Position numbers and translations under genes: made by a program. From positions 1-54,550 of the IMG/VR virus record IMGVR_UViG_3300023184_000028: 54,550 nucleotides of DNA; one strand, given 5' to 3'. Position 1 is the stretch's first letter. The number at the start of each line of letters is the position of its first letter. Origin of the DNA: a virus. Taxonomy: Duplodnaviria > Heunggongvirae > Uroviricota > Caudoviricetes. Positions 1 to 54,550 of the stretch are shown one piece after another. The notes beneath the pieces were generated by a model. The model searched no databases. It had not been told where the DNA came from and was given only the letters and a program-made list of their open reading frames with translations.

Positions 1-83
1 TGTCAAACGCAATATGTAATTGGATGGCAAGAACTTTATAAAATAAATTTGGCAGTTTCAGAACTATTTTATACTTTTACATT

Positions 84-545
84 ATGAAACAATTACCATA
101 CATACAAACATCAACCGCCATCATTGGCTACACAGAATCTGTAATCGCTAAAAGTGAATGTAATGACTGCTTTGTAAGAGCCGTCGCATCCGCTTATGAA
201 ACCCCATATGATAACGCCCACGCTTGGGTTAAGGAAAAATTTAATAGAGTGAACAAGAAGGGAACTAGATGGGTCTCTTCTAAAATGGCAACTTTTTATG
301 TGAAGGGAGAAACCTTTAATGACAAGTCAATCAAAGTGATTGATAACATGAGAACAATTGATAAAATAACTCATAAGATGAAAAGAACTACTCTTAATCA
401 GTTCATCAAAAAGTATCCAACAGGGACTTATATATTGATTGTTAAGGGACACGCTTTCACCCTAAAGAATGGTGCGGTGATTGGCAATAAGGGTGACGCA
501 ACATCAATGAAAAAGATTGTTCACGATGCATTCCAAATAGTATAA
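84..545 (+). CDS. Hypothetical protein, possible papain-fold/C39-like Cys peptidase
   Basis: NDCFVRAVA near the N-terminus and KGHAFTLKNG near the C-terminus resemble a Cys...His dyad. Confidence 0.45.
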   Translation: MKQLPYIQTSTAIIGYTESVIAKSECNDCFVRAVASAYETPYDNAHAWVKEKFNRVNKKGTRWVSSKMATFYVKGETFNDKSIKVIDNMRTIDKITHKMKRTTLNQFIKKYPTGTYILIVKGHAFTLKNGAVIGNKGDATSMKKIVHDAFQIV

Positions 546-548
546 TTT

Positions 549-1091
549 ATGTTTGACAAATTAATAGAATTTATAATACAGTTTATGGAAGATTTTCTTC
601 CTTTTAAGATTGTGAATCAGTGGGAAAAAGGAGTTTATTTACGATTTGGTAAATATCAAAAAGTTGTTGAGCCTGGTTTAATCTTAAAAATACCTTTTGC
701 CGATAAAGTTTGGACTCATGAGGTAATTACTCAAACGGTTCATCTCCAACCACAAACATTAACCACTTTGGATGAGAAATCCATTGTATTGAAATCAATT
801 ATCCGGTATCACGTAAATGATGTTCAAAAGTTTTTATTGAATGTTATGCATGCGTCCGATGTTTTGGTAGATACAACCCAAGGTATTATTAGAGAAAAAG
901 TTGAGTATACCAATTGGGAAGATTTGGATGATGTTTGTGGTGATTTAGAGACGAATGTACAGGGTGTTGTTGATGATTGGGGTATTACCATTGAAAGAAT
1001 AACTTTAACCGATTTGGGGATTGTAAATACCTATCGTATCATGTCCGATACCAAACAAACAACAAATATATTACCAAATGAAAACTGCTGA
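549..1091 (+). CDS. SPFH/band 7 (stomatin/prohibitin-like) protein
   Basis: V..WEKGV.LRFGK...V.EPGL..KIPF.D, Q.LTT.D and WGITIERI.LTD motifs. Confidence 0.9.
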   Translation: MFDKLIEFIIQFMEDFLPFKIVNQWEKGVYLRFGKYQKVVEPGLILKIPFADKVWTHEVITQTVHLQPQTLTTLDEKSIVLKSIIRYHVNDVQKFLLNVMHASDVLVDTTQGIIREKVEYTNWEDLDDVCGDLETNVQGVVDDWGITIERITLTDLGIVNTYRIMSDTKQTTNILPNENC

Positions 1092-1305
1092 GGATTATAT
1101 AGTTAAATTCTTTAAGGTGTTTATCATCCCGCTGGTCATTACCAATGGGATGATTTACCTTATTGGTAGTTTTATTGCCATGGATTTTGATTATAATAAT
1201 TGGTGGGCATTTAACTCAACATTTGGAAGAGTTTTATTATCTTTGCTTGAATTAATGATATTAGTTAACATCCCCAAATGGTGGGAACAATACAACACAA
1301 AATGA
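1078..1305 (+). CDS. Small membrane protein with two hydrophobic segments
   Basis: ORF overlapping both neighbours in operon fashion; two TM-like stretches. Confidence 0.6.
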   Translation: MKTAEDYIVKFFKVFIIPLVITNGMIYLIGSFIAMDFDYNNWWAFNSTFGRVLLSLLELMILVNIPKWWEQYNTK

Positions 1306-1784
1306 ATATATTTTTATTAGATTGGGACGTTAAGAAATGTGCTGAGTATCATTGTGATAAACACGTTGTTAAAATGATTTTAGAGACCGCACAACTACTT
1401 TGTGGTGTTCACCATACAACCAACTCAACCAACCAAGTTCCTTACAAATTATCCCATAAAAATCATCCTTGCTCCATATGGGCGAGAGAGTCAATAACAA
1501 ATTATTTGTATTTGTGTGAGTTAGGTTTAGAATTATGTGAGGAATATACCTACAGGTACGGTAAAAGACATAAATCTCAGGATGTTATTGAGTGGTGTGT
1601 AACAAATAAAGCACAAATTTGTGACAAAGGACTTACAAAACCCGCACTTGCAATGCCTGACGAATATAAGGTTGGGGATGTGATACAATCGTATAGGAAC
1701 TATTATAATGGCGCCAAGTCAGATTTCGCAGTTTGGAAAAATAGAGAAGTTCCTGAATGGTTTTACAAAAAAGTCAATAATTAG
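1302..1784 (+). CDS. Pyrimidine-dimer DNA glycosylase / DenV-like family protein
   Basis: MNIFLLD...HCDKHVVKMILETAQLL, HKNHPCSIW, EYTYRYGKRH, AMPDEYK, YRNYY motifs; start moved to MNIF at 1302. Confidence 0.8.
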   Translation: MNIFLLDWDVKKCAEYHCDKHVVKMILETAQLLCGVHHTTNSTNQVPYKLSHKNHPCSIWARESITNYLYLCELGLELCEEYTYRYGKRHKSQDVIEWCVTNKAQICDKGLTKPALAMPDEYKVGDVIQSYRNYYNGAKSDFAVWKNREVPEWFYKKVNN

Positions 1785-1795
1785 TTGACTTTTTT
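1767..1795. terminator. Probable intrinsic terminator
   Basis: AAAAAAGTCAA-N7-TTGACTTTTTT inverted repeat at the gene end. Confidence 0.6.
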
Positions 1796-1836
1796 ATATA
1801 TGATTCATATTTATAATCACATAATTGTTTTAACCT

Positions 1837-2439
1837 ATGAGTAGTCAAGTAATTGTTGCGTTCATCACGGGCGTTTTAGGACCCGTTTTATTGTTAGTAA
1901 TCAAAAATCATTTAGATAAAAGAAAGGTAAAACCTGATATCGTTAAAGATGCATTACAAGTTAGCGAATTGGTTAATGCTAAAATTGATACCATTAGAGA
2001 TGAGTTTAAGGCGGATAGAGTATGGATAACCCAATTTCATAATGGTGGTAATTTTTATCCTACAGGTAAATCAATGGCAAAATTTACAATGATGTATGAA
2101 ACAGTAAACGGTAGTGTAATATCAATACAAAATAACTTCCAAAACATTCCTGTTAATCTATTTAGTAAATCAATAAATCAATTATTAGAAGGTGATACAA
2201 TAATCATACCCGATTTTAAGGATGAAACAATTGCCACTTACGGATTAAAATACATTGCAGATGAAAGCGGATGTAAATCAGGGTATCTGTTCTCAATCAA
2301 AACTATTGATGATAAATTTGTTGGTGTTTTAGGTGTTGATTACGTTAAGAGAAAGAATAAATTAACTCAGGAGGAAATTAATCACATATCAAACCATGCA
2401 TCATCAATTGGGGGATATTTAATCGGAAATTATAATTAA
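1837..2439 (+). CDS. Single-TM plus GAF-like domain protein; T4 gpT-type holin candidate
   Basis: N-terminal TM helix, then ADRVWITQFHNG...FVGVLGVDY GAF-like strands. Confidence 0.55.
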   Translation: MSSQVIVAFITGVLGPVLLLVIKNHLDKRKVKPDIVKDALQVSELVNAKIDTIRDEFKADRVWITQFHNGGNFYPTGKSMAKFTMMYETVNGSVISIQNNFQNIPVNLFSKSINQLLEGDTIIIPDFKDETIATYGLKYIADESGCKSGYLFSIKTIDDKFVGVLGVDYVKRKNKLTQEEINHISNHASSIGGYLIGNYN

Positions 2440-3239
2440 TTAAAGAATTTTTCAGGTTTCATATCAAGTTCTTTAACCCAAATTTTATTTCCCATATATC
2501 TTAAAGTCACTTCATCAGGTAATAGTGTTACACCACCATATTCATCGTTAGCGTAATTTTTAGAAATTTCTTCGGTATCTGAACTTTGGCCAACACTAAT
2601 TCTTTCAAAACTTAAAATTAAAGTTTTTCCCTTCTGAGTTGGATTTAGATTTATTGGTTCATTCCTCATAATTGTTTGGTCTAAATCTACCTTTAATTCT
2701 TTATCATATGACACACAATAATTTAAGTCATATGGGACTTCATTATAAAAAGTTAACGTACCGTTTCCATCACATTCATCACAATTATTACGACCATCAC
2801 CCCCACACCATTCACAATCTATATTTTCTTCACCATCGCAAGTTTGACAAGTATATTCTTCGTCATCAAGACCAGTTCCATCGCAATCATTGCAAGTAAT
2901 CTGTCCTGTTCCGTCACAGTCACTACAATCAACTCTTCCTTCACCACTACATTCATAACAATCTATATCGTTTTCAGTATCACCAAATTCAAATATGTTA
3001 AAATAAAATAAGTTATTTCTAATTTCATCAACAATATTGGGGTCATCATTACCCATAGAAATTTCATATGTAACAAAAACTAAAAGAGGAATGTTTTCAA
3101 CTGAGAACATTTGTCTAATAAAACTTAAATGTTCATTAGTCATCATTAATTTGTAAATACCTTCTGTTGATATTTGTCCACCACCTTTAACAAAGGGTTG
3201 AATACTTTTAGCCACTGAGTATGTGTGTTCTAAACTCAT
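2436..3239 (-). CDS. Protein with DnaJ-type cysteine-rich zinc-finger repeats, no J domain
   Basis: Six CxxCxGxG-type repeats (CYECSGEG, CSDCDGTG, CNDCDGTG, CQTCDGEE, CEWCGGDG, CDECDGNG); no HPD motif. Confidence 0.75.
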   Translation of the reverse strand: MSLEHTYSVAKSIQPFVKGGGQISTEGIYKLMMTNEHLSFIRQMFSVENIPLLVFVTYEISMGNDDPNIVDEIRNNLFYFNIFEFGDTENDIDCYECSGEGRVDCSDCDGTGQITCNDCDGTGLDDEEYTCQTCDGEENIDCEWCGGDGRNNCDECDGNGTLTFYNEVPYDLNYCVSYDKELKVDLDQTIMRNEPINLNPTQKGKTLILSFERISVGQSSDTEEISKNYANDEYGGVTLLPDEVTLRYMGNKIWVKELDMKPEKFFN

Positions 3240-3289
3240 AATTGTTATTTATATATAAATATTAATATTTTTGAGATATTTATTATATT

Positions 3290-3955
3290 ATGAAACAGAA
3301 ATTACAGGAAGAGATAAAAAGAAGTAAAAAGTTAATGAAACTTAATGAAGACATTCAGTTAGTTAGGTTAAGAGATACTAGTTATCCAAATGTAAAATAT
3401 GATAATGACGAAACTAAAAACGATGAAGTCAATATTACACTTTTAGATGATATACAAAAGGCGGCAAAATTTGCAGATATGGTTGTTACAATTACAACCG
3501 CAAAATCGGGTCATAATGAACTAACTACAACAGGAAATGTCAGTAGACATTCAAAACAAACTGCCGTTGATATTTCAATATTAAATGGTATAGGTTCTGG
3601 AGGAGCAACAAATTCAAGAAACGGTAATGAAGACTTTAGACAACTAGGAAATAAATTAAAAAATGAATTAGTTTCTTTAGGATACAATTGGAATACTGAA
3701 ATTGGAAACGATAAGGCGGTATTATGGCAAACAGAAACTGGAGGTAATCACTATAATCACCTTCACGTATCAAATAAAACCGATTCTTCAGAGGAAGAAG
3801 GAACAACATCAGGAAGTGAAGAAAATGAATTATTAGAAAAAATACTTAATAGTGAATTTATGGGTAAAAAAGTTAAAGAATGGTTAGAAAGTCTTGGGAA
3901 AAACTTTTTTGAAATATTAGCAAAAATAGCATCAGGTTTAAAAGGTATTAAATAA
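3290..3955 (+). CDS. Peptidase M15/LAS-type Zn peptidase-like protein (possible peptidoglycan hydrolase)
   Basis: SRHSKQTAVD (SxHxxxxAxD) and HYNHLHV (HxH) zinc motifs. Confidence 0.7.
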   Translation: MKQKLQEEIKRSKKLMKLNEDIQLVRLRDTSYPNVKYDNDETKNDEVNITLLDDIQKAAKFADMVVTITTAKSGHNELTTTGNVSRHSKQTAVDISILNGIGSGGATNSRNGNEDFRQLGNKLKNELVSLGYNWNTEIGNDKAVLWQTETGGNHYNHLHVSNKTDSSEEEGTTSGSEENELLEKILNSEFMGKKVKEWLESLGKNFFEILAKIASGLKGIK

Positions 3956-3960
3956 TAAAA

Positions 3961-3981
3961 AACCCCTCCAAAAGAGGGGTT
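3961..3981. terminator. Bidirectional terminator hairpin
   Basis: AACCCCTC-CAAAA-GAGGGGTT between convergent genes. Confidence 0.7.
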
Positions 3982-4005
3982 AACTTTTTAAAGTCAGTAT
4001 TTAAA

Positions 4006-4191
4006 TTACTTAACTTCTACAGCCTTAGTTGAATCACAACAAGGAGCCGCTTTTGTAGTATCCAAAATGCTTTTAGTTGTGTCTACAACTACTGTAGTAG
4101 AATCAGTAGTAGTTGATTCTGTTTCAGAAGATTTTGTTCCACAAGCCGCCAATGATGCTACAACGCTTAACGCAAGAATTACTTTTTTCAT
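4006..4191 (-). CDS. Small Ser/Thr-rich lipoprotein
   Basis: MKK + hydrophobic core + lipobox LAAC. Confidence 0.8.
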   Translation of the reverse strand: MKKVILALSVVASLAACGTKSSETESTTTDSTTVVVDTTKSILDTTKAAPCCDSTKAVEVK

Positions 4192-4273
4192 GTTTGTTTT
4201 TTTAATTGTTTAAGTTTTATTTATTGTTTCAGATTATAAATATAGTTTAATCTAACAAAAATGTCAAATGTTT

Positions 4274-4312
4274 AAAAAAATCCCATCAAATTTTGTGGAG
4301 ATGATGGGATTT
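4274..4312 (-). terminator. Terminator downstream of tmRNA
   Basis: 11-bp stem AAATCCCATCA/TGATGGGATTT with a T-run on the minus strand. Confidence 0.65.
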
Positions 4313-4317
4313 AGTCG

Positions 4318-4713
4318 TGGAGGTGTCGGCGTCGAAGCCGAGTCTTGTTCGCCATAAAAATAAATGACTACATGCTTATTTCAACATTGATTCTCAATGT
4401 TCCGAAATATCAGGTTTGATATATGTGAGAAACCCACCTGCAAACAACTTGGTCTCAGAGTTATTTTAAACGAGCTCTGACCTGTGACCCGTATAACGGA
4501 CTTCTGTTCCTAGGTTATATGTCCTAACCGACCCGAAGGTATCATAACAATTAAGCTACAGATACAGTCTCGTCTTGTCTAATAAGACCAGCAAGAGACA
4601 TTTTGTTCAAAACGTTGCCGTTTGGATTTTACCACCGTTAATTAAAGTCGTAGATGATATCCGACTGCATGCCATTTACCCCTATAAACGCCAATCAATT
4701 CCATGTCACCCCC
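4318..4713 (-). ncRNA. ssrA: tmRNA (transfer-messenger RNA), ~396 nt
   Basis: Minus strand starts GGGGGTGACATGGAATTGA and ends GAC-TCGGC-TTCGAC-GCCGA-CACCTCC-A; 7-bp acceptor stem with G3:U wobble and discriminator A; internal tag ORF at 4619-4551. Confidence 0.93.
4551..4619 (-). other. tmRNA tag reading frame GNVLNKMSLAGLIRQDETVSVA*
   Basis: CAAAC-GGC resume context, open for 22 codons to TAA, ends in Ala. Confidence 0.75.
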
Positions 4714-4733
4714 ATAATTTCAAATAACTTAAA

Positions 4734-4764
4734 CAAAGATAAGAATAAATATTTAGTTTCCAAA
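4734..4764 (-). promoter_or_regulatory. Bacteroidota housekeeping-sigma promoter for tmRNA
   Basis: TTTG (4764-4761) - 19 nt - TATCTTTG (4741-4734), an exact match to the -33/-7 consensus TTTG-N19-21-TAnnTTTG. Confidence 0.75.
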
Positions 4765-4795
4765 CAAAAATGGTATTTATATTAAAACACAGTTT

Positions 4796-5824
4796 ATGAG
4801 AATTATCCGAGAAGCGAAAGAAGATTGGTTGTATATGCAACTTCATATGTTTAATCAGGGAGCACTTAGTGCGGTTCATATTAAAGACGATATGATTTTT
4901 GACCTTAGGGACAATGGTATTATGGTATTAAAATTTGAGGATGATTCAGAATATTTTAAGTTATTTGGTTTTGATGAATATAAAGTCACTGATTTATCTA
5001 GAATTTTTTCATACTATGGTGGTATAGAATGGTTTGATAGTTATACCGCCGCTGATGATTGGGCAGAAGGTTATTTGTATAATTATTTTAATGACGAGAA
5101 TAAAGAAATGTTTGAGGAGATTAAACAATATCTATCACCTGAATTAGATTTGGGGGACAGTAATCAATTGACTCAGTTTTGTAAATTTATGGACGAAACA
5201 TTTCATAATAGAATTGATACGATTATTGGTGATTATACGGGTGAAATGGATAACGCCATTGAGAACACCATGAAGGAAGCGGTTAGACATGACTTATGTA
5301 ATATTTTTATGGGAGATGGGATTTATCAGGCAGGTGATAGTTGTTTTTACAAATATTACACGACTGTAGATACATTAATTAAAATATATGATAGGTTTGA
5401 TGATAAATCATCAGACATTTATGAAATACTAAAAAAATTAGGTAAAGATAAAGGAATTGAGGATAATACCTACAGTGATTATTATGAGTACAATTACCAA
5501 GATAAGTTTGACGACGCCAGTTTTAACAGAACCGTAACATGGAATTTAGAAAAAATTAAAGATGAGTTATTAGAGTCCGATAAATTTAAAGACATTGAGG
5601 AGTATAAAAAAATTAGAGATACGTTAACAAAATACAAATTTAAGTCCAACGTTTGGTATGATTTACCCAAAGATAAAAATATTATGTTTAAAATTCATGG
5701 TGTTAATCCAGAAACAAATGAGATTATTTTTGAATATAAGAAAAAAATGACTCAAGATTTCAAAAAAGGCAGTTTATCGTTGGAAAGGTTTAATTTGTTT
5801 TTATACCATCCAGAATTATTTTAA
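4796..5824 (+). CDS. Hypothetical acidic protein
   Basis: 342-aa ORF preceded by TATTTAT; no family recognised. Confidence 0.75.
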   Translation: MRIIREAKEDWLYMQLHMFNQGALSAVHIKDDMIFDLRDNGIMVLKFEDDSEYFKLFGFDEYKVTDLSRIFSYYGGIEWFDSYTAADDWAEGYLYNYFNDENKEMFEEIKQYLSPELDLGDSNQLTQFCKFMDETFHNRIDTIIGDYTGEMDNAIENTMKEAVRHDLCNIFMGDGIYQAGDSCFYKYYTTVDTLIKIYDRFDDKSSDIYEILKKLGKDKGIEDNTYSDYYEYNYQDKFDDASFNRTVTWNLEKIKDELLESDKFKDIEEYKKIRDTLTKYKFKSNVWYDLPKDKNIMFKIHGVNPETNEIIFEYKKKMTQDFKKGSLSLERFNLFLYHPELF

Positions 5825-5865
5825 TTTGTCAAATTAATTTCTTACCTTTATAAAAAATATATAAA

Positions 5866-6696
5866 ATGTCAAGAAATTTAGAGTTATTAAAAGAAATTTT
5901 ATCAGTTCCCACCGTTACATACGATGAAGAAAGAATGGTTCAGTATATTTCAGATTGGCTACATGAGAATAATATTGAACATTATGTTGACGAGTACCTT
6001 AATGTGTATGCTGTCAAACAAACCGGTAAATTACCTAAAGATTTTGTCTTCCCTTGTGTAATTGCTCACACGGACACCGTCCACAGAATAGATACAATTA
6101 ATGTTGTTGAGGAAATGAAACCTAACGCTCATGGTGAACTCAAATTATCCTTGAAAGCTTATAATGATGAAGGTAAACCCACAGGAATTGGTGGTGATGA
6201 CAAATGTGGTGTGTTTGCCTGTTTGGAATTGTTAAAAGAACTACCTAATCTTAAAGCTGCGTTTTTTGTTTCTGAGGAAACAGGATGTCATGGTTCAAGA
6301 TTGGCGGATTCCAACTTCTTCTCAAATGTGGGGTACGCAATTCAGTTTGACGCACCCGAGAATTGGATGATTACCGAAACATGTTTTGGTGCCAAGTTAT
6401 TTGACAGAGATAGTGAGTTCTTTCAGAAATGCGACATGGTGTTAAATGAAAGTATGAATGATAAACGCCAATATATGACACATCCTTATACTGATGTTTA
6501 TGCTCTAAAAACTAAATTTGATTTTTCTTGTATTAATTTCTCAATCGGATATTATGACTATCATACAAAGAACGAATACGTTGTTGTTGAGGATACTTTT
6601 AACGGTATTGAGATGGGTAAAAAGATGATTGAGTTGTTGGGATATAAGAAATACGCAAAAACGTTAGAACGGTCTGAAAACTTCAGATATTGGTAA
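5866..6696 (+). CDS. M20/M28/M42-clan metallopeptidase
   Basis: AHTDTV, GIGGDDKCG, SEETG and GYYDYHT metal-binding motifs. Confidence 0.85.
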   Translation: MSRNLELLKEILSVPTVTYDEERMVQYISDWLHENNIEHYVDEYLNVYAVKQTGKLPKDFVFPCVIAHTDTVHRIDTINVVEEMKPNAHGELKLSLKAYNDEGKPTGIGGDDKCGVFACLELLKELPNLKAAFFVSEETGCHGSRLADSNFFSNVGYAIQFDAPENWMITETCFGAKLFDRDSEFFQKCDMVLNESMNDKRQYMTHPYTDVYALKTKFDFSCINFSIGYYDYHTKNEYVVVEDTFNGIEMGKKMIELLGYKKYAKTLERSENFRYW

Positions 6697-6698
6697 TA

Positions 6699-6729
6699 AA
6701 AAAAAGGAAGTTTTTAACTTCCTTTTTTT
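6699..6729. terminator. Bidirectional terminator
   Basis: AAAAAAAGGAAGTT-TTT-AACTTCCTTTTTTT between convergent genes. Confidence 0.75.
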
Positions 6730-8735
6730 GTTTTAGACACTAGCAATGTTTCACCGTCATCTGTTTTCAAGGTATATTTCATGTCCTCTTTAATATTACC
6801 TTTTAGAACTTCTTCTGAGATAAAATCTTCAACTTTATCCTGAATTGCTCTCTTTAATGGTCTTGCTCCATACATTTCATCAAATCCTACTTTGGATATC
6901 ATTTTTTGGATTGAGTCATCAAATTTTATGAAGTATTTCATACCATCCAATCTTTTCTTTAATTTATCCAATTCAATATTGACAATTTTATCAACATCTT
7001 CTTGTTTCAGGGAATTAAAGACAACAATATCATCAATACGATTTAAGAATTCCGGAGCAAAAAACTTTTTAAGTTCTTTATGTAATGTTTCTTTTCTTAA
7101 CTCTTCATTTGCAAATACATTATTGGCATTTGTAAAACCAATACCCATTCCAAAATCTTGCATTTTTTTAACACCAAGATTTGAGGTCATAATAATAATA
7201 CAATTCTTAAAATTAATTTTACGCCCCAACCCATCTGTCATATGTCCGTCATCTAACATTTGAAGTAATGTTGAGAAGATATCTTTATTTGCCTTTTCAA
7301 TTTCATCAAATAAAATTACGGAGTATGGTTTATTTTTAACTTGTTCTGTCAATTGTCCACCTTCATCATAACCAACATACCCTGGAGGAGCGCCAACCAA
7401 ACGAGATGCCGTATGTTTTTCTTGGTATTCGGACATATCAACTCTGATAAGATTATCCTCACTTCCAAAAACTTCTTTTGCCAACTGTTTTGCCAAGTAG
7501 GTTTTACCAACACCTGTGGAACCTAAGAAGATAAATGAACCAATAGGTCTTCCTGGGTCTTTAATACCCAAACGATTTCTTTTAATTGATTTTGCAATAC
7601 GACTAACGGCGTTTTCTTGACCAATAACTTTTTCATTGAGGGCTTTATCTAAATTAATCAAAGCTTTCGCACCATCCAAACTCAATTTATTTACAGGTAT
7701 TTTAGTCATATTTGATACAACTTCATAAATCAAATCAAGAGGTACTTCTCTTTTTTTAGTGGTTACATCATTCTCAAATTTCTTTTTCTCATCGTCAAGT
7801 TTCATTAGAATTTTTCGTTCTTTATCTCTTAACTCTGCCGCTTCCTCGTATTTTTGTTTTTTAACAACATCAATTTTTTGTTGCTTGATTTCTTGAGCTT
7901 TACCTTTTAATTCTTCAATTATTTCGGGTAATTTCATATCCACTTGACATCTTGCACCAACTTCGTCTAAAATATCAATTGCTTTATCTGGGAATTCTCT
8001 ATCAGTGATATATCTGTCAGCCAAATTAACACATGCAAGTAAACATTCGTCAGTAAATGAAACTTTATGGAAATTCTCGTATTTGTCTCTGATGTTTCTA
8101 AGGATATCTAACGTTTCTTCTTTTGTTGAACCATCAACAATTACTTTTTGGAATCTTCTCTCCAAGGCACCGTCTTTCTCAAAGTTTTTACGGTATTCAT
8201 CAAGGGTTGTTGCACCGATACATTGTATTTCTCCACGAGCAAGAGCGGGCTTAAATATATTTGAAGCATCTAAGGAACCCGAAGAATTACCTGCACCTAC
8301 GATGGTGTGGATTTCATCAATGAATATAATAATTTCAGGATTTGCCTGAAGTTCTTCAATAATGACTTTCATTCTTTCTTCAAACTGTCCTCTATATTTT
8401 GTCCCAGCAACTACAGATGTCATATCCAAAGATAATACTCGTTTATCTGCGAGATTTCTAGGACAATCACCATCATATATCTTCATTGCCAAACCTTCAG
8501 CAATTGCGGTCTTACCACAACCAGGCTCACCAATAATAATGGGATTATTCTTTTTTCTACGGGATAGAATCTGAGCAATACGAAGTATTTCTTTTTCTCT
8601 ACCAATAACAGGGTCAAGTTTACCTTCTTCAGCTAACTTAATTAGGTCTCTACTGAAATTATCTAATGCGGGAGTTTTTGAGTCATACGACTTTCTTGAG
8701 TCCTTCTGATTCTCATTATCCATTGATTCTATCAT
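6714..8735 (-). CDS. clpC: ClpC-type AAA+ unfoldase lacking the N-terminal Clp repeat domain
   Basis: [15 protein letters not shown] and FIDEIH (D1); UVR-like [12 protein letters not shown]; GSTGVGKT and LFDEIEK (D2); IGF ClpP-docking loop; GARPL. Confidence 0.92.
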
Positions 8736-8787
8736 AATTTTATAATTTACTTAAAATATACAAAAAACATTCTAAAAATACAACGTT

Positions 8788-8880
8788 TGACATGATGTCA
8801 TGATTAAATAGTTATCATATGACATATTGACATAATATATGTAATTTTAACAATATTTTTCCAATGGCACAAAATTAGTT
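8788..8880 (+). promoter_or_regulatory. Candidate sigma54 promoter with upstream TGACA repeats
   Basis: TGACATGATGTCA palindrome (8788-8800), TGACATATTGACA (8820-8832), TGGCACAAAATTAGT (from 8865; GG-N10-GT). Confidence 0.5.
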
Positions 8881-8925
8881 GATTTGTTGGAAAATAAAAA
8901 ATAAATTTATTAAAAAAACAAAATT

Positions 8926-9315
8926 ATGTACAATTCAAGATTTGACAAATTAATGGACGGGATTTTTGAAGGTTTTGCATACCCAACCTACTCAACACAT
9001 TACAAGAGTATGGAAAACACGCAACCTTACGAAATAAACTACACAAAAGATGGTGCATACCTAATCTTTGAAGTTCCTGGATTTAATAAATCTAACCTGA
9101 AAGTTGAGATGGAAGACGGTACTCTATATGTAGATGGTACAAGAACCTACAAACGGGATGGTGAAGATATTAATAAATCCGTAAAACAAACTTTTAAGAT
9201 TGGTAGAGAATATGACCCATCAAATATTGAAGCGACAATAGAGGACGGAATTTTGAGTGTGTTCGTACACAGCTACAAAAAATCAGAAAAAAAGAAACGT
9301 ATCAGTTTGTTGTAA
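8926..9315 (+). CDS. Small heat-shock protein Hsp20 (alpha-crystallin domain)
   Basis: EVPGF.K..LKV..EDG.L.V.G and IEATIEDGILSV motifs. Confidence 0.9.
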   Translation: MYNSRFDKLMDGIFEGFAYPTYSTHYKSMENTQPYEINYTKDGAYLIFEVPGFNKSNLKVEMEDGTLYVDGTRTYKRDGEDINKSVKQTFKIGREYDPSNIEATIEDGILSVFVHSYKKSEKKKRISLL

Positions 9316-9320
9316 AAATT

Positions 9321-9347
9321 AAACCTCCTAAATGGAGGTTTTTTTTT
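9321..9347 (+). terminator. Intrinsic terminator
   Basis: AAACCTCC-TAAAT-GGAGGTTT followed by a T-run. Confidence 0.75.
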
Positions 9348-9375
9348 AATTGATATATTTATAATAAAATTATTT

Positions 9376-10212
9376 ATGAAAAATTTATTTAATGATATTT
9401 CAAAAGAAGAAAAACAACGTATCTTGGAAATGCATGGGATTAAAAAACCATTGATATTGGAACAGTCTTTAAGTATTGGAAATTTTCCTACGGGTAGTAG
9501 TCATAATCTTAAATTAAAAAATGACTCTTCAGGAAAAGTTTTTATATTAAAAATAAAAACAAATAATGGTAGAAGTTTATGGGGAGATTTATTTTTAAGA
9601 GGTACACAACTCTTTTCTGACGAAAATTTTTTTATTGAGGGAAACACTATTTGTACGTATTTAGGTGGAAATAGTTCCCGAAAAAAAGTTTTTGAACTTG
9701 TAACTAATGCGCCATCAAAACCAAAAACAAATAATCCTAAACCAACATCCGAATGTCCTCAAAGTGCTTCTGCTCAAAAAATATTTGGTGGAAGTAAAAT
9801 AAATTTATATCCTGACCAAAGTCAAACAACACCAAGCATATCACAAGTTTGTGTTACAGATATAATTGAAATTAAAAGTGACAAGTTAGACGCAAATTTC
9901 AATCAAGCGGAAAAAGGTTTTATTTTACCAACAAACATATCAACCGCATATAATAAAAGTGAAAAACTAAAACTATACTTTGTTTGTGGTTACGATTATT
10001 TAATAAATAATAATGAAAAACAAGTTGGGGAGGCTTTATCCGCATTGGTAGGAGAATACGATTCTTTTGAACATAAACTATATCAAGAAAATGTTACTGC
10101 GGAACTTAATAAACAATTTTGTTCAACAAGTAAAGGAGGTAAGTTCGTACCTAAAGTTAAAAATTCTAAATTTGCATCAACTGGAGGAGGAACGAACTCT
10201 GACGTTGCTTAA
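9376..10212 (+). CDS. Hypothetical protein with leader ISKEEKQRILEMH...LILE
   Basis: 278-aa ORF preceded by TATTTAT. Confidence 0.7.
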   Translation: MKNLFNDISKEEKQRILEMHGIKKPLILEQSLSIGNFPTGSSHNLKLKNDSSGKVFILKIKTNNGRSLWGDLFLRGTQLFSDENFFIEGNTICTYLGGNSSRKKVFELVTNAPSKPKTNNPKPTSECPQSASAQKIFGGSKINLYPDQSQTTPSISQVCVTDIIEIKSDKLDANFNQAEKGFILPTNISTAYNKSEKLKLYFVCGYDYLINNNEKQVGEALSALVGEYDSFEHKLYQENVTAELNKQFCSTSKGGKFVPKVKNSKFASTGGGTNSDVA

Positions 10213-10236
10213 TTGATATTAATATTTAAAATTATT

Positions 10237-10264
10237 AAACCCCTCCCTAAAAAAGAGGGGTTTT
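10237..10264 (+). terminator. Intrinsic terminator
   Basis: AAACCCCTC-N9-GAGGGGTTTT. Confidence 0.7.
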
Positions 10265-10279
10265 GTTATATTTATTAAC

Positions 10280-10582
10280 GTGAAACCATTTATTAAATAC
10301 ATTATACAACTTGATGCGGATAACGAATTACTTGACGATTATCGTAAACTTAGGTATTTGTTTCAAGGGTATGGGTGGTCTGAAAAAGATTTGGAAAAAC
10401 CCCCATATTACTCGCAGGATATGATGTTTTTGCACGGGGGATTTAATAACAAAAAGCATAAATTAATGAGAGAGTTAAAAACATTTTTTGGTGATATTGA
10501 CGTTTCTGAGGTTTCGGATTATCTTAAAGATAAGATGCAAGAAATAAACCAAGAAATACCTTTATACAACAAGGAGGATTAA
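10280..10582 (+). CDS. Hypothetical protein
   Basis: 100-aa ORF with GTG start just after TATTTAT. Confidence 0.65.
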   Translation: MKPFIKYIIQLDADNELLDDYRKLRYLFQGYGWSEKDLEKPPYYSQDMMFLHGGFNNKKHKLMRELKTFFGDIDVSEVSDYLKDKMQEINQEIPLYNKED

Positions 10583-10583
10583 T

Positions 10584-10826
10584 ATGGCGGTAAAAAAAGA
10601 AACAATACAAGGAACTAAAATAATCAATGAAATTGATTCAAGTAATTTGGTAAAAACCGAATACGATGTTGAAACTAAAAAATTAGTTGCCGAATTTAAG
10701 AGCGGAGCGAAATACGAATACGACGAAGTCCCACACAATATCTACACTAAATTTAGAATGGCCGAATCTCAAGGTAAATTCTTTAATGCTGAAATCTCAA
10801 AAACATATAAATACAAAAAAGTCTGA
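10584..10826 (+). CDS. KTSC domain protein
   Basis: SSNL...YD...K.L..EFKSG..YEY..VP..Y..F..AESQGKFFN..I pattern. Confidence 0.9.
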   Translation: MAVKKETIQGTKIINEIDSSNLVKTEYDVETKKLVAEFKSGAKYEYDEVPHNIYTKFRMAESQGKFFNAEISKTYKYKKV

Positions 10827-10838
10827 TATTTATACTTA

Positions 10839-11597
10839 ATGGATAAAAGTACGGATATATTAAAAAGCTTTTCAGTTAGGCAAGAGTTGAATCCTAAAAT
10901 TTGGATAGACCCAAAAGGTAAAGAAACAAAAATAAAATCAGACATTAGAGAATCTCTATTAGAGATTGCATATCAATTTATTGATTTTCTAAAAGTAGAG
11001 GTTTTTGTTGAAGATATAGTAATGACAGGTTCATTATGTAATTATAATTGGTCGGAATATTCTGATGTTGATTTACACTTAATGATTGACTACTCTCAAT
11101 TTCCTGAAGAACAAGTTGAAGTTTATAAAGAGTTATTAAACATTAAAAAACTTTTATTTAATAATAACCACGACATTAAAATAAAAAATTATGATGTTGA
11201 ATTGTATTGTCAAGATTCAACCGAATCTCATTTTAGTAGTGGAATGTATTCAATTTTATTTGACGAGTGGTTAGAAAAACCAAAAAAAGAAACCGTTAAT
11301 ATAGACAAATTATCAATTAAAAATAAAGCCAAAGAGTGGATGAAAAATATTGATAATGTCATGAAACACGCATCACATGAAGATTTAGATGAAGCAAAAA
11401 ATATTTTAGATAAGTTTAAAGAGAAACTTAAAAAATATAGAACATCAGGATTAGAAAAAAATGGTGAGTATTCTAATGAAAATTTGGTGTTCAAATTTTT
11501 AAGAAGAAATGGTTATATTGAAAAATTATATGATTTTGAGAATAAATTGATGGATAAATCACTTTCATTGTCAGAACACCATATAACAAATGCATAA
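10839..11597 (+). CDS. Pol-beta superfamily nucleotidyltransferase
   Basis: MTGS...SDVDLHL (GS..DxD) plus third acidic strand YDVELY; C-terminal ENLVFKFLRRNG. Confidence 0.8.
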   Translation: MDKSTDILKSFSVRQELNPKIWIDPKGKETKIKSDIRESLLEIAYQFIDFLKVEVFVEDIVMTGSLCNYNWSEYSDVDLHLMIDYSQFPEEQVEVYKELLNIKKLLFNNNHDIKIKNYDVELYCQDSTESHFSSGMYSILFDEWLEKPKKETVNIDKLSIKNKAKEWMKNIDNVMKHASHEDLDEAKNILDKFKEKLKKYRTSGLEKNGEYSNENLVFKFLRRNGYIEKLYDFENKLMDKSLSLSEHHITNA

Positions 11598-11625
11598 ACT
11601 GATATATTTATTAAGAAAAAACATT

Positions 11626-11811
11626 ATGGCAACAACATATTCAGCAGGGACATTTGTATCTTACATATGTCAAGAATGCGTTACAGGTGGCAGTATTGTA
11701 TCTACTAAAGCATTAGATACACCACATCCGTCATATACTAATGGAGTTGGTGACGTTGTCGTGCAATTACAAATGGTAACTCTTGGAGGACCAAATGGGT
11801 TGAACAGTTAA
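11626..11811 (+). CDS. Small hypothetical protein with CxxC
   Basis: Start reassigned to MATTYS at 11626, downstream of TATTTAT (11605-11611). Confidence 0.6.
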   Translation: MATTYSAGTFVSYICQECVTGGSIVSTKALDTPHPSYTNGVGDVVVQLQMVTLGGPNGLNS

Positions 11812-11838
11812 ATAAAAAAAAAATTAAATAGAAATAAA

Positions 11839-13218
11839 ATGGCAGATTTACAACCACTTGGAAGTGAAAAATTAACAGGGATGGATAAAATAAATAGAAT
11901 TCTTGAAATCTCTAGATTTAAAGAAAATTCACCAAATTCTGTTAATGAAACATCAAGAAATGAATATAACTTAACTTTAGCCGATGGTAATGAATATCAG
12001 ATTGTTAGAGAGAAATCAGGATATATAATTAAAAAAACAATATCGGAAGGAACAAGTGATTATATTGAACCTATGAAAAATAGGAAATATTACCCGTCAT
12101 ATTCTCAAGCATTAAAAAGATTAAATTTGATGGCTAAAGAAACTAACACTCTTTATGAAAATAAAGAAGGTACTTCACTATTTTCAGAACAAAAGAAATT
12201 TGTTTTGAAAAATCCAAACGCTGAAAAAAAAAGTCCTGATTTAGGTTCGGATATTGAAAACGTACCTCCTCCAGCACCTGCACCCGCACCCGCAGAACCA
12301 ATGGGTGCAACACCTCCACCTTCCGATATGGGCGGAGCAGATATGCCACCACCACCTCCATCAGGAGAAGAAGGAATGGGAGATGAAACAGCTCCACTTC
12401 CTGACGACATGGGAGGAGAAGGAATGGATGATATGGGTGATGAACACGAAGAAGGTGGTGTAACATTCAAAAGTATACAAAAACTTACGGGGAAATTAGG
12501 TCAAAAATTAAGAACATTAAATTCTGACGAAGAAAATAAAATGTCTTCAAAAGATGTTAAATATGTTATTAATTCTATTTTATCTGCACTAGATATAAAC
12601 TCTTTGGATGACAATGATAAAGAAGAAATTATTTCTAAATTTGACGAAGTAGGTGATGAAGATATGGGTGATGAAGATATGGATGGTGAAGATATGCCGG
12701 AACCTCCTCCATCAGATGATGACATGGGACAAGAAGAAGATATGGATGGTGAAATGAAAGAAGAAGATAACTTATGGAGTGATTTTGCCAAAACAGGATT
12801 AGTTAATACTATGTCAGATATGGCTGTAAATACAATGTCAGACCATGCAAAAATGGGTGAGTTCGGAGAAGAATACGGAGACGACGATAATTCTCATATT
12901 CATAGAATCGCTAATGAATTATTTGTTGAAAATAAAGTTGAAAATATTTTGACAAAATATTTTACACTCACAGAAGGTGAGAAAAAATTTAATGATAAAG
13001 TTAATAAAGAAAGAAAAATAGTTAAAACAATAACTAAAAAAGAAATCACAAAAGAAATTTCACGACTTTCTGAAAATGTTATTCAAGAAATTAGTTCTAG
13101 AAAATTTTTAAAAGAAAACCAAAGTGCTAAATTTGTTGGTAAAACAAATAAAAAGAATTTAGTATTTGAACTTGGAAATAAACAGTATAAAGTTTCAACT
13201 ACGGGAGATATCATATGA
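11839..13218 (+). CDS. Acidic Pro/Gly/Met-rich protein, probable head/core component
   Basis: Low-complexity PPP/DMG tracts; lies upstream of TerL in the late operon. Confidence 0.6.
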   Translation: MADLQPLGSEKLTGMDKINRILEISRFKENSPNSVNETSRNEYNLTLADGNEYQIVREKSGYIIKKTISEGTSDYIEPMKNRKYYPSYSQALKRLNLMAKETNTLYENKEGTSLFSEQKKFVLKNPNAEKKSPDLGSDIENVPPPAPAPAPAEPMGATPPPSDMGGADMPPPPPSGEEGMGDETAPLPDDMGGEGMDDMGDEHEEGGVTFKSIQKLTGKLGQKLRTLNSDEENKMSSKDVKYVINSILSALDINSLDDNDKEEIISKFDEVGDEDMGDEDMDGEDMPEPPPSDDDMGQEEDMDGEMKEEDNLWSDFAKTGLVNTMSDMAVNTMSDHAKMGEFGEEYGDDDNSHIHRIANELFVENKVENILTKYFTLTEGEKKFNDKVNKERKIVKTITKKEITKEISRLSENVIQEISSRKFLKENQSAKFVGKTNKKNLVFELGNKQYKVSTTGDII

Positions 13219-13625
13219 GTTATTTAATTTATGTTAATGGTTTAGGACCAAACTATAAAGGAGATAACATGTATGAATTTATATTTTCCGATGAAATAAA
13301 AAATGTTTGGGATGATACGTGGGACGCGAAGCCCGCTAATGGTTATCCAAAACCACCAAGTTTAGAATTTATAAAGAAAGTCGGAGTATTGAAAGACACG
13401 TCAATTGAGTTTGATTTGATTCAAAATTCCGATTTTTTTAGTTTTACGGATAGTATGGATGATGTGATATCATTGTCTTGGGAAAAAGAAAATGAGGACA
13501 TTGATTTCACAATAACAAAAAGATTAGTATTTAGATTTGGAGAGACTGAAAAGTCAGTTAAAGATAAATTATATGAACGAGATGTCGTTCTTGAGTTTGA
13601 AAAAAAAGTAGTATATGAAAACTAA
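13215..13625 (+). CDS. Hypothetical protein
   Basis: 136-aa ORF coupled to the upstream gene by an ATGA overlap. Confidence 0.7.
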   Translation: MSYLIYVNGLGPNYKGDNMYEFIFSDEIKNVWDDTWDAKPANGYPKPPSLEFIKKVGVLKDTSIEFDLIQNSDFFSFTDSMDDVISLSWEKENEDIDFTITKRLVFRFGETEKSVKDKLYERDVVLEFEKKVVYEN

Positions 13626-14520
13626 CAAATACGCAGATTTAGTTAAGTTTGGGTTTACCCCAAAAACATTGATGACCTTAAGCGAGTCAGATATAAGCAA
13701 ATTACACAGAAACTTAGTTGAGGGTAAAAAAGATGTTTGTCCAAAATGTGGTATGACAAACTGTAAGTGTAAACACAAAAAAACTGAAACTAAGGAACAA
13801 GCCGGAGGAGTCTCAATTACTACATTACCTGCACAACAACAAGTTAAAATGAGTTCTACTGTGGCTAAAACTCAAGGATATAATGCAGGAAATGTGGATG
13901 TTAGTATGGATAATGCAAATAATGTTGTTATTAAAAAACCTTTAGTTTCAGGAAAAGAAGAAGAAGGAAAAGAAGATAATAAAAAATCAAATCCTTGGGC
14001 AATATGTCATTCTCAAGTTGGTCCTAAAAAAAGTCGTAAGTTTGAAAGATGCGTAAGAGCTGTTAAAAAATCTATGCAAGAAAATAAAAATCCTTTTGAT
14101 GTGATTTTAGAAAATAAAATCTTATCTTTGGTGGAGAAACATCTTAATCCAAAAATGACAAAAGGAGAACTTATGAATTTATTAGGTAAAAAAATGGTTA
14201 GTGAAAGTGGTACTAAAGAGAAAGAAGCACCTGTAAAAGACCCAGGTACTAAAACTCCACCAAAACCAAAAACCAAAGACCCGTTTAAACCAGAACCGCA
14301 CAAACAACCAAATCCAAAGGCAAAAAAAGAAACTAAAGAGGCAGTAATGGATGCACCTGTTAAAGAACCAAAGGTTAATCCAGGTACTAAAACACCACCA
14401 AAACCAAAAACCAAAGACCCCTTTAAGCCTGAACCACACAAACAACCAAATCCAAAAGCTAAGAAAAAAATACCAAGTTGGTTAACATTTAATAATTTAG
14501 GAATCAAATTCAAAAAATAA
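13615..14520 (+). CDS. Basic Lys/Pro-rich protein with Cys cluster and internal duplication
   Basis: CPKCGMTNCKC, NPWAIC...KFERCV, duplicated PGTKTPPKPKTKDPFKPEPHKQPNPKAKK. Confidence 0.7.
   Translation: MKTNKYADLVKFGFTPKTLMTLSESDISKLHRNLVEGKKDVCPKCGMTNCKCKHKKTETKEQAGGVSITTLPAQQQVKMSSTVAKTQGYNAGNVDVSMDNANNVVIKKPLVSGKEEEGKEDNKKSNPWAICHSQVGPKKSRKFERCVRAVKKSMQENKNPFDVILENKILSLVEKHLNPKMTKGELMNLLGKKMVSESGTKEKEAPVKDPGTKTPPKPKTKDPFKPEPHKQPNPKAKKETKEAVMDAPVKEPKVNPGTKTPPKPKTKDPFKPEPHKQPNPKAKKKIPSWLTFNNLGIKFKK
14227..14470 (+). repeat. In-frame duplication (~100 bp, two copies)
   Basis: Two copies encoding APVK...PGTKTPPKPKTKDPFKPEPHKQPNPKAKK that differ mainly by synonymous changes. Confidence 0.85.
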
Positions 14521-15788
14521 TGAAAAGTAAAAGAATTAAAGAACAAATTGATTACGGTGATTATCCTGAAAGGATGGACCCAAGTATACAAAGAAAATTA
14601 GAAAGAGGAGAAACTCCTTATTCTAAACATCCGGCAATGCCTGAAGGTGAAAAAAGTTTTGACCAAATTGTTGCTTCTAAAAGATTTAAGGATGTTGTAG
14701 ATAAGTTTGCAAGATATGCGGGTTCAAGAGACCAATTAAACCACCCTAACGCTTTCATGAATTTAATGAGAACTGCTATGGGTTTAATGGGTAATATTGG
14801 TCAGGTAGAACAAAGAAACAAACAATATTTAGAGAATCTTGCCGTTGACTTAGTAAAAAAAGAAATGGGCATACCTGAAGGTAAAATTAACTTTGAAGCT
14901 AGTTTAGTTCCTATGGGTGCAATACAAGCCGCTGAAGATATGCAAGGACAATCTGAGGAATTTTCTGATGAAGAAATTGAAGATGCATTTGGTGAACATG
15001 CCGAGGAATTAGAAGCCTTTGAAGATGCTTTTGAGAAGTTTGACATGGAGAAAGCGAAAAGAAGATTTATGAACTCTTTAATACAGGGAGCGTCTAAAAA
15101 AGGACACTACATGTTTGAATTAGTGAGAACTGAAATAGAAAGAATTAATCCCCAATTAATGAATTGGTATGGACTATCAATGGCTATTTTGGATTATCTA
15201 TATTGGATGTATCCTGAAGACATGGTTATGAGTGCTGCTGGTAGTGGTGCAGGTCAAGCAGGTCAAGAAGAAGTTGATTTAGAAACTGACCCTCCTACTG
15301 TAAGAGCTAAAGGTTCAAGTTTTCCAATCTTAGTTCATGAATTACTTAAAGGTGTTTACGATATTTTAGGTTCTCATGGTTTACCTGATGACCCAAAACA
15401 AGCTGAAATGGTTAGAGGTTCTGAAGATACATTACCTGCAGAAGTTTGGGATTTAAGATTAGGACCAATTTTTTGGGAGAAATTTTTAGCGTCATTCCCT
15501 GATGAGTTATTTGAGGAAGACCAAAAAATGATACAGAACTATCTTATTTCAAGATTTGCAATGTTAACTGCCGATGAATTTTTAAGTTTATCTAAAAAGA
15601 TTTTATCAGGTAGTCCTGAAGGTAGTAAGTACATTAAAAAAATGGTTGATGACATTGTTGCTGATTTAAGAAGTGATGAATATAATCAGGCAATGGGTGA
15701 TGAGGACGATGATGACGGAGGTGATGACGAGGATGATGATGGATTAGGCGATTTATTAGGTGGATTAGGAATTAGTAGACCTAAATAA
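14520..15788 (+). CDS. Hypothetical protein upstream of terminase
   Basis: 422-aa ORF with acidic tail and LVHELLKG motif; function unclear. Confidence 0.75.
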   Translation: MKSKRIKEQIDYGDYPERMDPSIQRKLERGETPYSKHPAMPEGEKSFDQIVASKRFKDVVDKFARYAGSRDQLNHPNAFMNLMRTAMGLMGNIGQVEQRNKQYLENLAVDLVKKEMGIPEGKINFEASLVPMGAIQAAEDMQGQSEEFSDEEIEDAFGEHAEELEAFEDAFEKFDMEKAKRRFMNSLIQGASKKGHYMFELVRTEIERINPQLMNWYGLSMAILDYLYWMYPEDMVMSAAGSGAGQAGQEEVDLETDPPTVRAKGSSFPILVHELLKGVYDILGSHGLPDDPKQAEMVRGSEDTLPAEVWDLRLGPIFWEKFLASFPDELFEEDQKMIQNYLISRFAMLTADEFLSLSKKILSGSPEGSKYIKKMVDDIVADLRSDEYNQAMGDEDDDDGGDDEDDDGLGDLLGGLGISRPK

Positions 15789-15806
15789 ACGAATTATAAA
15801 TAATAA

Positions 15807-15838
15807 AAACCCCTCCGTTGAATAAATGTGAGGGGTTT
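15807..15838 (+). terminator. Hairpin / probable terminator
   Basis: AAACCCCTC...GAGGGGTTT. Confidence 0.55.
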
Positions 15839-15852
15839 AGTATTTATAGTAT

Positions 15853-17622
15853 ATGAGTTTATCAAAAGAACAATTAATTTTAGAATATACAAAGTGTGTT
15901 AAGAACACTCCTTATGCTCTTAAAACATACCTACAGACATACGATAATACTGCGTCTCAGTATGTCCCATTAGAGTTATTTCCTGACCAAATTTCATTAC
16001 TTGAGGATTATGAGACACATAATGAAAACATTGCATTAAAATATAGACAGGCGGGTGTAACAACTGTTACCGCTGCATGGGCATCAAAAAGATTAGCGTT
16101 TGCATCTAAAAAGAAACCTGAAAAGATTTTGATTATTGCAAATAAGTTGGATACTGCGATTGAAATGGCGAATAAGGTTAGAGCTTTTACCTCTCAATGG
16201 CCGAAATGGACAGGTATTGATTTTTCTAAAGAAAAAGATTCTCAAAGACATTATAAATTAAACAACGGATGTGAGGTTAAAGCGGTTGCAACATCAAAAG
16301 ATGCTCTTCGTGGTTATACTCCAACAATACTGATATTTGATGAGGCGGCGTATATTGAGGCTGATGGTGATTTTTGGGCGGCTTGTATGGCATCACTATC
16401 TACGGGTGGTAAGGTTATTGTTATATCAACACCAAATGGATTTGACCCGATTTATTATGAAATCTATGACCAAGCATTGAGGTCAATGAATGAGTTTAAG
16501 ATATCTGAAATGTTTTGGTATAAAGACCCAAGATATACCAAAGACTTGAAGTTGGTTAAAATAGATGATTTAGTACATTATTTCTTAAATAGAAACGATT
16601 ATAAAGAACCTGAAATAATTGATTTTGAAGGTGTTGATTTTAAGGATAGGAATTTTGAGGAGATAAAGAAAAAAATTGCTGATGGGTATAAACCAACATC
16701 AAGTTGGTTTGAAGGGATGGTTAAGAAATTAAAATTTGATAAGAGAAAAATATCTCAAGAGTTGGAGTGTAATTTCTTGGGTTCGGGTGATAACGTTTTT
16801 GATTCAAAACAATTACAAGGTATCTTCCAAAATATGTTAAAAGAACCCGAAAATAAATTAATGAGTAATTGTTTGTGGATTTGGAAGGAACCTGTTTCAG
16901 GTCACAAGTATATTATGGGTATGGACGTATCCAGAGGTGATTCTGAGGACTTTACCTCATTAGTGATAATAGACTTTGATGAAAGAGAACAAGTGTTAGA
17001 ATACGTGGGTAAAATACCTCCTGACGTAGCTGCAGAAGTTGCCTATAAGTGGGGTTTGATGTACAACGCATATATTGTTATTGATATTACAGGAGGTATG
17101 GGTGTTGCAAGTGCAAGAAAACTACAGGAAATGGGATATAAAAATCTATACATTGATGGAGTTGATATGGCAAATCCGTGGAAATATAACCCCAAAGCTT
17201 TAGAAAAAATACCAGGAATTAACTTTAATAATAAGAGGGTTCAAATAATTGCATCATTTGAGGAGGCGTTAAGACACGGATTTAGGATGTATAGTCATAG
17301 GTTATTTAACGAGATGAATACTTTTATCTATATCAATGGTAGACCTGACCACCAAAAAGGACATCATGATGATTTGATAATGGGAATCTCTATGGCGACA
17401 TACGTTGGTGAAAGTTCATTTAGTCAATTAACTAAGGCAACAGACCAAACCAAAGCAATGTTAAACTCATGGCAAGTAAATATTAATGAAGAAACAAGTA
17501 AAGCGGTATCGTTTAACCCCGTATTACCATCAGGCCCAATGATGGGAAATCAAAGATTTGACAATGAACCGTCTAGGAAAGATTATGAAACATATGGTTG
17601 GTTATTTGGTTCAAGAAGATAG
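15853..17622 (+). CDS. terL: Terminase large subunit (T4 gp17-like)
   Basis: LFPDQ Q-motif, KYRQAGVTT Walker A variant, LIFDEAAYI Walker B, ISTPNG, MGMDVSRG and HDDL nuclease motifs. Confidence 0.95.
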   Translation: MSLSKEQLILEYTKCVKNTPYALKTYLQTYDNTASQYVPLELFPDQISLLEDYETHNENIALKYRQAGVTTVTAAWASKRLAFASKKKPEKILIIANKLDTAIEMANKVRAFTSQWPKWTGIDFSKEKDSQRHYKLNNGCEVKAVATSKDALRGYTPTILIFDEAAYIEADGDFWAACMASLSTGGKVIVISTPNGFDPIYYEIYDQALRSMNEFKISEMFWYKDPRYTKDLKLVKIDDLVHYFLNRNDYKEPEIIDFEGVDFKDRNFEEIKKKIADGYKPTSSWFEGMVKKLKFDKRKISQELECNFLGSGDNVFDSKQLQGIFQNMLKEPENKLMSNCLWIWKEPVSGHKYIMGMDVSRGDSEDFTSLVIIDFDEREQVLEYVGKIPPDVAAEVAYKWGLMYNAYIVIDITGGMGVASARKLQEMGYKNLYIDGVDMANPWKYNPKALEKIPGINFNNKRVQIIASFEEALRHGFRMYSHRLFNEMNTFIYINGRPDHQKGHHDDLIMGISMATYVGESSFSQLTKATDQTKAMLNSWQVNINEETSKAVSFNPVLPSGPMMGNQRFDNEPSRKDYETYGWLFGSRR

Positions 17623-17658
17623 TATTTATAAAAAAAACAAATAGATTAAATTTAATAG

Positions 17659-19533
17659 ATGGAACAGAATACTCAAAATAATCAAAATGGCCAAAATTTA
17701 ACAATATGGCAAAGGTTATCACAAACCTTTGGTCCAAATTCTTTATTAAATCAGGACTATCCTACGTTCAGATATGATAAAAAAGAATTACTTAAAACTA
17801 CAAATAAGCAAGAGTTTGAAAAACAAAAATTACAAGCACAACAAACCGTATATCTTGCTCAACAGTGGACAAAAATAGAAAATAATCTGTATACTCAAGG
17901 TGTTTATTTTGAACCAACAAGATTAGCATCCTATTATGATTATGAATCTATGGAGTATACACCAGAAATTTCCGCAGCATTAGACATTTATGCGGAAGAA
18001 TCTACAACCGTAAATCAGAATGGGTTTATCTTACAAATATATTCAGAATCAAAACGTATTAAATCAGTATTAGCGGATTTATTTAACAACGCATTAGATA
18101 TCAATACTAACTTGGTGATGTGGACTAGAAATGTTTGTAAATACGGAGATAATTTTGTTTACTTAAAACTTGACCCCGAAAAAGGGATTGTGGGTTGTTT
18201 GCAATTACCTAACATTGAGATTGAAAGAGTTGAAAAAGGTATGAAAGGTAAATCTAACTTGGATAACAACGAATCGGAACAAAAAACATTAAGATTTAAT
18301 TGGAAAAATAGAGATTTAGAATTTAACACTTGGGAAATTGCTCACTTCAGATTATTGGGTGACGATAGAAAACTTCCTTATGGTACTTCAATGTTAGAAA
18401 AGGCTAGGCGTATTTGGAAACAACTTTTGTTATCTGAAGATGCCATGTTAATTTATCGTACATCAAGAGCACCTGAAAGAAGAATGTTTAAGGTATTTGT
18501 TGGTAATATGGATGATAAAGATGTTGAAGCATACGTACAACGTGTTGCAAATAAATTCAAACGTGACCAAGTTGTTGACAATAAGACAGGTAATGTGGAT
18601 TTGAGATTTAATCAAATGGCTGTAGACCAAGATTATTTCATACCTGTTAGAGACGCATCAGCACCTGACCCTATTACAACATTACCAGGAGCTCAAAACC
18701 TATCTGAAATTGCAGATATTGAATATATCCAAAAGAAACTGTTGACAGCTTTGAGAGTACCAAAAGCGTTTTTAGGATTTGAAGAAGTTGCGGGAGACGG
18801 TAAAAATTTATCATTACAAGATATTCGTTTTGCAAGAACTATTAATAGAATACAAAAAAGTATGTTAGCCGAAATGAATAAAATCGCTATTATACATTTG
18901 TTTTTACTTGGATTTGAAGATGAATTATCCAACTTTACCTTATCGTTAACAAACCCATCAACTCAAGCCGACTTGTTAAAAGTTGATGTTTGGAAAGAAA
19001 AAGTTTTACTATACAAAGACGCAACAACCAAAGTAGAAGGAATTGCACCTGTATCTCATTCATGGGCTAAAAAACATATATTGGGTATGTCAGATGAAGA
19101 AATTAAACTTGATATACAACAACAAAGAATTGAGAAAGCAGTTGCCACTGAACTTGAAAATACAGCAACAGTTATTATTAAAACAGGTATTTTTGATAAT
19201 ATTGACAAACTATACGGTTCATCTTCAGGTACTACCGCAGGTGCTGCTCCACCAGCTGGAGGAGGTGAAGAAACCGCACCTGAACCCGGTGGATTGGGTG
19301 GTTTAGGAGCACCACCACCTGGAGGAGGAGAAGAAGGAGGAGCACCACCACTTGGAGGAGAAGGGGCACCACCAGAAGGTGAAGTAACACCTGAATCAAG
19401 AAAAGATAGTAATTATAACATTTTATTAGAAAATGACGATATGTTAATGGACAACGAAATAATTGATTTGTCTAGAGCTAAAAATTATTTAGGTGAAATG
19501 GAGGAGCAATTGAATAAACTCCTAAATGACTAA
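17659..19533 (+). CDS. Portal protein (T4 gp20-like)
   Basis: YDYESM..PEI..ALDI, EDAMLIYRTSRAPERRMF, DYFIPVR, ITTLPGAQNL, ALRVPK, FARTINRIQ. Confidence 0.95.
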   Translation: MEQNTQNNQNGQNLTIWQRLSQTFGPNSLLNQDYPTFRYDKKELLKTTNKQEFEKQKLQAQQTVYLAQQWTKIENNLYTQGVYFEPTRLASYYDYESMEYTPEISAALDIYAEESTTVNQNGFILQIYSESKRIKSVLADLFNNALDINTNLVMWTRNVCKYGDNFVYLKLDPEKGIVGCLQLPNIEIERVEKGMKGKSNLDNNESEQKTLRFNWKNRDLEFNTWEIAHFRLLGDDRKLPYGTSMLEKARRIWKQLLLSEDAMLIYRTSRAPERRMFKVFVGNMDDKDVEAYVQRVANKFKRDQVVDNKTGNVDLRFNQMAVDQDYFIPVRDASAPDPITTLPGAQNLSEIADIEYIQKKLLTALRVPKAFLGFEEVAGDGKNLSLQDIRFARTINRIQKSMLAEMNKIAIIHLFLLGFEDELSNFTLSLTNPSTQADLLKVDVWKEKVLLYKDATTKVEGIAPVSHSWAKKHILGMSDEEIKLDIQQQRIEKAVATELENTATVIIKTGIFDNIDKLYGSSSGTTAGAAPPAGGGEETAPEPGGLGGLGAPPPGGGEEGGAPPLGGEGAPPEGEVTPESRKDSNYNILLENDDMLMDNEIIDLSRAKNYLGEMEEQLNKLLND

Positions 19534-19556
19534 TATTTATTGTAAATTATAATATC

Positions 19557-20261
19557 ATGGAATTTGGAATATTAAAATCAAAAATAGAAAAAAAATTAAC
19601 CGAATCTTATTCAAAGAATAGCTTTAATAAAGAAATTAAGACCTTTAGAGATGTTGTTTTAAAGAACGATGGTATTAGTAGGGCATATCACATATACAAT
19701 GAAATTTCCAAATCTAAAGGATTTGATAAGAAATTTGCTGAGGATTATGTTAACGAGTGCATAGACATTTTCAATAGAATTAAGTTTTCTAAAAAATCTA
19801 TATCATTGTTAGAATCTTGGGTTAGTGGAACTAAATGTGAAAATCAATATAAAGATATTGATACTATCTTTAATAAGAGTACGTTAGTTATTGAGAATAT
19901 TATAGAAAGTAAAAATAAGATTATTTCAAATTTAACAACTAAAGAATCCACTACTGAACTAATTAATATTCCTTTAGAAAAAATTGTTGAGGTCGCTAAC
20001 GAAAACTTAAAAAATTATTTAACTGACTTAAATGAATCTGAACTAAATCAGGTTAAAAAATATTTAACATTACCTAAAAATGAAATATCTAAAAGATATG
20101 AAGTTTTAAGTGAACTTATTATTGAAAAATTGGAGAATATGTTAAATGAATCTGATACAGAAACTAAAGAAAGAATTACCGAAACAATTTCTAAAATTAA
20201 AAATGATACTATAGATTCAATATCACTGATAAAATTAAAAACTCTTAACGAGAACTTGTAA
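19557..20261 (+). CDS. Hypothetical head-module protein
   Basis: 234-aa helical ORF directly after portal, TATTTAT upstream, several LxE|S sites. Confidence 0.7.
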   Translation: MEFGILKSKIEKKLTESYSKNSFNKEIKTFRDVVLKNDGISRAYHIYNEISKSKGFDKKFAEDYVNECIDIFNRIKFSKKSISLLESWVSGTKCENQYKDIDTIFNKSTLVIENIIESKNKIISNLTTKESTTELINIPLEKIVEVANENLKNYLTDLNESELNQVKKYLTLPKNEISKRYEVLSELIIEKLENMLNESDTETKERITETISKIKNDTIDSISLIKLKTLNENL

Positions 20262-20433
20262 TTTTTTGTTGGTAAATAGCCTTTTTCTTTTGGGTTCTTA
20301 ACACTACGGATTTTTTAGTGTATTCTTTTTTTCCTCTTAGGATGTCGTTTTGTTTTGTTTTTATTACCTTATTTTTTAACATTTTAAGTGCCTTATCAAT
20401 TGGCGTTTTGTTATCTAAATTTACTATTATCAT
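20245..20433 (-). CDS. rpsU: Ribosomal protein bS21 (phage-encoded)
   Basis: 62-aa basic protein with IDKALK.LK.K..K...LR.K.EY.K.SV..R....KA.Y bS21 pattern; antisense within the head module. Confidence 0.88.
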   Translation of the reverse strand: MIIVNLDNKTPIDKALKMLKNKVIKTKQNDILRGKKEYTKKSVVLRTQKKKAIYQQKITSSR

Positions 20434-20528
20434 ATATTACAAATATCATTAAAAATAGTAAAATTCTTTGACATGGTTAATTTTATTGTGTATTTTTATA
20501 AAAAATAAACTACACATAATGGAAAAAC

Positions 20529-20978
20529 ATGAAGAAAGGAAAAAGTACGAAACTAACGGGTTATCGTTCTTATAAAGTGAACTATGGAACAGTAGATTCA
20601 AGAACATTAAAATCAATTTACCTCAACATTCAAACTTGGGCTGAACCTAAAAAAGAAATAGAATCACCACAAAGGTCAGTTAACAATTTATCAAGACAAA
20701 TCAAACACGCAATTTTAGACTACCTAAATACAAACATTTTTAATGATAAATTTATTGTTGATTTAGATTTAAGGTCAAGCGGAATTCAATTAAATAAAAA
20801 ATCATTTCTAAATTTAGAATGTTTTTTTTACTTAAAAAACCAAAACGAAGATTTTAAGTCTTTATTACTTAAGAATGAAATCAAAAAAATTACAGACGGA
20901 ATCATAAATAAAAACTTCAAAAAGAACGATTCTTATTCATTTAGTTTAACTAAAAAAGAAACTATTTCTATCAAATAA
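20529..20978 (+). CDS. Hypothetical protein divergent from bS21
   Basis: 149-aa basic ORF. Confidence 0.7.
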   Translation: MKKGKSTKLTGYRSYKVNYGTVDSRTLKSIYLNIQTWAEPKKEIESPQRSVNNLSRQIKHAILDYLNTNIFNDKFIVDLDLRSSGIQLNKKSFLNLECFFYLKNQNEDFKSLLLKNEIKKITDGIINKNFKKNDSYSFSLTKKETISIK

Positions 20979-21020
20979 TGAAATATACCTTAAACAACAT
21001 ATTTATTATAAAATAATAAT

Positions 21021-21749
21021 ATGAAAATATTAGCACCAAATGAAATTGGTAAAGGTATATTGGTAGAATATGACGCAGGTTATATATCACCAACAGATAA
21101 ACATAATGCTCAAATAATTAAAGAATCTAAAAATATGTTAGATTACTCCAAACCATTTGAGTTTTATGCTGTGCTACAAAAATACAATACTCCAAATAGA
21201 AACGGAAGAATTTATCCTGAAAAAATATTAAAAAGAGAAGCCGAAAATTATAAAACCGCAATCTCTAAAGGAACTTCATTATCAGAACTTAATCACCCCG
21301 AATCATCATTGATTGACTTGGATAGAGTATCTCATCTGATAACCGAAGTATGGTGGGAAGGTAATATTTTAATGGGTAAGTTAAAATTATTAACATCACC
21401 AGGATTCCACGAAAGAGGTATCATTTCTTGTAAGGGGGATATGGCCGCCAACTACTTAAGACAAGGTGTTACGTTAGGTATATCTTCAAGAGGTGTTGGT
21501 TCATTGGCAAAGAAAGGAGAACAAAATGAAGTTCAAGATGATTTTGAGTTAATTTGTTTTGACTTGGTATCATCACCATCTACACCTGGCGCATATCTTT
21601 TCTTAAATCCTGAAGATAGAAATAATTATGAAGAGAATCTTGATGAGGAAAACAAAATGAAAAGAGAAAGGGTATTAGGGTCAAAACCTGGTGAAGGAAA
21701 CAAATCACTTGACTTAATGAGAAAATTATCCGATTATTTGGGAAAATAA
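21021..21749 (+). CDS. Prohead protease (T4 gp21-like)
   Basis: NRNGRIYP, ELNHP, GISSRGVGS, FDLVSSPSTPGA motifs. Confidence 0.95.
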   Translation: MKILAPNEIGKGILVEYDAGYISPTDKHNAQIIKESKNMLDYSKPFEFYAVLQKYNTPNRNGRIYPEKILKREAENYKTAISKGTSLSELNHPESSLIDLDRVSHLITEVWWEGNILMGKLKLLTSPGFHERGIISCKGDMAANYLRQGVTLGISSRGVGSLAKKGEQNEVQDDFELICFDLVSSPSTPGAYLFLNPEDRNNYEENLDEENKMKRERVLGSKPGEGNKSLDLMRKLSDYLGK

Positions 21750-21756
21750 ATAAATT

Positions 21757-21975
21757 ATGGAAATGGATGAAAAGTATTTTGTTGCAAAAATTATGTATGA
21801 TTTACCAGACCCTGAGTCAGGAAAAATTAAAAAAATTAGAGAAGAAAAGTTAGTTCGTGGGTTTTCAGTAACTGATGTTGAAGCAAAAGTGACTAAACGA
21901 TACGAGACTTTTTCACAAGATTGGAGAATTACTTCTGTATCTGAAAGTAAAATTGATGAGGTTTTAGAAGGGTAA
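21757..21975 (+). CDS. DUF4494-like small protein
   Basis: YF.AKI.Y...GK.KK.REE.LV...SVTD.EAKV resembles the Bacteroidota DUF4494 family. Confidence 0.55.
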   Translation: MEMDEKYFVAKIMYDLPDPESGKIKKIREEKLVRGFSVTDVEAKVTKRYETFSQDWRITSVSESKIDEVLEG

Positions 21976-21993
21976 GTAATTAAATTAAAAAAT

Positions 21994-22020
21994 AAAAGGA
22001 GACAATATGTCTCCTTTTTT
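21994..22020 (+). terminator. Intrinsic terminator
   Basis: AAAAGGAGACA-ATA-TGTCTCCTTTTTT. Confidence 0.8.
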
Positions 22021-22140
22021 CGTATATGGTAATATTTATTGTGGTAATAAACCGCAATTCTAAAATAAATGGGGGTAAAACACTCCTATAATAAACTTTT
22101 TGTATAAATAGAAATATTTATATAGTAAATTATACTAAAA

Positions 22141-23628
22141 ATGGCAGAAAAAAAATCACTAGTAGAAGAAACATTACTCCAAATGAGAAGTTTGGAAAAT
22201 GTGATTTCTGAAAATGCAAAAGGAATACTTCACTCAACCATGAGAGAAGAAATCGGAGAATTAGTAAAAGAGTCCCTTAAAGAGGCTGAAGAAGACGAAT
22301 CAATGAGTATGGATACTGAAATGTCTGAACAAGATGATGACATGGAAGTTGATATGACAGATGATTCTGAAGATGAAACCGACACTGAAACTGACGACAT
22401 GACTGACACAGAAGATGACATGGAAGACGATGAAACTGACGACATGGATGACATGGAAGATGATGAAACTGAAGACATGGACATGACAATGGATGACGAA
22501 GACGAAGAACCTGTTGATTTAACAAATGCTTCTGACGAAGAAATTTTAAAGGTATTCAAAGGTATGGGTGAAGAAGATGGTATTATCGTTAAAAAAGACG
22601 GTAACACTGTTGATTTACAGGATACTAATGATGATTCTCATTACAAAATTTCTTTAGGTGAGCAATTTGAGGATGAAATGGAAGACGACGAATTCGGTAT
22701 GTCTAAAATGGGTGGAATGACTGGCATGGATGATGAAGAAGATGAGGAGGGATGGGAAGAAATTTCTCCAATTCATGGTATGAATGACGAATCTGAAGAA
22801 GATGAAGAAGGTATTATGTATGAAATTGAAATGGATGAAGAATCTGAAGAAGACCAATCTATGGAAATGGATGAAGAATCTGAAGAAGACCAATCTATGG
22901 AAATGGATGAAGAATCTGAAGAAGATGACGAATCATTAGAAGAAGGATTTAAACCTAAAGGTAAGGGAATTGGTAAAGCAAAATTCCAATACAAAAAAAC
23001 CAAAGGTGGTTTCAAAGAAACCATGAAACAAGGGACAAAAGGTGTTGGAATGGGTAAACCAAAATTTGAATTTAAAAAAGGTGAGAACATGGGCGGTACA
23101 AATAAAATTGTTAAAAAAACCGAAACCAAAGAAGCTGCTAGAACCTTAGGTGCTGGAAGAAGATTTGGAAAACCTGGATTACCTAAACCAAAAGCGGCTC
23201 CAAGACATTTGAATTTAGAATCTGTTGAAAGAGAAGTTAAATTACTTAGAGAAAAAAATGAAGAGTACAGAAAAGCGCTTAACGTTTTTAGAAGTAAACT
23301 TAACGAAGTTGCGGTTTTTAATTCTAATTTGGCTTACGCTACAAGATTATTTACTGAACATTCAACTACCAAACATGAAAAAATCAATATCTTAAGAAGA
23401 TTTGATTCTGTTGAATCTTTAAAAGAGTCAAAATCTCTTTATAAAATTGTTAAAGATGAACTTTCATCTCAAGGTGGTGGTAAACTAATGAAAGAGTCAA
23501 TTCAAGAAAAAATTGATAAGACTCCATCATCAGGTTCTGCGGCTAATTTAATTGAGTCAAAAACTTACGAAAACCCTCAATTTATGAGAATGAAAGATTT
23601 GATGTCAAAAATGAACATCATAAAATAA
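22141..23628 (+). CDS. Prohead core/scaffold protein
   Basis: Between protease and MCP; very acidic middle, coiled-coil C-terminus (LNEV..FNS.LAYA..LF). Confidence 0.8.
   Translation: MAEKKSLVEETLLQMRSLENVISENAKGILHSTMREEIGELVKESLKEAEEDESMSMDTEMSEQDDDMEVDMTDDSEDETDTETDDMTDTEDDMEDDETDDMDDMEDDETEDMDMTMDDEDEEPVDLTNASDEEILKVFKGMGEEDGIIVKKDGNTVDLQDTNDDSHYKISLGEQFEDEMEDDEFGMSKMGGMTGMDDEEDEEGWEEISPIHGMNDESEEDEEGIMYEIEMDEESEEDQSMEMDEESEEDQSMEMDEESEEDDESLEEGFKPKGKGIGKAKFQYKKTKGGFKETMKQGTKGVGMGKPKFEFKKGENMGGTNKIVKKTETKEAARTLGAGRRFGKPGLPKPKAAPRHLNLESVEREVKLLREKNEEYRKALNVFRSKLNEVAVFNSNLAYATRLFTEHSTTKHEKINILRRFDSVESLKESKSLYKIVKDELSSQGGGKLMKESIQEKIDKTPSSGSAANLIESKTYENPQFMRMKDLMSKMNIIK
22828..22925 (+). 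repeat. 36-bp in-frame tandem repeat (~2.7 copies)
   Basis: GAAATGGATGAAGAATCTGAAGAAGACCAATCTATG (EMDEESEEDQSM). Confidence 0.9.
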
Positions 23629-23656
23629 ACTAAAAAAAAATTAAATAAAATTTAAA

Positions 23657-25465
23657 ATGGGAGCATTATTAGAAAGCGGTCTTGTTGGTAACATTGGTCT
23701 TAAGCACCTTAAAGTTATCAAAGAAGACACTATCAGCAAATGGGACAAATTAGGATTCCTTGAGGGTCTTAAAGGTCACCTTAAAGAGAACGTTGCACAG
23801 TTATATGAAAACCAAGCATCATTCTTAATCAACGAAGCATCTGCAACAGATTCTTCAGGTTCTTTTGAAACAGTTGTATTTCCAATTGTGAGAAGAGTAT
23901 TCTCTAAACTTTTGGCAAACGATATCGTTTCTGTACAAGCTATGAACTTACCAATCGGTAAATTGTTCTACTTTGTACCTAAAATTCAAGGTTACACTGG
24001 CGGTTCAGCAAACCAATCAGGTACACACTACGCGCCAATCGGTTCACCGGGTAACTACCCTGGTAATCAAAATGCGGGATACGGTACATCAACAGGAGCT
24101 TACGCTAAAAATCTTTATGATTTGTTCTATGAAGGTTCTGAACCTACATTGAATCCTGCAGGTTTATTTGACTATTCTAAAGGACAATGGTCAGCGATTA
24201 CCGCAACTACGACTGTGGTATCTTGGTTAAATGGTGGTTTAGTTGAAAATAACTCAATCACAGGAAATCAAAGAAAAATGATTATCAAAATGTGTGGTTT
24301 CTATGATAACGGTGTTGGTAAATTAATGGGACCTGATGGTTCTGAAATTGATACTGAAACTTTCTTATCTGATTTACATATTGTTGCGGGAGCTGGTTTA
24401 TCGGTTTCTGCTGGTTGTGTTGATACAACTGCAGCCGCTTTACCGTTCAGAGTTGTTACTCAACAATATGGTAAAGGTATTGTGAGTCCTACTTACACTG
24501 CAACTCCAACTACATGGCCAAATGGTAATGGTGGTTCTTATGACAGTATTTGTTCTCAAGATGGTTGTATCATTTTGGAAGTTGATTTACAGTGTCCAGT
24601 ATGTGCAACTTGTGGAGCAGATTCATTAGATGGTTACACAGGTACTACAGTAGTATCTGCATCTTCTGCAACTTCTTTCGTAGCTGTTTTCAGACGTTAT
24701 GAAGAATTGGAATTTGAAGATAAAATTGGTGAAGTTTCTTTTGACCTTGAATCAGTAACAGTTTCTGTAACTGAAAGAAAATTAAGAGCACAATGGTCAC
24801 CTGAATTAGCTCAAGACGTTGCGGCTTTCCACAACATTGATGCTGAAGCAGAATTGACGGCTCTATTGTCTGAACAAGTTGCTGCTGAAATTGACCGTGA
24901 AATCTTACGTGATTTACGTAAAGGTGCCGCATGGACAATTCGTTGGGACTACAATGGTTGGAAGAGATTATCTCAAACAACTTCTTATACTCAAAAAGAT
25001 TGGAATCAAACTTTGATTACTGCAATTAATCAACTTTCTGCTCAAATCCACAAATCAACTTTGAGAGGTGGTGCAAACTGGATAGTTGTTTCTTCTGAAA
25101 TCAGTGCAATTTTTGATGACTTGGAATATTTCCACGTATCAAACGCAGCACCTGAGCAAGACCAATACAACATGGGTATTGAAAGAGTAGGTACTCTTGC
25201 AGGACGTTACCAAGTATATCGTGACCCTTACTTCCCAGCAAACACAGTTTTGATTGGACACAAAGGAACTTCATTGTTAGATACTGGTTACATCTACGCA
25301 CCGTATGTACCTTTACAATTAACTCCAACTATGTACAATCCGTTCAACTTTACTCCAATTAAGGGTATTATGACGAGATACGCTAAGAAAATGGTTAATA
25401 ACCGTTTCTATGGTAAAATCACAGTTGATGGTGTTAGAACATTTGACTTACAAGAATTGAGATAA
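23657..25465 (+). CDS. Major capsid protein (T4 gp23-like)
   Basis: FPIVRRV..L.A.DIVSVQAM..P.G..F, RKLRAQWSPELAQDV.AFH.IDAEAEL, YAPYVPL, P.KGIMTRY. Confidence 0.96.
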   Translation: MGALLESGLVGNIGLKHLKVIKEDTISKWDKLGFLEGLKGHLKENVAQLYENQASFLINEASATDSSGSFETVVFPIVRRVFSKLLANDIVSVQAMNLPIGKLFYFVPKIQGYTGGSANQSGTHYAPIGSPGNYPGNQNAGYGTSTGAYAKNLYDLFYEGSEPTLNPAGLFDYSKGQWSAITATTTVVSWLNGGLVENNSITGNQRKMIIKMCGFYDNGVGKLMGPDGSEIDTETFLSDLHIVAGAGLSVSAGCVDTTAAALPFRVVTQQYGKGIVSPTYTATPTTWPNGNGGSYDSICSQDGCIILEVDLQCPVCATCGADSLDGYTGTTVVSASSATSFVAVFRRYEELEFEDKIGEVSFDLESVTVSVTERKLRAQWSPELAQDVAAFHNIDAEAELTALLSEQVAAEIDREILRDLRKGAAWTIRWDYNGWKRLSQTTSYTQKDWNQTLITAINQLSAQIHKSTLRGGANWIVVSSEISAIFDDLEYFHVSNAAPEQDQYNMGIERVGTLAGRYQVYRDPYFPANTVLIGHKGTSLLDTGYIYAPYVPLQLTPTMYNPFNFTPIKGIMTRYAKKMVNNRFYGKITVDGVRTFDLQELR

Positions 25466-25486
25466 TCATTCTTTAATGAAAATACG

Positions 25487-25518
25487 AAAGGAGACAAGAA
25501 ATTGTCTCCTTTTTTTTT
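25487..25518. terminator. Terminator after MCP
   Basis: AAAGGAGACAA-GAAA-TTGTCTCCTTT followed by a T-run. Confidence 0.85.
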
Positions 25519-25795
25519 AATTAGTTGGTGTGGAAACGACTCTAATAGCTTTTGATAATAATTCTGTTTCAGTTATATTATAAGCATTTCTTTTGAATGC
25601 TGATTGACACGCTTGTAGTATACAATATAACGCTTGTTCTTGATTAAGATTAGATATGAATCTATCTAAATCTTCATTTTTATAATAATTCATTGTATCA
25701 AACAAGACACCGATTGGTTCTCCAAGATTTGGTTCTTCCATTTTATTTTCTTCAACTATAGGTTCTTCTGTTTTAACTTCTTTTTCTTTTGGCAT
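25517..25795 (-). CDS. Hypothetical protein
   Basis: 92-aa ORF. Confidence 0.65.
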   Translation of the reverse strand: MPKEKEVKTEEPIVEENKMEEPNLGEPIGVLFDTMNYYKNEDLDRFISNLNQEQALYCILQACQSAFKRNAYNITETELLSKAIRVVSTPTN

Positions 25796-25845
25796 ATTAT
25801 TTATTTTTTTAGTGATATTTATAATTATAAAAAATTTTTCACTTA

Positions 25846-26565
25846 ATGTCCATTAAAAAATTAAATAGAGAGTTATTAGAATGGTATAAAGAGGACAAAT
25901 TGTTAACTGAAGCCACAGGAACAAATGGTTCAGGTTCTTTTAAAATTCCTTTAAGTCCCGGAACAAGATTATGGGATAAAACAAATTTAGACCCATTTAA
26001 TATTCAAGTTTCAAAATATGATGATGCTCAATTAGCGTATGATAGTTATGATGGTTCTTTAGACGTTTCAAAAAAAACCGCAAAAAAAATGGAATCTAAT
26101 GCTCGTAAGATTGAAAAGTATCAAAAAAAACATCCTGAAAATAGTGATGACGATGGGAATAATTTAAATGGTGGTAATGGTCCTGGAACCCCTGTAGGTC
26201 CGTTTAATAAAATAGTTAAAGAAGATTTAGCCGTTTGGTTTGGAACAAAAAAGAAACCAAAAGGTAGTAAACAACCAAAAGGTCCTTGGGTTAATATTTG
26301 TCGTCATAAAGAAGGTGGTGGTCACCCCCCATGTGGTAGACCTGATGCATCTGACAAAGGGTATCCTAAATGCAGAGCAGCTGGAGTTGCATCAAAAATG
26401 ACTGATTCACAAAAAAGAAGTGCTTGTCAGCAAAAAAGAAAGGCTGAAAAAACCCATAGTAAATCAGGGACAGGTAACACACCAAAAATGACTCATTACG
26501 AACCAAAAAAAGAGTCAGTAAGAGATAACATTTTAAGTGTTATTAAAGAGTATCTCTCAAGATAA
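25846..26565 (+). CDS. Hypothetical protein with C-terminal basic Cys/Trp domain
   Basis: L..WF...WV.IC...PCGR...YPKC motif; TATTTAT upstream. Confidence 0.7.
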   Translation: MSIKKLNRELLEWYKEDKLLTEATGTNGSGSFKIPLSPGTRLWDKTNLDPFNIQVSKYDDAQLAYDSYDGSLDVSKKTAKKMESNARKIEKYQKKHPENSDDDGNNLNGGNGPGTPVGPFNKIVKEDLAVWFGTKKKPKGSKQPKGPWVNICRHKEGGGHPPCGRPDASDKGYPKCRAAGVASKMTDSQKRSACQQKRKAEKTHSKSGTGNTPKMTHYEPKKESVRDNILSVIKEYLSR

Positions 26566-26961
26566 ACTTTCCAATATTTTTTTTAGAGAATGTTGAATAT
26601 TTGATTTTATCTCAACTTCTAATTGTAATCTTTTTTTCTCAACCTCATTATCAAACATTTTTAGTAGTTCTTGATAATGCTCATCAAATTCACAATAAAT
26701 ACTATAACTATATACGTGATTTATCAACATAATAGTACCGTTTGAAATGACAATAAACATACTGCTATCGTCATTTTTTATATATCTCTTGTTTGATAAA
26801 GGCGCTATTGTTAACTTTGAATTTGGATTATTGATTAATTTAATACATATATCATGACAAAATTTTTCCTCTTCGCTAATTTCTCTTGGGGGGTTAAACT
26901 TGTTTTTTAAGTGGAGATAATATCGGTATAAAATGTTTTTAGGGTTAATTACGTCTTTCAT
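26557..26961 (-). CDS. Hypothetical protein
   Basis: 134-aa ORF with TATATTTG (TAnnTTTG) at 26973-26966 just upstream. Confidence 0.65.
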   Translation of the reverse strand: MKDVINPKNILYRYYLHLKNKFNPPREISEEEKFCHDICIKLINNPNSKLTIAPLSNKRYIKNDDSSMFIVISNGTIMLINHVYSYSIYCEFDEHYQELLKMFDNEVEKKRLQLEVEIKSNIQHSLKKILESLS

Positions 26962-27043
26962 GATGCAAATATAAAAATATTTTTGGAATAAAATAAAGTT
27001 GATTATTAAAAATAATTAACTTATACTTGTTAAAATAAATATT

Positions 27044-27469
27044 ATGAAAAAAATTAAAAACGGTGATACCGTAAATGTAAATTACACTGGAAAATTGGAA
27101 GATGGAACTATTTTTGATTCGTCTTTAATTGAAGGAAGAACTCCATTAAAAGTAACGTTGGGTCAAAATCAATTAATTAAAGGATTTGAAAATGGTTTAA
27201 TTGACATGTTAGAGGGTGACAAAAAAACAATAGAGATTGAACCGACTGAAGCTTATGGCGACCATAATCCTGAAATGATTATTGAAATCCCATCAACTAA
27301 TGTTCCACCCGATGTTCAAGTGGGTCAAATGTTACAAGGGAATTCTCCTCAAGGTCCTGTTAATGTTAAAGTTCTTGAAATTAAAGAAGATGTTGTCGTT
27401 CTTGACGGTAATCATCCTTTAGCTGGAAAAAAATTAATCTTTGACTTGGAAGTCGTTGGAATTGACTAA
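27044..27469 (+). CDS. FKBP-type peptidyl-prolyl isomerase, SlyD-like (insert-in-flap domain, no His-rich tail)
   Basis: GD.V.V.YTG.LEDG..FDSS, LIKGFE.GL, P.EAYG, DGNHPLAGK.L.F. Confidence 0.92.
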   Translation: MKKIKNGDTVNVNYTGKLEDGTIFDSSLIEGRTPLKVTLGQNQLIKGFENGLIDMLEGDKKTIEIEPTEAYGDHNPEMIIEIPSTNVPPDVQVGQMLQGNSPQGPVNVKVLEIKEDVVVLDGNHPLAGKKLIFDLEVVGID

Positions 27470-27471
27470 TT

Positions 27472-27654
27472 ATGGGAAATCATTATCAAGTTAATTACAC
27501 TTTAGTATTTGAAGGGGGTAGTAAATCCAGACAAGCAACAACTCTTATTATGGAAAGTAACTCATCCTACGAGGCTGAAAGAAAAATTAGAGAAACTAAC
27601 AACATTAACACTAATGTAATTGAAATTCAAATCACTGACATTATTAAACGTTAA
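27472..27654 (+). CDS. Small hypothetical protein
   Basis: 60-aa ORF 2 nt after the PPIase and before a terminator. Confidence 0.55.
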   Translation: MGNHYQVNYTLVFEGGSKSRQATTLIMESNSSYEAERKIRETNNINTNVIEIQITDIIKR

Positions 27655-27657
27655 TTT

Positions 27658-27681
27658 AAAACCCCTTTTTTGAGGGGTTTT
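27658..27681. terminator. Bidirectional terminator
   Basis: AAAACCCCT-N6-AGGGGTTTT between convergent genes. Confidence 0.7.
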
Positions 27682-27687
27682 TAATTA

Positions 27688-28152
27688 TTAACAATAAGGT
27701 GGGGAACATCTTTTTTTCCCGTCTATTCCTGGCATTTTTCCTTTACAAACTTGGACTCCGTAACCATTTCCATAAGCAGATGGGTAGACTTTATACTTAG
27801 ATTTTGCGGCTGCTTTACCACGAGCACATAATTTAGTACCTGTTTTTTTACGACCTTCTGACATCATATCCATATCAGGTTGATTATTATCCTCGTGCTT
27901 AGTTTCATTCATTAAGAAATCAAATACTTGGTCAATAGATTCTTTAGCAGTCGCTATGTGGTCTTGAGCCCAATCATGACCATTTTCAAGAATTTCTTCA
28001 ATTTTGTCTTCATCCAATTCTAATAACAAATCACATTGTCTTTTAATCTGTTCTAAATTACTAAAGAACATATATCTTTCATTTTCTTGTTCAGATAAAA
28101 CTTTTTTAATTAATTTCTGAATATCTGATTCAGTTAGTTTTACAATTTTCAT
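27688..28152 (-). CDS. Hypothetical protein with LTESD leader and C-terminal YPSAY domain
   Basis: MKIVKLTESDIQKLIKKVLSE; DWAQDHI; LCARGK.AAK.K..VYPSAY.NGY.VQVCKG. Confidence 0.7.
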   Translation of the reverse strand: MKIVKLTESDIQKLIKKVLSEQENERYMFFSNLEQIKRQCDLLLELDEDKIEEILENGHDWAQDHIATAKESIDQVFDFLMNETKHEDNNQPDMDMMSEGRKKTGTKLCARGKAAAKSKYKVYPSAYGNGYGVQVCKGKMPGIDGKKRCSPPYC

Positions 28153-28153
28153 T

Positions 28154-29653
28154 TTATTTTTTATTAACTATTTGGAATTTTATTGTTCTTTTATAAGTAT
28201 CAACTTCCCCTGAAGTATTAACTTTAATATCTATATAATATTCATTTGGTAATTTATCTTTTGTATCAAACATAAAATAATATTCGTTTGTTGCTCTATT
28301 TAGTTTTTCCCAACTTTGAACCTGAACTTCCGTATTTCCCTCTCTAACATATATTCTATAATAAGCATCTACGTTTTGTAATAATTGTTTTGTGGTATAA
28401 GCCTTTTTAATTACCACACCAATTTTTCTTAAATCAGTATTAAGTATTTTTTCATCTTGTTTAATACCATAAAAATCAAATCCGTATATTTCAGGTTCTC
28501 TTGATTGTGAACCTATTATAATTCTATTCTTATATGGTTGTAAAACAAATTCATTTTCTATGTCAGATAAGGTATTACCATCATATTGTATGTCACCCCA
28601 AACATCATTAAAGACACATGGAGTTTTATAACCAATTATAGGGGGTATTTCAACCTCATAAACACCTTTTGTTCTTGGACATGACCTAAGTCCTGTTAAA
28701 GTGGGTATTAGGTCACCATTGGGGTCTAAAATAGATACAGTTGGATTTACATCCAATGTTGTTAAGTTTCCGTCAATATAAACATACAAATAAAGTTTAT
28801 TTGCTTTGTTTTCAACAAATAAATTTCTATCATCTTGAACTAAATCATTATATGTTGATAATAAATAAGGTTCGTAAAATGTTTGGGTAAATCTACTAAA
28901 GAATGACACACAATAGTTATTAGTTAAACCTGTAATAGTTTCAAACTCTGGCCTGTATGCTATCCCCCATCCTGAAACATTGGTAATAGTTCCGTTTAAG
29001 ATACCATTTATTTCATTAGTCATGTCAAAATTAATATCTTCATCACCTCTATCAAAATGTTGCGAATCAACAATAACTAATTGGTCGTAATTCACTCCTG
29101 ATATAGAACTATTAGTATTTGAATATACACCATATTCAGACCAATGAGTTAAATTATTTCTTTGAAACCAATTTGAGGGTCTGTCAGAATAGGATTTATC
29201 ACCTATTAATTTTTTGGCGATTAATTCTCCGTTATAGGCATTTAATTGGTCACTTGAATAATCATAACCAACTCCCTCGTCCCAATCTTGTACAGTTCCC
29301 GTATCTCCTGAAGTTAAAGGGATTCTGAATAAAATTAAATCAAATGAACTCGCTCTCCTTCTACTATCGGAATTCAGTGAGTTTAATAAATCCGCATCAA
29401 AACGAATTGTATTTGACATTGTTAATGTATGAGTTAAAGTATTTGTACATTCTGTTGTTATTATTCCTGATGAAATTTTTTCAAGCAATTCTGATAAATC
29501 TATATTGAATAAAAATCGGCTAAATCCTGTTGGGGATATAGACATATCATTACTACCAAAATATAAATCAGTTATTGGATTTCTACCCGTATTGGCTAAT
29601 GTGTTAGAAACTAACGTATTGTTTTTACTAAAATATGACCTGTGAGTTGACAT
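28154..29653 (-). CDS. Probable virion structural (tail/baseplate region) protein
   Basis: 499-aa beta-rich ORF with WDEGVGYD motif; adjacent to gp5-like gene; late motif upstream. Confidence 0.55.
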   Translation of the reverse strand: MSTHRSYFSKNNTLVSNTLANTGRNPITDLYFGSNDMSISPTGFSRFLFNIDLSELLEKISSGIITTECTNTLTHTLTMSNTIRFDADLLNSLNSDSRRRASSFDLILFRIPLTSGDTGTVQDWDEGVGYDYSSDQLNAYNGELIAKKLIGDKSYSDRPSNWFQRNNLTHWSEYGVYSNTNSSISGVNYDQLVIVDSQHFDRGDEDINFDMTNEINGILNGTITNVSGWGIAYRPEFETITGLTNNYCVSFFSRFTQTFYEPYLLSTYNDLVQDDRNLFVENKANKLYLYVYIDGNLTTLDVNPTVSILDPNGDLIPTLTGLRSCPRTKGVYEVEIPPIIGYKTPCVFNDVWGDIQYDGNTLSDIENEFVLQPYKNRIIIGSQSREPEIYGFDFYGIKQDEKILNTDLRKIGVVIKKAYTTKQLLQNVDAYYRIYVREGNTEVQVQSWEKLNRATNEYYFMFDTKDKLPNEYYIDIKVNTSGEVDTYKRTIKFQIVNKK

Positions 29654-29682
29654 TAATTGCGTTTAACAATAAATATCTATAA

Positions 29683-31251
29683 TTAGTTAATTCTAATATA
29701 TTGATTAAGAATTGTGTTAGATGCGTTTTGAAGTTGTTGTAATAAATCATCCACTTTCACTCCCCCACCAACAGGAACCGGCGGTGTCGGTGCTAATGGA
29801 TGTGTATGGGCAATTAAAAATTGAACAATTAAATTTAAAAATTTCATTAATTCGTCACCCCTAACCATAGGGTCCGTATTTGGTAATATATTTCTAACAA
29901 TATAATCTTGGTCAATACCACCTACAGTTGTACTATCTAAGTTAATTGCTTGTTTACTAGGTATTTTAGATTCGTGAGACAACATTAATAATTTATCGGC
30001 ACCCATAATATTATAAGTCGTAGATAATAACTGATAATCAATTTTTTTAAGTTCTTTTGTTCTAATTAAGGGTTGTTGTCCTGGTGTGTTTTTATCAAAA
30101 ATTAATCCAAATCCACCATCTCCCTCTGTTTTAAATTTAATTTTTTCTTTTACTTCTTTTACTTTGAGATATTCTGATGTACCAGTAGAAGTACTTACTT
30201 TAACCCATTTATAGGTTGAACTATCAGGTCTAAAAACTAATGGAAATTGATTACTTAAATCAATGATAGGAAACGTAGGTATATTGATTTGACCATCATT
30301 CGCTTGTTGAATAAACGTATTAATCGTATCAATTAAAGTATCTGTAGATAAATTATTTAAGGATATTGTATATATTAATGATTTGTCTATTGCCAAAACA
30401 TCAGTATCTATTTTTAAATTTTTAGTCGTGTATTCTTGTTTTTGAGGTAATCCGTATAATGTGATAACTAATGAAAAAAGTTGGTATTGATTTTCGGGAT
30501 TTACTATTTTCCATTCAATTAAGGAATTAACATATTTTATATTCTCATCTAATTTAATTGCAGATTCTGTACCTAAATCAGTAATCCTAACATCAAAATC
30601 CGATAATTGAACAAAGCTTCTCGTTTTTTTAACTGATATTTGTTGATATGGATTATCAGGTTTTGTTGTACTTTTACCGGCTCTTAGTAAGACATCATTG
30701 TTCTTAATAATGATGTCACAAGTTCCCCTTCCGATTAAAGCAACATCATCAGGTTCAGGAAAAACGCCTTTAGTACTTTCAAAAAAATATTTTGAATTTT
30801 CCTTATTTTTTAATAAAGGTGTTTCAAGAATTCTATCTCTAGTTGCAAATAATCTTGAAGCCTCTGAATTTTCGTTAAATATTGTTAATGATGATGAGAA
30901 AGTTCCCATAACATAATATTGTTCTTGAAATTTGTATTCAGGATTTGGCCATAAAATATTAACCGATTCTCCAATTTTAGGAGTCACCTTAATAAAAATA
31001 GGTAATAAAGGTAAAAAACAAAAAGGGTCTATTTTAGACCATTTAAATTCCGGTAGTAAATCAGTGTTATCATCATTTTTTGTTGATTTATTGTTGTATT
31101 TATCCGGTACCGAATCTAATATTGATTGTACATTTATACTGTCCAAAGGTGAATCAAAACGTACTCTAACTCTATTAAGCATAAGAGGGTCTTCATTTTC
31201 TTTAACTACTGCCGTCCATATGTACTTCCTATTATATTGATTTATTGCCAT
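29683..31251 (-). CDS. Baseplate hub/spike protein (gp5/VgrG-like OB fold)
   Basis: DPLMLNRVRVR and P.IGE.V OB-fold motifs, GRG..DI, C-terminal HTHP. Confidence 0.65.
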   Translation of the reverse strand: MAINQYNRKYIWTAVVKENEDPLMLNRVRVRFDSPLDSINVQSILDSVPDKYNNKSTKNDDNTDLLPEFKWSKIDPFCFLPLLPIFIKVTPKIGESVNILWPNPEYKFQEQYYVMGTFSSSLTIFNENSEASRLFATRDRILETPLLKNKENSKYFFESTKGVFPEPDDVALIGRGTCDIIIKNNDVLLRAGKSTTKPDNPYQQISVKKTRSFVQLSDFDVRITDLGTESAIKLDENIKYVNSLIEWKIVNPENQYQLFSLVITLYGLPQKQEYTTKNLKIDTDVLAIDKSLIYTISLNNLSTDTLIDTINTFIQQANDGQINIPTFPIIDLSNQFPLVFRPDSSTYKWVKVSTSTGTSEYLKVKEVKEKIKFKTEGDGGFGLIFDKNTPGQQPLIRTKELKKIDYQLLSTTYNIMGADKLLMLSHESKIPSKQAINLDSTTVGGIDQDYIVRNILPNTDPMVRGDELMKFLNLIVQFLIAHTHPLAPTPPVPVGGGVKVDDLLQQLQNASNTILNQYIRIN

Positions 31252-31447
31252 TTGTTCGTTTTTCGTATTCCTTTAGTATTTTATTATATAATAACTCTGT
31301 TTTATCTAAATGATAAGTTAATTTAATGATAGCATTCTTAGTTTGTTCAAAATCAGAACTCAAATATTCTAAAGAATAAATTAATTCTTTATTTGAACTC
31401 TCCTTTAAATTTTTAATAACATTATTTACATTTTCTCTATTATCCAT
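31232..31447 (-). CDS. Small coiled-coil hypothetical protein
   Basis: ORF within operon; start set to MDNREN. Confidence 0.6.
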   Translation of the reverse strand: MDNRENVNNVIKNLKESSNKELIYSLEYLSSDFEQTKNAIIKLTYHLDKTELLYNKILKEYEKRTNGNKSI

Positions 31448-31448
31448 A

Positions 31449-33344
31449 TTAATAAGACATTCCAAATATATCACCTGAAGGTAATGTAATCCCTGCGGGT
31501 GTCATAGTTAATGGTCCTACAAAAACCTGAGTTTTTCTATTAGTATTTTCATCTTCATTACCATTTATTTGCGCAAACATAGTTTGTAACCATAAATTTG
31601 GCGAACCATCTTCTAAAGGACCTGTTGGTAATCCTAATTTTTGAAGTTCATCAATAACATTAATAAAAGCTCTTGATTTAGAATATCCATCCAAGAATCT
31701 AGACGCAGCTAAAAGGTAAGAAGGTATTTTATTGCCTAAAGACCCTGCAGCCAAGTTTAGTAGTGCAAGTATTTCATCCACAACACTTTTACATTTCCTC
31801 CAATCATCAACAAATCTGGCAATAATTAAAACTAATTCAACCAATTTTAATATTATTATATATTTCTTTTTCGCTTTTTCTTTTACAATATCAGATAATA
31901 TATCACTTACAAGTGATTTAATATCTTTCTTTATAATATCAAATAATTCTTTTACAAATAATCCACCAATTTTTGACATTAGATTAATTACATATTTTTT
32001 GAATTTTTTAATAAAATCATTTAAAGATTCTATTGAATCACCAATAGTTTGTCCTATGGCTTTAGCCATAATTAATATTGGTAAAATAACTTTAGGCGAT
32101 ATTAACGCCATCATTATTGCTTTAGGTAAATTAGTTAAAAAACTTAAATCTGCAGTAAGTTTAATATCAACAGATGTTGGGATTAATAATTTCCATTTTT
32201 TATTTTCTGTTAGTAAATTTATTAAATTTTCAGCAATTTTTTGCTCCTCCTCAATTTTAGTTGCCGAATTAAATTTTAATAAACCATCAATAATTGTTTT
32301 ATTATCTACTGGTAATAGTACATTTTGACAATCCTCAAATTCAATAACTCCGTTTTTAATGTTAGATGTTGATTGGTCAATATCCCTTAAGTCAATATCG
32401 GTAAATTCAAAAAAAGATTCGTCAACACCATCTAATTCCGCGACTTTAGCATTACCACTAACATCAATTTCTTTTTTACCATCAAAACATAATCCAAGTA
32501 TTCTTTGTAATAAAAGTAAGAATTTATTTTTATCGTCTAATTCACCAGTTCCAATATTAGCTTCAAACGAGATTGAACCACAAATCATATCCATAAGATG
32601 TTGAAATAAATTATTCGTATCTATGATTTGTATTGATTTATAATAATCTGTTAAGAAATTAGAAATACTATTAACCGAATTAATTTTTGGTGATAAAACA
32701 ATCTTAAAAAAATCCCCAGTTATAGAACCATTTGTTTGTACGTAAGATATTTCAAATAGTTTTTGTCCTGAGGCACCAAAATAATCAACAGGAACATTTA
32801 AATGTTGTAGTCTGTCCCACATTTCTCTATTCATACTGTAAGGTATTGAATGTGGGGTTGGTGCCGTTTTTTCGTAAGCAACCGCTGAAGTATCTTCGGT
32901 AGGGTCTCTTTTTAACAGGTTTAAAAAATCAGTACTTTTAACCTTAATGTATATTGGCTGAGCAGTTTCGTAAGATTGTTGATGAGAACATCCTAAAGCT
33001 GAAATACCTTCATTTAAGATGACATCAAATATTTTTGGAGAAATTCGTAAGGCAGATTCAATAAACTTACTTTTAATATACCTCATTGTTGAAGAACCTG
33101 ACCCTGAATTAAACTGAACCATTGATAATAGTTCGTCTAATTGAGTTTTAATTTGTCTTTGGTATCTTTTTTTTTTGGTTTTTAAGTTCTCAACAGTTGT
33201 TGTTACTTTTTTTTTGTCTTTTTCTAAATTATCTTTGATTTGTTTTTTAAGTTTTTTGGCGTCTTTTTTTACTTCAAGGTAAGTTCTACTCGCCTTAATT
33301 TTTTGTTCAACCAAATTGTATGAATCCGATAAATCAATTGACAT
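31449..33344 (-). CDS. Large hypothetical (possibly structural) protein
   Basis: 631-aa ORF in the late minus-strand operon. Confidence 0.7.
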   Translation of the reverse strand: MSIDLSDSYNLVEQKIKASRTYLEVKKDAKKLKKQIKDNLEKDKKKVTTTVENLKTKKKRYQRQIKTQLDELLSMVQFNSGSGSSTMRYIKSKFIESALRISPKIFDVILNEGISALGCSHQQSYETAQPIYIKVKSTDFLNLLKRDPTEDTSAVAYEKTAPTPHSIPYSMNREMWDRLQHLNVPVDYFGASGQKLFEISYVQTNGSITGDFFKIVLSPKINSVNSISNFLTDYYKSIQIIDTNNLFQHLMDMICGSISFEANIGTGELDDKNKFLLLLQRILGLCFDGKKEIDVSGNAKVAELDGVDESFFEFTDIDLRDIDQSTSNIKNGVIEFEDCQNVLLPVDNKTIIDGLLKFNSATKIEEEQKIAENLINLLTENKKWKLLIPTSVDIKLTADLSFLTNLPKAIMMALISPKVILPILIMAKAIGQTIGDSIESLNDFIKKFKKYVINLMSKIGGLFVKELFDIIKKDIKSLVSDILSDIVKEKAKKKYIIILKLVELVLIIARFVDDWRKCKSVVDEILALLNLAAGSLGNKIPSYLLAASRFLDGYSKSRAFINVIDELQKLGLPTGPLEDGSPNLWLQTMFAQINGNEDENTNRKTQVFVGPLTMTPAGITLPSGDIFGMSY

Positions 33345-33712
33345 TACTTACTTAGTTTGTATTGTTGGCCTGCGTTTTCAACATCTCTATTAATAATAGA
33401 TTGAACTAAGTCATCATCTAAATCACTCAAAGTGAAATCTTCTTTTTCTGTGTTAGATTTCTCCCATATAGATGATTGTAATTTAGATAATGATAACTTT
33501 TTTTCAACACAGTCATTTATTATTTTTTGTTGTTCTTTAATGACAGGTCCTATGGTTTGCATATCCTCAGAGTCCTTCATCATAGCCAACATCTTATTTT
33601 GTATTCTTATTGCGGTGTTTCTTTGTTCAACAATTTCATTATAAACTTCTTGTAATACCGAAAGTATTGAATCTTTAGTGAATTTAATTTCTTTTTTCTT
33701 TGGTCTGCTCAT
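33344..33712 (-). CDS. Hypothetical coiled-coil protein
   Basis: 122-aa ORF with TATTTAT on the minus strand at 33725-33719. Confidence 0.7.
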   Translation of the reverse strand: MSRPKKKEIKFTKDSILSVLQEVYNEIVEQRNTAIRIQNKMLAMMKDSEDMQTIGPVIKEQQKIINDCVEKKLSLSKLQSSIWEKSNTEKEDFTLSDLDDDLVQSIINRDVENAGQQYKLSK

Positions 33713-33737
33713 AATACTATAAATATAGGTTTGATAA

Positions 33738-34496
33738 TTATTTTAACGTATTACCCAAAATGAATGAATATAGTTTTTTATATTTTTTCATAGAATTTCT
33801 AATTTCTTTTGTTGTTAAATTAGTCATTTCTCTTAAAGATAACAAAATTACATTTTTATTAAATTTGTTATTGTCAGCACTCATAAATATTGTTTCATAA
33901 TTGTCAAATAACTCTAATAACGCAATTCCGAGTTTTCTTTCATTATCATTCATTGGTTGTTCGTCAATATATAATTTTAATTCTAACTTAAACTTATTTA
34001 TTATTGTTTCAGAATCAACAGTATCAATATCAATTGAATATGAGAATTTTATATTTTCTTCTAATGATGAAGAGATATCTTCATACGATACTTTTCTATT
34101 TAATTCTTTTTGGTCTTTAATAATTTGACCCATTAAATAGTTTTTACATATGGTACCAAAATAAGAATACGCCTTCTTTTCTTTAGAAGGTTTAAACTTG
34201 TCTATTTTAGTCATTAAAAATGAATGAGTATCAACATGAATTTCTTGGAAATCCATATCTTTACGATATAATTTATATCTTCTAATAATAGAAGATATCA
34301 TTTTATCTAATGGGTCTCTGAGATATTGATTATAAATTTTGTTTCTTTCATCTGCAGAGGACTCAACTAAAAATAACCTAACAGCATTTTCTTCTCTAAC
34401 GTCAAAGTAATTTTCTTGTTTTGCCTTTCTACCTCTTTTTTTAATATCAATACCTTCATTTTCCGTAACACCTGTTGTTGAATTTAATACTTCCAT
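33738..34496 (-). CDS. Phage sigma factor, T4 gp55-like (late transcription)
   Basis: Region-2-like KIDKFKPSKEKKAYSYFGTICKNYL motif; N-terminal NYF. Confidence 0.7.
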   Translation of the reverse strand: MEVLNSTTGVTENEGIDIKKRGRKAKQENYFDVREENAVRLFLVESSADERNKIYNQYLRDPLDKMISSIIRRYKLYRKDMDFQEIHVDTHSFLMTKIDKFKPSKEKKAYSYFGTICKNYLMGQIIKDQKELNRKVSYEDISSSLEENIKFSYSIDIDTVDSETIINKFKLELKLYIDEQPMNDNERKLGIALLELFDNYETIFMSADNNKFNKNVILLSLREMTNLTTKEIRNSMKKYKKLYSFILGNTLK

Positions 34497-35299
34497 TAAA
34501 GGGATGGTTCATAGTTTAGTTTTCTTTCGTCTTTAAAAAAATATTCTTTCTTAGCGGATTCAACCCAAAATTTAACTTCATTTTCAGTTAAAACATCTGA
34601 ACCGTTTTTATAATTCCAAAAAATAGAACCTTCTCTTAAATTAACGTGTTTATAACCTATCTTAGGGATAGTCATCATTCTTACAGAATTAAATGTCAGT
34701 CTTAATAAAAATTCATATACAAATGTTAATTTAAAATTTGGTTTGATTCCGCCAAATTCTTCTATTGTTTCTTTCTTAATCACCATTCCTGATGTTTGAA
34801 AGTTTTGATATTCATGTAAAATATCATTAGTTAAAAATCCAACTTCTTGTGCGAAATTAGTTGCAAAAGTTGCTTCGTTTGTAAATCCGGCAAAAACACC
34901 TTTATCGTCAACATCAATGACTATAGGTAAAAATGCATTAACATCTTTATAAACCTCAGAGTATTTTTTAACGTTATTAAACCAAATTGATGCATATTCA
35001 TCATCAAATTCTAAAATAGATACCCATTTAGATGTTGATTTTTCAATTCCAAAATTTACTTGGTTAGCAAAACTAGGTTCATCTTTCCATTCTAGTTTTT
35101 TAATAGTTAATTCACCAAAATCAAATTCTTCTAAGAACTTAACAAGAATTTCTTCATCAGTGTGAACAATAACTAACTCATTTATTTGTGCTTTTTGTGA
35201 TTTCAACGATTCAATTGCTTTAGTAAAATATTCACTAAAATCTTTTGCGGTTGCAGTTTTAATAGGTAAAATTACCGATACATCAAATTTATTTTCCAT
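34496..35299 (-). CDS. Glycosyltransferase, GT2/GT-A fold
   Basis: DVSVILPI, N.GI..S..KWV..LEFDD. Confidence 0.75.
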   Translation of the reverse strand: MENKFDVSVILPIKTATAKDFSEYFTKAIESLKSQKAQINELVIVHTDEEILVKFLEEFDFGELTIKKLEWKDEPSFANQVNFGIEKSTSKWVSILEFDDEYASIWFNNVKKYSEVYKDVNAFLPIVIDVDDKGVFAGFTNEATFATNFAQEVGFLTNDILHEYQNFQTSGMVIKKETIEEFGGIKPNFKLTFVYEFLLRLTFNSVRMMTIPKIGYKHVNLREGSIFWNYKNGSDVLTENEVKFWVESAKKEYFFKDERKLNYEPSL

Positions 35300-35306
35300 A
35301 TTAATA

Positions 35307-36362
35307 TTAATTTTTTAATTTGTTTAATTGTTCTGTAAATGATTGCTCTCTTGATTCCAAATACCAAGAAAATAATTCATCAACTTTATCAGTAAAATTA
35401 TTTTCAGTGTATATCTCACTTACCGTTTTATCCATATCATCATACAATTCAGGTTTTATATTATCTTCTAACCAATTTTGTATAAAATCTGCAGTAAAAT
35501 CAATAATTTTATTTTCTTCTGAAATCCAAATACCATTTGTTTCATTAAGCCAAGAAGGTACTAAATTAGGTAATCTTCCAATTACAGGAACTCCACATTT
35601 CATTGATTCTAATGGGAAAGTACCATATCCACTTGTTTCATCTATCCACACACTCAAAAAACAATCTTTTAAAAATGATGAAAAATCAGATTCTGATAAT
35701 CCTCTCATATCTCTAAATGTTATCCATCTATATTGAGGATATTTTAGATAAAAAGTTTTAATAAAATTTAATGTTTTTCTTGCGTCTCTAGAATGAACTG
35801 CGATAACCGGCTTTTGAGGATATTTTGACTTTTCAAAAGACTCAGGAAGATATGGAGGTAACACATCAATAGAGATACTTCTCATAATTGTTGAAATGTG
35901 TTCTTTCTGAAATTCAGAAGTTGTAATACATTTGAAGAACCCGTAATTACCCCAACTAAATCCTGGTTTAAGTGTTTCCATCATATGGTCGTATGCCTGA
36001 CATAAAACAATTTTACCACAAGGTAAATCTTTTATCTGTTCCATAACAAAACCAAATATTTCAGGTATTATGATTAAATCCTCAGGTGAGATTTCTAAAT
36101 TTTGACCTTCAATTGCTCTATGAGGTAACTCAGTCATATAGTCTTCGCTTAACCATTGTCCGACACCCGTGTAATCAGGTTTTTCGTGTAATATAATAGG
36201 ATTGTATCCTTTATTTTTAAGTGCCATACCTAACTGATAGGTATATCTAATTCCTGCCTTAGGATTCCCTTTGGTATCCTGAGTGAATAAATAAATCCTT
36301 GATTTCTTTGATTTTAAATTCTCAATAGATTGTTCTAATTTCAATATTGTTTCTTGTTCCAT
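35307..36362 (-). CDS. Glycosyltransferase, GT-B (GT4-like)
   Basis: IIIPE and SGYGTFPLESMKCGVPVIG motifs. Confidence 0.75.
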   Translation of the reverse strand: MEQETILKLEQSIENLKSKKSRIYLFTQDTKGNPKAGIRYTYQLGMALKNKGYNPIILHEKPDYTGVGQWLSEDYMTELPHRAIEGQNLEISPEDLIIIPEIFGFVMEQIKDLPCGKIVLCQAYDHMMETLKPGFSWGNYGFFKCITTSEFQKEHISTIMRSISIDVLPPYLPESFEKSKYPQKPVIAVHSRDARKTLNFIKTFYLKYPQYRWITFRDMRGLSESDFSSFLKDCFLSVWIDETSGYGTFPLESMKCGVPVIGRLPNLVPSWLNETNGIWISEENKIIDFTADFIQNWLEDNIKPELYDDMDKTVSEIYTENNFTDKVDELFSWYLESREQSFTEQLNKLKN

Positions 36363-36365
36363 ATT

Positions 36366-36650
36366 TTAAAATGATTTTAATAGTTTTTTACTCATTAATG
36401 TGTTAAAGGCTAATTTGAATGGGATTGATAAATGATTAGCCGCTTTCCCACCTAATACATCATCAACTTCTTCATGTTCATCCATTAAAACTTCTAGCAT
36501 TAATTTTATTGTCTCATATTTTACTACACTAATATGATATTCATTTGTTTCTCCACTAGCCAATAACGGAGAATCTGATTTAATTTGGATGTAGTTATCT
36601 ATTTCATCTAAATCCAAGAAATAGTGCTCGTTCATTATTTTTAACATCAT
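36366..36650 (-). CDS. Hypothetical protein
   Basis: 94-aa ORF within operon. Confidence 0.65.
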   Translation of the reverse strand: MMLKIMNEHYFLDLDEIDNYIQIKSDSPLLASGETNEYHISVVKYETIKLMLEVLMDEHEEVDDVLGGKAANHLSIPFKLAFNTLMSKKLLKSF

Positions 36651-37252
36651 TAGTATTTTGTTATTTGGTTTATTATATCTTTAAGTTCTTTTATTGAACT
36701 TATTTCAAACTCACTTTTAATTTCTTTATTATATTCTGTATTATACTTTATAATAATTTTATTATTAGGATAGTTTAATAATAAGTCAGGATTTGATGTA
36801 AGTAAAACATCTATTTCATCCCACATAGAATTTATTGTAGAATTACTATAAAATTTTACCTTTTCAACCAAACATCCAAATTTTGATAAAAAAAATAAAG
36901 AAGCGGGTTTAGATTTTCCAATTTCATCTGATACTACTAAAATGTCATGCAAATCTCTTAATTGAATATAAAAATCATTTAAATCATTAAAAGACGAATA
37001 TTCTGAAGACTGAGCATGCCCAAAAATTTCCATGGGAAATTCTTCGTATAAAAAAGAAAATAATTCTTTATCCGTATCAAATTTAAAATGTTCTTGTATT
37101 TTTAAACTTGTAACAGGTAAATTCATTTCATACTTAAACCCATTTTCCTCCTCAATTCCATCAGTCTTATCTATCAAAAATTTTTGGTATGTCTTTTCAA
37201 TTTTATCTATAGTATTTCTAAGAACACCATTTATTTCTATACCAATTCTCAT
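36650..37252 (-). CDS. HAD/5'-nucleotidase-like protein with degenerate active site
   Basis: MRIGIEINGVLR resembles xIGIDxDGVL; C-terminal EYN. Confidence 0.55.
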   Translation of the reverse strand: MRIGIEINGVLRNTIDKIEKTYQKFLIDKTDGIEEENGFKYEMNLPVTSLKIQEHFKFDTDKELFSFLYEEFPMEIFGHAQSSEYSSFNDLNDFYIQLRDLHDILVVSDEIGKSKPASLFFLSKFGCLVEKVKFYSNSTINSMWDEIDVLLTSNPDLLLNYPNNKIIIKYNTEYNKEIKSEFEISSIKELKDIINQITKY

Positions 37253-37992
37253 TCTTCGTATTTTTTTAATATTTTAGTTATTAAAGGATTACGAACAACA
37301 TCGGAATCCTTAAACTCAAAGATACCAACATCATTCATATTAGTAAATCTTTTAATTGCATCCCACAATCCTGTTTGAGTTTTATCTCTATGTCTATCAA
37401 ATTGTTCTAAGTCACCTGAGATAAAAAATTTACTATTATACCCTATTCTTGTTAGTAATAATTTCATTTGATTTGGGGTTGAATTTTGAGCCTCCTCAAA
37501 AACTAATATGGAATTGTCAATATTCATACCTCTCATGTACGCGAGAGCAAATACCTCAATTACTTCCATTTCTTTAAGTTTTTCTCTCGCTTCTTTTCCG
37601 ATTATTTTATTCATTAAATAATATGATGGGAAAATGTAAGGGTCAAGTTTTTCCTCCACATTACCTGGAAGTGAACCTAATTTTTCTTCTGCTTCAACCG
37701 CAGGTCTAACAATAATAATTTTTTCATATGAATTTGCTGGGTCAGATAATAAATCCATTGCCGCCTTCATAGCAATATAACTTTTACCAACACCTGCAGG
37801 ACCAGAACATATCGTTATTTGATTAGTTGTTAAAAGTTCATAATATGTTTTTTGACTTTCAGATAAAAATTTTTCTTTGGTTTTTTTCTTGATTATTTGG
37901 AGTATTTGTTCTTTCTTAGTTAAATTTGGTTTATACTCAATTTCTTTATCTTTTTGTGGTTGAGATGAACCTCTTTTTCTTCTTTCTGTCAT
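37249..37992 (-). CDS. phoH: PhoH-family ATPase
   Basis: GPAGVGKS, RPAVEAEEKLG.LPG, LAYMRG, EEAQN, SGDLEQ.D, DVVRNPL. Confidence 0.93.
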   Translation of the reverse strand: MTERRKRGSSQPQKDKEIEYKPNLTKKEQILQIIKKKTKEKFLSESQKTYYELLTTNQITICSGPAGVGKSYIAMKAAMDLLSDPANSYEKIIIVRPAVEAEEKLGSLPGNVEEKLDPYIFPSYYLMNKIIGKEAREKLKEMEVIEVFALAYMRGMNIDNSILVFEEAQNSTPNQMKLLLTRIGYNSKFFISGDLEQFDRHRDKTQTGLWDAIKRFTNMNDVGIFEFKDSDVVRNPLITKILKKYEE

Positions 37993-38003
37993 TTTTTAAT
38001 TTT

Positions 38004-38729
38004 TTAATTTTTTATTAAATTATTATAAGAATTTAATAAATTTTTAGTTTGGGGTTGCCATTCACGAAATTGATTCATTTGGTCATCAACATTAGTTATA
38101 TGATGAAGACCTAATCTCATTCTTATATTACTTTCAGGTATGTTTTTTTGTATTTGTATTTTTCTTTTTAAAAATTCATCAGTCATAGGTGAGAACCCGT
38201 ACCATAGAATTATAAAATTATTAGAATAATCACCTAAAAAATGTCTTCCAGTTGGATATGGTTTCCCTACTTTAGAAAGTCTTCTTAATTTTCTAAAATT
38301 AACAATGTGGTCATTATCTATACCATAATATCTTTGTAAAACTAAATTTTTTTCTTTGTCGGGTTGAATAAATTCATTATCAGTATTATCAACCATTAAA
38401 TAGCTTCTAATTAGTATGTCTTCATTTATTTCCTTTTCTAATAAATTAAAATCACCAACTAAAAATTCTGTTGTATTTAATACGATTCTCCATCCTTGTA
38501 ATTTTGATTCTATTTTTTGAATTTCGTTATCAATTAAAAAAGCATCAAAATATTTATTTTCACTATCAATTATTTCCCAAGTAGGGCAAATTTCTTTTAT
38601 TATTTTTTTTGAATTATCTGTAGAATTGTAATCAATCATAATTCCGTGGTCAAAATATTTTTTATGATGATTTAACCACCAAGGGAGTAAATATTCTTCG
38701 TTATAAAAATGAGATAAAATAGTTTTCAT
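38004..38729 (-). CDS. GT2-like glycosyltransferase
   Basis: FYNEEYLLPWWLNHH...DYNSTDNS; start set to MKTILSH. Confidence 0.7.
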   Translation of the reverse strand: MKTILSHFYNEEYLLPWWLNHHKKYFDHGIMIDYNSTDNSKKIIKEICPTWEIIDSENKYFDAFLIDNEIQKIESKLQGWRIVLNTTEFLVGDFNLLEKEINEDILIRSYLMVDNTDNEFIQPDKEKNLVLQRYYGIDNDHIVNFRKLRRLSKVGKPYPTGRHFLGDYSNNFIILWYGFSPMTDEFLKRKIQIQKNIPESNIRMRLGLHHITNVDDQMNQFREWQPQTKNLLNSYNNLIKN

Positions 38730-38730
38730 A

Positions 38731-39321
38731 TTAATTATGCACAAATAAAACACCATTTACTTTTATAGGATTTGTTTGACTGGCAATTTTTGTTGCGTAA
38801 ATCCCATCGGCAACTGAAACAAAATCGGTCCACGGAGTTATTTTAATTAAATCCATATGTGAAATAAATGAACCCATATCAACCCTTCCTACATTTATAG
38901 TAGTGTTTAATATAGTATAACTAAAATGACTATGTAGTACATCGCAATAAACCATTTTCGTATTAAATAATTTTGCAGTTCCAATCATTCTTTCTAAAAA
39001 AATAGGAACATAGTAATTATCTTCATTCGTATATAAAACCCAATCTGCGTGAGGCTCTATCATTGATACCTTATGTCTATGATGAAACCCCCAGTCCCCC
39101 TTATGTTCTAAATTGTCAATAAAAACTATTTTATCACTCAATTTTCTAAACTGGTCAGGTAAAGTTTTATCATTAACAGGTCCATCATGATGTATGTAAA
39201 TTTCATAATTATCGTAAGTTTGGGCTAATAATGAATATACACAGGAAAATGCTGAATTAATTTTTTTTTCTGAGCCGTTGAGGTATGCCGAAATACAAAT
39301 TCTTATTTTATCGTTACTCAT
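38731..39321 (-). CDS. GT2-like glycosyltransferase
   Basis: SLLAQTYDNYEI...HDG, WG...R, TNEDNYY. Confidence 0.75.
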   Translation of the reverse strand: MSNDKIRICISAYLNGSEKKINSAFSCVYSLLAQTYDNYEIYIHHDGPVNDKTLPDQFRKLSDKIVFIDNLEHKGDWGFHHRHKVSMIEPHADWVLYTNEDNYYVPIFLERMIGTAKLFNTKMVYCDVLHSHFSYTILNTTINVGRVDMGSFISHMDLIKITPWTDFVSVADGIYATKIASQTNPIKVNGVLFVHN

Positions 39322-41123
39322 AGTGTTTTTAAATGTTTAGTAAAATTAATACACCTATTTATATTTTCCTTATGTAAGGGTAGTAGTGAAATATATAATA
39401 ATTTTGTTTTTATAACTAATTCGTTGATTTTAATTTTAGGATGTATTAATTGTAATTCACTTAAAAAATATTCTCTAAGTGATTTCAAATAAGTTTCTTC
39501 AATTAATTCATCATGTAAAATATAATCATACCCATATAAACTTTGTAGTATTTTCGCATAATCATACAAAATATCACCATGAATTGTTAACTTGTCATTC
39601 CAAACCCCTCTAATATCAATAAATTTACAAAAATCTTTATTTAAAAAAACATTTGTAAAAACACAATCCCCATGAATTATTCCTTGCTTATATTGAGATA
39701 TTGATTCAATATCCTTTAGATAATCGTTTAAACTAAGATTTAAAGAATTATAAAAACTGTCGTTTTTTTCAAATCGTTCAATAACTTTATTCTTGTAACC
39801 CCAAGATAAATCCAATTCTAATATTTCAGTTTTAGTTGTATGTATTTTATTAATTGTTTTTAATAAAATGTCAATATCATTTTTAGTTAGTTTTTTAGAT
39901 AATAATAAAGATGAAAAAGTCGGGTCTTTTATTTTTTCCATCTCTATTTTTGATTTTGATGATTGATATATGGTCGGAAAATATTTTTTTATTTCTTCAG
40001 GAATATTATTGTAGTAATTAGATTCTCCTTCTAAATTACCTAATTTTATTATTCTATTACCGTCAACTATTATTTTATTGTGAGCTCTTGGGTCATGGTC
40101 TTCAAATAAGTAAAATCCTGTTTCTTTTTCTAAATCTTTGTGTGCTGGTATTGCTTTATCATCAATATATAAATCGGCATATGGTTTCATTAAAATTAAG
40201 TCATGATATAGCACCCCATTATCAGACAAAACTTTTTCAATATACGGTCTTTTTTGTTCAATAAGGTCATAATTTGCATTTGTTGATAACATCCCCCTTG
40301 CGGTGTGTAAAATTATTTTATGCCCATCTTTGAATGCTTGATTACAATACTTTACATTTTTATCTATTTTCTTTGGATTTGTGTATAAATCGTAAATTAA
40401 TGTACCATCAATATCAAAACAAATAGTATATTCGTTTTTTAATTTATTGGTTTTTGAATAATTTTTTAACTGATGAGGGGTTCCGCAACAATCAAATTCA
40501 TTAGTGATATCAATAATCTCAAATTTATGATTATTTTTAACTAACTCTTTAATTGCCATACTTATGTACAACTCCGAATCTAAACATAATAAATTGTTAC
40601 ATGAGATTTCAATTAATTTTTTATTTTCAAACACATAGAATCCTGCATTAGCAATATTACTTATGGCGATTTTTTCCTTAATTTCTGTTACAACATTATT
40701 CTCATTAACCGTAACATAACTATATAAACCAGTTTTATCGTCATCGTAAAATGTTAAAATAAAACTACCTTCTTTATCTATTGCTTTTTTTATTGAAATG
40801 TCAGAAAATATCGTATCACAATCAATACATGCGATTTGTTCATCATCAGGTAAAAAATCACAAGCCTTTAAAATAGTTTCGGCGGCTCCCTTGGTTGGAG
40901 AACTCAATTCAATAATTTTAATTTCGTCACTAAAAATACTTTTTAATTGTTTTGACGTTTCATTATTACAAACAACATAAATTTCATTAAAATTATTTTT
41001 TAATTTATTTATTATTTTTTTTATTAAAGGTTCTGAATTAATTCTCACAAATGGTTTATATTCAGAATATCCTGCATTCAGAAACCTTAAACCAAATCCC
41101 ATCATAGGTATTAATGCTATCAT
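39318..41123 (-). CDS. Trifunctional NTP-transferase + HAD phosphatase + APH/choline-kinase-like protein
   Basis: IPMMG.G.RF...KP and GTP (NTP transferase); FDIDGTL, HTARG, KP.AD.YIDD (HAD); HGD...N and FID.RG (kinase). Confidence 0.85.
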   Translation of the reverse strand: MIALIPMMGFGLRFLNAGYSEYKPFVRINSEPLIKKIINKLKNNFNEIYVVCNNETSKQLKSIFSDEIKIIELSSPTKGAAETILKACDFLPDDEQIACIDCDTIFSDISIKKAIDKEGSFILTFYDDDKTGLYSYVTVNENNVVTEIKEKIAISNIANAGFYVFENKKLIEISCNNLLCLDSELYISMAIKELVKNNHKFEIIDITNEFDCCGTPHQLKNYSKTNKLKNEYTICFDIDGTLIYDLYTNPKKIDKNVKYCNQAFKDGHKIILHTARGMLSTNANYDLIEQKRPYIEKVLSDNGVLYHDLILMKPYADLYIDDKAIPAHKDLEKETGFYLFEDHDPRAHNKIIVDGNRIIKLGNLEGESNYYNNIPEEIKKYFPTIYQSSKSKIEMEKIKDPTFSSLLLSKKLTKNDIDILLKTINKIHTTKTEILELDLSWGYKNKVIERFEKNDSFYNSLNLSLNDYLKDIESISQYKQGIIHGDCVFTNVFLNKDFCKFIDIRGVWNDKLTIHGDILYDYAKILQSLYGYDYILHDELIEETYLKSLREYFLSELQLIHPKIKINELVIKTKLLYISLLPLHKENINRCINFTKHLKTL

Positions 41124-41124
41124 A

Positions 41125-41781
41125 TTAATTTTTTTTCCAAACTAAATAAATTGACCTCAATCCATAAGATTTTATGTCATCTCCAACTTCCCAATTGTAT
41201 TTATATACCCCAATATCTAAATTATTATCTTTAAGTAATTTATAATTAAAATTATTTTCCTTAAAAATTGTTTCAAGATATTCTCTAGAGGTTTTAGACA
41301 CAATATTGGTGGCATCGCTATTCTCAATTGAGGATAGATTACAACTTGAACTGGCATTTTCTAATTCAAAGATTATTTCATTTTTATTTGAATTAATATT
41401 TTCCGTTTCTAATATAAGAAGATTACAGGAATTTAAACATTCTATTAAATTTTCTTTTACGTTTTTCAAATGATAAAGTAAACCAGCGTGTAATATAATA
41501 TCGTATTTTTTATCTAATTTTAATTTATCACAATCAACTAATTTTGATTCAATATTTGGATAACTTTTATTTAAAATTTTTAAATTTTCTTTCCTACCTT
41601 CATAAGCAGTTACTTTTGAGCCTTTTTTATAAAACTCATTTCCAAAATAACCATATAAAGCACCTAGTTCTAAAAGTGTTTTTCCATCAAAAAAATCAAA
41701 ATCATCAAATATTTTTGAGACTTCATCATTTATAATCTTAAATCTTTTTTCAACCCATAAAGGGTAGTCTGAAATGTGCAT
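41125..41781 (-). CDS. Class I SAM-dependent methyltransferase
   Basis: LLELGALYG, YEGR..N, GLLYHL. Confidence 0.85.
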   Translation of the reverse strand: MHISDYPLWVEKRFKIINDEVSKIFDDFDFFDGKTLLELGALYGYFGNEFYKKGSKVTAYEGRKENLKILNKSYPNIESKLVDCDKLKLDKKYDIILHAGLLYHLKNVKENLIECLNSCNLLILETENINSNKNEIIFELENASSSCNLSSIENSDATNIVSKTSREYLETIFKENNFNYKLLKDNNLDIGVYKYNWEVGDDIKSYGLRSIYLVWKKN

Positions 41782-41782
41782 T

Positions 41783-42859
41783 TTATTTTATTAATTGTTT
41801 ATTGAACCATTCTATTGGTGGTTTAGTATTAAAATGAATTAAATATGAATAATTACAAGATTTTGCCATATTTAAATTATTAAAATTTCTGTGTATATTT
41901 AATTCCTCATCGTTTGAATTTGGGTTAATATCTATATCTTTTATTTTATTTTTCCAAAATAATGGTATGTCATTAATCACCCATTTATAATCTGTTCCAT
42001 TTATATCAATAGAATATAGGTTAGTTGACTTTGGATTTATATTCACACAATTTTCATATCTTTCGTCATAACCATATTTTATTTTAATATTTTTTTCAAA
42101 AAACCCATACGGAATTAATAATGGGGGTGCAATATTAGCAAAATTACCAACATGTCCATATCCATCAAAATGTCTAACAATTTCTTTAGTCGGAATATAA
42201 AATGTTGAAGGCATTGGGGTTCTAACATTATAAAATTCGTCAGGTTTAAACCATAATCTACCATCATCCTCAAATTCAAACCAATATTTTTTAAATCTTT
42301 CTTTTTTTATTATAAGTATACCATCAAAAATACTCCATCTGTATTTTACAAAATTACCCCCATTTTGAAGTTCCCCATTAAAGTGATTGGCAATTCTAAT
42401 TCCTTCTAACCAATGAGAATAGTATATAGCGGATAATGGGTCAGAATCTTTTGTTAAAATATCAATACCATCTCTTAAAACATCTAAAGAACTATCCAAA
42501 AAAACGTGGTCATCATTACAGGCTAACCAAATAATATCATCATTTATTTCAGATATCTCATCGTAAACATTCCTCCAATCTTTAATATAGTTGTTTCTAT
42601 ACCATTTAAGAATTAATTTATCTTTTGGAAAATTCTCATAAATAAAATTTTCAAGTTCTCCTTTTCTATGAATGAATTCATTAGAAATTTCAATATAAAA
42701 AACAAATTTACTAACTAACTCTGAAAACACAGAATAACTTGATAACGTGTATTTAAAAACATCAAACCTACTTGTGGTTGGATAATCATGTCTAACACCG
42801 TTTTTATAACTATTAACTAATCTATGTTCTGTTATTTTAACATTAATTAACACTATCAT
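41783..42859 (-). CDS. Hypothetical protein, possibly GT-A-fold
   Basis: IIWLACNDDHVF and RHFDGYGH motifs within the sugar locus. Confidence 0.5.
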   Translation of the reverse strand: MIVLINVKITEHRLVNSYKNGVRHDYPTTSRFDVFKYTLSSYSVFSELVSKFVFYIEISNEFIHRKGELENFIYENFPKDKLILKWYRNNYIKDWRNVYDEISEINDDIIWLACNDDHVFLDSSLDVLRDGIDILTKDSDPLSAIYYSHWLEGIRIANHFNGELQNGGNFVKYRWSIFDGILIIKKERFKKYWFEFEDDGRLWFKPDEFYNVRTPMPSTFYIPTKEIVRHFDGYGHVGNFANIAPPLLIPYGFFEKNIKIKYGYDERYENCVNINPKSTNLYSIDINGTDYKWVINDIPLFWKNKIKDIDINPNSNDEELNIHRNFNNLNMAKSCNYSYLIHFNTKPPIEWFNKQLIK

Positions 42860-44052
42860 TGTACACTATATTTTGGGAAATATTTTATATAGATATCTCC
42901 ATCATTGTCACGAACTTTTTTTATTCGTTCTTTTATTTCATTAAAGAAGTTCCATGCTAATGGTATAAAAACTATGCGGTCATTTTCATTATATTCCGAT
43001 AGAAAATTAACAGATTTGATTTGTATGTTACTTCCAGGTGTATATAAACCCTGTTTCATCGGATTATCATCTATAATATAATCTAATGAAATATTTGCAA
43101 AATTTAAAAATGTCATCCCTTTTGCCGCCGCACCATATCCGATTATTTTATACCCGTCTTTACGATACTTTTCAATTGAGTCAATAAATGTGTTAACAAT
43201 CTCTAACACATTTTCTCTGTAGTTAGTATATGTTTTATGCGATAATAAACCTCGTTCTTTTTCAACATCAATATGATTTTGAATTAAAACATTTTGTTTT
43301 ATTTTTTTACTTAATACAAAAACATAACTGATTCCGTGAGCAGGAGTTTTAACAACATCAATTAAATTTAAATTTGTTCTTTTTGCTAATTCGTTAAAAG
43401 AGTTTACATTGAAGAATGATAAATGTTCATGATAAATTGTATCAAATTGATTATTATTTATCATTTCAGATTGAGATGTTTGAATAAACAATAATGAATT
43501 GTCGTCCATTAAATTATAACAATCATCTAAAAATTGTTTGGCATTTTCGTTATGTGCAAAAACATTCTGAGCTAAAATAACATCAAATTTTTTATCAAAA
43601 CTTTTATCGTTAAAATAGTCACAAACCACTGTATGATTTTTAGAACAAATTTCAAATAAATTAGTTGCCGGTTCAACACCGTAAGTTTTCCATCCATTTT
43701 CCTTAAAAAAATCTAACTGAGTACCATCATTACAAGCAATGTCTAAGATAGTACCATTTGATTTTTTAGTATATAATTCAATAAATTTAGCAAACCACTT
43801 AAAATAATCTCTTAATGTATTTGAAGTCCCGCTAACATATAAATAATTTTTAAATAATAAATCGGGATTTACAATATGTGATAGTTGTAAATGATAACAA
43901 TTAGAACATAAGTTTAATTTTAGTGGAAACTCAGGTAGTTTCTCATTATTCAAATGGTAGGTATTGGCTAATGGTTGATTTTTTAAATCTAAAATTTCTA
44001 TTAAATTTTTACTATCACAACATATACATGTTGTTTTTTCACTACAATTCAT
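42856..44052 (-). CDS. NDP-sugar C-methyltransferase (Zn-binding + MTase + C-terminal domain)
   Basis: CxxC...QPLAN...CxxC..LQL, LDIACNDG, NVFAH, FDTIYHEH, GYGAAAKG, LAWNF. Confidence 0.9.
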   Translation of the reverse strand: MNCSEKTTCICCDSKNLIEILDLKNQPLANTYHLNNEKLPEFPLKLNLCSNCYHLQLSHIVNPDLLFKNYLYVSGTSNTLRDYFKWFAKFIELYTKKSNGTILDIACNDGTQLDFFKENGWKTYGVEPATNLFEICSKNHTVVCDYFNDKSFDKKFDVILAQNVFAHNENAKQFLDDCYNLMDDNSLLFIQTSQSEMINNNQFDTIYHEHLSFFNVNSFNELAKRTNLNLIDVVKTPAHGISYVFVLSKKIKQNVLIQNHIDVEKERGLLSHKTYTNYRENVLEIVNTFIDSIEKYRKDGYKIIGYGAAAKGMTFLNFANISLDYIIDDNPMKQGLYTPGSNIQIKSVNFLSEYNENDRIVFIPLAWNFFNEIKERIKKVRDNDGDIYIKYFPKYSVQ

Positions 44053-44965
44053 ATTTTTTTATATTATCTCGTTTAGTTAAAACTATAGAATCAAAATTTT
44101 CTACAATACTGTTAGTAATGGTAGTAATCGTTTCTTTAAAAGTAAAATTAAAATTTTTTATAAATTTTTCACAATTTATTGAAAAATTATAGTTTTTTGT
44201 TTGTAATTTAGAGTTAAAAATAACATCTCCTACTTCTTTCTCATTCACAGGTTTATTAATAATCTCGGAAACTGAGTATGCGATTTTTTCTGAAGTACTG
44301 TTAAATGATGCTAAATTATAAATCCCTCTCAAATCTTTAGTTTCTTCAATAATTTTTATAATGGCTGAGGTTAAATCTTTAATTCCTAATATAGGCCTTA
44401 AAGTATCTTTAACATATAAATCAATTTTATTATTCAAAATTGCTGATGTTACCATTGAATTTATCATGATATCTGTTCTCATTATTGGTGAATATCCATT
44501 TACAGTACCAAATCTTAATCCGTAATACTCAATCCCTGAGAATTCGGCATATAAATCAGATACATGTTTAGTTATGTCATAATTGTTATGTGGAACAAAA
44601 CTTAAATAAGTTTCGTCAACAATATTTTCACCAGTTGCTCCATAAACACTGGAACTACTTGCATAAATCAATTTAATTCTTTTATTAATATTTTTAATTT
44701 TATTCAATAAATTTATAAAGTTAATAACATTATTATTAAATGCGTATGTATAATCACCTTCACACATTTTAACACTAGAATGACCTGCCAATAAAACAAT
44801 AGAATCAAAGTTAGATATAAAATCTTCATCTAACGAATTATAGTCACATTTAATAGAATTTTTGTTATTAAACCATCCAATATCAACAGATGTAATCTCA
44901 TAGGGTAAATTTTCATTTAAATAACTACCTATGTATCCATCACCACCAATTATTAAAATTTTCAT
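44042..44965 (-). CDS. NAD-dependent epimerase/dehydratase (extended SDR)
   Basis: GGDGYIGS, ASSSSVYG, YDITK (YxxxK), LRFGTV.G. Confidence 0.9.
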   Translation of the reverse strand: MKILIIGGDGYIGSYLNENLPYEITSVDIGWFNNKNSIKCDYNSLDEDFISNFDSIVLLAGHSSVKMCEGDYTYAFNNNVINFINLLNKIKNINKRIKLIYASSSSVYGATGENIVDETYLSFVPHNNYDITKHVSDLYAEFSGIEYYGLRFGTVNGYSPIMRTDIMINSMVTSAILNNKIDLYVKDTLRPILGIKDLTSAIIKIIEETKDLRGIYNLASFNSTSEKIAYSVSEIINKPVNEKEVGDVIFNSKLQTKNYNFSINCEKFIKNFNFTFKETITTITNSIVENFDSIVLTKRDNIKKYEL

Positions 44966-44976
44966 AATATATTTTT

Positions 44977-46488
44977 TTAAGTTAAAACCATAAATTTATT
45001 TTTTAATTTATCAAAATTATTTCTAACAAATGGATATAATTTTTCTAAATAATCTCTACCTTCATTTTCCGCATTTTCAGTTCCTTTACCCCTGGTTTGA
45101 CTTTCATAATGATAAGCAACTAAATTACCGTCATAATAATTTTCATAACCAAGAGTAACACATTTAAAATTTAATTCAACATCTTCAAAACAAGTTGTGT
45201 ATGATTCATTAAAATATCCACATTTTTCAAATACATTTTTTCTTATCATCATTAATGCTGCGGTATTACCAACAACAGGTCTAAGATTTAGGTTGTAATT
45301 GAAATAACTATATAAACCAGAATGAGTTATTTTAAACTGTTTTTTATCGTCTAAAAACGCCATCATTCCGTCGTGTTGGATAGTGTTATCTTCAAAATGA
45401 AGTCTACATCCAACGGTACCACATTTACTGTTGTTTTTAATTATTTTTATCATTCCATAGATAACATTATTTAATACTTTAATATCATTGTTACAAAACA
45501 ATAAAAGCTCATATTGATTCCCAATGTGATTTTTAACAACGTCATTATTAATTTTTGCAAAATTATAATAATCATATTCTATTAAGTTAACATTTCCAAG
45601 ATTTAGAATATTTTGTCTTATCCATTCTTTTTCTAAATCACTAGACCCAGTATCTGCAATAAAAATATCAAAAAGTTCTGAATTACAATGTTGATAAAAT
45701 GAATTAATACAATTAAATAACATTTCAACTTTTCCTTTTGTGGGTATTATGACCGCAACTTTTCCAATATTTTTTATAGGTTTTTCTTTTATTTCGGGGA
45801 TATAAGAGTTATTAGGTCTCAAATCAAGAGGTAGTTTATCTCCCCATTTTTTGACGAATTTTTCTTTACTCTCCCAAAACTCTTTATTTGGTTGACCTAC
45901 AGATTCATGAGTAATTTCAAATGACGTTGTTACGCCAATTTTAACACCATCCAAATAATTTGGCATGCAAAATAGATGGTCATAAAAATGGAATTTTCCA
46001 ATTGTTTCGTCAAATGTGTGTTTTATTTTGGTTTTATCAAATGATATGAATAACCCATCAATCGTTACCACAGGTATTAAAAATGGTAATTTCGTAGAAT
46101 ATTTACTTAACCATTTTTTTTGACCGACAGGATGATGATAAACTTGTCCGACCATAGTTAAATTCATTCGTTCCCAATATACTCCTGATTCCGGAAAATA
46201 ACAAGAACCCGCTTTACCTACAATTCCGTAATCGGGATTATCTTGAAAATCCTTTAGTAATTTTTTACCCCAATCAGTTTCTAATTTAATATCATTATGA
46301 CAACATACAACAATATCATATTTTGATTCCGAAATACCTTTGTTATAAATTTCGGATAGACTATACTGATTATGATTTACATATTCTAAAATCTCAAAAT
46401 CATTAATTCCAATACTTTTAGACAAATGGTCTTTAAATTTTTTATTATAATCAGAATCTTTATGCGTTGAATATACTACTGTAATCAT
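44977..46488 (-). CDS. Two-domain GT2 glycosyltransferase
   Basis: N-domain YNKG...CHNDI, DGLF, FHFYD; C-domain VIIPT, NFAKINN, CNNDI, FEDVEL, HYESQTRG. Confidence 0.85.
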   Translation of the reverse strand: MITVVYSTHKDSDYNKKFKDHLSKSIGINDFEILEYVNHNQYSLSEIYNKGISESKYDIVVCCHNDIKLETDWGKKLLKDFQDNPDYGIVGKAGSCYFPESGVYWERMNLTMVGQVYHHPVGQKKWLSKYSTKLPFLIPVVTIDGLFISFDKTKIKHTFDETIGKFHFYDHLFCMPNYLDGVKIGVTTSFEITHESVGQPNKEFWESKEKFVKKWGDKLPLDLRPNNSYIPEIKEKPIKNIGKVAVIIPTKGKVEMLFNCINSFYQHCNSELFDIFIADTGSSDLEKEWIRQNILNLGNVNLIEYDYYNFAKINNDVVKNHIGNQYELLLFCNNDIKVLNNVIYGMIKIIKNNSKCGTVGCRLHFEDNTIQHDGMMAFLDDKKQFKITHSGLYSYFNYNLNLRPVVGNTAALMMIRKNVFEKCGYFNESYTTCFEDVELNFKCVTLGYENYYDGNLVAYHYESQTRGKGTENAENEGRDYLEKLYPFVRNNFDKLKNKFMVLT

Positions 46489-46500
46489 ATTTTTTATTTT

Positions 46501-47067
46501 TTATATTCCTGTTGAGCCAAATCCATTATCTCCTCTATCTTTTTCTTCAATATTACTAACTTTAACCAAATCAACCCATTTACCATTAATAACCGGACAT
46601 AAAACCGCTTGAGCAATTTTCATTCCTTTCACTATTGAAACAGGTAAATTACTTGAGTTAAAAATTATCACTTTAATTTCCCCATTATATCCTGAATCTA
46701 CAGTTCCTGGAGTATTTAGAACCGTCAATCCTTGTTTTAGGGCTAACCCACTCTTAGGTCTTACTTGTATTTCGGTACCATCAGGAATATCAAATCTAAG
46801 ACCTGTTGGTACTAATACTCTATCAAATGGTTTTAATTCAAAATCCTCTGTTGAATAAAGGTCAAATCCTGAATCAGATGGGTAATTGTATTCTGGGTCG
46901 GATACTTCGTCAGTTAATTTTTCATATTTTAACTCTCTTTTTGGTGTATAATTGGCGAATTCTTCATCTAACCCATCTAAATCAATTCCCATATCAGATA
47001 ATAGTTCTTTCATTTTAGTTAATTCCCCATCATCTTTTAATAAATAATCAAATTCATCTGTCATCAT
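46501..47067 (-). CDS. dut: Trimeric dUTPase
   Basis: SGFDL, RPKSGL, GTVDSGY.GEI, KIAQ, RGDNGFGSTG. Confidence 0.95.
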   Translation of the reverse strand: MMTDEFDYLLKDDGELTKMKELLSDMGIDLDGLDEEFANYTPKRELKYEKLTDEVSDPEYNYPSDSGFDLYSTEDFELKPFDRVLVPTGLRFDIPDGTEIQVRPKSGLALKQGLTVLNTPGTVDSGYNGEIKVIIFNSSNLPVSIVKGMKIAQAVLCPVINGKWVDLVKVSNIEEKDRGDNGFGSTGI

Positions 47068-47768
47068 ATTTCTAACTTTTTTAATTTTTTAATAATATCT
47101 ATTAATACTTTAACGTCACGTTCACAGTATTCAGTTATTTCTTTTAATTTATTTTCATCCCAATATGCGGAATGTACTTTATCGCCAGTTACTTCACCAT
47201 CTTTAGGTGTTGGAATATCCATTGTTGTACAAAGTAAATCTAATGAACCTATGGATGTATATGCCCCATATTGCCAAATCTCTTTTGTATCTATTGCTTT
47301 AATTTCCCAAGGTTTTGTATCATAACTTGGAAGTATTGACGGTGGCATAAGTCCGTTGATAATCATTCTTTTAGCTAACATTGGAATATCAAAGTTCTTT
47401 AAGTTATGTCCACATAGGTAAAAATCCAATTTTCCGCATCTGTCTAATAGTTTTTGACAATCTTTTAATAATTCTTTTTCATCATCACCTGAAAAACTTT
47501 GTGTTTTAATTTCATCTTTGTCAGTGACAAATGCAACACTAACGCAAACTATTTTTGCAAATTCAGGAACAAGAGACGCTCTTCTAATAAAAATTTCATC
47601 TAAAGATAGTTGAGAATCCTCAGGAAATCTTTTTACAAACCAATCAATATATTTAACATATTGTTTAGCAACATTTGGATTAGTGATTTTACACGATTCA
47701 TAATTTTTACATCCACCAACAGTTTCAATGTCAATAAATAAAATTTTTGTTATAGGAATTTTTATCAT
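47064..47768 (-). CDS. DEDDy 3'-5' exonuclease (PolB-exo-like, stand-alone)
   Basis: FIDIET, GHN..NFDIP, YCERDV. Confidence 0.88.
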   Translation of the reverse strand: MIKIPITKILFIDIETVGGCKNYESCKITNPNVAKQYVKYIDWFVKRFPEDSQLSLDEIFIRRASLVPEFAKIVCVSVAFVTDKDEIKTQSFSGDDEKELLKDCQKLLDRCGKLDFYLCGHNLKNFDIPMLAKRMIINGLMPPSILPSYDTKPWEIKAIDTKEIWQYGAYTSIGSLDLLCTTMDIPTPKDGEVTGDKVHSAYWDENKLKEITEYCERDVKVLIDIIKKLKKLEI

Positions 47769-47772
47769 AAAA

Positions 47773-48990
47773 TTATTTTATAAGTGATTTGTACCATTCT
47801 GCCCTTGCTTTTGTTACCACATTCAAATCGTATCTATTTTTAACTGTTTCGTATAATCTTTCACCCAAATCTACAACTAAATTTCTATTATCGTTCAATT
47901 TTTTTATAAATTTATACCAATCACTATGATTTCTATTTTCATCCACTAATAACGCATTACCATCAGAAGTGAAATTACCATTGTTTAATGCGTGTTTTAA
48001 GTCAACAGTGTAAGGACCAACATTAGATGCTATGATTGCTTTTTTGTAGAATCCTGCCTCAATTACTTTAAGTTGTGATTTAACTCTATTGAAAATATGG
48101 TTTTTAATCGGTGCTAATGACACATCAAATTTTGAGTAATTTTTCGCATATGCCGTTACAGGTCTTGTCCAAACTCTTCTATACAATTCATTTGCTTCAT
48201 TAGGATATTCTTCTTCTTTATACATTTTTAGATGTTTTACATACTCATCAGATAATCCATAATATTTGTCAGTAACAATTTCTTCATATTTAGCCCACAC
48301 CGTTTCTTCAGGTTTAATTGGCCTTTGTTTTTGTTCTCCTGTTTGTTGATTAATTTCAGTAATTGTACCTCTTGTATCAAATCCACATAAAACAAATTGG
48401 AGGTCTTCTCTCTCAGAATTTAATTTGGACATAGATTGTTCCATTAACATTAAATCATGTAAATGTGATGAACCCCCTAACCAACCAATTCTTAATTTAT
48501 CACTATGTAATGTAGGTTCCTTAAATTGTCCTTCGTTTGGATTAATAGCGTTTGGAAAAATAACAACATTTTTATTTAACAGTTTTATTTCGTCAGCAAA
48601 AATAGATGTTGTTGTAGTAACATACTCCGCAGCTCTTAAATTAGCCGTAATTTTTTCATTCAATTTGTTAACTCTAATTATTTCGTAGATAGGGTGTTCT
48701 TTTGTTGGTAACCAATAATCATCAATATCAACAATAGTGATGATTCCCATTGATTTTAATCCTTGTAATAAATTTGGGGTTTCATCGTAGTTTTGTCCAA
48801 TATTTCTATGAATATGAACAATTTGATATTTTTTCCAATAATTTGGATTCTTAATATCAGGTGAATAATCTATATCCACATGAAAATCATCGGGATACAT
48901 ATTTTGTAAGAACACGTGCGGGTCAACTGAACGAAATTTACCAACGCCGGTTTTATCTGATGGAAGTACTAGTACATTAATTTTTGACAT
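47773..48990 (-). CDS. GT-B glycosyltransferase
   Basis: DIDDYW, PNAI, IGWLGGSSH..DL, FNRVKSQLKVIEAG, IASNVGPY. Confidence 0.85.
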   Translation of the reverse strand: MSKINVLVLPSDKTGVGKFRSVDPHVFLQNMYPDDFHVDIDYSPDIKNPNYWKKYQIVHIHRNIGQNYDETPNLLQGLKSMGIITIVDIDDYWLPTKEHPIYEIIRVNKLNEKITANLRAAEYVTTTTSIFADEIKLLNKNVVIFPNAINPNEGQFKEPTLHSDKLRIGWLGGSSHLHDLMLMEQSMSKLNSEREDLQFVLCGFDTRGTITEINQQTGEQKQRPIKPEETVWAKYEEIVTDKYYGLSDEYVKHLKMYKEEEYPNEANELYRRVWTRPVTAYAKNYSKFDVSLAPIKNHIFNRVKSQLKVIEAGFYKKAIIASNVGPYTVDLKHALNNGNFTSDGNALLVDENRNHSDWYKFIKKLNDNRNLVVDLGERLYETVKNRYDLNVVTKARAEWYKSLIK

Positions 48991-49041
48991 TCTTTATAAT
49001 TTTAATAAAGGATAACCAAAAAAATGTAATAAAGAAAGAAA

Positions 49042-49614
49042 TTACTTAGTTTTTTTTATTCGTGAGATTTTACCTTCAAAGATATGTTGACCAACTCTAA
49101 TTGTCATTGTTTCGTCAGTTTTTGTAGATGATTCAAGAATTAACCCATTTTCCGCTAAAACTTCTTCAACAACTTCTTTCATCATTCTTTTTAATTCAGA
49201 ATTTGATGGTAATTTTGTTGATGTTGTTTTATTTTCTGAAATAGGTTCAGGTCTTTTTGTTCCCATTAGTTTAGAGGCTTTTTCAATTAACTCATCCGAT
49301 AAGACTGAATTTGATGGGGACATTGGATTAGACGCAACAATAGGATTTTCAATCATTAATTTTTTAATTTCGTCGGGAAGCTTAGAATTTAGAATTCTGT
49401 CTTTGGTTACAGGTTGAGGATTCGGATTAATTGTTTTAGTTTCCGACATTAATTCTTGAGGTATATTGTATTTTGCGGTTGGGGCCTCATAATCTTCTAA
49501 TTCAGGTTGAGGTATATTAATACTTTGAGATGGAGCATTACCTCTACCCATTTGACTATGTTTATCCATGATAGCTTTTGATATTGCCAATTTTTCCATT
49601 AAATTACTACTCAT
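49042..49614 (-). CDS. Hypothetical protein
   Basis: 190-aa ORF with SKLPDEIKKLMIENPI motif. Confidence 0.7.
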   Translation of the reverse strand: MSSNLMEKLAISKAIMDKHSQMGRGNAPSQSINIPQPELEDYEAPTAKYNIPQELMSETKTINPNPQPVTKDRILNSKLPDEIKKLMIENPIVASNPMSPSNSVLSDELIEKASKLMGTKRPEPISENKTTSTKLPSNSELKRMMKEVVEEVLAENGLILESSTKTDETMTIRVGQHIFEGKISRIKKTK

Positions 49615-49615
49615 A

Positions 49616-50023
49616 TTATGCTACGTTTTGTAAGGGAGTATTATCAAATTTCGCGTTAATGATAACATTAACCATACTTTTATCTCCATTAAAATTATAA
49701 CCATCTCTTGGTTCATTGTAAACTTCACCGGTGGGTTTTAACATTAATATTTTGTCTAACCTAAATAACCTCCATCCTGGTAATGGTTGTTCTCCGTTAT
49801 AAGCAGTATAAGATGAACCTTCCATGTCCCAAGCTCTTAATACTCGGTTACCTGCTTTACTAACACCAAAACAAACGGGTTCTATTTCACGCATTCCTCT
49901 ACCGCCAGGCTCGTCACCATCGTAGTAGATGACGAGTTTCTGTCGGTTTTTAATTGCATGAGTAATACCTTCAATCGTTGCCGATTCGGTAATTACTTGT
50001 TTGAAGGTATTTATCAATTTCAT
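49616..50023 (-). CDS. Stand-alone WYL-domain protein
   Basis: AI.NR..L.I.Y...R.IEP..G...LRAW...WRLFRLDKI. Confidence 0.85.
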   Translation of the reverse strand: MKLINTFKQVITESATIEGITHAIKNRQKLVIYYDGDEPGGRGMREIEPVCFGVSKAGNRVLRAWDMEGSSYTAYNGEQPLPGWRLFRLDKILMLKPTGEVYNEPRDGYNFNGDKSMVNVIINAKFDNTPLQNVA

Positions 50024-50313
50024 TAGAAATCAGGATATGTCGTATTTGAGTTGTAATGATTAATTGCAACTTCAATATTTCTTTCTCTAACGTCAAATCC
50101 AGCACCTGCGGCCTGATTAAATACGTCTAAATCACCACCTGTACCTTTACCTTGGTCATCACCTGTAGCTAATGCATCGGGGCTAACTGCTGAGTATTCG
50201 TTTGCGATGTTATAATCGTTTCTCGGAAATAAAATATTTCTTTGAGCTTCTGCGATTTGTGATAATGAGTTTCTCTCATCTTGAGAAATGTCAATTGGTT
50301 CTAAAACTGGCAT
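50023..50313 (-). CDS. Hypothetical protein
   Basis: 96-aa ORF within operon. Confidence 0.65.
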   Translation of the reverse strand: MPVLEPIDISQDERNSLSQIAEAQRNILFPRNDYNIANEYSAVSPDALATGDDQGKGTGGDLDVFNQAAGAGFDVRERNIEVAINHYNSNTTYPDF

Positions 50314-50315
50314 AA

Positions 50316-50729
50316 TTAAATTATTTTTTGGATTATTTGGTTTATTCTTTTTAATGCTTCGGTTATTTTTATATCCGAATTTATTTTATCATGACTTTTA
50401 CTTGGTCTGTTCAAGTCATTGACTTTATCTTTATTATGTGGTCTGATATAAGCGTTTGGCATACCACTTTGAGCTTTTGCTTCTTTTCCTGCCTCAATAG
50501 AACTTCTATCAGAGTTTAATGTATGGTTAACCCATCCTAACATATGGTCTCCACCTAAACTATCTTTCTCCCCATTCTCCATTCTATGTTTCATTTTTTT
50601 CAATAAAGAATAAGATACGTTACCTGTTGATAATAAGTTACCAATAGTTTCATTCGTCTCGTACTTTTTCAGATGTTTCAAAGTAGAGTCAGGAATTTTA
50701 TATTCTTTACCGTATAAATCTTTATTCAC
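50316..50729 (-). CDS. Hypothetical protein
   Basis: 137-aa ORF ending ITE|ALKRINQII. Confidence 0.7.
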   Translation of the reverse strand: MNKDLYGKEYKIPDSTLKHLKKYETNETIGNLLSTGNVSYSLLKKMKHRMENGEKDSLGGDHMLGWVNHTLNSDRSSIEAGKEAKAQSGMPNAYIRPHNKDKVNDLNRPSKSHDKINSDIKITEALKRINQIIQKII

Positions 50730-51570
50730 TTTTTAACATTTTAATTAGTTCATTAATTGTTAAACCTTCTTTGTCGGCCATTTTTTTAAGGGCCTCAACA
50801 TTTTTCTTAATAACTTTAGAAACTTTACTTTCTTTTTCACTAATTTCGGTTCCTTTATTTCTCTTATTAAGTAAAATTTCTTCAACCACTTTAATCATTT
50901 TAGCCCTTTCAATTTCAGACAAGGTCATTCTATCTATAAATCCTTTCTTGTGTCTGATACTTTTAGGTGCGTTATTAGTTCTTTTTCCGTATGGGTCTTT
51001 ACCAAACTGTTGAGTTCTTTCTTTTGCCTCATCAGGATTCATACCCATCTTAGTACATAAATATTTATAAGTTTGTTTTCCATCCATATCTTTTGTTTCT
51101 TCATATCCAAAAGCTTCTGAATAATCAACTTCATTAACAACATCTTCATCATCAACCGATTCACCGTAGTATTTTCTATAACCTCTTAATAATGGGTTAT
51201 TTGGCATTCTTGCCATTGCCACTGTTTGGTCAGTTGTTTTATGTGGAGTCATTCCCATATCTAAAATAGGGATACTTGAATTTGCTAAAGAACCATCTTT
51301 ATCAATAAACTCACCTATTTCATCTTTACTAATTGGCTCAAAATATTTTTTAATTTGGTCTTTTGTTTTTAATTTTTTTCCTTTAATAACAGACGAAACA
51401 CCCTTTCTAACTTTTTCACTATCTTTTTTGTCAAAATCTAATTTATCGTCTTTTTTTCTTGATTCCGTTAATGTTTCGGCAATAGAATAGTATAACGATA
51501 TTTTATCTGTTTTTTCTGTTAAATAAAAGTAATAAGGTCTTATAAAATATTCCTTGTTAAATTCAATCAT
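50722..51570 (-). CDS. Hypothetical protein
   Basis: 282-aa ORF with TATTTAT on the minus strand at 51593-51587. Confidence 0.7.
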   Translation of the reverse strand: MIEFNKEYFIRPYYFYLTEKTDKISLYYSIAETLTESRKKDDKLDFDKKDSEKVRKGVSSVIKGKKLKTKDQIKKYFEPISKDEIGEFIDKDGSLANSSIPILDMGMTPHKTTDQTVAMARMPNNPLLRGYRKYYGESVDDEDVVNEVDYSEAFGYEETKDMDGKQTYKYLCTKMGMNPDEAKERTQQFGKDPYGKRTNNAPKSIRHKKGFIDRMTLSEIERAKMIKVVEEILLNKRNKGTEISEKESKVSKVIKKNVEALKKMADKEGLTINELIKMLKSE

Positions 51571-51623
51571 CTCAAATTATTTATATATAAATACTGCGAT
51601 TCAAGTATTTATCTAAAGTAATT

Positions 51624-54550
51624 ATGTCGTATCAAAATATAAATCAGTATAATTTTAATAAGTGGTACCTTATAGATAGGTCTGATATTCAGGATTTTTG
51701 CTTGGCATCAGATGAAAAGGACTACAAATTTGAGGTTATTTTCTCAAATACACTTATTGGTGCCGATGACGGTAATAAACTTCCTATCAGTTTTGATTTG
51801 GATTATAGTGGTAACACAGAATTTTATGTGTTAAATTATAATGAATATAATCCATTTAATAACTTAGTTTCATCCAATTATTATAACCCAAAAAATGAGG
51901 ATTTAACTTGTTTTACAGCGAACACTGCCTGTGATATTGGACTTACAGGAACCGATAACGGACTTGTAGAACAGATGACAGGTGAAACAATTACATTTAC
52001 TCAAGGATTATTTGATAATTCGTTAAAGTTTGAGAGATTATATTTTGATAGAAGATTAAAACTTCACCAAGTAACAGGATATACCCAATCACCAAACATA
52101 CAATTTTCAGGGCTACCTGATACCATGTTATTTAATGTAGTATCAAAATTGGAAGATAAGGTCGGTGTTTATCATGAATTATATGGTGGGTTTTATCAAG
52201 GGTTTTATAAGTTACATGGATACGATTACGAAATTTTTCCTGAAAGAGTAAATAAGGGATGGACTGTGGAGATGTTATTAAAACCAAGATTGGTTGATGA
52301 ATACATATTAAATCCCGGTGAAACAACTCTTAATACTTTCTATCCTGATAATAAAAATATATTTTTCTTTTTTGGAACTAGAGCAGAGAACAAATATTAT
52401 CACCATGCTAGCGGAAGTCCTGTTTCAGATACGGGATATACGAGGGTAACATCTTTATTAAGTTCTATTGAAACTTGTGCATGTTGTGATTCAGGCGTGA
52501 CTACTTCAAGATGTATTTACGTTTATCCTCCCCAACACGACCCATCAATTACCGCAACCACTTGTGGATGGGAGGGACAAAAACACGCTTGTTCTGCGGT
52601 TACAACTACAACAACTGTACAATGTGCCCCTTGTGAACCTTGTTTAACAGGATGTGATGGTACAACACCACAAACATACGAATATACTTGTGAAACCGAC
52701 CCATTATTTGATTCAATGTCAAATGCCATCGCACTTAAATTATGTGGTGACCCAAAGAATCCTCAGATTGGTGTTAGAATGTTAAGATTTACGGGGACAT
52801 CATTTGCCGATGGTAATTGTATCACGGGTTCTTGTTCTACAACAGGAGTTAGTGTTACGACAGGTTATACAATAGAAACATTATGTACTCCAAAAGGGAT
52901 ATATGACGATTGTTTATTAATTAGTACCGAAATCTTAAACAAAGAACGTTGGATTCAGATTGATGCGGTTTGGGAAAGAAATACATATCTTGAAAATTGT
53001 GATTTGTGGTATAAAGGAGGCTTGGGACTAATAACAAAAACGGAATATCTTGCGAGTTTATCAAACAACTCAATTTCATTGGTAACACCAACTAATTGTT
53101 CTCCTGATGAAAAAATAACCTTATCTCAATTAAATCAAGCTTGGTTAAATGAGAAAGATTTTAGAAAAGGTAAATTAAAAATATATGTTAATGGTAGGTC
53201 ATTCTATACTTTTGAGAATGTTGAAGAAATCATACCTAGGTCATTATATGCCGACAAAGAAAAACAACTTGGGGTTCCGTTTAGTATATCATGGGGTGGC
53301 GGAACGCAAGGATTACATAATAATTTAGTATTTACGGGAGCTCCTGATTCATTAACAGGTTTAATCTATCAACAAGACCCCGAATTATTCCCAAATAATA
53401 TTTTAAGTGGTACAACTTTATCAGGTTTAACAACTACTATTTTATTAGAACAAAATTTTGGTGGAACATTTGATGGGGGTATTTCACAGTTTAGAATGTA
53501 TAGCGAACCTTTAAGTGCTGATGAAGTTAAACATAACTACAAACTACTTAAAGATAAATTTTCGTTATTTGATTACGATTGTCCTAATTGTTGTTTACCA
53601 AATGATATTATTGGTAATATAAGTGTATGTGATATAAGTTATGACGTGTTATCTGCAAATACAATAACTGTAAGAGCAGTTTATTCTGCGGGTTCAATAT
53701 CTTCAACATATATTGCAGAATCTCAATTTCCTTTAGATGATAATATTGATTTTACATTCACTAATACATTGGGTGTATATGTTGGAGACCCAATAATTAT
53801 TGATGTTTCAATAACAATTGAATCTGGTTCTAGTTCAGGGACAACAACAATCGTAATAGATTCCGATTTTAATAATTTGGACTTAACAAGCAGTTTTTCA
53901 GGGTTTAATACGACATTTACAGGAACTACACAATTTGGGTTTAGAGCGATATATGATTATAACTTTATAATTCCTCCGAGCCCAACACCAACACCAACTC
54001 CTACACCTACACCAACTCAAACTCCTGACCAAGTATTAATTGACCCAATTATTACTGATAATGGTGAGTTTATTTCAGTTGGTGAAAACGAATATTTACA
54101 ATTTGTTGACCCAGAACAAAATATTTTTGATGCGGTTTTAACTACTATCGGTGAATACATATCGGTTGGATTTGACCAATTTTTAAGGTTTATAAATCCA
54201 TCCCCAAGTCCTACACCCACGATGGGTTCACCATTTCAGTTAGGTAGAAAACATGTTAAAGATGAAAGAGATAACAATTACTTAATTTCTAATTTTTACG
54301 ATTGGTTGGTTAGTGTTAAAACCAAACCAACGGTTGTTCCAACGCCAACACCGACAAAAACAAAATTACCAATAACACCAACACCGACAAAAACAAAATT
54401 ACCAATAACACCAACAAAAACACCAACCCCAAGTATAACACCAAGCAAATCAATAACAACGAAATATTGGGATGATAATGTATGGTGGGGTAATCAATTA
54501 AATACTCCAATGTGTGTTGGATATGCTTGGGCCCATTGGATTTCAGATGG
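51624..54550 (+). CDS. Large virion-type protein (>975 aa, truncated by window): Cys-rich LamG-like region, Pro/Thr linkers, papain-like (C1A) peptidase start
   Basis: Hand-translated from ATG 51624 (MSYQNINQYNF); frame spot-checked to the window end: GKLKIYVNG, FDGGISQFRMYSEPLSADEV, PTPTPTP, LGRKHVKDERD, WWGNQLNTPMCVGYAWAHW. Absent from the ORF track, consistent with no in-frame stop. Confidence 0.8.
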   Translation, partial: MSYQNINQYNFNKWYLIDRSDIQDFCLASDEKDYKFEVIFSNTLIGADDGNKLPISFDLDYSGNTEFYVLNYNEYNPFNNLVSSNYYNPKNEDLTCFTANTACDIGLTGTDNGLVEQMTGETITFTQGLFDNSLKFERLYFDRRLKLHQVTGYTQSPNIQFSGLPDTMLFNVVSKLEDKVGVYHELYGGFYQGFYKLHGYDYEIFPERVNKGWTVEMLLKPRLVDEYILNPGETTLNTFYPDNKNIFFFFGTRAENKYYHHASGSPVSDTGYTRVTSLLSSIETCACCDSGVTTSRCIYVYPPQHDPSITATTCGWEGQKHACSAVTTTTTVQCAPCEPCLTGCDGTTPQTYEYTCETDPLFDSMSNAIALKLCGDPKNPQIGVRMLRFTGTSFADGNCITGSCSTTGVSVTTGYTIETLCTPKGIYDDCLLISTEILNKERWIQIDAVWERNTYLENCDLWYKGGLGLITKTEYLASLSNNSISLVTPTNCSPDEKITLSQLNQAWLNEKDFRKGKLKIYVNGRSFYTFENVEEIIPRSLYADKEKQLGVPFSISWGGGTQGLHNNLVFTGAPDSLTGLIYQQDPELFPNNILSGTTLSGLTTTILLEQNFGGTFDGGISQFRMYSEPLSADEVKHNYKLLKDKFSLFDYDCPNCCLPNDIIGNISVCDISYDVLSANTITVRAVYSAGSISSTYIAESQFPLDDNIDFTFTNTLGVYVGDPIIIDVSITIESGSSSGTTTIVIDSDFNNLDLTSSFSGFNTTFTGTTQFGFRAIYDYNFIIPPSPTPTPTPTPTPTQTPDQVLIDPIITDNGEFISVGENEYLQFVDPEQNIFDAVLTTIGEYISVGFDQFLRFINPSPSPTPTMGSPFQLGRKHVKDERDNNYLISNFYDWLVSVKTKPTVVPTPTPTKTKLPITPTPTKTKLPITPTKTPTPSITPSKSITTKYWDDNVWWGNQLNTPMCVGYAWAHWISD
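54345..54410 (+). repeat. 33-bp perfect tandem repeat, two copies
   Basis: CCAACACCGACAAAAACAAAATTACCAATAACA (PTPTKTKLPIT). Confidence 0.9.

Follow-up and report, generated by a model that had tools for sequence, protein, structure and literature searches.

A tmRNA with a long conserved tag and an N-domain-less ClpC encoded in one gene block of Bacteroidota jumbo phages

Genes and features of the locus

The window, i.e., the whole stretch of 54,550 nucleotides that was analyzed, is the start of a 192-kb contig that is about 64% complete and stops 4.3 kb past the tmRNA gene; a near-identical contig of 320 kb also exists. The source is a lake phage of roughly 300 kb, a T4-like jumbo phage that encodes bS21 and probably infects Flavobacteria. 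It belongs to the jumbo-phage clade of Chen et al. 2022, and the host phylum of this T4-like phage is Bacteroidota. The clade has been reported to carry chaperones and a Clp protease, and tmRNA is unmentioned in the paper describing it (PMC9723584). An earlier note on this DNA had listed a tmRNA, an M20/M28 peptidase, a ClpC with the IGF loop and an Hsp20 as parts of a tag-and-destroy module, and had placed bS21 and a SlyD-like PPIase elsewhere in the window; all of these parts are real (Table 1), the PPIase being of the FKBP type.

Table 1. Positions of the tmRNA, its neighbors and two further genes in the window
Feature	Position	Strand	Basis or remark
DnaJ-type Cys-rich protein	2436-3239	-	six CxxCxGxG repeats (by eye); variable neighbor outside the conserved block
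Hairpin and TTTTTTT, directly 3' of tmRNA	4275-4311	-	read from the sequence: ATCCCATCA...TGATGGGAT
Phage tmRNA, one-piece SsrA type	4315-4713	-	Rfam RF00023, 69.9 bits
Tag frame, 22 codons	4551-4619	-	GNVLNKMSLAGLIRQDETVSVA; resume codon GGC at 4619, stop TAA 4551-4553; conserved frame
ORF342	4796-5824	+	fast-evolving, always between peptidase and tmRNA
Lid-less M20-type (clan MH) metallo-exopeptidase, 276 aa	5866-6696	+	Pfam Peptidase_M20; convergent with clpC
N-domain-less ClpC, 673 aa	6714-8735	-	Pfam AAA + AAA_lid_9 + UVR + AAA_2 + ClpB_D2-small
Hsp20	8926-9315	+	Pfam HSP20, 50.9 bits (cut-off 20.8), 1.8e-13; divergent from clpC
bS21	20245-20433	-	confirmed in window
FKBP-type PPIase	27044-27469	+	confirmed in window

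The tmRNA match spans the full Rfam model (positions 1-374), for which the gathering score is 47. An ARAGORN search did not call a tmRNA at this position, likely because the T-loop has 6 nt (TTCGAC) rather than the canonical 7 nt and CGA replaces an encoded CCA at the 3' end; surveys based on ARAGORN can miss tmRNAs of this type. The short T-loop might impair the tmRNA, though the relative L106 has the same trait, and the Flavobacterium host-type gene likewise has no encoded CCA. The acceptor stem (GGGGGUG/CACCUCC) contains a tRNA-Ala-like G3:U70 pair and shows compensatory changes among related tmRNAs, and the first pseudoknot is followed by a short frame with a stop codon, as a tmRNA requires. 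The hairpin and T-run directly downstream are likely a terminator; a consensus terminator scan did not list this hairpin, its loop being too long. Judged from its sequence, the tmRNA looks functional, and it is encoded by the phage itself.

The description of the ClpC as lacking an N-domain while keeping the IGF loop for ClpP is borne out by the domain matches and by an alignment to Bacillus subtilis ClpC. Of 34 Pfam matches, the 25 that were listed include no Clp_N, and the protein begins about 15 residues before D1. It has two AAA+ modules with the pore loops KYRG and GYVG, and its UVR motif (residues 281-309, Pfam) aligns with the M-domain of B. subtilis ClpC; a short coiled-coil M-domain with a UVR motif sets ClpC apart from ClpB and ClpA. 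In the alignment, which covers B. subtilis residues 155-805 (3j3s), the GMGIGF loop faces VGF. The phage protein clusters with Flavobacterium ClpC and shares 57% identity with residues 175-841 of an 847-aa ClpC from a Flavobacterium MAG, which has 174 additional N-terminal residues. Relatives occur on at least 598 viral contigs, and the best 80 of them are 70-86% identical. The N-domain is missing at the loci of the window phage's clade (group A), of a marine sister clade (group B) and of a more diverged group (group C), as well as in three huge phages with a measured ClpC open frame, and an (I/V/L/M)GF loop is present in every phage ClpC checked except that of L139 (ISF), including the one from a complete genome without ClpP. 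By these features, the phage protein is a ClpC-derived, N-domain-less variant with an intact ClpP-docking loop. The missing region, i.e., the N-domain and linker of about 170 residues, is the docking site for MecA, McsB, ClpS and phospho-arginine in the systems studied.

We found neither SmpB nor ClpP in the window, as the earlier note had stated, or in the whole 192-kb contig; since this contig is incomplete and ends 4.3 kb past the tmRNA, the absence proves little. Among 50 related contigs, 18 have a ClpP gene of their own, with the Ser-His-Asp triad intact; it lies 9-37 kb past the tmRNA, on the side where the window contig breaks off. The suggestion that the phage borrows host ClpP can therefore not be upheld for this phage, although another relative, G030, is complete and has no ClpP. 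SmpB was detected in one of the five relatives searched (G040).

The peptidase, left between M20 and M28 in the earlier note, is of the M20 type. Its Pfam score is marginal (25.8 bits, with a cut-off of 24.6); it also matches PHROG 4191 'peptidase' (2.9e-34) and PepT-like NCBIfam models, and H68, D70, D111, E137, E138, D162 and H233, which include all metal ligands and the catalytic Glu, do not vary among 76 homologues. The alignment to peptidase T takes in both halves of its catalytic domain, and residues 167-220 stand where peptidase T has the roughly 160 residues of its lid/dimerization domain, which is missing here. The neighboring ORF342 was detected by tblastn at 67 of 80 loci, with an identity of about 28%, and has no Pfam, NCBIfam or PHROG match. 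An AlphaFold2 model of it reaches a pLDDT of 90; fold searches with Foldseek (E>0.2) and VIA (best Z 5.2) returned no match, and the protein does not resemble known adaptors; a search for SspB-like or ClpS-like adaptors likewise found none.

Two further neighbors are less constant. The Hsp20, which also matches PHROG 432, is indeed a divergent small heat-shock gene, but it is a variable member of the block, present in 23 of 80 loci of the clade and frequent beside ClpC in group C. The DnaJ-type zinc finger that had been noted next to the module does contain its six repeats; its DnaJ_CXXCXGXG score is, however, below the Pfam cut-off (21.5 vs 32.7), and the gene occurs in only three of 80 related loci. 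Pfam detected no J-domain in it, and we rejected an identification of this protein as DnaJ (Hsp40) on these grounds.

Conservation of the tag and of the gene block

The tag frame is kept in 63 of 65 related phage tmRNAs, with tags of 20-22 aa, and an A stands at position -4 of the resume codon (31 upstream sequences listed). Conservation is strong in the body of the tag (G1, N2, M7, G11-L12). G1, K6, G11 and L12 are invariant despite synonymous codon switches (TTA, CTT, TTG or CTA for L12), which also occur at R14 (AGA or CGT); what is conserved is the amino-acid sequence of the tag. Of 44 unique tag genes with 21 codons, 42 end in alanine, and the residue before it is V, T or A; such a hydrophobic/Ala end (VA, AA) is of the type readable by ClpX and ClpA, the classic degron type. 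The tag of the candidate Flavobacterium host, GEGNYALAA, is dissimilar and, at 9 aa, less than half as long. Since the commonest bacterial tag length is 10 aa (PMC11915505), a tag of 21-22 aa is atypical. The claim of a non-canonical tag therefore holds: the phage lineage has a private, conserved 22-residue tag unlike that of its candidate host.

Co-inheritance across related phages was likewise upheld. In 64 of 64 related contigs that extend 6.5 kb or more beyond ClpC, a tmRNA gene follows ClpC on the same strand at a distance of 1.9-5.7 kb, and the M20 peptidase is present at 78 of 80 ClpC loci. The linkage between ClpC and the tmRNA, perfect in group A, is loose in group C, where the same-strand arrangement nevertheless recurs. 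In group B, records of which include contigs of up to 212 kb, ClpP stands beside the headless ClpC in 20 of 20 and a tmRNA occurs in none of the 20, and the huge phages have ClpC without an adjacent tmRNA.

The neighborhood as a whole is conserved too. From TerL to the tmRNA, the genes form a single syntenic block across the clade (TerL ... NTase-KTSC-(Hsp20)-ClpC-M20-ORF342-tmRNA, followed by a tRNA island), with order kept region-wide and not only for ClpC, M20 and the tmRNA; genes for terminase, portal, prohead protease and capsid adjoin it. The tRNA arrays begin 2.6-10 kb beyond ClpC, always on the tmRNA side. With the block syntenic throughout and the tRNA island next to the tmRNA, adjacency by itself carries little weight. 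The tmRNA is encoded on the same strand as clpC, and most of the tRNAs on the other; it is not co-transcribed with clpC, there being two opposite-strand genes in between. The co-variation of tag and ClpC that the earlier note had looked to did not appear: tag divergence follows ClpC no more closely than it follows unrelated genes nearby (distance correlation 0.42 for tag and ClpC vs 0.45 for tag and NTase; partial correlation 0.10), so that this test, which has low power, gave no co-variation of tag and ClpC in excess of common descent.

Relation to known systems

In bacterial trans-translation, tmRNA acts together with SmpB, and the ssrA tag is read by ClpXP and ClpAP with the help of SspB. 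The phage locus is similar in having a one-piece tmRNA with G3:U70, the A at -4, a hydrophobic/Ala tag end and a ClpP-docking AAA+ unfoldase nearby. It differs in the length of the tag (22 aa, as opposed to about 10 usually and 9 in the candidate host), in the lack of SmpB, SspB and ClpX on the phage contig, and in that the nearby unfoldase is a headless ClpC. This protein shares its D1 and D2 rings, KYRG/GYVG loops, short UVR M-domain and (V/I)GF loop with the ClpC partners of ClpP in B. subtilis and Staphylococcus aureus and with Bacteroidota ClpC, while lacking the N-domain and linker of all of these. Similarly, the peptidase has the catalytic-domain fold signature and complete di-metal ligand set of peptidase T and the M20B tripeptidases (PDB 3gb0, 3rza), but at 276 aa, compared to about 370-410 aa, it has no lid/dimerization domain.

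Large phages with their own tmRNA include the mycobacteriophage Bxz1 group, Bacillus phage G, which also has ClpX and ClpP (PMC12484599), and huge phages, which carry tmRNA and SmpB (Al-Shayeb et al. 2020; PMC7162821). Unlike these other phage tmRNAs, those described here have a tag family that is conserved over two diverged phage groups and are linked to a headless ClpC, strictly in group A and loosely in group C. A cellular parallel is offered by Mycoplasma, in which the ssrA tag is unusually long and the reader has switched to Lon, a match shown biochemically.

Interpretation of the locus

We favor, at a probability of about 55%, an interpretation in which these genes serve one task in parallel, so that ribosomes and amino acids stay available, rather than forming a closed, orthogonal pair of tag and reader. 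The gene set would then be the part of a conserved genome block that is devoted to translation support and proteolysis. We infer all functional steps of the mechanism. Host AlaRS would charge the phage tmRNA, in which the G3:U70 identity pair is present, and host SmpB, the use of which we also infer, would together with EF-Tu bring it to ribosomes that have stalled on broken mRNAs. The tmRNA would free these ribosomes, appending Ala and the 22-residue phage-lineage tag with its hydrophobic/Ala C-terminus. Separately, the phage ClpC, presumably of Bacteroidota ClpC descent, would have had its adaptor-docking N-domain deleted; with the pore loops and the ClpP loop both intact, the headless protein may be a ClpP-coupled unfoldase outside host adaptor control, partnered by phage ClpP where this is encoded and otherwise by host ClpP. 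The lid-less M20 exopeptidase would trim the resulting peptides to amino acids, and Hsp20, if present, would hold unfolded proteins. Tagged fragments would be among the substrates of ClpP proteases, probably of host ClpXP and possibly also of the phage ClpC. B. subtilis ClpC without its N-domain is inactive when MecA is absent, and constitutive activity of the phage ClpC is therefore an assumption.

Two observations sit uneasily with these parallel contributions. The perfect same-strand linkage of ClpC and tmRNA, with the arrangement found again in a diverged group, could reflect a tighter functional tie, and the long conserved body of the tag implies a specific reader, which our preferred interpretation does not name. 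One rival is a dedicated circuit: the tag would be a degron read by the headless ClpC, perhaps with ORF342 as adaptor, and substrates would pass from ClpC to ClpP to M20 by a partly orthogonal route. Consistent with such a circuit are the linkage of ClpC, M20, ORF342 and tmRNA wherever coverage is adequate, the amino-acid selection on a tag more than twice the host length, the ClpP loop retained in phage ClpCs other than L139, the position between these parts of ORF342, for which a confident fold is predicted, and precedents in bacteria: ssrA-tagged proteins are degraded directly by ClpA and mycobacterial ClpC1, and the Mycoplasma tag has switched its reader to Lon. Yet group B has headless ClpC and ClpP but no tmRNA, huge-phage ClpC also stands without one, tag and ClpC correlate no better than tag and NTase, the tmRNA is transcribed apart from clpC and adjoins the tRNA island, the tag end is of a type readable by ClpX or ClpA, and ORF342 is unlike known adaptors. 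We therefore regard this circuit as possible but doubtful. A more specific version, which we consider unlikely, is a phage-private degradation code, in which the headless ClpC, perhaps aided by ORF342 as a novel type of adaptor, would read the 21-22-residue degron directly, so that truncated proteins are destroyed and their amino acids recycled through phage or host ClpP, independent of host ClpX and adaptor control. Thus, of the orthogonal tag-and-destroy path that had been proposed for this locus, the private tag, the ClpC with its ClpP loop and the co-inheritance stand, while ClpC without tmRNA in group B and the lack of excess co-variation count against it; orthogonality of the tag to host ClpXP is an assumption.

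The tag might also serve mainly a purpose other than degradation, through its amphipathic body (N-V-L-x-K-M-x-x-x-G-L-I). It might promote efficient release or termination on Bacteroidota ribosomes remodeled by phage bS21, send tagged fragments to Hsp20, aggregates or the membrane, or keep fragments off host ClpXP and thereby avoid saturating the protease. That conservation peaks in the body and not at the C-terminus alone, the atypical length and the wider tinkering with translation suggested by bS21 and the FKBP PPIase fit this idea, which we nonetheless judge quite improbable, given the nearly constant, degron-like Ala ending and the absence of positive evidence for an alternative reader. 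Finally, the neighborhood could be due to chance, the tmRNA being simply the first gene of a tRNA/tmRNA island and ClpC, M20 and Hsp20 being virion-assembly or stress chaperones with no functional tie to it. The invariable position of the tRNA arrays, the adjoining structural genes and the conserved order of the whole region are what this would predict, but the tmRNA shares the strand of clpC and not that of most tRNAs, the retained ClpP loop points to a protease component and not an assembly chaperone only, and tmRNA tagging and ClpP proteolysis are, to our knowledge, biochemically linked in all bacteria studied. We consider chance very unlikely.

Both tmRNAs and Clp components were already known from phages; what is new is a long-kept tag family that is unlike the host tag and is linked to a ClpC without its regulatory domain, a concrete and testable case of a virus rewriting the protein quality-control code of its host. 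If the phage protease does read the tag, the locus would provide a natural orthogonal degron system useful for Bacteroidota synthetic biology, and would reveal how giant phages of nutrient-poor lakes maintain their supply of ribosomes and amino acids. If it does not, the block is still a well-defined marker of a very abundant freshwater phage lineage.

A phage tmRNA and its tag family

The window, 54.5 kb long, forms the start of a linear IMG/VR virus contig of 192,370 bp, the completeness of which is put by CheckV at ~64%, so that the genome is expected to be near 300 kb. The contig has a G+C content of ~30%, and its products include a large terminase and a portal of the T4 type, a prohead protease of family S77 and a gp23-type capsid protein; a bS21 gene lies on the reverse strand amid the head genes. 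In these respects it matches a group reported by Chen et al. 2022 (PMC9723584), freshwater phages of Bacteroidetes that encode bS21 and have genomes of 293–331 kb. All parts listed by the earlier note—a tmRNA, an M20-type peptidase, ClpC and Hsp20—were recovered using Rfam, Pfam, NCBIfam and PHROGs.

Features of the window and of the records compared with it
Feature	Record	Position	Strand	Remark
Band-7/SPFH protein	window	549-1091		variable region beyond tmRNA
Pyrimidine-dimer DNA glycosylase	window	1278-1784		variable region beyond tmRNA
Zinc-finger protein	window	2436-3239
tmRNA	window	4315-4713	-	full length
tmRNA gene 3' end	window	4315-4320	-	CGA
T-arm	window	4326-4341	-	6-nt loop
Start of tag frame	window	4619	-	GGC
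ORF342	window	4796-5824	+	between peptidase and tmRNA
M20-type peptidase	window	5866-6696	+	276 aa
ClpC	window	6714-8735	-	673 aa
Hsp20	window	8926-9315	+
KTSC-domain protein (80 aa) and Pol-beta-type NTase (252 aa, PHROG 36119)	window	10584-11597		just upstream of ClpC
FKBP-type PPIase	window	27044-27469
tRNA-Met	whole contig (G000)	191320-191396		far end
Two tmRNAs of a Flavobacterium MAG	L201; L203	3185-3587; 1501-1899
Marine ClpC-ClpP	L149	9158-13051		co-oriented; 23 further loci (L208-L230, L267, L280)

The tmRNA call (69.9 bits, gathering score 47) rests on Rfam and not on ARAGORN, which reported no tmRNA in the window, in the whole contig or, even with lowered stringency, in the excised region. 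ARAGORN likely misses the gene because its T-arm loop has 6 nt (TTCGAC) instead of 7; as the same loop occurs in the homologous locus L106, the tmRNA of which is ~80% identical overall, it is inherited rather than an assembly error. The gene ends in CGA, not CCA, its acceptor stem has the G3:U70 alanine identity pair, and compensatory changes are found in this stem among 30 related phage tmRNAs. Rfam detects a tmRNA in 39 of 50 whole related records, including all three complete genomes among them.

Upon alignment of 31 phage tmRNAs, one conserved frame was identified, starting from GGC at tmRNA nucleotide 95 and encoding, in the window, GNVLNKMSLAGLIRQDETVSVA followed by TAA. This frame yields 21–22 residues in 63 of the 65 tmRNAs of the window's freshwater clade, with the consensus G-N-[VT]-[LF]-x-K-[ML]-x-x-[LI]-G-L-x-[RK]-E-x-x-V-x-[VA]-A. 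An alternative frame, GCA-ACG-TTT-TGA (ATF*), was rejected, since relatives do not keep it. Residues G1, K6, G11 and L12 are invariant though their codons differ (leucine: TTA, CTT, TTG or CTA), and arginine, encoded by AGA or CGT, is the commonest residue at position 14 (34 of 44 genes). Since the invariant residues persist through codon changes and the mean pN/pS is 0.58, with the third codon position being the most variable, selection acts on the tag peptide and not on the RNA alone.

Phage tmRNAs have been described previously (PMC7162821, PMC12484599), and the tmRNA database paper gives 10 amino acids as the commonest tag length (PMC11915505); in the literature we found no account of this tag family, nor of its linkage to a ClpC lacking the N-domain. 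Only two GTDB contigs contain the conserved PK2 word AACCTAGGAACAGAAGTC; one of them, 7.4 kb long and assigned to a Flavobacterium MAG, carries a phage-type tmRNA with the tag GNVYKNMEIAGLLATSNVAVA. The same MAG has its own tmRNA, with the tag GEGNYALAA. While this host-type tag has the same kind of resume codon, its length is less than half that of the phage tag, which differs from it in the body, although the C-terminus of the phage tag is still hydrophobic/Ala. Either a phage fragment was binned with this MAG, or the phage-type tmRNA hints, weakly, at the host.

The headless ClpC and its conserved neighbors

The phage ClpC-type ATPase (Pfam, NCBIfam, PHROGs) aligns with residues 155–805 of Bacillus subtilis ClpC (PDB 3j3s), having IGF opposite VGF, the pore loops KYRG and GYVG, and a UVR-type M-domain; no N-domain is found in this alignment or among the Pfam matches listed. 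Relatives are encoded on at least 598 IMG/VR contigs, and the best 80 of these, 70–86% identical, are of a length that leaves the N-domain no room. The closest full-length cellular homologue seen, from a Flavobacterium MAG (847 aa, 57% identity from residue 175 on), carries a double Clp_N head and has VGF in its loop. In a tree, the phage ClpCs group with this homologue, apart from other bacterial ClpCs. Phage ClpA, ClpX, ClpP, ClpS and Hsp20 have already been covered elsewhere (PMC7824862).

The genes around clpC are largely constant in the window's clade. The peptidase is present in 78 of the best 80 ClpC loci, the KTSC protein in 76, the NTase in 74 and ORF342 in 67. In 64 loci, profile searches recovered a complete tmRNA, which in every case shares the strand of ClpC and lies 1.9–5.7 kb past the ClpC stop; in each of the remaining 16 loci, the DNA downstream extends for less than 6.5 kb. 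Thus, the co-inheritance proposed for the module holds for ClpC, tmRNA and peptidase, but not for Hsp20 (only 23 of 80). Likewise, the adjacent DnaJ-type zinc finger is real, a protein of 267 aa in which CxxCxGxG is repeated six times in tandem, but it has no J-domain in Pfam searches, resembling instead stand-alone BSD2/DnaJ cysteine-rich domains, and is encoded at only three of the 80 loci. On the tmRNA side of ClpC, tRNA arrays start after 2.6–10 kb, their genes lying mostly on the opposite strand; the tmRNA thus lies at the border between the conserved protein block and an RNA-gene island. Within this clade, tmRNA and ClpC are co-inherited, both belonging to a larger conserved block; in related phages, either may stand alone.

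The peptidase aligns with peptidase T (PDB 3gb0) over the two halves of the catalytic domain, but has ~55 residues in place of the lid domain. The seven residues for metal binding and catalysis do not vary among 76 homologues, and the protein is probably an active exopeptidase. ORF342, fixed in position, evolves rapidly (~28% identity among relatives, 340–630 aa). Its confident AlphaFold2 model (pLDDT 90) matches no PDB fold (nothing with E<0.2 in Foldseek; best Z 5.2, to helical bundles, in a VIA-wide search) and gave no usable match in the ESM Atlas, so that an adaptor of known type was set aside; by its model, the protein may have a new fold. Searches of the contig and of four relatives found neither SspB nor ClpS. 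The KTSC protein and the NTase match ClpC in their degree of conservation across two diverged phage groups. Given a weak match to poly(A)-polymerase-like palm domains, it is conceivable that the NTase acts in RNA 3'-end addition, for example to the CCA-less tmRNA.

ClpP and SmpB within and beyond the clade

The absence of smpB and clpP reported for the window holds across the whole contig, ~64% complete as it is. However, ClpPs of 225–270 aa, their Ser-His-Asp triad intact, occur in 18 of 50 related records, 9–37 kb beyond the tmRNA, and in the window that side leaves the contig after 4.3 kb. Relatives have up to 12 tRNAs just beyond the tmRNA (12 in the locus L022, 11 in L044); the location of the contig's only tRNA, tRNA-Met, at its far end suggests that the tRNA island, and perhaps clpP, lies in the unassembled gap between the two contig ends. 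As to the proposal that host ClpP is borrowed, a complete 304-kb relative (G030) has no ClpP, yet keeps the ClpC docking loop, so that some members must use the host enzyme. SmpB was found in only one of five relatives searched.

The ClpCs of a marine sister clade, 51–54% identical to that of the window, are also headless. Here ClpP follows ClpC by 1.2–2.8 kb on the same strand in 24 of 24 loci; at a spacing of 1.2 kb, the interval holds a thymidylate-synthase-like gene and an ORF of 108 aa. All 20 whole records searched have ClpP, whereas none of these 20, 110–212-kb contigs included, has a tmRNA. A third group (ClpC 55–60% identical) has the layout TerL...NTase-KTSC-Hsp20-ClpC in common, but no M20 gene. 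In this group the tmRNA is found 3.5–24 kb downstream of ClpC on the same strand, and the tags are clearly of the same family (e.g., GNVYSQMELMGLVSVDSKVAVA). Three phages of 484–642 kb from Al-Shayeb et al. encode headless ClpC and ClpP, two of them also SmpB, with no tmRNA adjacent to ClpC. In LR745206.1 and LR756502.1 (634 and 642 kb), headless ClpC is accompanied by SmpB and by two or three copies of ClpP, but Rfam detects no full tmRNA; either they have one that has diverged beyond detection, or their SmpB uses that of the host.

A possible reader of the phage tag

These data are consistent with a phage that invests in sustained translation and in proteolysis. It would bring its own tmRNA with a lineage-specific tag; its ClpC, freed from adaptor control, would dock phage or host ClpP; and the exopeptidase and, variably, Hsp20 would also be supplied by the phage. 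Double-ring Clp ATPases are able to accept ssrA-type tags directly, and it is thus biochemically reasonable that the headless ClpC could read the tag, a role to which we assign a probability of about one in four. If tag and ClpC were a matched pair, as the earlier note had it, their distances should co-vary, but no excess over neighboring genes was evident among the loci of the window's clade: Spearman correlations of tag distance were 0.42 with ClpC, 0.45 with the NTase and 0.46 with the ORF at 13215-13625, and the partial correlation between tag and ClpC, controlling for neighbor genes, was 0.10 in what is a low-power test.

In the same loci, tmRNA-body distance correlates with ClpC distance at 0.31, while ClpC and NTase distances correlate at 0.80. 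Exchange among related phages may be more frequent for the tmRNA than for the protein genes; alternatively, the lower value may reflect noise in the RNA alignment.
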